Below, one piece after another: positions 1 through 32,218 of a stretch of 32,218 nucleotides of DNA. This DNA comes from Candidatus Berkelbacteria bacterium RIFCSPLOWO2_01_FULL_50_28. Lineage in GTDB: Bacteria; Patescibacteriota; UBA1384; 2-12-FULL-50-11. Where the stretch lies: NCBI GenBank assembly GCA_001774395.1, contig MEZX01000002.1, positions 29,628 through 61,845 on the forward strand, written 5' to 3'. The stretch's first letter is position 1, and each line of letters opens with the position of its first letter. Below the pieces are notes generated by a model that saw nothing but the letters and a program-made list of their open reading frames with translations, ran no database searches and was not told where the DNA came from. The position numbers and the translations under genes were made by a program.

Positions 1-681
1 TTTGGCAATATGTCGTTTCGCTACGGTGAGTACGACGAGGTTCGAGTGAACCGGAAGAAGTTTTTTGACGCGTTATCCGTTCCGGAAGAAAACGCCGTTG
101 TTGCTCAACCGGAGCACGGTAAGACAGTAGTAGACGTTACAGAGGCCGATCGAGGCATGGGAATAGCCGTACCTGAAGACTCCTTGTTGTGCGACGTTCT
201 TGTGACAGCTAAACCTGATACTTTCCTGTTCATAGTAGTGGCGGACTGTATGGCGCTTTTATTTTTCGACCCTGTACGACAGGTGTGTGCTCTGGCTCAC
301 GCCGGTTGGCGCGGAGTAGAAGCCAAAGTGCCCCAGGTTACAGTGGCACATCTTCAGGAAAAGTACGGTTGTGACCCCAGGCACATCTTTGTTGGCATTT
401 CCCCCAGCCTCAAAGCCGATTCGGCCAAGTTCAAGGAGATGGAGCAGGCCAAACTGCCGGGTTGGGAGCCGTACGTATATAAGGAAGGGGAATTCTACCA
501 CGCCGATATCAGTCGTTACGCCTACGATCAGCTTGTTTCGGCTGGAATTCCCAAGGGAAACATCGAGCAATTGGATATCGATACCCGAGTAGACAAGCGC
601 TTTTTCTCCCATCGTCGAAGTGACGAAGAGGGGTTGCCTGAAGGGCGATTTGGAGTACTTGTTGGAATCAAGAGCTTCTGA
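1..681 (+). CDS. pgeF: YfiH/PgeF family (laccase-domain) protein, 5'-truncated by the window edge
   Basis: Motifs GNMS, QxxHG, ADC, HAGWRG and FFSHR. The frame is open from base 1 (FGNMSF), so the true start is probably upstream of the window. Confidence 0.9.
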   Translation, partial: FGNMSFRYGEYDEVRVNRKKFFDALSVPEENAVVAQPEHGKTVVDVTEADRGMGIAVPEDSLLCDVLVTAKPDTFLFIVVADCMALLFFDPVRQVCALAHAGWRGVEAKVPQVTVAHLQEKYGCDPRHIFVGISPSLKADSAKFKEMEQAKLPGWEPYVYKEGEFYHADISRYAYDQLVSAGIPKGNIEQLDIDTRVDKRFFSHRRSDEEGLPEGRFGVLVGIKSF

Positions 682-747
682 TTGTCACTCCATATCGACT
701 TACTATTTACTAGCCACCCGTTATCACCGTTCCCTTCACAACCCGCC

Positions 748-776
748 TTGACACCTCTCTAACTCCCTCATATATT
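748..776 (+). promoter_or_regulatory. sigma70-type promoter for the XRE gene, probably giving a leaderless mRNA
   Basis: TTGACA (748-753), 17 nt, TATATT (771-776). ATG at 784 is 7 nt downstream, with no SD. Confidence 0.7.
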
Positions 777-783
777 ATAATAT

Positions 784-1167
784 ATGAGACGGCTAAGTCG
801 TGATTTCAACCGAGAGAAGTTTCTGAAAGATCAAGAGGAAAAACGTTATATTACTGAAACTATCGGTGGACCGAAGAAAGCCTTCAACAAACGACGGCGA
901 TTAAACCCAGGCGCCCCGAAAATTCGTATACCCGAACCTGTTCTAGAGGCGATATGGTTCAAGGAGCTCTGTGGGGTTCTGGCTCACAAACGTCGCGAAA
1001 GAGGATTGTCACAGCTTGAACTGGCAAATATCGTCAAAACAACCCAGACAGCGATCTCCAGGCTTGAATGTGCCCGAGCAAACCCCACATCTGAATTTCT
1101 TGATCGAGTATATGAGGCGCTTAAACTGAATATTTCGTTCCACATCACCGATCACGTTAGCAAGTAG
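784..1167 (+). CDS. XRE-family helix-turn-helix regulator
   Basis: C-terminal RRERGLSQLELANIVKTTQTAISRLE...NPT is a canonical HTH_3 pattern. Confidence 0.85.
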   Translation: MRRLSRDFNREKFLKDQEEKRYITETIGGPKKAFNKRRRLNPGAPKIRIPEPVLEAIWFKELCGVLAHKRRERGLSQLELANIVKTTQTAISRLECARANPTSEFLDRVYEALKLNISFHITDHVSK

Positions 1168-1419
1168 ACCGCTATTTTCGTCACCATAAGTTAGAGGCAA
1201 GTATGAAATAACAATTTCCTGTGTTTAGCTATCGTATATATTATACACGACGGGACGTAGTCCCAAGTGAACGTCGCGGTTGTCGCTTAACAGCGACTAT
1301 AATATATGACGCAGCTAGGGGAGATAAACCATTTTCCTCGTTGTTTTTGAATGCTGTTCTTGAATGGATGTTTATCGATAAAGGCTGAAGCTCGTAATGT
1401 AAAATTGCCGCGTAATGTA

Positions 1420-1448
1420 TTGACATTTTGGATGACATATGCTACAAT
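1420..1448 (+). promoter_or_regulatory. Promoter for the collagen-repeat gene
   Basis: TTGACA (1420-1425), 17 nt, TACAAT (1443-1448) with extended -10 TG. CGTAATGTA is directly repeated just upstream (1393, 1411). Confidence 0.7.
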
Positions 1449-1543
1449 CCGGTCGTTAGTGTGAAGGACCAAGAAGTTATCACGCTACGCAATCGATTTA
1501 CAACACAAAACAAAGGCCGCCGAAAGCGGCCGAGGAGGATGGA

Positions 1544-2584
1544 ATGAGAATTTCCATTTTCGCGGCCCTGGTGGCCGCATTCGTCACTCTGTCGGGTCCG
1601 GCCTTCGGGCAGGTTCCCGACAACCCCGGACAGACCCCGCCCACGCAGGGCGAGGTCATCGCGGCGCCGACGGCGCCCCTGCCCGGCACGACCGTGGAAA
1701 TCGGCGCCCCGCCCGCGCAGGGCGAGACGGTTGTAACTCCCGGCCCCCAGGGTCCGCAAGGACTCCAGGGCGAAGCTGGACCGCAAGGTCCGGCCGGACA
1801 GCCGGGACGATCCGGCCGTGGCCCCTGGGGCAACGGCCTGGATCGACGAGTCGGTGCCATTGAGGGCCGGCTCGATCAGGTCCATCTAGGTGTGAAGGAC
1901 CTGAAGAGCCGAAACGCCGTCGCCCGTGGCTATGTCATCGGGCACGACGACCGGCTGAGAAAGGATTTGACCACGTCCCCGAACGGGGGCACGACCGCCG
2001 CGCAAGCGGCAGCGTCCGAAGGGACGCAGGAGGGAGGCATGAGCGCCTGGGCCTGGATCGTTATCGTCATCGGTTTTATCGCACTCGCCCTGACCATCGG
2101 TTGGTTCTGGGGCAATCTGGTTGACAGGAGAAGCCTCCGCAATCAGAACCACACCCCTACGGGCACGCTCGACCCCCACGCCGCCGGCCACTGGGACATG
2201 ACGGAGGAGTCGACGAAGGATCGTACCTATCGTCGAGCCCGACCGGAAACGGTTGTCCTGGCCGAGATGGACGCGGCCCGTGCCGCGGCCGACGCTCGGG
2301 TGGCGGAAGCTGCCGCATCGGCAGCTGCTCGTCGCGAGCTAATTGCCACGATCAACCAGCCCGTGCTGGTTGCGGGGTACTGCGTCGGCACCGTGCCGGC
2401 CGGCACTCCCATTCCGCCAGCAGCGCCAGCCGGACCGGCAGTTGTGGTGAACAACTACAACGCCCCGGCGGCGGCCGCGGCGCAGCCGGCCCGAGCGGCT
2501 GCTCCCCAGCAACCCGCCGCCGGACAGCAGCCGGCCGCAGGGGCTGCCCCCGCAAGGGCTAGGGCGCCCAGAGCTAACCCCTAG
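1544..2584 (+). CDS. Membrane-anchored protein with signal peptide, short collagen-like Gly-X-Y run and Ala/Pro-rich tail
   Basis: SD GAGGAGG; Sec signal (AFG-Q); GPQGPQGLQGEAGPQGPAGQPGRSG; TM WAWIVIVIGFIALALTIGWFW; strong GC3 bias. Confidence 0.8.
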   Translation: MRISIFAALVAAFVTLSGPAFGQVPDNPGQTPPTQGEVIAAPTAPLPGTTVEIGAPPAQGETVVTPGPQGPQGLQGEAGPQGPAGQPGRSGRGPWGNGLDRRVGAIEGRLDQVHLGVKDLKSRNAVARGYVIGHDDRLRKDLTTSPNGGTTAAQAAASEGTQEGGMSAWAWIVIVIGFIALALTIGWFWGNLVDRRSLRNQNHTPTGTLDPHAAGHWDMTEESTKDRTYRRARPETVVLAEMDAARAAADARVAEAAASAAARRELIATINQPVLVAGYCVGTVPAGTPIPPAAPAGPAVVVNNYNAPAAAAAQPARAAAPQQPAAGQQPAAGAAPARARAPRANP

Positions 2585-2594
2585 CTCACCCAAC

Positions 2595-2647
2595 GAGCCC
2601 GTTTCCAACGCAAGCAATCGCTTGCCGAGGAGACGGGCTCTCTTTTT
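2595..2647 (+). terminator. Intrinsic terminator
   Basis: GAGCCCGTTTCC...GGAGACGGGCTC stem followed by TCTTTTT. Confidence 0.75.
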
Positions 2648-2658
2648 ATACCCAAAAG

Positions 2659-5600
2659 TTAGATTACTTCAGTAATGTGAGGCAGTAAGTTCTCTGCCTC
2701 TTCATACAAAGTCACGCCGTTAAGACGGATAGTTGCCATAGTCCCTCCAACGTCTTCAACGCTAAACTCCGTCTCTGAAGTGAAATCCTCTGGTCGATCA
2801 TTTGCACCCCATTCACCTTCGGCAGTTTCTGAAGCATTGGCGATAATTTCAAGCGGATTGTCAAACTTTATCTTCTTCCCCTTTAAGTCCTCAAATTTTA
2901 AGAGCCCTAATCGCTCCAGATCAGTTTGCGGTTCGGCTTCCGGGCGGTCTGTGGCAGGCGTCGTTTCGGCTACAGGCTGAACCGCTTCCGGCACCGATGT
3001 TACGAACTCTGGTGGAATTTCGGGTTCTGCTGTCTCGTCAGGCGCGGGTGTGTCGATTACTGGAGGCCCGGCTGATGGTGTTTCAGCTACAGGTTCCGGA
3101 GCATCGGGAAGACTATCTCGCAACGCGTTCAAGTCCACGCCGCCACGAACGCGAGCACCCAGTGTGGTATCAAAGTTACCCCCGCGAGTAACGGCCGGAA
3201 TATCGGTCGGACGCTCAACGGGCGGCTCAGCAGTTTCCCTTATCTCCGCTACCGCTTCATCAATCTCATTTCCTACACCCCTATCCTTTTCCCGTTTCAT
3301 TCCAGGAAGCGGGCGGCGTGATCCGCTCTCAGCATCGCCAGGACCACGTTGCCCACGATCTGAACGTTTCGTACCCTTAATATCTACTGGTTCTGATCCG
3401 GCTTCGGCAGACTGCTCACCACCGACGGACGGAGTAGCTTCTGTCTCCGCAAGAACATGCGGTTTCAGTTCAACCCCATCATTGCGCTGTCTGATAGCCT
3501 CGTTTATCTCCCAGAGAAAATTACGAGCAAATTCGTTGACCCTTGTCGTCGACTTCTTCTCTTCCTCAACGACCCTCTCTCTCCCGGCTTTTTTCTGCCC
3601 TTCTGTGCCGTAGGAAATCGTGAAAGATGGTTCCCCGCCGTCTTTGGCGGGTGTCTCGCGCAGAACGTGCTCGTAGCCCTCGCGATCAACGAAACGCACA
3701 AATCTTTGCTCCGTCCCATCTGGCCGCGCCTCTGACCCGACTTCTGCACCAATCGTCTCCCAAACTTGCGGGTCGACGATACTGGCCAGCCCAGATAACC
3801 GTTTAACGTACTGGCTCGAGTCCCACTCTTTGTAATCACTGGGGAAATGGAGGGTCTCCATCCGAGCACGCCTGGGTTCGCTTTTCTTGGCTTCATTATC
3901 TTGGCCCTCCGAAGGAACGGCCGTGAATGTGAGAGGCTTGCCGGCGGTGGGCTGGCTTTGGACGTTCAGGCTTCCTCGCTTGTTGCGCTTATCGAGCTCG
4001 GACTCGTCGTACGAGCGGAAGAACTTAATTCCTTCAGGTGTTCGACCGGCAAGCTGGTAGCGCGGTTGCGGACCGCTTGTGTCGATACCACTTATAACCA
4101 TGGTTCCCTCTCCTACTTTGAATTCCTCGCCGTAACCGTATTTTGCCCCCTCAACATTTTTTGACGATTCCGGTTTCGGCGGTTTTCCTTCGTTCTCGGC
4201 AGTAGAGTCGGACGGCGATCCAGCCTCCCTATTTTCAAATGATGCTGGTGTTAGCCCTCTTCGATTGGCATCTCGCAATTTTTCGATTGGTACTTTCTTT
4301 GTGTCCCCTCCTTCTGGGCTCAAACACAGTGCACCGATCTCATCACCCTCTTTAAAGAATTTGATAATTTGCCAGCCCCTTTCAACGTGTTCATCACTCC
4401 TGCGCACGAAGACCTCGTCACCGACATTAAAATCTGGTGGCTGGTCGTCCGGACCTATTGGCTGAAGTTCGGGAAACTCACTTTCGGGAGGTAAGGCCGG
4501 TAATGGCTCGACCGGTGGACGTCCGTCTGTATCTTCGGGGTCTCCGCCTTCTGATCCACCTGGCCCGCCCGGACCTGGTGCGCCAGGAGTTATCACAACC
4601 GGCTGGAGAGGAGTGCCAGGCTCCTGTCGAATAATTGGCCTATACTGGCGCATAAAGTCGTCGATTCTCATTACATGAACAGGATAAGCGGCCGCTCCAG
4701 TCGCTGGATTTTTTTCATATTTCACCACGGCGATCTTATTGTTCTTGATATCGACCGCCGCCACGCCGACTTCAACGAAGGTTCCAGATGTTTTATCAAC
4801 AACCATGCCCTCGATTCTTTGTCCGTCGACATCGGCTTCGTTCAAAACCCAAGTTGGCACCTTCTCAAAATCAAACTCGTCTTTGGGAATCGTGTGAGGT
4901 TGCGCAGCCCAGTTATATTTATACCCTTCCGGGTTCTGGGGAATGAATACGCCGTTTTCTCGCCTCTCCCACGCCACTGTTTGCAGATACTGTTCGTTGG
5001 TATCAATCTGTTCGTTGATACCGCGAAACATTGCCTGGTCTCTTTCGGATTGAGCCACACGCTGCTCGGCTTCCTTACGCTGGGACTGACGGTAGCTCCA
5101 GCCTCCCAGCAATGACGAAGCAAGCACAACCGGCAGGCCACGTTCGAGCATTGTGGCAATTACTAGGTTGCTAGTTGTATCGACTGTTCGACCCAGGAAA
5201 TGGTTAAGCGTGTGACCGCCAAAACCCATAGCTTTATCGGCGTTTGTCCACAAAAAGTTGTAGCTGTTGCCGAATTGCTCAACGCCGTGGAAAACGCTCT
5301 GTCCCTCAACCTTGCCAAAAAGGTCCAAATCAACCGGATCGAAAGAGCCGGCGAGATTTTCAATGGCCGCATAAGCACCAACGCCGGCGATCTCACCGAC
5401 GGTCTGTAGAGCCCCACGAAGTCTGGCAAGCTTGGCTTCGCGCTGCTCGAGGGATTTCTCGGCTGTGTTAATTCGTTGCACAATCGCCGCTTCACCTTGT
5501 TTATAGTAGAGGTGGGTAATTTTATCTAAAATGTCATGGGCTCTGACGGGATCCTCTGCGCATAAGTGCTGATAATCATTGGCCAACTGCTGCATCTCTA

Positions 5601-6366
5601 GCCATTTCTCACTCTCAGCTATTAGAATTTCACGCCTAGCACCGCGCGTACCACCCTTTACGGCATCTTCGCCTTTGAAGATGTCGATCAGTTCGGCAGA
5701 CATTCTACCGATCGAGCCACCTGTCATAACCGCTCCAGCGGCCAAGCTAACTCCTCCTGTAATAAACCCCACGGCTGCTGTGGCAGCGACGCCAATAGCT
5801 GTCCGACGATTAAACAGCGACTTTGTGCCACTGGCTATAATGTCACGCCAAGCGTTATAGCGAATCTCTTCTCTTCTAACAAGAAGACCTGTTTCGGCGT
5901 TTACTTCTTCTCTCTGGCGAACTTCATAAACTGCGTCAGCGTCTAAAAGCCTCCGTATTGGGGCCAGAAAACCCCGACCGTGTTTTCTTTCCGACTCGAT
6001 TCTTTTCACTTCCGCAAAATCAAACTCTCTCAGAATCGCCACGAGCTCTTCGGGGGAGGCTTCTCGGTTTTCTCTCACAACTTGTTCTAGGCAGGTCAAA
6101 CGATCCAACTGACGTCGGTCAATTCGTTCTTCCAACTCCTCATGTTGGCGGGCCCCTACATCTTCTGCGCCGGCGACATACGGGTCAGCAGTATATTCAC
6201 CCGTTGGCTGGGCTTCTTTCTCTTCCTGGGTCTTTTCCCTTGGGTGAGGCTCAACGGGAGCAGGCCCAGCCACATCTGGTTGCCCCTCAGGAGTTGTTGG
6301 CTCAGGTACCTTCTCTTCAGCTTCTGGGGTTGGTGCTGATTCTGGACCTCCGCCGAACCACCTCAT
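2659..6366 (-). CDS. Large acidic hypothetical protein (1235 aa)
   Basis: Long ORF whose start overlaps the upstream stop (TAATG). Has a Gly/Ala-rich hydrophobic segment, coiled coils, Pro/Glu-rich linkers and small beta-rich modules (VGDEVFVRRSD..ERGW). Confidence 0.8.
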   Translation of the reverse strand: MRWFGGGPESAPTPEAEEKVPEPTTPEGQPDVAGPAPVEPHPREKTQEEKEAQPTGEYTADPYVAGAEDVGARQHEELEERIDRRQLDRLTCLEQVVRENREASPEELVAILREFDFAEVKRIESERKHGRGFLAPIRRLLDADAVYEVRQREEVNAETGLLVRREEIRYNAWRDIIASGTKSLFNRRTAIGVAATAAVGFITGGVSLAAGAVMTGGSIGRMSAELIDIFKGEDAVKGGTRGARREILIAESEKWLEMQQLANDYQHLCAEDPVRAHDILDKITHLYYKQGEAAIVQRINTAEKSLEQREAKLARLRGALQTVGEIAGVGAYAAIENLAGSFDPVDLDLFGKVEGQSVFHGVEQFGNSYNFLWTNADKAMGFGGHTLNHFLGRTVDTTSNLVIATMLERGLPVVLASSLLGGWSYRQSQRKEAEQRVAQSERDQAMFRGINEQIDTNEQYLQTVAWERRENGVFIPQNPEGYKYNWAAQPHTIPKDEFDFEKVPTWVLNEADVDGQRIEGMVVDKTSGTFVEVGVAAVDIKNNKIAVVKYEKNPATGAAAYPVHVMRIDDFMRQYRPIIRQEPGTPLQPVVITPGAPGPGGPGGSEGGDPEDTDGRPPVEPLPALPPESEFPELQPIGPDDQPPDFNVGDEVFVRRSDEHVERGWQIIKFFKEGDEIGALCLSPEGGDTKKVPIEKLRDANRRGLTPASFENREAGSPSDSTAENEGKPPKPESSKNVEGAKYGYGEEFKVGEGTMVISGIDTSGPQPRYQLAGRTPEGIKFFRSYDESELDKRNKRGSLNVQSQPTAGKPLTFTAVPSEGQDNEAKKSEPRRARMETLHFPSDYKEWDSSQYVKRLSGLASIVDPQVWETIGAEVGSEARPDGTEQRFVRFVDREGYEHVLRETPAKDGGEPSFTISYGTEGQKKAGRERVVEEEKKSTTRVNEFARNFLWEINEAIRQRNDGVELKPHVLAETEATPSVGGEQSAEAGSEPVDIKGTKRSDRGQRGPGDAESGSRRPLPGMKREKDRGVGNEIDEAVAEIRETAEPPVERPTDIPAVTRGGNFDTTLGARVRGGVDLNALRDSLPDAPEPVAETPSAGPPVIDTPAPDETAEPEIPPEFVTSVPEAVQPVAETTPATDRPEAEPQTDLERLGLLKFEDLKGKKIKFDNPLEIIANASETAEGEWGANDRPEDFTSETEFSVEDVGGTMATIRLNGVTLYEEAENLLPHITEVI

Positions 6367-6734
6367 TATCTTGCTTGGAAAAGCGTCACAAGCTGCGTTT
6401 TATAGAGTAACGCTTCTTCAGCAATGAATTTTGGCATATCAATCTCATTTGCCTTAAGAAGTTCAACAGCTTGTTCGGGATTTGTTTGACTTAAGGAGAT
6501 GAATTTTTCCATCTCTTCATCGGAAAGTAAATCGGCAACTCGTGCGATAACGCGGTTCTCGATGGTTTTCCCCATATTCTCGTATATCTGGGCCTTCTTC
6601 TCCTTAGTTAAGCCAGAAGCACCTATCAATTCAAGAATGTCTTTTTTGAGAACTTCCTCAACGTCCATCGGCGGCAACACCGAGCGCAACGGGAAGTGTG
6701 ACTCGTCTACCAAACTGTTATCATCATCTGCCAT
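6366..6734 (-). CDS. DUF5663-like small helical protein
   Basis: DILELIGASGL..EKKAQI..MGKTIENRV..RV.DLLSDEE resembles the CPR DUF5663 family; SD AAGGGGG. Confidence 0.65.
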   Translation of the reverse strand: MADDDNSLVDESHFPLRSVLPPMDVEEVLKKDILELIGASGLTKEKKAQIYENMGKTIENRVIARVADLLSDEEMEKFISLSQTNPEQAVELLKANEIDMPKFIAEEALLYKTQLVTLFQAR

Positions 6735-6785
6735 AAAACCCCCTTTGGCTCCATTTAGTCACAAAACTAGTTGGTTGACTAGAGG

Positions 6786-7907
6786 CTAATTCAAGTAGTC
6801 GCGTAGCTTCGAAGCTTCTTCGTGCTTCTTCATCTTCTGCAGGGCTTTTGCCTCAATTTGACGGATACGCTCGCGGGTAACACCGAACTCTTTGCCAACC
6901 TCTTCCAACGTGTGGGTGCGGCCGGAGGCGCCACCTTCATCTAAGCCAAAGCGCATGCGCAAAATTTTCTGTTCGCGCGGCGTCAAGATTGAAAGCGAAT
7001 CCTCAACGTGGCCCTTCATCAGCTGGTAAATGGCCTGCTCTTCCGGCGACATTGTTTGCTTGTCTTCGATGAATTCGCCAAGACTCGAATCGCCCTCTTC
7101 GCCCACCGGCGATTCAAGTGAGACGGTTTCTTGGCTAATACGCTGGATGTGTTCCAGCTTATCCATCTCGACACCAAGTTTCTTGGCCAGCTCTTCGTTC
7201 AACGGCTCACGGCCAAGCTCTTGCTGCAGCTCGCGCTGGGCGCGCATATAGCGGTTGATCGTTTCAACCATATGGACTGGGATACGGATCGTCCGGGCTT
7301 GGTCGGCAATGGCGCGGGTAATCGCCTGGCGAATCCACCAGGTAGCGTAGGTTGAAAACTTGAAGCCGCGTTTGTAGTCGAATTTCTCGACGGCACGTTG
7401 TAGCCCCAAGTTGCCCTCTTGAATTAAATCAAGCAGAGTTAGTCCGCGGCCGATGTATTTTTTGGCGATAGAAACCACTAAACGCAAGTTGGCCTCGGCC
7501 AGTTTGCGCTTGGCAGATTTGTCGCCACGCTCAATTCTTTTGGCAAGCCGCACTTCTTCTTCGCCTTTTAAGAGCGGGTACTGGCCGATCTCGCGCAGAT
7601 ACATTCGTACCGAATCTTCCGAAAGGCCAGTTAGGTCGTCGTCGCGCACGGTCTTTTTCTTGCCGTCGGGTTCCGGTGGGATTTCGAGTAGCGGCTTTGA
7701 ATCGCGGACTTCGACGCCAATTGACCCGAGGTATTTTAAGAACGAATCGATAAGCTCCAAATCGTTTTCCGGCTCGGTGTAAGTCTGCAGGATCTCTTTG
7801 TAGGTAACAAAACCATGAGTGCGGCCTTTGCGCACCAGGTGCATTAATTCCTCTGGAAAGCTTACGCCGGCGTCTTGTTTGAGTTTTTTTGGAACGGCTT
7901 TAGTCAT
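6786..7907 (-). CDS. rpoD: Primary sigma factor RpoD/SigA
   Basis: [69 protein letters not shown] 7907 is better spaced from the AGGAG SD than TTG 7913. Confidence 0.97.
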
Positions 7908-7929
7908 CGGCAAACTCCTTTGGAGTTTG

Positions 7930-8021
7930 TAATTTTCAATTTTAAATTATCAATTTTCAATAAATTTTTAATTACTAAATTTGAAATTGACTCGAAACTC
8001 GAAATTAGAAATTCAAAATTC
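7930..8021. repeat. AT-rich two-armed 7-nt-period repeat array
   Basis: taatttt caatttt aaattat caatttt caataaa ... taattac taaattt gaaattg ... gaaactc gaaatta gaaattc aaaattc. Confidence 0.8.
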
Positions 8022-9786
8022 ATCCTTGTTTCTCCTTTGCCAGTTTGCTTAGTTCGATCATCAACTTTTTTACCTGTTTGATATCGCCCGCCTCTTGCGA
8101 TGTTTTTATGCTACGAGCAAGAAGTTCTTTGCGATTTTCGTACTGCTTGGAAGAAAGACGGGCAATCTTTTCACCGATTAAATCCTCGGCGGTAACGTCA
8201 TCGAGCTCGCCCCATTGGGAGGTGAGCCACATCTGCCACGAGTCAATCTTCCCAGATATATCTGGGCCTGCATGATTTTTTACCTGGCTGGTGAGTTGGA
8301 CCGAGGAATTTTTCACCAAAGTTTTATCATTATACTCTCCTGTAATCGCTTCGGCAACCCTGTGGGCTGTCTCTGACTGCCAGACGATCTCGCGAAAGGC
8401 GGCAAAGTGCTTCAATAAGAGAGCTGGTTTGGCCATCAGGATGATCAGAAGCTGTTCCTCGCTCGTGAGCGGTTCCTCTTGATTAGCAGGATTGGGGACG
8501 GTGGTGGAGATCGGTTTAGCTTTGCCGATTGCAATTTGAATTGATTCCATCTTGAGGTCCAGTACGGTCGATAGCTTTTGGGTGTAGTGGTCGAGCCGAG
8601 TCGCCTCACTCACCAGAGCCAGAATTGGCAGGAGCGCTTTCAGCACTTTCTTCTTGTTTTCAATGAAACTAAGATTGCCCGATGCGGCAATCTCTTGGTC
8701 CAAGTGCCACTCGATGCTCTCCTTCGCACTCGTCGCCGCCTGACGCCAGGCGTCCGGGGTTTTCTCAAACATCTCGCCAGCGTCTTTGAACTCGCCAAAA
8801 TCAATAACTTTGCCGTTCAGGTCGCGGCGTAAGAGCATTTCAAGAACTTTTTTGGTGGTCGTGCGGCCGGCCTCGTCGTTATCAAAAGCCAGCAGGAAAT
8901 TGGGGGTGTATTTCGAAAGGATGTCGATCTGGGTGTCGGTAATCGCCGTGCCGGAGGAGGCGACTGCTTGGGTAATTCCGGCCTGGTGAAGCGCTAGAAC
9001 GTCCATCTGCCCTTCGACCAAAACGACGAAGTTGCGCTGTTTAATCGTGGCTTTGGCCGCGTGCAGGCCGTAAAGGACACGACTTTTGTTGAACAGCAAC
9101 GTTTCGGGAGAGTTTAGGTATTTTGGCTGAGATTCACCCACTTGTCCTGAGCGATTAGTCGAAGGGATCGCCCGGCCGGTAAAGCCGACGACATTGCCAA
9201 GCACATCGAAAATTGGAAACATTATCCGCTCAAAAAACTTCTCTGGGGAGCCGATCTTAGCCAAGTCAGCGATCGCTTGGCCGCGTTTTGCCACCAGATC
9301 TCTCAGCGGCAAGTTGCGCGGGGCAAAGCCAAGCCGCCAAGCTTTAATTGTTTCCGCGCTGACATTGCGTTTCGTCAGGTATGAGAGTGCCGATTTTCCC
9401 GCGGCGTTATCCACAAGTACTTTGTGAAACACCCGTGAGACAAAATCGTTCAGGCCGTAGAGCGTCTCTTTGTTGTCGCGAGTTTGGTATTCGGCGCGAG
9501 TACGGGGTTGCAAGGTCACGCCTGCTTTTTGGGCCAACAGCCGGAGCGCGTCGCCGAACTCCAAATGCTCGGTTTCCATAACGAACCGGTAGTGGTCGCC
9601 GCCTTTGCCGCACCCAAAACACTTCCAGATCTGTTTTTCCGGGCTGACCATCAACGAGGCCGTTTTCTCCTGGTGGAACGGGCAGGGAGCTTTGTAGTTA
9701 GCGCCGGCTTTTTTGAGCTGGACGTACGAGCCGATCAGTTCGACCAAGTCGAGACGTTGTTTAATGTCCTCAATTTCATTGGCCAT
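8020..9786 (-). CDS. dnaG: DNA primase
   Basis: CHC2 zinc finger CPFHQEKTAS..CFGC; KYLNSPET; TOPRIM VEGQMDV and FDNDEAG. Confidence 0.97.
   Translation of the reverse strand: MANEIEDIKQRLDLVELIGSYVQLKKAGANYKAPCPFHQEKTASLMVSPEKQIWKCFGCGKGGDHYRFVMETEHLEFGDALRLLAQKAGVTLQPRTRAEYQTRDNKETLYGLNDFVSRVFHKVLVDNAAGKSALSYLTKRNVSAETIKAWRLGFAPRNLPLRDLVAKRGQAIADLAKIGSPEKFFERIMFPIFDVLGNVVGFTGRAIPSTNRSGQVGESQPKYLNSPETLLFNKSRVLYGLHAAKATIKQRNFVVLVEGQMDVLALHQAGITQAVASSGTAITDTQIDILSKYTPNFLLAFDNDEAGRTTTKKVLEMLLRRDLNGKVIDFGEFKDAGEMFEKTPDAWRQAATSAKESIEWHLDQEIAASGNLSFIENKKKVLKALLPILALVSEATRLDHYTQKLSTVLDLKMESIQIAIGKAKPISTTVPNPANQEEPLTSEEQLLIILMAKPALLLKHFAAFREIVWQSETAHRVAEAITGEYNDKTLVKNSSVQLTSQVKNHAGPDISGKIDSWQMWLTSQWGELDDVTAEDLIGEKIARLSSKQYENRKELLARSIKTSQEAGDIKQVKKLMIELSKLAKEKQG
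9141..9166. repeat. Short REP-like element inserted in frame in dnaG
   Basis: CTTGTCCTGAGCGATTAGTCGAAGGG encodes PSTNRSGQ, which lengthens the usually short GR..PKY loop. Confidence 0.5.
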
Positions 9787-9829
9787 CTAGGCTGAATTTA
9801 ACCTTATTTTCAGGTAAAATGAAAGAACT

Positions 9830-9919
9830 GGAGAGGTCGCATAGTGGCCTAGTGCGCGGGCTTGGAAAGCTCGTGTCGCCGAAAGGTGACCGTGGGTTCG
9901 ACTCCCACCCTCTCCGCCA
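9830..9919 (+). tRNA. tRNA-Ser(GGA)
   Basis: Acceptor GGAGAGG/CCTCTCC plus G-CCA; anticodon arm CGGGC-TTGGAAA-GCTCG; long variable arm GTCGCC-GAAA-GGTGAC; GGTTCGACTCC T-loop. Confidence 0.97.
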
Positions 9920-10021
9920 GTTAGGAAATTGCAATTGCGAAAAAGTAACTATTGCCTATAAGGACAGCAATTTTCCGTAGTATTTTTTAATACTGAAGAG
10001 GGAAAATGTTGCCGTTCTTTG

Positions 10022-10051
10022 TTGACACTCAACCAAGAGTAATGCTAGAAT
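10022..10051 (+). promoter_or_regulatory. sigma70-type promoter
   Basis: TTGACA, 18 nt, TAGAAT with extended -10 TG. Confidence 0.65.
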
Positions 10052-10091
10052 GCGAGCCAGCACATTCCCAAACCAAAAACAGGAGGCAGAG

Positions 10092-10781
10092 ATGCCAAGT
10101 AACACGACAGCTGTGGCGATAAGGTTCGTCGATCTCGCCCTACGGTACAAACAGTGGGATGAGATCCAGACGCTTTCAGAAGACGAGGTCCAAATCCTCT
10201 TCGACACCGTTTCCGCCGCCGGCTTCGATCCGGCAAGAGTCGTCCCGGGGAAACTTCGTGGCCATTATCGCGACCAAGACGGCAGCAGCACGGGAGAAAC
10301 GTACCCGATCAACGGCCTCTGTCCGTTCAAGGTGGTGAGCGGCGACGAGGATGGTGACCACTACTTCGCGACCGGCTGGCTCGACTGCGCGCTTCGGCGT
10401 GTGGTCAACGGCTCAACGCGGCAGAACGAAGGTCGCGAGAAGCTCACCGAAGTGATGGCCGAAGAGATCGAGCGGAGCGTTCCGCTCGAGCCGATCCCTC
10501 TCACACCCGAAGGCGACCTTCTAAGGGAGTACCCGCCGGGCACATGTGGTTACGGGCTCATATACTTCGTCAAGCACACTCGAGACGAGAGCAGCCTAGG
10601 TTCGTGCGTCGGAGTTCACGAGTACTGCGACAACTGGATGGACCGACGGCGAGCAACCAAGACGCATGACGCGCTCGTGTGCCGAGGATGCCACTTGCGG
10701 GTGCTTTTCCCGAAGGAGGTCAAGACCTACGGCGATCTGCGGCAAGTACTCGCGTCTCAGCAAGTTCAATCTCCGGCATAG
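10092..10781 (+). CDS. Hypothetical protein with a possible C-terminal zinc site
   Basis: SD AGGAGG (10081) favours ATG 10092 over 10050. HEYC...CRGC motif; GC-richer than its flanks. Confidence 0.75.
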   Translation: MPSNTTAVAIRFVDLALRYKQWDEIQTLSEDEVQILFDTVSAAGFDPARVVPGKLRGHYRDQDGSSTGETYPINGLCPFKVVSGDEDGDHYFATGWLDCALRRVVNGSTRQNEGREKLTEVMAEEIERSVPLEPIPLTPEGDLLREYPPGTCGYGLIYFVKHTRDESSLGSCVGVHEYCDNWMDRRRATKTHDALVCRGCHLRVLFPKEVKTYGDLRQVLASQQVQSPA

Positions 10782-10805
10782 CCAACGCTCATGTTGGGCA
10801 ACATC

Positions 10806-10842
10806 GGGGCGGGTAAGAGCAGTCTTCCCGCCTCCTTTTTTT
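10806..10842 (+). terminator. Intrinsic terminator
   Basis: GGGCGGGTAAGA-GCAG-TCTTCCCGCCT followed by a T7 run. Confidence 0.75.
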
Positions 10843-10966
10843 AGCTCGATACCACGGAGTGGGTCGTCTGGCATTATCGGCATTGTATTAATGCATATGG
10901 AATCAGTAAGCTGACTGTGATATTTTGGCAGTCAGTTATAGTTAATTAGTAGAAGGGGGCGATAAA

Positions 10967-11128
10967 ATGGAAAAATGCGTAAAGTGCGACAAGGATACGA
11001 TGGGCTATAAGTGCGCGATGTGCGGAGCGGAAGCGGACGAGCATGACGCCAACCACGAGTGCGGCGGCGAACACTGTATGCCAAAGTGCGTTGGTTGCAA
11101 CGAAGCTCAAGCCAAGTGCTCTTGTTAG
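10967..11128 (+). CDS. 53-aa Cys/His-rich metal-binding small protein (not in the ORF track)
   Basis: MEKCVKCDKDTMGYKCAMCGAEADEHDANHECGGEHCMPKCVGCNEAQAKCSC; SD AAGGGGG; upstream -10 TATAGT. Confidence 0.8.
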   Translation: MEKCVKCDKDTMGYKCAMCGAEADEHDANHECGGEHCMPKCVGCNEAQAKCSC

Positions 11129-11215
11129 TCACAAGCTTCAGACGATATAAAAGCAGATAGCTCCTTTTGAAGTCTCGCTCTGGCGAGTATTCAATTGGAC
11201 GATAGGATGGAGATT

Positions 11216-11599
11216 ATGAGCAAAAACCGAGTAGTCCATTTTGAAATTGGGGCGGAAGATCCGGAAAAGTTAGCGGAATATTATAAGAAGGCGTTCGGCT
11301 GGGAGATAAATCAGTGGGCCGATAGCGGTTACTTTATGGTTGGTAAAGAAGAAGATCGAGCCGAGGGAGCGATATTCGGTGGCATTATGAAGCGCTATGA
11401 GAAAGAGAAGACCATCAATACGATTGAGGTCGAAGATCTAGACAAAGCGATCGCTGATGTTGAGTCTAACGGCGGTACAATCGTTAAGCCGAAAGCTTCG
11501 ATGCCGCTCGGCGAAGACGAGGTTATGTGGTGGTGCTACGCCGAGGATCCGCAGGGCAACATCTTTGGCCTGATGCAGATGGTCAAACACAGCAAGTAA
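11216..11599 (+). CDS. VOC/glyoxalase family protein
   Basis: VVHFEI..D.E....YY..AFGW, VEDLDKA...VE.NGG.IVKPK, DPQGNIFGL. Start is ATG 11216 or 11207. Confidence 0.9.
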   Translation: MSKNRVVHFEIGAEDPEKLAEYYKKAFGWEINQWADSGYFMVGKEEDRAEGAIFGGIMKRYEKEKTINTIEVEDLDKAIADVESNGGTIVKPKASMPLGEDEVMWWCYAEDPQGNIFGLMQMVKHSK

Positions 11600-11602
11600 C
11601 TC

Positions 11603-12181
11603 ATGGCAACTGGTCGCTGCTCTTGGCCGGGTACAAACCCGCTAATGGTCAAGTACCACGACGAGGAGTGGGGCGTGCCGTGCCACGACGACCGGAAATT
11701 GTTTGAATATATTGTGCTCGATACCTTCCAGGCCGGTTTGTCCTGGGCGATTGTTCTGAATAAACGCGAAAACTTCCGTAAGGCCTTCGATAATTTCGAC
11801 CCAAATAAAATTGCCAATTATGGGTTTAAACCCGTACAGGAATTAGAGAGCGATGCGGGAATAATTCGTAATAAACTGAAAATTCGGGCGACAGTGACGA
11901 ACGCCCAGGCGTTTTTGGCCGTTCAGAAAGAGTTCGGTAGTTTTGATAAGTACATTTGGGGCTTCGTTAATGGTAAACCAATTGTTAATCACCATCAAAA
12001 AGACTCCGACATCGGCGCTACTTCCCCCCAATCCGACGAGATGAGCATCGACCTAAAAAGACGCGGCTTCAAGTTCGTCGGCTCAACAATTTGCTACGCT
12101 TTTATGCAGGGTGCTGGGCTGGTCAACGACCATATCATCAACTGCTTCAGGCATGAAGCCGTAATACAGGGCAAAAAATGA
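11603..12181 (+). CDS. tag: DNA-3-methyladenine glycosylase I
   Basis: RCSW, YHDEEWG, FQAGLSW, GIIRNKLKI, GFKFVG, HxxxC zinc site. Confidence 0.95.
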   Translation: MATGRCSWPGTNPLMVKYHDEEWGVPCHDDRKLFEYIVLDTFQAGLSWAIVLNKRENFRKAFDNFDPNKIANYGFKPVQELESDAGIIRNKLKIRATVTNAQAFLAVQKEFGSFDKYIWGFVNGKPIVNHHQKDSDIGATSPQSDEMSIDLKRRGFKFVGSTICYAFMQGAGLVNDHIINCFRHEAVIQGKK

Positions 12182-12248
12182 AAAAGAGTATAATAGGGGC
12201 ACTAATAGGTAGGCGTTCTTAAAGTTATAATGTAAAAAAGGAGGGTGG

Positions 12249-14561
12249 ATGGACTTTGGGCTCAAAAAAAAGTCTGTGGGCTGGTTGTTTCCAGGCGGTG
12301 TCTTAATTGTAACCATATTGCTTGTGATGAGTTCAAGCGGGGTTTCTTTTGCAGGCAGTCCGAAGCCAACACGCCCGTCTCTAGATACTCCGAACCTGCC
12401 GTCTAGTATCCAAGAGGCAATCAAGTTACGCCAGTCCAAGGACGCTCCAAAAAAGGGTTACGTCGACGGCGAAATCATCGTCAAATGGGAAGATAAGGAG
12501 ATCGACGTCAGCTCGCCAATAGGGCGAGTTAAGTCGAACTTTGTCGCGATTTCCGAACACACGTCCGAGCTCAGGGTTATAAAGGGGGCAAACTCAACGT
12601 TAGTAAAAATCGAGGATGGCCGATCGATTAAAGACAAAATCACCGCTCTGGAGGCCAACCCGAACGTCTCATACGCGCAACCGAACTACCGTTATTGGCC
12701 GATGGCGGCCGTTAATGACACTTACTTTGCCCGTCAATGGGGTCTGAACAATACAGGACAGACGGTCAATGGCTTCGTTGGCACCTCAGACGCCGATATT
12801 GATATGCCCGAGGCCTGGGCCCTGGAAACCTCTGCCTGGACAAACACCGATGTAGCCGTTATCGACACCGGAATTCTCTACAACCACCCTGACTTAATAA
12901 ACAATATCGACCAGATCAAAAGCTACGATTTTGAAGACGAAGACAACACCCCCGACGATCCGCTGGATATCAACGGCGGCGGCCATGGGACGCACGTTGC
13001 GGGGATAGTCGCCGCTCAGTCTAACAACACAACCGGGGTAAGCGGCATGAGTAAGTACAATAATCTTAAGCTGATGGTCTTAAAGACCGACTACACAACC
13101 GCCCAATTGGTGATGGCAATAAATTACGCTGGCAATAACGGGGTAAAAGTAATTAACGCCAGTTGGGGCTGTGTTGACCCAGATCTGGGCGGCAGCCAAA
13201 TGCCCTGCGGTGCGATTCCGGGCTACGACTACAACGACGGGGCCTTGAGTGCTTCCATCACCGCCTTCCCAGGAATCTTTGTTGCGGCAGCCGGCAACGG
13301 CAACGGTGATGGTGACGCAGAAGGTGATGATCACGACGATCCAGCAGAGTACAACGCTTATCCATGTGACTTGGCGGCGACCAACATCATCTGCGTCGCG
13401 GCGACAGACGAGGATGACGCCAAATCCAGCTACTCAGACTTCAGCGTCACAACGGTTGACGTCGGAGCTCCCGGGGGAAATGCCAACAGCAATCTTTACA
13501 GCACTTATCCCAGAGCTGGCACCGCATTCATCGAACCTTTCGAGCTAGAGGGTGGCAACCCCTTGGTGCCGCCTTCAGTGGGAGATCAGCTGACAGAAGA
13601 AGGAGCTGACAACTGGTGGGGAACTCTATTTGATGGGGACGTAAACTGGCTATGGAGTGATTACTTTCACGCAAACTATCTACCGAACATGAACAACTCG
13701 GTGGTCTCCGATGCGATCAACACGTCAAGCAGTTATATCTACGCCGTTCGCTTAATGGCGTATATCACCTGTGACACAGAGAATACCGACCCTTACGGTG
13801 CCACCAGCGACTACGTCGCGTTGGAAGCATACGACGGGGCGAACTGGACGGATGTGAATCGCTATAACTCGAACTCTCTGGTTGGCGCCTTCCCGTCAGT
13901 TAATTTGATATCGGAAGATCTGACGCCGTTTAGAAACGCCAACCTTAAGTTTCGCTTGCGATGGGTGAGCGATGCCGACGCCGACGACGGGTTTGGTTGC
14001 GCGTTGTGGCCACTTGCAGTTTACTCTCACAGCATGAGCAGCGCTTATAACTACCTAGCAGGCACTTCGATGGCGGCGCCGCATGTGGCTGGTCTGGCCG
14101 GAATGCTTTGGAGCTTCAAGCCAAGCCTAACGATCGCCCAGGTTAAAAGCGCCATCCTTACCAAGGGCGATAGCAAGGCTGGCCTCGCTGGCAAAACCAC
14201 AACCGGAAGGAGAATCAACGCCTACAAATCTTTGGCATCGTTGGATACCACCGCACCTGGCGGCACTTCAATAAAAATAAACAACGGCGCCTCTACTACC
14301 CGCTCCAGGCTGACTAAGCTGTACCTAGGGGCAACCGACACTGGGGGGTTTGGACTGTACCGGATGAGGTTCTCCAATAACGGGACGACCAAATGGAGCA
14401 GCTGGGTGACTTACGCCACTACCTATTCGAACTGGAATATCACCAGCTCCACCTACGGCGGCACTGCAAGCAGGGGAACAAAGAAAGTGTACGTCCAGTT
14501 CAAAGATAAAATTGGCAATACATCAACTAAAAAATACGACACTATCTACTACAACCCTTAA
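12249..14561 (+). CDS. Exported S8 (subtilisin-like) serine peptidase with propeptide, inserted beta domain and C-terminal Ig-like domain
   Basis: N-terminal hydrophobic signal; YAQPNY; triad AVIDTG / HGTHVAG / GTSMAAPHVAG; oxyanion AAGN. Confidence 0.93.
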   Translation: MDFGLKKKSVGWLFPGGVLIVTILLVMSSSGVSFAGSPKPTRPSLDTPNLPSSIQEAIKLRQSKDAPKKGYVDGEIIVKWEDKEIDVSSPIGRVKSNFVAISEHTSELRVIKGANSTLVKIEDGRSIKDKITALEANPNVSYAQPNYRYWPMAAVNDTYFARQWGLNNTGQTVNGFVGTSDADIDMPEAWALETSAWTNTDVAVIDTGILYNHPDLINNIDQIKSYDFEDEDNTPDDPLDINGGGHGTHVAGIVAAQSNNTTGVSGMSKYNNLKLMVLKTDYTTAQLVMAINYAGNNGVKVINASWGCVDPDLGGSQMPCGAIPGYDYNDGALSASITAFPGIFVAAAGNGNGDGDAEGDDHDDPAEYNAYPCDLAATNIICVAATDEDDAKSSYSDFSVTTVDVGAPGGNANSNLYSTYPRAGTAFIEPFELEGGNPLVPPSVGDQLTEEGADNWWGTLFDGDVNWLWSDYFHANYLPNMNNSVVSDAINTSSSYIYAVRLMAYITCDTENTDPYGATSDYVALEAYDGANWTDVNRYNSNSLVGAFPSVNLISEDLTPFRNANLKFRLRWVSDADADDGFGCALWPLAVYSHSMSSAYNYLAGTSMAAPHVAGLAGMLWSFKPSLTIAQVKSAILTKGDSKAGLAGKTTTGRRINAYKSLASLDTTAPGGTSIKINNGASTTRSRLTKLYLGATDTGGFGLYRMRFSNNGTTKWSSWVTYATTYSNWNITSSTYGGTASRGTKKVYVQFKDKIGNTSTKKYDTIYYNP

Positions 14562-14635
14562 GCCAGTCCGCTAGAATAAAAAAGGCCCCAACGACGGCAA
14601 CTGGGCAGCTTATCAAAAGCTACGGGGCGAAAAAG

Positions 14636-14710
14636 GATGGCCCAAAAGATTCTGACGGCAAAAGATACTGTGTTAACTCGGCCTCGCTTGACTTCAAGCC
14701 CAGACGCTAG
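14636..14710 (+). pseudogene. msrB: Orphan 3' remnant of methionine-R-sulfoxide reductase
   Basis: Translates to DGPKDSDGKRYCVNSASLDFKPRR*, matching the MsrB C-terminal DGP..G.RYC(I/V)NS motif. No HLGHVF motif and no start upstream. Confidence 0.8.
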
Positions 14711-17700
14711 GTTTTTTCTGGTGTAGCTGTCTCTCGGTTGTTTTTCCAGATGAGATTAATGCTATCTAAATTGTACGTCGGGCTACAAGAAAACTGACGG
14801 GGGTTGGCAAAGTCGTACTGCTCTCGTCCCTGTTCATCAATCTGTTCGTCCATTGCCCTTTCAAATAAACCACCAGTTCGGTTAGTTCGAATAGTTCCAT
14901 TTGTCGAGACACCGACCATATCAAAATTATTAGTGGCGGCAAATTCTGTTACTACTTGACTTAAACCTCGGTAGATTGAAGCTTCATCGGTCGTTTGTAA
15001 ATAGCCTTGAGCGGGATTAAATGAGGCCGTGAGTATCTTTTTACCATCTGGTTCCGTAAAGTGATGGAGCAATACTAAACCTTGGCAACGCATCGTCTCC
15101 GGATCATGCAAAACCAACTGAATGTAATTTGGCATCTCCCAAATGTTGACGCGCTCAAGTTCAGGTTTTGGGTTGTCTTGGGCAACACAAACTCCTCCAA
15201 CCATTCGTGCGAGGGCACTTTCCTTTGTTTTCGAAAAACTTCCGATGAGTTTTTTGGCTTGCGCTCCAGAGCTTGATTCAAATTGGTCTAAAGACGCTTC
15301 CGTTCGACTCAATCGGGCGTTACCGATTCTGACGCTTTGTTGGGAAAGATAGCTATAATAGCTTTCGGGGCTAAAGTCACCCAAATCTTGCGCCTCTTCA
15401 TAAGCCAGTGAGAGCAGTAACTCATTATCAACCCGAGTCAGAGGGATTGCTTCAGCAGACTCGGTGTCGATAAACTCGCCGAGAACACGATCCGTTGCCT
15501 GGCGACGAGACCTCAGCATACCGTAAACTTGTTTAGTCCGAGATTTGGCTGAAATGCTTTTCTCGGCTCCGAAACGACCAGTCGCCCTCTCATACCGTTC
15601 AATTAGTTTAGCGATACGGGCATTAACTGCTTCTTCACCAAGCTCAGTTCGATAGCTGCCCAATTGCTCCTTGCCGTAAAGACGTTCACCAATCTGTTGA
15701 ACGAAGGCAGGGCTAATCCCAAATTTACCCTGCATTCGATTAATAACGTCTGCCCGATTCGTTTGTTGCGCCTTTTCTTGTCGAGAAACAAAACGTTGTT
15801 GGAAGTAGCTTTCAAGGTCTGGATTACTGGCGACGGCCTGAAAAACGTTACGCAGAGCCTCTTTGCGATGATCAAAGGCTAAAGCGTGGTATTCGGTCAG
15901 TAACGAATAAGTCGGATTAGGAGATTGAGCGCATCGGCTTTCGATCCCAGTAATCGCATTCTGGTGATCACCAAAGGTCAGCAGTGAGTATCGCCAAATT
16001 ATCTCTTCCAAAGCCGTTGCCCCAAGCTCTGCTTCGCCACCGGCCTGAAGCGCAATTAGCACTGCCAGTTTGTTCTCGTTGGTTTCTAGCTGGTTTGCTG
16101 GAAGCAACTCACTCGGAAGAGAAGCTAGCAACTGATCAATTTGAGCATTAAGGCCTTCCGCTAACTGATCCGGACTCTCGGCAGCCAGGGTCTTTAATTC
16201 TTCCGAGAATACGTCAGCTTCAGCTTCGATCGAGGCTCTATCTGCCCCTTCCTTATATTTCACCGAGCCCGCCTCTAAAGTATTGATCACATAAACCTCA
16301 TCTTTTTTAAAAGGTTCTAAGTCTTCCAGACGATCCGGACAATGTGTAACGGTTGTTTCAAAGTCGCCATAGTTTCTGGCGTTATTTTGAAAAACATGGT
16401 GCAGTAATTCACGATAATACGGCTTATCTCTTTGGGTTTGACTCATCGGCTTGTCCCCAAGAGCCCCTTCAAGAAAACTCTGTAACTGGGCAAAATAGAC
16501 CTTTTCAGTATGGTCTTTGCGAGCGAGGAGGTAACCAGCCATTAATTCAGGACCAATTATGCGAAAATGCTTTAAGAATTCTAGAACACTGCCACGGTCA
16601 TCGCGACTGATGATCTCTTTTTTAAGACACTCCCCGTAACCGGAAATTATTTCTTGGGCTGCGTTACCGTACTGGCCCAAGATATTGGCAATAAAATCAA
16701 CATCCTTTTCATTATTGATAAATACCGGAAAATCTTCCTTAATTGCTCGTAGAACTTGACCATTTTTCTTATCAAATAAGAGCGGGCAACGATCGGGCAA
16801 CTTGAGTAACAATTGGGTCTCAGGCTCAAGGTGTCTCGCTAAATAATACTGACGGAGAGTTTCATCCTTAAGAGCATTTTCATCACGAAGAAGAAACCCA
16901 ACTAACCCTTCTTTTTCTAGCTCATCGCAACGTTCTTGAAATTTAGGATCAGAATAGCGAGCTTTAAGGCCGTTGAATTCATCGAAATTATCAAATAACT
17001 GACGACTACCGTTAGAAAGCTCGGTAATAATCACCTCCTTTTCAAGAGAAGTGCATTGAGCCTGGAATTCTTCGTCAGGGAACCGGGCTTTAAGTGTATC
17101 CAGTGCCGAAGGGACAGTTAATAGTAGCCCACCACCAGTTTTCAAATGCTCGATTACCGCGCGGCGTTCTAACTCTACGCAACGCGACTGAAATTCTGGA
17201 TCAGGGAAGTTAGCCTTAAGATTGTCAATTTTTTCCGAGCTTGTAACGAATTCATTGAAGCTATTTTCCAGATAGCTTAAGACCCCCCTCTTGACAATTC
17301 GCTCCAAATGACCTTGAAACTCTTGATCCGGATAACGGGCTTTGAGGCTATCAAATGCTGTTGGATCCCCTAGAAGCTTGAGAAAATCTTTCTGAATGTA
17401 ACTTATGGCGGCGTTCCTCTCTTCTTTAGCTAGTTGAGCCTGAAATTCGGGGTCTGGAAAGCGAGCTTTAACGGCATCGAAGTCTGCCTGAGTAGCTAAG
17501 ATTGTGAAGAAATGGGTATCGATATAGCTAAGGAGAGCTTGTTTTTCGATTTGGGTACATCGCTCTTGAAACTCTGTGTCCTCTGGATAGCGAGCTTTAA
17601 GCGCGTCGATCGTCTCCGCATTGGTGTAAATGCTTGATGAATTCTCGAAAGTTTCAGCTACCTTCTCCTGCTCTAAACGAATACATTGAGCTTGGAATTC

Positions 17701-19089
17701 GGCATCGGGAAATCTAGTTTTAAGACTATCAAAACGTTCAAGATCATAAGACAAACCATATAAGCTAGTATAATTTTCTTTCAGATTGCCAAGTATTGCC
17801 AATCGTTGTAACTCAACTATTTCCTCTCTGCCGACCTTTCCGTTGGCAATGGTCTCCTCGATCATTTTGGTGTAATACACATCCTCACTCAGGAGGACGG
17901 CTTTTCCTCCATCAAGGGTTCGGTTAATTTTCTCTTCCTCCCGTTGATCTCTTTTGTAATGAATAACTCTATGCGGAATCAGTTTATGATCGCCCCAACG
18001 CAGAGTCGTGTTGAAATTTTTTGTCATTGCTTCCCAGGTGGGGGAAACAACATCTTCGTTCCAATCCAGCAATTGTCTCAAACGTCCCTGCATAACCGCT
18101 CGCTCGACAGCGTTTAAATTATTATTATCAAACATTGCCTGTTGCCAGAGAACTTGATAACGATCTTGAGCGAGGCTAAGAAAACGACCGTAAACACCCG
18201 CTACTAGATCACCTGCTAATCGACCATCAGTCTCTGCCAGTGCATACGAACCGCGATCGGGCAGATTGCTAATTCCTCCGCGCTTAAACTTAATTGACGA
18301 AACTTTACTGGTTTTATGATAATCGTCTTTGGCTTTTCTTGATTGACCCCAGGCTCTGGTAAATGGGATCAGGTCTTTGGCACGTTCGGAAGTTGGCCGT
18401 TTATCTCTTGCGAAAAATTCATCATTAACTGTTCGTTTACGGCTCTCGAATATTTCACCAGGTTTGAGCGGCGGTAAACCGAGTTTCAGCATCTCCGCGT
18501 TATCTCGATTCCATTCGGCTTGCCCCATGGCGGCGTAATAACGATTTTCTAAGATTTCTAGCTTAGTTAAGCCACTATCATATTCCCTGACAACCTCTCT
18601 TATTCTTAGGGCTAATTTACTAATATCCTCAGTGGCGTCGACAGCATTCTCGGTTTGAATTTGATCTAACTCTTCCTTGAGAGCAACAAGCTGGGGACGA
18701 AGATTTTCAAGATGTGCTTTGGTTTGTTGCCAGGCTTCCTGTGAACTATCGGCTTCTTTTATGGCCAAAGCCTCATCTAAATTCACTAAAGCGGCCTTTT
18801 GCTCGGTATTGTTTTGGTTGACTACTTCGGAATTATAGTGGATCTCGGGAATAGCAGTGAGGGTAGCAAATATTTCCTTCGAACGTTCAATGATTTGAGC
18901 AACCTCTTGAGAGAGCGTCGGAGGCTTTGGAGATGATTTTTCTTCGTTCTTCTCCAATCCTATCTGGTCGTCTTTTCCTACCGTCGGCTCCATGTTAGTG
19001 GTAGGTTCTATCTCGGGTTTAGGTGGTTCTTCAGTAACCACCACTACTTGATTTTCTACTTCTAAATCAGGACCGGGTCTTTCAGGCAT
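14707..19089 (-). CDS. Large hypothetical protein (1460 aa) with seven ~42-aa internal repeats
   Basis: Long ORF; repeat core DxLKAR(F/Y)PDxEFQ; extended -10 TGaTATTAT 6 nt upstream of ATG. Confidence 0.85.
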   Translation of the reverse strand: MPERPGPDLEVENQVVVVTEEPPKPEIEPTTNMEPTVGKDDQIGLEKNEEKSSPKPPTLSQEVAQIIERSKEIFATLTAIPEIHYNSEVVNQNNTEQKAALVNLDEALAIKEADSSQEAWQQTKAHLENLRPQLVALKEELDQIQTENAVDATEDISKLALRIREVVREYDSGLTKLEILENRYYAAMGQAEWNRDNAEMLKLGLPPLKPGEIFESRKRTVNDEFFARDKRPTSERAKDLIPFTRAWGQSRKAKDDYHKTSKVSSIKFKRGGISNLPDRGSYALAETDGRLAGDLVAGVYGRFLSLAQDRYQVLWQQAMFDNNNLNAVERAVMQGRLRQLLDWNEDVVSPTWEAMTKNFNTTLRWGDHKLIPHRVIHYKRDQREEEKINRTLDGGKAVLLSEDVYYTKMIEETIANGKVGREEIVELQRLAILGNLKENYTSLYGLSYDLERFDSLKTRFPDAEFQAQCIRLEQEKVAETFENSSSIYTNAETIDALKARYPEDTEFQERCTQIEKQALLSYIDTHFFTILATQADFDAVKARFPDPEFQAQLAKEERNAAISYIQKDFLKLLGDPTAFDSLKARYPDQEFQGHLERIVKRGVLSYLENSFNEFVTSSEKIDNLKANFPDPEFQSRCVELERRAVIEHLKTGGGLLLTVPSALDTLKARFPDEEFQAQCTSLEKEVIITELSNGSRQLFDNFDEFNGLKARYSDPKFQERCDELEKEGLVGFLLRDENALKDETLRQYYLARHLEPETQLLLKLPDRCPLLFDKKNGQVLRAIKEDFPVFINNEKDVDFIANILGQYGNAAQEIISGYGECLKKEIISRDDRGSVLEFLKHFRIIGPELMAGYLLARKDHTEKVYFAQLQSFLEGALGDKPMSQTQRDKPYYRELLHHVFQNNARNYGDFETTVTHCPDRLEDLEPFKKDEVYVINTLEAGSVKYKEGADRASIEAEADVFSEELKTLAAESPDQLAEGLNAQIDQLLASLPSELLPANQLETNENKLAVLIALQAGGEAELGATALEEIIWRYSLLTFGDHQNAITGIESRCAQSPNPTYSLLTEYHALAFDHRKEALRNVFQAVASNPDLESYFQQRFVSRQEKAQQTNRADVINRMQGKFGISPAFVQQIGERLYGKEQLGSYRTELGEEAVNARIAKLIERYERATGRFGAEKSISAKSRTKQVYGMLRSRRQATDRVLGEFIDTESAEAIPLTRVDNELLLSLAYEEAQDLGDFSPESYYSYLSQQSVRIGNARLSRTEASLDQFESSSGAQAKKLIGSFSKTKESALARMVGGVCVAQDNPKPELERVNIWEMPNYIQLVLHDPETMRCQGLVLLHHFTEPDGKKILTASFNPAQGYLQTTDEASIYRGLSQVVTEFAATNNFDMVGVSTNGTIRTNRTGGLFERAMDEQIDEQGREQYDFANPRQFSCSPTYNLDSINLIWKNNRETATPEKT

Positions 19090-19155
19090 GATTCCATAAT
19101 ATCACCTAAACAAAGGTGACGGAGACTTTATAAATAATTGCTCTTTAGCGGTGCT

Positions 19156-19911
19156 TTACTTCAGCCGGTAGGTAACAGAGACAGAATACGTCACTTCTTG
19201 TTCGCCGAAAAGCAAGCGCGGAGTGGTCGGCGCAACGCTGCCCTTGGACATCGAGCCGGTGTCGCCCTCCATCATAATTGGGCCGCCCCAGTTGGGTTCG
19301 GATACTTCGATAACTTTGCCTAGTTTTGCGCCTAGCGTAGTGACGGTCTGGTCGGCTCGGGCCTTTGCGTCAGCCAGTGCTTCACCACGAGCCTCGTTCT
19401 CCAGACGCTTGCTGGTTTCGGTGGTAAAACCGCTAGATGGCGAAACGCCGTACAGCGGTGAAGTGGTCGTTAGATAATCGCTAATTTTTTGAGCCAGTTT
19501 CGAGTCGTTCACCACCGCGGTCACGGCAAAGGTCGCCGTAATTGTGGAGGAGCTAACAGCGCTGGAATCAGGTTCCGACGAGTCTACCATCGGTATCACT
19601 CGACCGTCATCGTTACTGGTACTGACATCGGTCCTTATTTTTGATTCCACTACACCGAGCTTGATCAGCTTGGCAACAACAGCGTTACCCTTGACGGAAA
19701 CCTTGGAAATCGCTTTGGCTGAAGTTGCTGCGGTCGACTGATACGACGGGTAGAAAGTGAACTCATCCGGCACCGCTTTAACAGTAGCCTGCCCGCTAAC
19801 TACAACCGTCCGACTACCAGTGCTGTCCCACGGCTGCCAGGCAAATAGCATTCCCAAAATCACCAGTGTCAACACACCTACCACAAACCGCAGATCAAGT
19901 TTTAATGTCAT
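19156..19911 (-). CDS. SIMPL/DUF541 domain protein
   Basis: N-terminal TM; V.VSGQATV.AVPD; AR.EALADAK.RA...LG.KLGKV.EVSE; V.V.Y at the C-terminus. Confidence 0.9.
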   Translation of the reverse strand: MTLKLDLRFVVGVLTLVILGMLFAWQPWDSTGSRTVVVSGQATVKAVPDEFTFYPSYQSTAATSAKAISKVSVKGNAVVAKLIKLGVVESKIRTDVSTSNDDGRVIPMVDSSEPDSSAVSSSTITATFAVTAVVNDSKLAQKISDYLTTTSPLYGVSPSSGFTTETSKRLENEARGEALADAKARADQTVTTLGAKLGKVIEVSEPNWGGPIMMEGDTGSMSKGSVAPTTPRLLFGEQEVTYSVSVTYRLK

Positions 19912-19953
19912 TTCCTATATTGAAAGCTAAATAGGCACTGTTTGCAATGGCAG

Positions 19954-19988
19954 AAAAACAAAAACGGGCCACCCATCAGGACGGCCCG
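19954..19988 (-). terminator. Intrinsic terminator after the PepSY/cupredoxin gene
   Basis: CGGGCC..GGCCCG stem with a U-rich tail on the minus strand. Confidence 0.6.
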
Positions 19989-20010
19989 CGTTCATTTCTA
20001 GTTCGACTCT

Positions 20011-20928
20011 TTAGCTGTTTTTCACCGTAATTGATGCGGTCATTTCCGGGTGAATAGTACACTTCACGGTGAACGAGCCGGCAACAGACGGGGTGAAGGT
20101 GAACTCCTTCTTTGCACCGGCGGCAATCGTGTAGTTGATACCCAATTCAGTGATGGTGAAAGTGTGAGAAACATCGTCCTCATTCTCCACCTCTACCTTA
20201 ACCGCTTGGCCTTTGGTTAGCGACTCTAATCCGCTGAATTCGTTATCTTCCATTGAGACGCTCATCTCCTGAGGCTCGCTGTTACCGCCCTGGTCATCGC
20301 CTTGGTCATCGCCATTGTCATCATTTCCGGACGAGCCAGGTTCGCGAACACGAAGCACTGCACCAGTTGTGGCATCAACATCAACTCGACCGTCATCGGT
20401 GAACTTGACGCTGTAAACAACTTTGCTCTCTTCCATGTCCAGCTCAATCTTGCGTACGGTCTTTCCTGGTCGCTGACCTTCGGCAATTGATCGAGCCTGG
20501 GCAACGGAAATCGCGGCAACAAAGTCAGCCGGTATTTCGTCGCTAGACTCAACCTCGTCGCTATCCGCTTTGTCCTCGCTTGGGTCTATTATCTGTTCAC
20601 CTGTTTCGGCGTTGAAAAAGAGCACTCCTTCGGGGTTACCCAATTTTACCTTGTAAACCAGCCCTGCGTCTTCGTCTTCAAGCTCGATACTGACAATTGT
20701 CTGTCCGTCTTTCAGTAGTTTTTCTGCTAACGCGCGGATCTCCTCGGCCGACTTCACCCCAGATAGTGCGGTTGGCAATGAATCGGCTTGTTCGGCCGCT
20801 TTTTCACTTTTTCGTTCCTCTACCTTTTTGGCGGCAACATAGCTACCTCCGCCCACTACTAACGTTCCAAGCGCCAGTAACAAAATCATCACCGGGGCAA
20901 AACCCCTTTTAGTTTTAGTTGCAATCAT
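20011..20928 (-). CDS. Pilin-leader protein with two PepSY domains and a C-terminal cupredoxin domain
   Basis: KRG|FAPVMILLL leader; two IELE/D..VY.VK..(N/D)A.TG PepSY units; HTF...CTIHPEM copper ligands. SD AGGAGG fits ATG 20928. Promoter TTGACA-17-TAAGCT. Confidence 0.8.
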   Translation of the reverse strand: MIATKTKRGFAPVMILLLALGTLVVGGGSYVAAKKVEERKSEKAAEQADSLPTALSGVKSAEEIRALAEKLLKDGQTIVSIELEDEDAGLVYKVKLGNPEGVLFFNAETGEQIIDPSEDKADSDEVESSDEIPADFVAAISVAQARSIAEGQRPGKTVRKIELDMEESKVVYSVKFTDDGRVDVDATTGAVLRVREPGSSGNDDNGDDQGDDQGGNSEPQEMSVSMEDNEFSGLESLTKGQAVKVEVENEDDVSHTFTITELGINYTIAAGAKKEFTFTPSVAGSFTVKCTIHPEMTASITVKNS

Positions 20929-21076
20929 TATATACACTCCTCCTTATTAATTCAGCTTACAGACCTACAGCCAGAATGTCAAAGGGAGGCCTATGTGACG
21001 ATCGGAGGGGTAGCAATAATTGAATAAACAACTTCCCCCACTTGGCCATTACTCTCTGATAGTGTAGTTTTAGACC

Positions 21077-22111
21077 ATGGCTCGAAGGATCTACTACTGG
21101 TTACAGAGAGTGTATCTTTACTGGCGGTCACGTGAGAAACTCTTGATGATTATTCTCGGACTGGTGGTAGTTGTTTCTGCGGTGGTATCTATTAACATCC
21201 AAAGACAGGCTGCCAAGCCAGCGCCGTACGTGAACCCTTATGAGACGCTTGTTGGCGTCGCCCTTTCTCCCAAAAGTTACAAAGGCGAAAAGTTCACGAG
21301 TTTTTTCGACAAAGCCAAAGAAATCGGCAACGCCGTTAGTTGGTCCGGGCCTTGGCAAGATTTTGCTAAATCCAACGGTACTCCTTCAGACATCGCTACG
21401 CTGGCCAAACAAAAGGGCTTTATGCCAATTTACCTCACAGGCCCAACTATCGAAGAGGTGAAGAACGGCGACTATCAAACAGCCATGACCGCTGCGATCG
21501 GTAAATTTGCCGCCACAGAACAGCCAAAATACATCGGCATCGGCCACGAGATCGACCAGCTCTACCTAAGCTCACCCGAGCTACTAAAAAAATACCTGAA
21601 AGCAGCCAAACCAGTAGTCGGCCGTCTTCGCTCCACCTCGGCCAGCGTTAAAATCTTCGCTACCATCCAGTACGAACGGAGTCAGGGCTTGCGAGGTGGC
21701 CTGTTTGGAGGCACCAACGACGAGTCGAAGAGCATTTTGAAGAAGGTCTTGCCACAGTTAGAGATGTTTGATTTTGTCGCCTTCACCACTTACCCTGGGC
21801 TCATTTATAAAACACCCGAGGATTTGCCCGACGATTACTACTCCAAAGTTACTTCGCTGACCTCTAAACCAATTATCTTCACCGAAGTTGGCTGGTCGAG
21901 ATCGGCACCGGAGGAAGGTTACGACGGTAGCGAATCGGCTCAAGCTGAGTTCATCAAAGAATTTCGCCATCAAATGGAGGACATTAAACCGGTCTTACAG
22001 CTTTGGTCGTTCCTGTACCCGCAAAAAGTTAGCTCGGTATTCGAGACTATGAGTTTGCTGGCCACCGACCAAGAAACTTCCCCCGGCTTCGAGGCTTGGA
22101 AAAGGAAGTAA
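21077..22111 (+). CDS. Membrane-anchored clan GH-A-like glycoside hydrolase
   Basis: N-terminal TM; IGIGHEID (candidate acid/base), DFVAFTTYP, KPIIFTEVGW (candidate nucleophile), GSESAQAEF. Confidence 0.7.
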   Translation: MARRIYYWLQRVYLYWRSREKLLMIILGLVVVVSAVVSINIQRQAAKPAPYVNPYETLVGVALSPKSYKGEKFTSFFDKAKEIGNAVSWSGPWQDFAKSNGTPSDIATLAKQKGFMPIYLTGPTIEEVKNGDYQTAMTAAIGKFAATEQPKYIGIGHEIDQLYLSSPELLKKYLKAAKPVVGRLRSTSASVKIFATIQYERSQGLRGGLFGGTNDESKSILKKVLPQLEMFDFVAFTTYPGLIYKTPEDLPDDYYSKVTSLTSKPIIFTEVGWSRSAPEEGYDGSESAQAEFIKEFRHQMEDIKPVLQLWSFLYPQKVSSVFETMSLLATDQETSPGFEAWKRK

Positions 22112-22113
22112 GG

Positions 22114-22206
22114 CTAGCCGTCAATCACTTGCGAGAGCAGTAGTTTCTTCTCTACGAACGCAATTAGTTTACGGGAAGAGACCGCCACGTCGGGGGCGAC
22201 GGAGAC
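22114..22206 (-). pseudogene. ppsA: Duplicated, diverged 3' end of ppsA
   Basis: 83/93 nt identical to 22889-22981. Encodes VSVAPDVAVSSRKLIAFVEKKLLLSQVIDG*. Confidence 0.92.
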
Positions 22207-22265
22207 GTAAGACGGAGGCAGACAGAAGTCCGAGCCAGTATTCCAGTGGTATTTGCCCACAACTT

Positions 22266-22293
22266 AAGAAGCCTACCGATTGGATCGATAGGC
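22266..22293 (-). terminator. Probable terminator of the DUF420-like gene
   Basis: GCCTACCGAT-TGG-ATCGATAGGC hairpin followed by TTCTT on the minus strand. Confidence 0.5.
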
Positions 22294-22328
22294 ATGAGGT
22301 TGAGATCGACGGTGACACGTTAGATCCT

Positions 22329-22712
22329 CTATCTCGGTGCGGCTGTTGTGATCAGCAAAATGCCGGTGATGGTGGTCGGGATCAGCATTACAGCAAAGGT
22401 GATCACCGCTGCCCGATGCCAGACCCGGAAACGATTGCCCGACTGCAGCTTCCAGCCCAAGAGCACCAATACCAGGAAGATGACCCCGGAAGTGATCGCA
22501 AAGGGCAGATGGATAGTCTGTGCGTCCTTGTTGAAGCTGTAGAGGTAGCGCAGCCCCTCTGCGTAGAGCACTGTGGCCACAAAGATCGTAACAGTCACCC
22601 AAGCTCGTAGGACATGCCGTCGTCGCTGGTGGCGCCGGCCGGCGATAGCCGTCCAGATAAAGAAACCAACAAACAAGATCAACAGAGCGACAAAGATGAG
22701 AAGGTACAACAT
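22329..22712 (-). CDS. 4-TM membrane protein, DUF420-like
   Basis: Four hydrophobic helices; His spacing (RRH, IHL, WHR) as in DUF420; SD GGGAG. Confidence 0.65.
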   Translation of the reverse strand: MLYLLIFVALLILFVGFFIWTAIAGRRHQRRRHVLRAWVTVTIFVATVLYAEGLRYLYSFNKDAQTIHLPFAITSGVIFLVLVLLGWKLQSGNRFRVWHRAAVITFAVMLIPTTITGILLITTAAPR

Positions 22713-22888
22713 TTCATAAACTCCCTGGGAAGAATTGTAGCTGAATTATCGGCCAACTACCAGGGTTGGTGCTACAATTCTGACGATGAAATCACGAAAG
22801 TTCTGCGTTGTCTTGTATCTATGGAGGTGTGGCTTTCTTGTTATTCTAGCCGTCGCTAACGACGACCGAAGCGGAGGAGTTTTCAGAG

Positions 22889-25264
22889 CTACGCGTCGAT
22901 TACTTGCGAGAGAAGTAATTTCTTCTCTACGGACGCAATTAGTTTACGGGAGGAGACCGCCACGTCGGGGGCAACAGAGACAGAAGTTGTGCCGGCCTTG
23001 ACCATCGCTTCGGTAATCTCCGGATAAACGCTGGGTGCCTGGCCGCAGATCGAACAGGTAACGTGATGTTTGCGGCAAGTGCGCACAACGTGCAAAATTG
23101 AGTTTAAAACTGCCGGATATCTCTCGTCAAATTCGGCCGCGAGCTTGGAGGAGTCGCGATCAATACCCAGAATAAGTTGGGTTAAGTCGTTGGAGCCGAT
23201 CGATACCCCATCGATTCCTTCTTCGATATAACGCTCTAACTCCAAAACCGTGGAAGGCACTTCCACCATTATCCACAGCTTGAAATCGGCAGACTGCTTA
23301 AGATTGTTTTGGTGCATTAGGTCGCGCACTTTTACAAACTCGTCAACGGTTCGGACAAACGGAATCATTACGTGCAAGTTTTTCAGGTCCAACCCGTCGC
23401 GAATCTGTTTGATCGCTTCGATCTCCAGCGCAAACTCGTCCGGCTCGTTAACATAACGCGACGCGCCGCGGTAGCCGATCATCGGATTGTTCTCCTGCTC
23501 CTCGTACTTGTCACCGCCTTTCAGCGAGCGATACTCGTTAGTTTTGAAGTCGGTGAAGCGGTAAACCACTGGCCGAGGATTGAAAGCCTGGGCGATCGTG
23601 CTGATGCCTTGGCTTAGCTTTTGGACAAATTCTTTTTGGCGGCCCGCGGCGATCATTGCCCTAGGGTGCTCGCCAATTCCAGCGATAATGAATTCAGCAC
23701 GAAGCAACCCGACGCCGTCAACCGGCAGCTGGGCGTACTCCTCGGCTTTGTCTGGCTCGGCCAAATTCAAATAGACCTTTGTAGCGGTAACAGGAACGGT
23801 AGTCATAACACCGCTGGCTAGCAGCTGTCGGCTGTCGGCTTTCAGCTGAATGCCGCTAGCTGATTGCTGATGGCTGATCTCAACTTTGCCTTTATAGACT
23901 TTGCCGGATGCGCCATCAACTGTTACTACTTGGCCCGTTTTGAGCGAGTGGGTAGCAGTACCGGTACCGACAACACAGGGGATTCCCAGCTCGCGCGAAA
24001 CAATCGAGGCATGACTCGTCCTACCCCCTGTATCGGTAACAATGGCGCAGGCGCGCTTCATCGCCGGCACGTAATCCGGGCTCGTCATCTCGGTAACCAG
24101 CACGTCGCCTGCTAAAACTTTATCGATATCTTTGGGCGAGTGGATGATTTTAACGGGCCCCGACGCGCGTCCCACCGAAGCAGCAGCACCGCTTACCAGC
24201 ACGTCGGCTTCGCTGACTGTCGGCTCTCCGCTTGCGGCTTTCGGCTGTTCGGTCAAAGCTGATGGCTGACTGCTGATGGCTGACTGCTGATTACTTCCTT
24301 TGTTTAGGGTTGTAACCGGCCGTGATTGTACCATATAGAAACTGCCGCCCTCGAAAGCCCATTCCATATCTTGCGGCTTGCCGTAATGGGCTTCCACTTG
24401 GGCGCCGATTTGGGCAAGTTTTACGATCTGCTCGTCAGTAAGTTTCTGGCCTTCGAGTTTGTCTTTAGGGGTACTACGATGGACGTCGTTGCCGTCCGGA
24501 CCGCGCACTATCTGCCACTCCTGCTTGCTGACCTCTTTGCTCGCAATGTCCCAGGACTCTTTTTTGACAACGTAATGATCGGGCGTTACGGAGCCGGAAA
24601 CAATCGCTTCGCCCAGCCCCATGCCGGCATCGATAACGATCTTGGAAGTGTCATTTGTTACTGGGTCAACGCTAAACATGATGCCCGAAACTTCACTTTG
24701 AACCATTCTTTGCACCGGTACGGCGATGCCGACTTTCAGGTGATCAAACTTATTAACCGTTCGATAATAAATGGCTCGCGCTTCAAACAGCGACGCCCAG
24801 CATTCGCGAACGGCTTTTATCAAGGCCTTATGCCCTTCGATATTCAAAAACGTCGCCTGCTGGCCGGCAAACGAGGCGTCCGGTAGATCTTCCGCTGTCG
24901 CCGACGAGCGCACCGCCACCGGCCCCTTGCCCATCTCGTCGTAAGCTTTTTCGATCGCACTTATCAAAGCCTTTGGCAACTCCTTCTCTTTGACTGCTTT
25001 CTGCAAAACTAGGGCGATCTGATTCAACTTTTTCGAGGCCTCAGAATCGATCCCTTTCACCTCTTTGGCGATGAACTTATCGATGCGGTGATCGCGGATA
25101 AATTGGAAGTAGGCTTCGCTCGTAATGATGAACCCTTGCGGCACCGGAAGTTTGGCTCGGCTCATCTCGCCGAGATTGGCCCCTTTGCCGCCAACCAGTG
25201 GGATGTCGTCTTTACCGACCTCACTAAACCAAACCAAGGACTTTTTCTTTGCAGAACCTAGCAT
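22889..25264 (-). CDS. ppsA: Phosphoenolpyruvate synthase
   Basis: VGGKGANLGEM, AVRSSATAED..ASFAGQ, QSRPVT, GGRTSHASIVSRELG, GLLRAEF, SIGSNDLTQL, SICGQAP. Start taken at ATG 25264, just after the recX stop. Confidence 0.96.
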   Translation of the reverse strand: MLGSAKKKSLVWFSEVGKDDIPLVGGKGANLGEMSRAKLPVPQGFIITSEAYFQFIRDHRIDKFIAKEVKGIDSEASKKLNQIALVLQKAVKEKELPKALISAIEKAYDEMGKGPVAVRSSATAEDLPDASFAGQQATFLNIEGHKALIKAVRECWASLFEARAIYYRTVNKFDHLKVGIAVPVQRMVQSEVSGIMFSVDPVTNDTSKIVIDAGMGLGEAIVSGSVTPDHYVVKKESWDIASKEVSKQEWQIVRGPDGNDVHRSTPKDKLEGQKLTDEQIVKLAQIGAQVEAHYGKPQDMEWAFEGGSFYMVQSRPVTTLNKGSNQQSAISSQPSALTEQPKAASGEPTVSEADVLVSGAAASVGRASGPVKIIHSPKDIDKVLAGDVLVTEMTSPDYVPAMKRACAIVTDTGGRTSHASIVSRELGIPCVVGTGTATHSLKTGQVVTVDGASGKVYKGKVEISHQQSASGIQLKADSRQLLASGVMTTVPVTATKVYLNLAEPDKAEEYAQLPVDGVGLLRAEFIIAGIGEHPRAMIAAGRQKEFVQKLSQGISTIAQAFNPRPVVYRFTDFKTNEYRSLKGGDKYEEQENNPMIGYRGASRYVNEPDEFALEIEAIKQIRDGLDLKNLHVMIPFVRTVDEFVKVRDLMHQNNLKQSADFKLWIMVEVPSTVLELERYIEEGIDGVSIGSNDLTQLILGIDRDSSKLAAEFDERYPAVLNSILHVVRTCRKHHVTCSICGQAPSVYPEITEAMVKAGTTSVSVAPDVAVSSRKLIASVEKKLLLSQVIDA
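23817..23879. repeat. 7-nt-period array in frame within a ppsA linker
   Basis: GC(T/C) at 23817, 23824, 23831, 23838, 23845, 23852, 23859, 23866, 23873. Confidence 0.85.
24216..24292. repeat. 7-nt-period array in frame within a ppsA linker
   Basis: GCT at 24223, 24230, 24237, 24244, 24258, 24265, 24272, 24279, 24286; includes gctgatg gctgact gctgatg gctgact gctgatt. Confidence 0.85.
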
Positions 25265-25274
25265 TAATTCCAAC

Positions 25275-25733
25275 TTAACTTGTTTGAATCTCTTTGAGTA
25301 GTCGGTAGATGATATTGGGGGCAAAACCGCGACGGCCAAGCAATCCTAAGGCCCGGCGTTTGCGCGTCAGTTCGTCAAGGTTTGACCAACTTCTAATTCG
25401 ACTTTCTAGCAGCTCTCTGGCAACCTCAATTTCGTCATCAGCAGAGATTTGTGAGGTCCACTTTTCGGTCAACTCCCGGGAAAACCCTCGTCGCTTCATC
25501 TCCAAGCAGATGCGATACTTGCCCCGCCGCATTATGGAGAGTCTCGAGTGCACGAAAGATTCGGCGAATTTATCATCGTCGATTAGGCCAACCGCTGCTA
25601 GCCGCTGCAGCGCTTTCTCCACAGCTTCCGGCTCGTAACTTTTGTCTCGCAATCTCTCTCGCAACTCTTTCTCTGTCCGCGCCCGATAACCAAGGAGTTT
25701 CACTGCGTAATCGAAGGCCGACATACTTTTCAT
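25275..25733 (-). CDS. recX: Regulatory protein RecX
   Basis: A.KLL.YRARTEKEL..RL, GLIDDDKFA, G..RI..E.KRRG, L.RRGF; lies downstream of recA. Confidence 0.92.
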   Translation of the reverse strand: MKSMSAFDYAVKLLGYRARTEKELRERLRDKSYEPEAVEKALQRLAAVGLIDDDKFAESFVHSRLSIMRRGKYRICLEMKRRGFSRELTEKWTSQISADDEIEVARELLESRIRSWSNLDELTRKRRALGLLGRRGFAPNIIYRLLKEIQTS

Positions 25734-25776
25734 GCCTGTATCATATCTGAATTTCTAACCCAAAAAAGTGCGAGAC

Positions 25777-25820
25777 TTGACTTCGCCGAGGGGGGAGGTA
25801 CGGTGGAGTTGAGGTAGGGA
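25777..25820 (+). promoter_or_regulatory. Promoter/leader shared with the paralog at 28802-29449
   Basis: TTGACT-16-TACGGT-gga-GTTGAG-gta-GGGA. Confidence 0.55.
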
Positions 25821-25855
25821 AAACTACTTAGCATCGGACAAAGAAGGAGGAACTA

Positions 25856-26563
25856 ATGGAACGAAAAGTAACCTATATAGTACTAGCGCTTGGACTAATC
25901 ATCGGTTTAGTGGCTGGTTTCGCTGGTGGTTACACTTACCAGAACTTCAAGGCCGAAGAAGGTGGGACTGTAGGAACGGGCGGTGAAATTGGAGGAAGTG
26001 GACAAGCAGATTCAAAAACCGAAAAAGTACCAAGTCACTATAAAGTTATTATGGCTCTGATAAACAGCGGTGATCCAATTAGGAATAGGATAAGAAGTAC
26101 TGAAATCTCAAGAGTGAGTACTAGGGCATATCGATGCCCTACAGTTATCGATCCAGGGTATACAAAGTGGATGGCAAAGGTACCTCTGCCATTTTATCGA
26201 CATATTTACGACGATAGCCTACTAATGGATGCGAAACCAGCGACGATCGTAGGGTCCGTCGATGAAGATACAGATTACCCCAATGATGCAACTGAGTGGA
26301 TTGGAAATGAAAGAAATTATGAGATCGTCAATACGGAATTAGTGAAAAAGGCAAAGTTGACAAAATTTTACCAAACCGGGGTGCAGAATCATCAAAAACG
26401 TTACTTTCTGTCAGGTGGGGACGATGAATTTTTCGACACAAAGGTACTTGGACCATTAAGCATGGTGCAAGACATGTTAGATCAGAAAGAGTTAGACAAA
26501 TTAGAACCAATTCCGGTATGTACGAGAGGGAAAGTTAAAAAGGTTGGGGGCGGCGCCGAGTAA
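25856..26563 (+). CDS. N-terminally anchored hypothetical surface protein (paralog A)
   Basis: SD AAGGAGG; TM ending GFAGGYTY; two Cys; AT-richer than recA/recX. Confidence 0.8.
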   Translation: MERKVTYIVLALGLIIGLVAGFAGGYTYQNFKAEEGGTVGTGGEIGGSGQADSKTEKVPSHYKVIMALINSGDPIRNRIRSTEISRVSTRAYRCPTVIDPGYTKWMAKVPLPFYRHIYDDSLLMDAKPATIVGSVDEDTDYPNDATEWIGNERNYEIVNTELVKKAKLTKFYQTGVQNHQKRYFLSGGDDEFFDTKVLGPLSMVQDMLDQKELDKLEPIPVCTRGKVKKVGGGAE

Positions 26564-26705
26564 CTCTCTTCGGTGACCAGGTGCGTTGAATTGTTACCCT
26601 TCAGGTTGTGCGCTCTAGAACGGACATATCTTTCAATTCTTTTTGTCGACGATCAGTTGAATGACGACAAAGCAGTCGCAAACCATAGCCGTCGAAGTCG
26701 AGAGA

Positions 26706-27752
26706 TTAGTCCTCGTGGACGGTACTAATTTCCCCTGAATCCGAAAGCTCACGCAGTTTACTCTCAATCTCGTCGGCCGTCTTCGGATCACCTTTGAGAA
26801 AAGCTTTGGCAGCCTCCCGCCCCTGCCCTAGCTTTTGCTCTCCGTACTGGAACCAAGCACCCGATTTGTCAACAACTTCGAACTTTACGCCTAAATCAAT
26901 TAGGTCTCCTTCTTTTGATATACCATCTGCGAACATCAAGTCAAATTCAGCTACCCGAAACGGCGGCGCTACCTTGTTTTTCACCACTTTCACTCGACAG
27001 CGGTTACCTATGGCGACATCGCTGTCTTTTATCTGCTCGCTCCGGCGAATGTCCAAACGAATTGAGCAGTAAAATTTCAGAGCGTTGCCACCGGGGGTGG
27101 TTTCGGGGTTTCCGAACATCACCCCGATCTTCATTCGGATTTGGTTAATGAAAATCAGCACTACTTTGGATTTAGCAACCGCGCCGGTCAGCTTGCGCAA
27201 GGCTTGGCTCATGAGGCGCGCTTGCACCCCCATCATCGAGTCGCCCATCTCGCCCTCGATCTCGGCGCGTGGCACCAGCGCCGCCACCGAGTCAACCACA
27301 ATCACGTCCACCGCATTTGAACGCACCAGCGTCTCCACTATCTCGAGCGCCTGCTCGCCGTTGTCGGGCTGGGAGATTAGTAGGGTATCCAAATTGACGC
27401 CCAGCTTGGCTGCGTAACTTGGGTCGAAAGCGTGCTCGGCGTCAATCAAGGCTCCAAGTCCGCCGGTTTTTTGAGCGGCTGCAATTGCCGAGAGCGCCAG
27501 CGATGTTTTGCCGGATGATTCCGGTCCGAAGATTTCGATAATCCGCCCGCGCGGTAAGCCACCAACACCAAGGGCCAGATCGAGCGAGAGTGAGCCGGAG
27601 GAGATGGCGTGAATGTCCAAGTGTGGGCTTTCACCCATCAGCATAATTGAGCCGGCGCCGAACTGTTTTTCAATTTGAGCCAGCGCCGCCTTCAGCGCTT
27701 CGCCGCGACCGGAAGCGACCTCCTGTTTGTCGTTTTTTGTGTTTTTTACCAT
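26706..27752 (-). CDS. recA: Recombinase RecA
   Basis: [42 protein letters not shown]. Start ATG 27752 with SD AAGGAG. Confidence 0.98.
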
Positions 27753-27769
27753 CTTTCTCCTTCTTAACA

Positions 27770-27909
27770 GGCGCTTGGCGGTCTGGCAACAGCGTGTCGG
27801 AGGTGTCTTGAGCTTGGTCCCCGCTGAAGGCGGGGTCAAACGCCGAGACGCGAGCAGCGAAGCGTCGCTGGAACGCGAGACTGCGTCTGTTGATGGAGCG
27901 CCAAGCGCC
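27770..27909. other. Structured GC-rich element (MITE-like or ncRNA) upstream of recA
   Basis: 11-bp perfect terminal inverted repeat GGCGCTTGGCG / CGCCAAGCGCC with internal hairpins. Confidence 0.6.
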
Positions 27910-27917
27910 GGCTACCC

Positions 27918-28637
27918 CTACTTCTTCTTAACAGATGAGCTGCTGGATGCAAGATCGCCACTAAACAACACTTGAACTACTTGCCGCGAAACTCGGTCGG
28001 CTCGACTACGAGCCTGAACTTCAATCTCGTTTACACCCGGCGAGAGCTGGACTTCCTGGCTGAATCCACCCTCTTGTGACACGAAAATAGGTTCGCCGTT
28101 GATCGTCATAGTAGCGCCCTCCGACACATTGCCCGCAAGAACTACTTGGTCTCTGTCGGTTGTAAACTCAGCCGGTACACTGCTTATCTCAAGCCGCGGC
28201 GGCGAGGTGAACTGTTGCAACTCAAGGATAATGTATCCAGCAATCCCACCGAAGACGATGATCGTACCAATAACCGTCAGCAACTTCGGCGTAATTAGAA
28301 AATGCCAATCGCCGACACGCCTTGGTGAGAAAGCAACGCTTGACTCATTCATCCCGTGCCAGGTTTGGCTGCGAGCATCACGATATAGCGACACCAGACT
28401 CCCCGGGTCAAGGTGCAGATACGTTGCGTAACAACGCACGAACCCAATGTTATAGGCTTCACTCGGCAGTTTACTAAAATCGTCATTCTCCAACGCCTGG
28501 AGATACTTGGCAGGAATCTTCGTTTCGGATTCGGCTTGGGCCAACGAAATATCAAGCTTTGTTCGAGCCGAACTGAGGGTACCGCCAAAAGTGCGGTTGG
28601 AAGATATTTTTTTGGTAACAAAAGACCGCATCCGCAA
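27918..28637 (-). CDS. RodZ-like HTH_25 membrane protein with a C-terminal Ig-like domain
   Basis: G..L..AR....SL......TKI...YLQALE..DFSKLP..Y..GFVR.YA.YL.LD; one TM; Ig-like tail; ftsK-rodZ-recA context. Promoter TTGACA-17-TAGCGT (28671-28643). Confidence 0.85.
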   Translation of the reverse strand: MRMRSFVTKKISSNRTFGGTLSSARTKLDISLAQAESETKIPAKYLQALENDDFSKLPSEAYNIGFVRCYATYLHLDPGSLVSLYRDARSQTWHGMNESSVAFSPRRVGDWHFLITPKLLTVIGTIIVFGGIAGYIILELQQFTSPPRLEISSVPAEFTTDRDQVVLAGNVSEGATMTINGEPIFVSQEGGFSQEVQLSPGVNEIEVQARSRADRVSRQVVQVLFSGDLASSSSSVKKK

Positions 28638-28740
28638 GTTTCACGCTACGCCCATACTTTGAGGATGTCAAAGGAGGATTATTCGTCGCAAAGTAGCAGG
28701 CTCTCCAAAAAAAGTAGATTTTTGAAGCATTACCTTACTG

Positions 28741-28772
28741 AAGAGGGGCGCTTTCGAAGCGACCCCTCTTTT
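28741..28772. terminator. Terminator-like hairpin after paralog B
   Basis: AAGAGGGGCGCT-TTCGA-AGCGACCCCTCTT. Confidence 0.6.
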
Positions 28773-28801
28773 ATCTACGATTCTAGAAGTTTTACTCGCC
28801 G

Positions 28802-29449
28802 CTACAAGCCGCCGTAGCCGGGCTTAACACAGAGCAGAATAGAATCTCTGTCTTTATCAACTTTAACGTTATTTCCGTTATCAAGAGGTCCGACAATATC
28901 TTTTCCAAGATAGATTGTATCGCCACCTTTTCTGAACCTACCCACGTTTGCTTGATACATTTTTAGGGGCTCTGCTCTTACCTTTTCAATCTTATTCAGA
29001 AGCTCTGCGGAGATTGATAAGCCGTCACTACTGACACGCACTTGGTAGTACAGGTCGTAGCCGAGCACTTGTTTACCAGGATAATTAGCATTATCTACAG
29101 GATGATGTTTCTTCCCGTTAACAACCGGCGTTCCGGCGTAGTCTAGGGCAGTTGTTAACTGATCTCGGGCAAATGGCATAGGGTAAACCGCTTTGAACGT
29201 GGTGTTTTTGGGGCAATCGTAAAGATTCCCCTTACTCGTCACTACTTTCGTGCCATCGTAAGCAACAGTTTTTGCGTCCTGGCCATCACCACCAAAGTTG
29301 CTTCCTACAATGACCGCCCCAAACCCGCCGCCTGTTCCACCAATACCTTCAGCGTTAAGATTCTTGTAGGCGTAGCCGCCGGCAAAACCCAGAATCAAGC
29401 CCAAAACCAGAGCTATTATCGATACCTTCACAATCATCTGTTGTCCCAT
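28802..29449 (-). CDS. N-terminally anchored hypothetical surface protein (paralog B)
   Basis: SD GGAGG fits ATG 29449; TM ending GFAGGYAY; two Cys; motifs colinear with 25856-26563. Confidence 0.8.
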   Translation of the reverse strand: MGQQMIVKVSIIALVLGLILGFAGGYAYKNLNAEGIGGTGGGFGAVIVGSNFGGDGQDAKTVAYDGTKVVTSKGNLYDCPKNTTFKAVYPMPFARDQLTTALDYAGTPVVNGKKHHPVDNANYPGKQVLGYDLYYQVRVSSDGLSISAELLNKIEKVRAEPLKMYQANVGRFRKGGDTIYLGKDIVGPLDNGNNVKVDKDRDSILLCVKPGYGGL

Positions 29450-29487
29450 CCGCCCCTCCATTTATATTAAAACTTTAATAATTCTAC

Positions 29488-29531
29488 TCCCGAACTCAAC
29501 TTTATAGTATCCCCCTGACTTCGCCTGTCAA
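29488..29531 (-). promoter_or_regulatory. Promoter/leader of paralog B
   Basis: TTGACA-16-TACTAT-aaa-GTTGAG-ttc-GGGA. Confidence 0.6.
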
Positions 29532-29689
29532 GCATTTCGCATAAGGGTCCCGTCAACTAGTCTTGCCCTCGTAGGGCCAGGCCCTGCAGTTTTCAAAGTC
29601 CCTGCAGTCTTCAAGTGCTGTTCCCTCGATTAGTTTTCAGTATGAGTAATGAGGCCAGCGCATCGGTGCGCCAGGCCTCATGGATTCGA

Positions 29690-29905
29690 TCACTTGTCCC
29701 TGGGTAAAGGCTGTCCTCCACTCAGCGTCTCCCCACATCCCAGACAGAAGAGAGGTGCGCCAGACAATACCGCAAATCCGGCGCCGATCCACAGAACCAC
29801 CTCATTCATCAGCAGCAGTCCGACGAAACAAACCAAAGTGCCCAAAACCATGCCGATCGAGAAGCGGTTGACGAACGTACCCTCCCAAGCTTTAAACTTC
29901 ATCAT
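29690..29905 (-). CDS. Small two-TM membrane protein (~71 aa)
   Basis: SD GGGAG before ATG 29905; upstream TTGATT-17-TACAGT; downstream hairpin ATGAGGCC..GGCCTCAT. Confidence 0.55.
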   Translation of the reverse strand: MMKFKAWEGTFVNRFSIGMVLGTLVCFVGLLLMNEVVLWIGAGFAVLSGAPLFCLGCGETLSGGQPLPRDK

Positions 29906-29978
29906 ATCTGAACTCCCAAATCCGAAGATTTGGGTAAACTGTACATCCAAAACCTCGAGAAATCAATAAACATTAACC

Positions 29979-30147
29979 GAAAACCGGCAAGCGTAACCCA
30001 CAGCAGGTCCGTGCCGCCGGTTTTCTCCACTCCCCGAAGGGAACCGTGCAGGGTATGGGGTGTGGGGAGGTAGGGGCTGCCTCGGAATTAAGCCCCTCCT
30101 CCCCACAAAATATGCGTGGGATTTCCCACGCCAAGAGCACCCCTGCA
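29979..30147 (-). ncRNA. Putative structured RNA or MITE-like element downstream of ftsK
   Basis: Five stems, including a three-way junction and a cUUCGg loop on the minus strand. Confidence 0.4.
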
Positions 30148-30157
30148 AGAGATAAAT

Positions 30158-32194
30158 CTACGGCCCTAGATAGTCTTCCGGGGCGACGAGTACATCGCGC
30201 GGTTTGGCACCGTCAGGCGGGCCAATAACCCCTTGCTCTTCCAGCAAGTCCAACAGCCGCGCTGCGCGGGCGTAGCCAACTTTCAAACGGCGCTGCATCA
30301 AACTCGCCGAAGCCTTGCCAGCTTGAATAACTAACTGACGCGCTTCGTTATAAAGCTCGTCGTCACTGGTATCGTGCGTGCCAGTGCTGTGGCCTCCCAC
30401 AACAGCTGAGCGATAAGTTGTAATTGAGTCATCACTTACTGCCGGCGCTTGTTTGCGCACAAAGTCCGCCACCGCTCGAATCTCCTTATCCTTCAAAAAC
30501 ACCCCTTGGATACGCTTCGGCTGCGGTCGGTCGCTGGTAACAAAGAGCATATCGCCTCGCCCAAGCAGTTTTTCCGCTCCAGCCTGATCCAAAATGGTCC
30601 GGGAGTCGGCGTTCGAAGCGACGGCGAAGGCAATTCGAGCGGTGATGTTAGCTTTGATAAGCCCCGTAATAACATCTACCGACGGTCGCTGGGTCGCGAC
30701 AATTAGGTGAATTCCCACCGCCCGCGCCATCTGAGCCAATCGCACAATCGAGGCTTCTACCTCGTTGGCGGCCTGAGCCATCAGATCGGCCAGTTCGTCG
30801 ATTACCACTATAATATAGGGCATTTTCGCTCCGCCCTCTGGAATCGATTCGTTGTAGGCGTCGATGTTGCGCCGGTTGTGCGCGGCGAGCAGCTCGTAGC
30901 GGCGTTCCATCTCCGCCACCGCCCAGCGCAGCGCCGAAATGGTCTTGTCTGTTTCAGTGATAACCGGCGTTAACAGGTGGGCGATACTGTTGTACTCGGC
31001 AAACTCCACGCGCTTCGGGTCAACAAGCAGTAAGCGCAGATCTTGCGGTGAATTTCGAAATAGCAGATTTATTAGCACCGAGTTCATACAAACCGACTTA
31101 CCCGAACCGGTGGCGCCAGCAATTAGCAAGTGCGGCATTTTTTTCAAATCAGTGGCGACGACGTGACCGGCAACGTCCCGTCCCAATCCAAGAGCCAAGC
31201 TTGAATCGATATCTTTATAGTCTGACGCTTCCAGCACTTCGCGCAGTGAAACGGTCGCTGCTTTTTTATTCGGCACTTCAATTCCCACGAGCGATTTGCC
31301 AGGGATCGGCGCTTCGATACGAATCGGGTGGGCGGCCAGGGCCAAAGCAACGTCGTTGGCCCGAGCGGTAATGTTAGACAGCTTCACCCCTTCCGACGGT
31401 TTCAGAGTGTACTGCGTCAAGGCCGGTCCGATGTTGACCTCGCTCATCGCCACTTCAATACCAAAATCTTTCAAGGTTTTTTTGATTGTTTCGACGTTTT
31501 TGCCAATGTCGCCGGCTTCGGCTTTAGTTTCAGTGCCGTACTCAAGCAAATCTAACGATGGAAACTCCCAGTTCCCGCTCGGCGCCACAAGCGCTACACC
31601 ACCGGCCATCGAACGATCCGGCCCCATTGAGCGCACCGGCACTCTTGGCTGGTTGATTTTCACCCCAAGCTGCTTGGCGCCACCGATCTTGAGACGTTCA
31701 AGAATCGAACGGAACGAGGCGTTCAGAGCAAGCAGAGCTGCCACAACGGCGGCGGCGATAAGGATAATTAGCCCGCCGATCGGCCCGGCAATTGAAACGA
31801 ATACCCCTTTTACTCCATCACCAACCGAGCCGCCGTACGAGCCAAACATCGCCGGCACCAACAGAAATAGCAGTACGACGCCGATAACGCTGGTGGCGCG
31901 CATAAATTCACTGCGCAGTAATAGTAACCGGATACCGACGTAAATTAGAACGAACGGTACGGCGTACGACAGGACGCCAAAAAGCGAATTGGCGATATTC
32001 AAAAACGCCAAACCGAAACCGCCAGCCAGGCCGAAAAGTCCTAGCGCAAACAGTACGCCAAAAACTAGCAAAATGATTGCCGCAATCTCTCGAGCCGTGT
32101 CGGGCTCTACCGCCCAAACCATATTGTCCCAGATTGTTGGAACACGCCGCTTTCGCCGGCTACCGTAACGCCGTCTTCTACCAAACAAACCCAT
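30158..32194 (-). CDS. ftsK: DNA translocase FtsK/SpoIIIE
   Basis: N-terminal TM helices; IRIEAPIPGK; PHLLIAGATGSGKS; IDELADLM; ATQRPSVDV; gamma domain SASLMQRRLKVGYARAARL. Confidence 0.97.
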   Translation of the reverse strand: MGLFGRRRRYGSRRKRRVPTIWDNMVWAVEPDTAREIAAIILLVFGVLFALGLFGLAGGFGLAFLNIANSLFGVLSYAVPFVLIYVGIRLLLLRSEFMRATSVIGVVLLFLLVPAMFGSYGGSVGDGVKGVFVSIAGPIGGLIILIAAAVVAALLALNASFRSILERLKIGGAKQLGVKINQPRVPVRSMGPDRSMAGGVALVAPSGNWEFPSLDLLEYGTETKAEAGDIGKNVETIKKTLKDFGIEVAMSEVNIGPALTQYTLKPSEGVKLSNITARANDVALALAAHPIRIEAPIPGKSLVGIEVPNKKAATVSLREVLEASDYKDIDSSLALGLGRDVAGHVVATDLKKMPHLLIAGATGSGKSVCMNSVLINLLFRNSPQDLRLLLVDPKRVEFAEYNSIAHLLTPVITETDKTISALRWAVAEMERRYELLAAHNRRNIDAYNESIPEGGAKMPYIIVVIDELADLMAQAANEVEASIVRLAQMARAVGIHLIVATQRPSVDVITGLIKANITARIAFAVASNADSRTILDQAGAEKLLGRGDMLFVTSDRPQPKRIQGVFLKDKEIRAVADFVRKQAPAVSDDSITTYRSAVVGGHSTGTHDTSDDELYNEARQLVIQAGKASASLMQRRLKVGYARAARLLDLLEEQGVIGPPDGAKPRDVLVAPEDYLGP

Positions 32195-32218
32195 CAACAG
32201 CAGTATACCTGCTGGAGA

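What the first reader, a model, noticed from the sequence alone, without database searches (positions are those of the whole stretch)
22114..22981. Diverged duplicate of the ppsA 3' end brackets a one-gene cassette, with no recombinase
The last 31 codons of ppsA, including the stop, occur twice 775 bp apart with 10 mismatches in 93 nt. Seven mismatches are synonymous; the others give A/G at the last residue and S/F. Both tails therefore evolved as coding sequence, so one probably came from a related lineage rather than by local duplication. Between them lies a DUF420-like gene with SD and terminator. The fossil resumes similarity (AGAAGT) after a 17-nt insert. Together with the msrB and possible recX fossils, this suggests integrase-free capture of cassettes anchored on conserved gene ends, such as homology-facilitated illegitimate recombination after DNA uptake or an unknown trans-acting recombinase (inference).
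Basis: partly seen in the sequence, partly recalled or inferred. Interest (0 to 1): 0.75.

Follow-up and report, generated by a model that had tools for sequence, protein, structure and literature searches.

The report
Recombination scar duplicating the ppsA gene end
A small membrane-protein gene was spliced in behind the PEP synthase gene of an ultra-small groundwater bacterium, bringing a replacement gene end and leaving the old end as a fossil; this is a clean example of a known but little-studied way of gaining genes without an integrase.

Summary
The last 31 codons of ppsA occur twice, 775 bp apart, at 88% identity over 99 nt, and only twice in the genome.

The downstream copy is the displaced one. 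Its stop lies 2 nt from the stop of a convergent glycosidase-like gene, as the single ppsA end does in two other genera.

The insert holds a new tail, a 176-nt spacer, a 127-aa four-helix membrane-protein gene and a hairpin. It carries no recombinase.

The two tails are each other's closest relatives (80 of 90 nt, against 49-69 of 90 to 18 relatives). They differ mostly at synonymous sites, and their homology stops at the stop codon.

I read this as import of DNA from a close relative, with one end joined out of register. It resembles homology-facilitated illegitimate or single-crossover recombination, and matches "insertion with long target duplication". Confidence is about 0.6.

At least six other gene-end fossils in this 850-kb genome show the same pattern.

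The msrB fossil is real. No recX fossil was found. "DUF420-like" is only a weak lead. I found no sign of a dedicated capture system. This scan has found the same architecture before on other DNA.

The parts
22889..25339 (-). ppsA (phosphoenolpyruvate synthase), 816-aa open frame; the true start may lie some 20-30 codons further in
   Evidence: Pfam PPDK_N, PEP-utilizers and PEP-utilizers_C. NCBIfam NF005057 scores 945 bits (cut-off 598) and TIGR01418 scores 895 bits (cut-off 739.75).
22888..22987 (-). Working ppsA tail (last 31 codons and stop, plus the 10-nt block 22978-22987): repeat copy B
   Evidence: It ends ...SQVIDA*.
22713..22888 (-). 176-nt spacer between the ppsA stop and the cassette start. 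It holds a hairpin just after the stop and an 11-bp perfect inverted repeat (22731-22741 / 22771-22781). GGGAG lies 8 nt before the ATG.
   Evidence: No Rfam family reached its gathering score. GC 0.46.
22329..22712 (-). Cassette gene: 127-aa four-helix membrane protein with invariant R30, H33, H68, G86, H99 and G117; unnamed family
   Evidence: 34 relatives at E<=0.001; alignment. No Pfam or NCBIfam family over its cut-off. Weak DUF420 / cytochrome b561 leads.
22271..22293 (-). Terminator-like hairpin after the cassette gene (10-bp stem, 3-nt loop, then TTCTTAAGTT)
   Evidence: Not listed by the consensus terminator scan.
22203..22229 (-). Inner joint of the fossil: the 10-nt block matching ppsA (22220-22229), then a 17-nt indel (22203-22219) made of GTCT-type repeats. 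It looks like filler at an illegitimate joint.
   Evidence: The reading as a joint is inference.
22114..22206 (-). Fossil ppsA tail (30 codons and stop, ...SQVIDG*, with F for the universally conserved S): repeat copy A, in the ancestral position
   Evidence: The open frame around it is only 49 codons.
21077..22111 (+). Convergent glycosidase-like gene (344 aa) whose stop lies 2 nt from the fossil's stop; the old neighbour of ppsA
   Evidence: Weak Pfam Glyco_hydro_cc match below cut-off. Orthologues directly abut the single ppsA end in G011 (76% identity over 294 aa, 4 nt between stops) and G013 (42% over 288 aa, 1 nt).
14636..14707 (+). MsrB C-terminal fossil (last 23-24 codons), convergent on the end of the 1460-aa ORF. 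G000 has no intact msrB in the assembly. It belongs to the same variable region but is a different kind of remnant.
   Evidence: tblastn with relatives' MsrB gives E 1e-7 to 2e-5. The only PF01641 match in the genome covers profile positions 94-116 and is below cut-off.

Best explanation
This is a recombination scar, not a machine.

An ancestor of this genome had ppsA ending tail-to-tail against the glycosidase-like gene. DNA from a close relative, with different content downstream of ppsA, was taken up and recombined in. In that relative, ppsA was followed by a spacer, the 127-aa membrane-protein gene and its terminator.

One end of the incoming DNA was resolved by homology inside or beyond ppsA. 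The other end was joined illegitimately and out of register, at about codon -34 of the resident ppsA.

The result is a net 775-bp insertion. ppsA now carries one allele of the tail. The other allele is stranded as a fossil that still abuts the old neighbour.

The mirror image is equally possible: the glycosidase side may be the import, carrying a passenger piece of the donor's ppsA.

Shown: the anatomy, the ancestral context of the fossil, the close kinship of the two tails, the coding-type divergence, the absence of a recombinase, and the presence of uptake and recombination genes.

Inferred: the import itself, its direction, and the type of joint (homology-facilitated illegitimate recombination with a duplication outcome, or single-crossover integration of a circularised fragment).
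For: (1) The fossil's stop is 2 nt from the stop of the convergent gene 21077-22111. The single ppsA end has the same neighbour in G011 (4 nt between stops) and G013 (1 nt).

(2) The two tails share 80 of 90 nt. Each shares 49-69 of 90 nt with the 18 relatives listed. Both have VSSRK where all 16 other family tails have STRK. The insert's GC (0.518) is close to the genome's (0.498).

(3) There are 9 synonymous against 3 replacement differences, with dS 0.48 and dN/dS 0.10. P is 0.012-0.026 under local duplication with a neutral fossil. The 93-nt body has no indel.

(4) Homology ends at the stop codon. This is expected if two lineages differ in what follows ppsA. It would be a coincidence for an arbitrary target duplication.

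(5) The cassette family occurs in only 2 of 162 genomes of the class, G000 and G001. In both it lies within 2 kb downstream of ppsA on the same strand. A donor with ppsA followed by this gene is therefore plausible.

(6) The ppsA downstream neighbour differs widely among 16 other family loci. I count about ten kinds from the listings. recX upstream is kept in 15 of them at E<1e-8.

(7) Other gene-end fossils in G000 differ from the working copy mainly at synonymous sites or by in-frame indels. ftsW: 14 synonymous, 3 replacement. dnaJ: 7 and 1. ligA: 10.5 and 9.5. Also the HisRS-like tail, the der head and the eno head. Fossils in the expected orientation number 7, against 1 in the control orientation.

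(8) comEC, dprA and recA are present.

(9) Duplications of 109-950 bp of the homologous segment are the documented outcome of single-crossover integration in E. coli (PMC3240628, passages read). Insertion with long target duplication and no mobility gene is documented, mostly in competent species (PMC2853133, passages read).
Against: No donor or empty-site genome of the same genus is available. G000 is the only member of its genus among those held. A degenerate pattern for the tail found nothing in metagenome contigs. The cassette protein has no close relative in the species-representative genomes.

The synonymous excess rests on 10-12 differences. It weakens to about P 0.06-0.07 if mutation is strongly transition-biased (my hand estimate).

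The other fossils were found by protein similarity, which favours conserved copies. Their synonymous bias is therefore partly ascertainment.

Canonical homology-facilitated illegitimate recombination gives a deletion in the recipient, not a duplication (PMC3240628, introduction).

The longest identical blocks between the tails are only 19-20 nt, so a RecA crossover inside the repeat is unlikely. The crossover must then lie at its edge.

Uptake of DNA by this organism has not been shown.
Confidence: 0.6

Rival explanations
1. [quoted passage not shown] Both tails would then descend from the resident gene, and all divergence would have arisen afterwards.
For: The architecture meets the published description: direct repeats over 30 bp, a small insert and no mobility genes (PMC2853133, passages read). 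The two tails are each other's nearest relatives. Short cargo-free end duplications exist in this genome (eno head with 106-nt spacing and 94.6% identity; ftsW with 77-nt spacing). The fossil shows decay: S to F at an otherwise invariant residue and a 17-nt indel at its edge.
Against: A neutral fossil should gather more replacement than synonymous changes. Observed are 3 against 9 (P 0.012-0.026). There is no indel in 93 nt despite dS 0.48, in a genome that is about 90% coding. The repeat ends exactly at the stop codon. The short ftsW and der duplicates are near saturation at synonymous sites with the protein sequence kept, which local duplication cannot give.
Confidence: 0.2
2. Remnant of a site-specific integrative element that targets the ppsA 3' end and supplies a replacement tail in its attachment site. 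It would have lost its integrase, or be mobilised in trans (a CIME-like element).
For: Gene 3'-end duplication with an element-supplied tail is the classic signature of such elements (recalled, not read here). Differences spread over the whole repeat fit a crossover at its 5' edge. The genome encodes two large serine recombinases and one tyrosine recombinase elsewhere.
Against: No recombinase lies in the 672 non-repeated bases or in the 29 window ORFs scanned. The repeat occurs only twice in the genome. It was not found twice in any of the 31 other ppsA loci screened with 1.5-kb flanks, nor in metagenome contigs. Six or more other end fossils at unrelated genes, some with no cargo, would each need their own integrase. 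Five junctions share no motif.
Confidence: 0.12
3. A dedicated but unknown cassette-capture system, with a trans-acting recombinase that recognises conserved gene ends.
For: End fossils recur in the expected orientation (7 against 1). Small single-gene inserts lie at the ppsA, ligA and dnaJ ends.
Against: The junctions share no sequence or structure. Repeat lengths (about 43-100 nt) and spacings (77-1505 nt) vary widely. Some duplications carry no cargo. The divergent alleles point to ordinary import from relatives.
Confidence: 0.05
4. Assembly chimera of two co-existing strains with different ppsA neighbours.
For: The genome comes from metagenomes, and the two tails look like alleles.
Against: Independent Logan contigs from other samples cover the fossil-to-cassette joint (X6 record 18, X9 record 25) and the cassette-to-ppsA joint (X6 record 19) with 0 differences. 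No alternative joints or loose ends appear at the repeat. Only 10 nt are shared at the inner joint, too few to mislead an assembler.
Confidence: 0.03

Closest known systems
Insertion with long target duplication (Furuta, Abe & Kobayashi 2010, PMC2853133, passages read; Nobusato et al. 2000 known only as cited there and in earlier notes)
   Same: A small gene block lies between direct repeats far longer than transposon target duplications. The repeat is single-copy where the insert is absent. No integrase or transposase is present. The published cases occur mostly in naturally competent species, and the mechanism is unknown.
   Different: The cargo here is a small membrane-protein gene, not a restriction-modification system. 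The repeats are 88% identical with coding-type divergence, where the published cases are nearly identical (for example 44/46 and 417/423). The empty site is seen only in other genera, not within the species.
Homology-facilitated illegitimate recombination in natural transformation (as summarised in PMC3240628, introduction read; the primary papers on Streptococcus, Acinetobacter and Pseudomonas are recalled)
   Same: Foreign DNA is integrated with homology on one side and an illegitimate joint on the other. No dedicated recombinase is needed. Uptake genes are present.
   Different: The canonical product deletes recipient DNA of a size similar to the insert. Here the joint falls inside the homologous stretch and gives a duplication. 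Microhomology at the joint cannot be read without the parental sequences.
Single-crossover (Campbell-type) integration of a circular molecule carrying a truncated homologous fragment (PMC3240628, results read: lacZ duplications of 109-950 bp in 56 of 60 clones)
   Same: The insert is flanked by a duplication of the homologous segment, of about the same length.
   Different: Here the copies differ along their whole length, so a crossover would have to sit at the very edge. A 775-bp circle is hypothetical.
Integrative elements and cis-mobilisable elements inserted in the 3' ends of housekeeping genes
   Same: The gene end is duplicated, with a replacement tail at one side and a displaced pseudo-tail at the other.
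   Different: No integrase, no second copy of the site anywhere, and a tiny single-gene cargo. Similar scars occur at many unrelated genes in the same genome.
Minimal mobile elements of Neisseria (recalled, not read)
   Same: Accessory genes are exchanged between conserved flanking genes by transformation and recombination, with no mobility genes.
   Different: Those exchanges use homology on both sides and leave no duplicated gene end.

Membership tests
Insertion with long target duplication (criteria of PMC2853133) | Direct repeats longer than 30 bp flank the insert | tested here: met
   99 nt at 88% identity, spacing 775.
Insertion with long target duplication (criteria of PMC2853133) | The repeated sequence is single-copy at the same site in a genome without the insert | tested here: inconclusive
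   A single tail abuts the same convergent gene in G011 and G013. These are other genera; no same-species or same-genus genome is held.
Insertion with long target duplication (criteria of PMC2853133) | No other mobile element or mobility gene; insert under 20 kb | tested here: met
   672 non-repeated bases with one ORF. No recombinase family in the 29 window ORFs scanned. The nearest recombinase hits are 147 kb away or on other contigs.
Insertion with long target duplication (criteria of PMC2853133) | Both repeat copies derive from the target (near-identical repeats) | tested here: inconclusive
   88% identity, 9 synonymous against 3 replacement differences, P 0.012-0.026 against in-situ divergence. 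This leans against the feature but rests on few sites.
Homology-facilitated illegitimate recombination | Incoming DNA from another lineage | tested here: inconclusive
   Coding-type divergence of the tails, and homology ending at the stop codon. No donor was found.
Homology-facilitated illegitimate recombination | Illegitimate joint with 3-10 bp microhomology | not testable with these tools
   Parental sequences are unknown. A 17-nt filler-like indel sits at the inner joint.
Homology-facilitated illegitimate recombination | Deletion of recipient DNA at the joint | tested here: not met
   About 100 nt of recipient DNA is duplicated, not deleted. The definition is as given in PMC3240628.
Homology-facilitated illegitimate recombination | DNA-uptake and RecA machinery in the host | tested here: met
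   comEC 167.8 bits, dprA 250.8 bits and recA 452.9 bits, all over their cut-offs. Activity is not shown.
Site-specific integrative element / CIME | Integrase within the element, or a cognate one acting in trans | tested here: not met
   None in the insert or window. A link to the three recombinases elsewhere cannot be tested.
Site-specific integrative element / CIME | The same attachment repeat recurs with related elements in other genomes | tested here: not met
   Two copies only in G000. No second tail in 31 other ppsA loci, nor in wider stretches of G001 and G011. 0 metagenome matches.
Integron gene cassette | IntI-type integrase and attI next to the array; attC at the cassette's 3' end | tested here: not met
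   The only PF00589 hit lies 147 kb away. attC was not modelled; the 3' hairpin is a plain 10-bp stem.
DUF420 (PF04238), for the cassette protein | Match to the Pfam model over its gathering score | tested here: not met
   No DUF420 hit at E<=1 for the protein. 1 of 17 family members hits at E 3.7e-4. The Atlas lists a DUF420 cluster at rank 15, score 0.85.
Phosphoenolpyruvate synthase (PpsA) | Equivalog models over their cut-offs, and the three-domain architecture | tested here: met
   NF005057 945 bits against 598; TIGR01418 895 bits against 739.75. Three Pfam domains.

The most novel reading that the evidence does not exclude
In this ultra-small (CPR-type) lineage, which has hardly any mobile elements, import of relatives' DNA with out-of-register joints at gene ends may be the routine way accessory genes are gained and swapped. 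No recombinase would be needed. Each event would leave an allelic gene-end fossil. The seven or more fossils in 850 kb would then be a readable record of transformation-driven gene gain, with ppsA's tail-to-tail junction as a family-wide hotspot.
Probability: 0.3. Interest if true: 0.6.

Novelty: new member of a known kind. Interest (0 to 1): 0.4.

Why it matters
Ultra-small bacteria carry few transposons, phages or integrases, yet their gene content varies between close relatives. How they gain genes is poorly documented.

This locus shows the anatomy of one such gain at base resolution. It has a replacement gene end, a displaced fossil still touching the old neighbour, and a joint with filler-like sequence.

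The same genome holds several more scars whose two copies differ like alleles of separate lineages. If that generalises, gene-end fossils give a simple, countable marker of recombinase-free import. The marker could be surveyed across genomes and tested in the transformable Saccharibacteria model (PMC10633639, seen as a search listing and abstract start only).

On its own, the finding is an instance of a phenomenon already in print for restriction-modification genes. This scan has also met it repeatedly on other DNA.

Tried and rejected
Stacked third tail in the spacer: the 9-nt match GACGGCTAG is reached by 221 of 2000 shuffles. No other alignment of either tail to the spacer or the post-cassette stretch beat the shuffles.

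recX fossil: the best non-self match in the window has E 0.37, and there is none elsewhere in the genome at E<=1.

RNA family in the spacer or insert: one sub-threshold Rfam hit only (19.5 bits against a gathering score of 49.8). Folds of the spacer and the post-cassette stretch are not unusual (z -0.39 and -1.44).

Same-clade relatives in metagenome contigs: a degenerate pattern coding PDVAVSSRKLIA found 0 stretches.

Close relatives of the cassette protein: only itself among 90% clusters, seen on 17 contigs. There were 166 pattern matches in species-representative genomes, but none was confirmed.

Second ppsA tails in relatives: none in 31 other loci with 1.5-kb flanks at E<=0.01. None in 14 kb of G001 or 13 kb of G011; the best non-self hits were E 0.02 and 0.36.

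Shared motif at five fossil junctions: one 8-mer shared by two junctions, nothing more.

Excision or empty-site variants: no joint across the cassette in the contigs of 4 runs. Contigs drop rare variants, so this says little.

Polarising the ten differences with outgroups: both tails are equally distant from all relatives, so this is uninformative.

C1:17495-17881 (DUF4430) 'fossil': it may be the end of a neighbouring paralogue. I counted it but it is ambiguous.

One control-orientation hit (C2:196241-196321) was not examined further.
Full report
**The observation**

The window's minus strand carries an 816-codon open frame, 22889-25339. It is a phosphoenolpyruvate synthase: it has the three Pfam domains, and two NCBIfam equivalog models score well over their cut-offs.

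Its last 31 codons with the stop occur a second time 775 bp downstream. The repeat finder reports one two-copy family, 22113-22211 and 22888-22986, 99 nt at 88% identity. MAFFT gives the same picture. The whole 850,026-base genome holds exactly these two copies.

In frame, the 30 codons before the stop differ at 10 nt:
- seven single synonymous changes;
- one S/F replacement;
- two changes in the last codon, giving A/G.

A further 10-nt block matches with an offset of 17 nt.

**What lies between and around the copies**

Read in the sense of ppsA, the order is as follows.
- A 176-nt spacer with two hairpins.
- A 127-codon ORF (22329-22712) with GGGAG 8 nt before its ATG.
- A 10-bp-stem hairpin at 22271-22293, followed by a T-rich run.
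- About 40 further bases.
- The 10-nt block, the 17-nt indel and the fossil tail.

The fossil's stop codon lies 2 nt from the stop of a convergent 344-codon glycosidase-like gene (21077-22111).

No recombinase family was hit among the 29 window ORFs scanned. In the whole genome there is one tyrosine recombinase 147 kb away and two large serine recombinases on other contigs.

**The assembly is sound at both joints**

In Logan contigs of an unrelated soil run (X6), one contig covers 21857-22603 and another covers 22585-23978. In run X9, a contig covers 21657-22229. All three show no differences. No contig joins across the cassette.

**Which copy is the old one**

I searched 40 related genomes; 33 have a ppsA match. 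I screened 31 ppsA loci from 30 of those genomes, and none holds a second tail.

In G011 and G013, which belong to two other genera of the family, the single ppsA end abuts the orthologue of the same glycosidase-like gene. The stops are 4 nt and 1 nt apart.

The downstream copy in G000 therefore sits in the ancestral context. The working tail, spacer, ORF and hairpin are the added DNA. The mirror reading, in which the glycosidase side was imported with a passenger tail, cannot be excluded.

The fossil shows decay: F replaces an S that is invariant in all 28 relatives' tails listed. It also keeps the family-typical ...VIDG end, where the working tail ends in A.

**Where the second tail came from**

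The two tails share 80 of 90 nt. Either one shares only 49-69 of 90 nt with the 18 relatives listed. Both carry VSSRK where all 16 other family tails have STRK. The two alleles are thus close kin, closer than any genome held.

A Nei-Gojobori count over 31 codons gives 9 synonymous and 3 replacement differences, with dS 0.48 and dN/dS 0.10.
- Suppose both copies came from the resident gene and the fossil then drifted. So few replacements would have P 0.012-0.026.
- By my hand estimate, P is about 0.06-0.07 if mutation is strongly transition-biased.

Two further points agree with a foreign origin.
- The 93-nt body has no indel, in a genome that is about 90% coding.
- Homology stops exactly at the stop codon. 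This is what two lineages with different genes after ppsA would give. It would be a coincidence for an arbitrary target duplication.

The evidence is suggestive, not decisive.

**The cassette gene**

The protein has no Pfam or NCBIfam family over its cut-off. It does have 34 relatives of about 125-130 aa in the representative library.

An alignment of 17 of these shows four hydrophobic helices and invariant R30, H33, H68, G86, H99 and G117.
- no DUF420 hit for this protein at E<=1;
- 1 of 17 members hits DUF420, at E 3.7e-4;
- the protein atlas shows DUF420 and cytochrome b561 clusters only at scores 0.85 and 0.82.

Three invariant histidines in membrane helices would fit a haem-binding protein. 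That is inference.

Within the class, the family was found in 2 of 162 genomes, G000 and G001. In both it lies within 2 kb downstream of ppsA on the same strand. A donor lineage with ppsA followed by this gene is therefore plausible.

**A hotspot**

Among 16 other family loci, the gene just after ppsA is of about ten different kinds by my count from the listings. They include msrB, the glycosidase-like gene, a PepSY protein, a dehydrogenase neighbourhood and several orphans. Upstream, recX is kept in 15 of them at E<1e-8, and SIMPL recurs further downstream in six.

Window 14636-14707 encodes the last 23-24 residues of MsrB, at E 1e-7 to 2e-5 against relatives. In those relatives msrB is often the convergent neighbour of ppsA. 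It is the only trace of msrB in this assembly, so it is a remnant of a lost gene and not a duplicate.

No recX fossil was found, and no third stacked tail.

**The same kind of scar elsewhere in the genome**

I ran a tblastn scan with the first and last 40-45 residues of 792 ORFs against their flanks. It finds end fossils outside genes mainly in the orientation expected for such scars.
- Expected orientation: five tails downstream (ppsA, ligA, dnaJ-like, ftsW, and an ambiguous DUF4430 gene) and two heads upstream (eno, der).
- Control orientations: one.
- A HisRS-like tail scores just below the second scan's threshold.

Some of these flank cargo: a NUDIX gene behind ligA, and a reverse transcriptase behind dnaJ.

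Others have no cargo and a spacing of only 77-112 nt.

Their differences from the working copies are again coding-type:
- ftsW: 14 synonymous against 3 replacement changes in 18 codons, with both copies ending in ATGA onto murG;
- dnaJ: 7 against 1;
- ligA: 10.5 against 9.5, with one stop;
- the HisRS-like tail: in-frame indels;
- the der head: nearly saturated at synonymous sites across the P-loop.

These were found by protein similarity, which favours conserved copies, so the bias is partly ascertainment. Even so, a 77-nt-spaced copy with saturated synonymous sites cannot be a drifting local duplicate.

Five junctions share no motif.

**Mechanism**

The best reading is import of DNA from close relatives. 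One end would be resolved by homology. The other would be joined illegitimately and out of register, so that donor and recipient alleles of a gene end lie side by side. Only joints that leave an intact gene survive, which is why the fossils sit at gene ends.

comEC, dprA and recA are present. Natural competence has been shown for Saccharibacteria (PMC10633639, seen as a search listing and abstract start only).

In print:
- Homology-facilitated illegitimate recombination normally deletes recipient DNA (PMC3240628, introduction read).
- Duplications of 109-950 bp of the homologous segment come from single-crossover integration of circular molecules (PMC3240628, results read).
- "Insertion with long target duplication" describes the same architecture for restriction-modification genes, with no mobility gene and mostly in competent species. 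Its mechanism is unknown (PMC2853133, passages read).

The present case differs in its cargo and in having diverged, allele-like repeats.

**Rivals**

- In-situ target duplication, or tandem duplication plus a later insertion (0.2). The synonymous excess and the stop-codon boundary disfavour it.
- A decayed integrative element or CIME (0.12). There is no integrase and no recurrence of the site, and there are many unrelated scars.
- A dedicated unknown capture system (0.05). No shared signal was found.
- An assembly chimera (0.03). The independent contigs contradict it.

**Verdict**

This is a clear new member of a known, understudied kind of recombinase-free insertion. Earlier notes of this scan describe the same architecture on other DNA, including a Patescibacteria MurE tail and the dnaJ site of this very genome.

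One of those notes calls the organism Berkelbacteria. I did not verify the name.

Noticed in passing
window 14636-14707 (+): C-terminal 23-24 codons of MsrB survive between the subtilase gene and the end of the 1460-aa ORF. No intact msrB is present in the 92.8%-complete assembly. In several relatives msrB is the convergent neighbour of ppsA.
   Followed up: partly
G000 C2:402017-402150 (L046): The ftsW tail is duplicated 77 nt downstream, just before murG. 17 of 57 nt differ but only 2 of 18 residues do, and both copies end in ATGA. It looks like an allele from a diverged lineage, with no cargo.
   Followed up: partly
G000 C2:293139-293713 (L044) and C3:20670-22217 (L045): A ligA tail fossil lies behind a NUDIX gene. 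A dnaJ-like tail fossil lies behind a 323-aa reverse transcriptase, next to topoisomerase IB. Both have the same architecture as the ppsA site.
   Followed up: partly
G000 C2:522834-522995 (L049) and C2:627435-627670 (L050): Duplicated gene heads lie just upstream of eno (19 codons, 4 differences, 3 of them synonymous, 106-nt spacing) and of der (P-loop region, near-saturated synonymous change).
   Followed up: partly
G004:C3, G014:C4, G032:C1 (L029, L028, L031): ppsA reads as one open frame of 1211-1244 aa. The G000 protein matches in two blocks (about residues 7-446 and 441-816) that lie some 1.2 kb apart. This is probably an intein near the phospho-histidine domain.
   Followed up: no
window about 29974-30121, and more than 20 places on C1-C3: A dispersed repeat family of about 90-190 nt at 72-97% identity, in both orientations. 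One copy lies between ORF 28802-29461 and ftsK.
   Followed up: no
window 16937-17732: The 1460-aa ORF (14707-19089, minus strand, no Pfam family, GC 0.446) contains repeats with a 126-nt period.
   Followed up: no
window 22612-22819, run X11: A 2025 freshwater run holds a 151-nt contig identical at 150 of 151 positions to the cassette start plus spacer. It has a loose end at 22612, inside the cassette ORF. The ppsA pieces in that run are only about 82% alike.
   Followed up: no
window 23816-23877 and 24208-24297: Short repeats with a 14-nt period lie inside ppsA, on either side of the mobile phospho-histidine domain. They read as Ser/Ala/Gln-rich linkers.
   Followed up: no
G000 C2:4950-6169 and C3:51366-52577: Two more unique direct-repeat pairs (62 nt at 90% and 50 nt at 96%, spacings 1159 and 1162) bracket about one gene each. 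One copy of each pair lies just past a gene end.
   Followed up: no

Follow-up and report, generated by a model that had tools for sequence, protein, structure and literature searches.

Cyanobacterial STRR sequences are dispersed heptanucleotide repeats. To our knowledge, the heptamer repeats catalogued in cyanobacteria, Xanthomonas and Beggiatoaceae have been left without an explanation, and we know of no function for the IVP/S23p protein family (23S_rRNA_IVP, S23p, Avd-like). Described dispersed heptamers include GGGAATC of Xanthomonas and GGGGAYT of Nostoc (PMC4692102) and the TAACTGA heptamer of Beggiatoaceae, cyanobacteria and Bacteroidetes (PMC4679880). The ORF-bearing intervening sequence (IVS) of 23S rRNA is regarded as a selfish element; in Coxiella burnetii it carries two to three tandem heptamers just upstream of the S23p ORF and a 28-bp terminal stem (available part of PMC4990558). 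Within the literature searched, the terms "heptameric repeats" and "23S rRNA intervening sequence" were found together only in this Coxiella paper, and neither a description of in-frame heptamer hairpins in Patescibacteria nor a general link between IVP genes and heptamers was found.

The DNA studied here, a window of 32,218 nt from a Patescibacteria genome (G000) of approximately 850 kb, carries two tracts of tandem heptamers in the gene for the PEP synthase PpsA. Arrays of this kind contain at least three tandem 7-nt units, are responsible for a genome-wide excess of period 7, are mostly intergenic and often form inverted pairs, and they belong as such to the dispersed heptanucleotide repeats. 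As far as the available parts of the respective papers go (PMC4692102, PMC4679880), the Xanthomonas, Nostoc and TAACTGA heptamers likewise consist of 7-nt units in arrays of about 3–8 copies, with tens to hundreds per genome in mostly intergenic positions, and in Xanthomonas they often stand as convergent inverted pairs (70–75 cases). Of these known heptamers a minority lies inside ORFs, at the ends of the proteins, whereas here one third of the arrays is found inside ORFs, the cores of conserved domains included. A further difference is the presence of many unit types in one 850-kb genome and their connection with IVP cassettes, IVP being unmentioned in the available parts of those papers. 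As with the Rickettsia palindromic elements (RPEs), a dispersed family of palindromic repeats occupies in-frame positions in multiple unrelated housekeeping genes and adds peptide at tolerated sites; compared by description only, RPEs are approximately 100–150 bp long, non-heptameric and encode a conserved peptide, whereas the elements described here span approximately 60–90 nt and their unit types vary by locus and genome (PMC10969869, in part).

The layout of the ORF-bearing IVS, in which a four-helix-bundle gene occupies the loop of a terminal-inverted-repeat stem and heptamers stand beside the ORF (available part of PMC4990558), is shared by the IVP cassettes of G000. Unlike the IVS, these cassettes sit between protein genes. 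The PpsA tracts differ from the IVS in having no ORF between their arms and in lying in frame in a protein-coding gene, where they are presumably translated, whereas the IVS lies in rRNA and is excised by RNase III. Lacking an ORF between the arms and not being located in 23S rRNA, the PpsA tracts were rejected as IVP/S23p cassettes proper.

Heptamer tracts in the two PEP synthase linkers

The host gene (Table 1) encodes a PEP synthase, as is evident from the Pfam domain order PPDK_N (residues 47–353), the mobile phospho-histidine domain PEP-utilizers (411–479) and PEP-utilizers_C (512–805). The closest solved structures are the PEP synthases 9dae, 8a8e and 2ols. The heptamer units and their peptides had been listed in an earlier note on this DNA, which placed them in interdomain linkers. 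The lists match the coding (minus) strand exactly, and comparison with the Pfam domains places both tracts between domains, in the linkers on either side of the phospho-histidine domain. The 816-codon frame is intact across both tracts. A search of the whole window against Rfam at gathering thresholds returned a single tRNA and nothing else.

Table 1. Positions in the window of the PpsA gene, the arms of its two heptamer tracts and the dnaG–rpoD spacer element.
Feature	Position	Strand	Basis
PEP synthase (PpsA) gene, host of both elements	22889..25339	minus	ORF, 816 aa; Pfam
Linker-1 arm 1: five NNTCAGC units, peptide NQQSAISSQPSA	24258..24292	minus	unit list, TRF, lag-7
Linker-1 centre (12 nt) and arm 2 (degenerate GCYGANN units)	24202..24257	minus	unit list, TRF
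Linker-2 arm 1: NNTCAGC-type units up to palindromic centre	23845..23879	minus	unit list, TRF
Linker-2 arm 2: GCYGANN-type units, peptide KADSRQLLAS	23817..23844	minus	unit list, TRF, fold
AT-rich heptamer hairpin filling the dnaG–rpoD spacer (same class, other unit type)	7931..8020		TRF, sequence, identity of the flanking genes (rpoD, dnaG)

On the coding strand, the linker-1 tract comprises 11 units running from 24292 down to 24216, and the linker-2 tract 9 units running from 23879 down to 23817. TRF reports period-7 rows at 23824–23848, 23859–23878, 24220–24252 and 24265–24290, and a perfect period-14 row at 24258–24291. In each tract an arm of the form (NNTCAGC)n is followed by an arm of the form (GCYGANN)n. 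One arm is the inverted complement of the other (TCAGC opposite GCTGA or GCCGA), so that each tract constitutes a degenerate hairpin. The centres measure 4–12 nt and contain no ORF. The inverted complementarity of the arms had been overlooked in the earlier note.

The period of 7 had been attributed to the nucleic acid rather than to the codons, and this attribution is borne out by two kinds of control. For linkers 1 and 2, respectively, the lag-7 identity amounts to 0.54 and 0.63, compared with 0.31 and 0.37 after synonymous-codon resampling and 0.28 and 0.27 after shuffling of the codon order, and in each of the four tests (two linkers, two controls) all 10,000 replicates stayed below the observed value. 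A lag-7 identity of 0.55 is attained by no other 49-nt window of the PpsA coding sequence. When folded as RNA, the plus (antisense) strand of linker 1 is predicted to form a hairpin of −36.6 kcal/mol (z −3.77), its arms pairing only through G-U; the mRNA strand gives z +0.80 against shuffles, and as DNA neither strand folds better than shuffles. The linker-2 hairpin (23816–23875) reaches −34.3 kcal/mol on the plus strand (z −3.81), with z −2.64 on the mRNA strand.

As can be read from the motif itself, NNTCAGC or TCAGCNN units cannot give rise to a stop codon in any frame and with any NN. In the complementary arms, the units that would give an in-frame TGA are all GCCGA: in the harmful phase the Y of GCYGA is C six times and never T, against 15 C and 11 T in the two harmless phases. 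Since GCCGA is also common in the harmless phases, local avoidance of stop codons cannot account for all of the C. Judging from the intact frames, the tracts are presumably translated as a Q/S/A-rich linker.

The linkers had also been regarded as insertions, a claim that does not hold, for their length is similar in all 24 aligned PpsA orthologues and in the solved archaeal PEP synthases. The array-bearing linkers are longer than those of array-free relatives by about 3–7 residues (net). The linkers pre-exist, and the arrays occupy them. No empty site is demonstrable for PpsA, as the linkers are present in all orthologues; taken with the small gain in length, this would be compatible with an in-situ conversion of an existing linker.

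Orthologous PpsA arrays were found in three other genomes or contigs. The linker-1 copies of G000, G018 and the metagenome locus L036 align unit for unit, the number of arm-1 units being equal in G000 and G018, and in linker 2 the DNA of G000 and that of the G014 orthologue (L026) hardly differ. Period 7 is significant in 8 of 27 linker-1 and 7 of 27 linker-2 orthologues, the units of which differ, and array-free relatives keep a short motif like the beginning of arm 2 at the corresponding position of linker 2. The PpsA copies are thus orthologous across genera, and the linker sites have been used recurrently. Variation in the number of units, which the earlier note led one to expect, was not seen in the contigs of four non-source runs (X4–X7), where both tracts were recovered with 0 differences and no indel; contigs drop rare variants, and this comparison therefore shows presence only. 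The one joint seen in run contigs, a 406-nt skip with 34 other letters and 26-nt sides, belongs to another array-bearing locus and does not represent a loss of the His domain.

Heptamer arrays in spacers and in other core genes

The genome contains 53 strict lag-7 arrays, compared with 16, 8, 3, 5, 1, 1, 0 and 0 arrays at lags 4, 5, 6, 8, 9, 10, 11 and 12, respectively. TRF returns 103 rows of period 7, 52 of period 8 and 50 of period 9. With a relaxed threshold, 73 heptamer arrays were counted in the approximately 850 kb, of which 33 are intergenic, 14 lie at gene edges and 26 inside crude ORFs; 47 of the 73 are therefore intergenic or gene-edge, although about 90% of the genome is coding. 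A unit consists of approximately five conserved and two variable bases. Many of the arms pair as long hairpins made of 5-bp helices with 2-nt bulges, and period-14 sub-repeats occur within arms. The copy in the class-I aaRS gene is 88.9% identical to PpsA linker 1 over 54 nt, the loop included; the similarity between copies is restricted to 17–54 nt of low-complexity repeat, and partial convergence is possible. Neither a target-site duplication nor a transposase or other copying enzyme was found for the elements. The array between dnaG and rpoD, suspected earlier to be related, is an element of the same kind (Table 1). In 9 of 17 family genomes it is absent and the two genes abut (at most 9 nt), and none of the 17 genomes has an IVP ORF in this spacer.

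That the dispersed family also extends in frame into core genes had been proposed before and is supported by the genome-wide scan, which identified in-frame arrays in 19 ORFs; 16 of the 17 ORFs scanned belong to a Pfam family. Copies of the TCAGC type are located in PpsA (two), class-I aaRS, Fpg, UDG and Def-Fmt, and copies of other unit types in TsaD, LepA, GatB, MetRS, MnmA, MurB, IF3 and L19; the remaining Pfam hosts are PrgI, a TrwB-like protein and IVP. The Fpg array adds 20 aa in G000, and in G004 an array of another unit type adds 33 aa in the identical loop, while 13 of 15 orthologues have none. In LepA, a single loop carries four different heptamer types in four of seven aligned orthologues and none in the other three; the alignment represents 7 of 17 loci, 10 having been left out by the ORF filter (matches starting at residues 101–104, frames of 571–611 aa). 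The arrays of Fpg and LepA are insertions absent from most relatives. In both genes they are complete two-arm elements, and no intermediates occur among close relatives. In a minimal genome, one repeat class is carried in frame by over a dozen core enzymes, and it has been kept in both PpsA linkers across genera. Differences in protein length in Patescibacteria can be due to selfish repeat DNA rather than to adaptive insertion.

IVP cassettes and the gene-less copies

All five IVP four-helix-bundle genes of G000 are flanked by inverted heptamer arms. The five cassettes are located between protein genes, away from the PpsA tracts, and one of them has arms of the TCAGC/GCYGA type, which it has in common with these tracts. 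In the family genomes, a strict array was detected in the flanks of 12 of 17 IVP loci, and the density of arrays is 0.79 per kb in IVP flanks; in other loci, which total 213.5 kb, it is 0.084 per kb. Across the phylum, an array lies at most 200 nt from the IVP gene in 22 of 30 loci; the corresponding numbers for lags 5, 6, 8 and 9 are 1, 0, 3 and 0 loci. The co-occurrence with a four-helix-bundle, Avd-like gene, put forward in the earlier note, is seen in these counts. The arm types of two G004 cassettes are the unit types of the Fpg and PpsA arrays of the same genome; such a match of gene-less array units to cassettes of their own genome was seen in G000, G018 and G004 only. IVP genes are present in seven of nine genomes with arrays and in two of ten without, a comparison based on related genomes and on two patterns that are each specific to a unit type, and G011 and G012 contain arrays with no IVP match.

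We propose, with a probability of roughly 0.68, that the PpsA tracts are gene-less, decayed copies of a hairpin element with heptamer arms. Each tract is built of two inverted arms in which 7-nt units stand in tandem, and the class to which it belongs fills spacers across the genome; the full form of the element would be the cassette in which such arms enclose a 23S_rRNA_IVP gene. Copies would land in coding DNA or spread there by recombination, and would persist there only if their length keeps the frame, no in-frame stop is introduced and the protein tolerates the additional low-complexity peptide. Both PpsA swivel linkers would be tolerant places of this kind, and the arrays would simply be translated as linker. 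We infer the derivation of the gene-less copies from IVP cassettes, and likewise the route by which they were copied.

A more far-reaching version of this proposal is speculative, and we consider it rather doubtful. The heptamer arms might be the propagation or recognition module of the IVP cassettes, and gene-less copies might be seeded from a cassette of the same genome, via IVP-dependent copying or arm-to-arm gene conversion, repeatedly re-colonising permissive loops and linkers (the two linkers of PpsA and a single loop each in LepA and Fpg) across lineages. If this were true, gene-less copies would generally supply the reduced proteomes of Patescibacteria with new peptides for loops and linkers, and the heptamer repeats of bacteria and the IVP family would find a common explanation.

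Alternative explanations

The alternative that survives best, although we regard it as unlikely, is in-situ microsatellite dynamics. A bias towards 7-nt slippage would make and homogenise runs in unconstrained sequence, the inverted arms would arise by quasi-palindrome template switching, and nothing would move between loci. Slippage has been proposed as the cause of the heptamer excess in many bacteria (PMC4692102, in part). It would agree with the near-ancestral length of the PpsA linkers, with the motif like the start of arm 2 in array-free relatives and with the period-14 sub-repeats, which resemble local duplication. However, it does not readily explain why Fpg and LepA carry complete two-arm elements with no intermediate in close relatives, why unlinked copies have the loop as well as the units in common, or why the unit types of coding copies are those of the IVP cassette arms in their own genome. 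The constancy of the unit number between G000 and G018 and across the contigs of the four runs also argues against it.

A selected function in PpsA is improbable to a much greater degree. The tracts might provide the swivelling phospho-histidine domain with flexible linkers of tuned properties, or act as RNA or DNA structures that pause translation or make antisense RNA at the domain borders. Most orthologues dispense with the arrays, although period-7 DNA recurs in a part of them, orthologous copies persist across genera and both linkers of one gene are occupied. The strong fold predicted for the antisense strand as RNA would suit such a role, but on the mRNA strand linker 1 is no more structured than its shuffles, and the same elements are found in spacers and in unrelated proteins.

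It is less probable still that the elements are REP/REPIN-like hairpins set in motion by the one RAYT-like Y1 transposase that this genome encodes. Short hairpin repeats in spacers and one domesticated Y1 transposase-like gene recall the REP/REPIN–RAYT systems; REPs are sequence-specific, whereas the heptamer arms are variable. The Y1_Tnp gene (G000:C2:589185-589853) has the REP-associated tyrosine transposase as its best NCBIfam match, but with a score of 68.7 bits, below the 80-bit cut-off, and it is flanked by a non-heptameric 14-nt palindrome of its own, all three genome occurrences of which are at that gene. Membership in the REP/REPIN systems with RAYT was rejected because of the sub-threshold gene and the unrelated flanking palindrome. 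Y1_Tnp occurs in seven of nine genomes with the searched heptamer patterns and in one of ten without, an association confounded by kinship (five genomes are from one genus), and G008 has 25 matches to the AT-type pattern and no Y1 match.

Repeat writing was one of two options raised in the earlier note; that it is done by a reverse transcriptase (RT), DGR- or telomerase-like, is scarcely credible: the genome has two RVT_1 genes and IVP is the Pfam family of the DGR accessory protein Avd, but both RTs best match retron families below the curated cut-offs and lie far from the IVP genes with no IVP/Avd gene adjoining them, for which reason DGR membership was rejected, no RT match was obtained in G014 despite its orthologous PpsA arrays, and RT genes occur in seven of nine array genomes and in five of ten others, so that their presence does not track the arrays.

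Heptamer tracts in the PpsA linkers

The 816-aa product of ppsA, whose closest solved relatives are PEP synthases, contains heptamer tracts in the linkers before (linker 1) and after (linker 2) its phospho-histidine domain. The units and peptides listed in the earlier note match the coding strand exactly, and TRF returned period-7 rows in both linkers. The lag-7 identity amounts to 0.54 for linker 1 and 0.63 for linker 2, and it stays below 0.55 everywhere in the rest of the coding sequence. Resampling of synonymous codons gave 0.31 and 0.37, respectively, and shuffling of the codon order gave 0.28 and 0.27. In all four tests (two linkers, two null models), the 10,000 replicates stayed below what was observed. 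This confirms the proposed period-7 pattern as far above chance; the interpretation attached to it, a repeat-writing or mobile mini-element system, is supported in part.

Both tracts consist of a first arm (NNTCAGC)n and a second arm (GCYGANN)n (the TCAGC type), so that the arms are inverted complements flanking a short centre. Folded as RNA, the plus strand, antisense to ppsA, reaches −36.6 kcal/mol (z −3.77) for linker 1 and −34.3 kcal/mol (z −3.81) for linker 2. On the mRNA strand, linker 1 does not fold better than its shuffles (z +0.80) and linker 2 gives z −2.64. The GCCGA units of the second arm account for the asymmetry: they leave A-C mismatches in the sense strand, and the antisense strand has G-U pairs instead. 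The DNA fold of linker 1 was non-significant for both strands. TCAGCNN cannot yield a stop codon in any frame, and in one of its phases GCTGANN reads as TGA in frame. Among nine coding copies, Y in this harmful phase is C six times and never T, versus 15 C and 11 T in the two other phases. Stops are avoided in the coding copies, and C is also a family trait, not merely local repair.

The expectation that the linkers are insertions was not borne out, since both are present in all 24 aligned orthologues and those of the solved archaeal enzymes are about as long. Within the family, linkers with arrays are ~3-7 residues longer than those without. Across the whole set of tested orthologues, period 7 is significant in 8 of 27 for linker 1 and 7 of 27 for linker 2. 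The linker-1 element aligns unit for unit between the source genome (G000), its relative G018 and a metagenome contig (L036); the linker-2 DNA of G014 is nearly identical to that of G000, and both tracts are unchanged in contigs from four further runs. Both linkers of G004 carry different unit types (CTAGC/GCCAG and GGAACT), and those of the same-genus genomes G011 and G016 are free of arrays. The PpsA tracts are therefore old, stable residents of a site repeatedly taken up by heptamer arrays.

The G018 orthologue also contains an intein with a LAGLIDADG domain within PPDK_N. In G004, G014 and G032 (frames of 1211-1244 aa) the PpsA match is split at query residues ~441-446, which is suggestive of another intein site within the phospho-histidine domain. 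A ~21-nt stretch encoding an identical 8-residue peptide is common to both linkers of G007 ppsA (L014), suggesting sequence exchange between them.

Features of the window, of the source genome (G000) and of relatives (other G numbers; L numbers, extracted loci)
Feature	Location	Strand	Remarks
ppsA	window 22889-25339	minus	PPDK_N 47-353, mobile His domain 411-479, PEP-utilizers_C 512-805
Linker 1 tract	window 24292-24202	minus	perfect period-14 row at 24258-24291
Linker 2 tract	window 23879-23817	minus	
dnaG-rpoD spacer array	window 7931-8020		heptamer class
Shine-Dalgarno hairpin, rpoD	window 7895-7935		
Same module, two further genes	G000:C2:513157-513190; C2:542560-542595		
Arrays in dnaG-like ORF	L264 (G004) 880-915; L266 (G014) 930-965		GCCAG/GCTAG type
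Second class-I aaRS array	G000:C2 ~85360-85410 (L124)		TCAGC type
lepA (one loop with arrays)	L164, L165, L181, G000:C3:59255-61075		four unit types in four genomes
Deformylase-formyltransferase fusion	G000:C2:624283-625644 (L133)		453-aa ORF
RAYT-like Y1 transposase gene, single	G000:C2:589185-589853 (L111:1297-1968)		below curated cut-off
G018 ppsA orthologue	G018:C51:4242-9212 (L015)		ORF 1-3474

Heptamer arrays across the genome

A strict scan of G000 (850 kb in three contigs, ~90% coding) found 53 lag-7 arrays, next to 16, 8 and 3 at lags 4, 5 and 6 and 5, 1, 1, 0 and 0 at lags 8-12. The relaxed threshold gave 73 arrays, of which 33 are intergenic, 14 sit at the edges of genes and 26 fall within crude ORFs. 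Many arrays form long hairpins of 5-bp helices with 2-nt bulges between them. The TCAGC type accounts for ~10 copies, three of them in spacers; PpsA linker 1 is 88.9% identical over 54 nt, loop included, to the copy in a class-I aaRS gene. The second array of that gene is broken by an N run and legible in part only.

The dnaG-rpoD array belongs to the same genome-wide class, as had been supposed, and this spacer element is an insertion, since dnaG and rpoD lie directly next to each other in 9 of 17 family genomes. The rpoD start codon is separated from the heptamer arm by a small hairpin with the Shine-Dalgarno sequence inside it, a module also present ahead of two further genes. Arrays also occur within the 3′ part of a dnaG-like ORF in two relatives.

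Arrays sit in frame within 19 ORFs of G000, core genes among them; a Pfam scan that took in 17 of them assigned families to 16. The hosts are PpsA, class-I aaRS, TsaD, Fpg, UDG, L19, GatB, Def-Fmt, LepA, MetRS, MnmA, MurB, IF3, PrgI, a TrwB-like protein and IVP. One loop of Fpg has 20 additional residues in G000 and 33, of a different unit type, in G004; 13 of 15 orthologues have none. In LepA, a single loop of the GTPase domain carries four distinct heptamer types in four of the seven aligned family orthologues and none in three, ten more loci having been removed by the ORF filter (shorter frames, matches starting past the site). The fused peptide deformylase and methionyl-tRNA formyltransferase has a TCGGC-type array close to the end of the formyltransferase N-domain.

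Heptamer arms of IVP genes

The suggested co-occurrence with four-helix-bundle (Avd-like) genes was observed for 23S_rRNA_IVP (S23p; IVP): all five IVP genes of G000 stand between inverted heptamer arms in spacers separating protein genes, one arm pair being of the TCAGC/GCYGA type. Of the 17 IVP loci in family genomes, 12 are flanked by a strict array, and at 15 the inverted complementarity of the flanks beats all 20 shuffles. Arrays reach a density of 0.79 per kb there, compared with 0.084 per kb across the 213.5 kb taken from other loci. The arms of the G018 cassette are of the TCAGC type, and two G004 cassettes share their unit types with that genome's own Fpg and PpsA arrays. IVP is found in 7 of 9 family genomes with the searched heptamer patterns versus 2 of 10 without, an association overstated by the relatedness of the genomes. 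Phylum-wide, 151 of 301 genomes contain IVP, a tally that takes in one unpublished genome (G190). Of the best 30 phylum loci, 22 have a heptamer array ≤200 nt away (12 of those on both sides), control lags 5, 6, 8 and 9 giving 1, 0, 3 and 0 loci; inverted-complementary flanks exceed all 10 shuffles in 26.

Origin of the PpsA tracts

The most plausible reading of the PpsA tracts is that they are gene-less copies of heptamer-armed cassettes of the IVP type. A serious rival for PpsA, a gene in which no empty site exists, is that in-situ slippage produced them. If the tracts are gene-less cassette copies, those in coding DNA would be retained only where the reading frame, the lack of stops and the protein structure permit, and the ones retained in PpsA would, judging from their intact frames, be translated as linker. 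Neither a target duplication nor a copying enzyme was found for the elements. The RAYT-like transposase was rejected as a partner on its sub-cut-off score and its private flanking 14-nt palindrome, present nowhere else. The six family genomes with TCAGC-type arrays are also those in which its homologues occur. The proposed link to reverse transcriptases found no support: the two of G000 are retron-type and stand alone, and the presence of such genes does not track the arrays (7 of 9 family genomes that have the searched patterns versus 5 of 10 that lack them).

Our literature search turned up no account of heptamer hairpins lying in frame in Patescibacteria, nor of any general IVP-heptamer link. 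Published reports describe heptamer repeats with intergenic bias and inverted pairs in Xanthomonas and Nostoc (PMC4692102), TAACTGA repeats in Beggiatoaceae (PMC4679880), in-frame palindromic elements in Rickettsia (PMC10969869) and, in Coxiella, an IVS that has a terminal stem and whose S23p ORF adjoins 2-3 strain-variable heptamers (PMC4990558).
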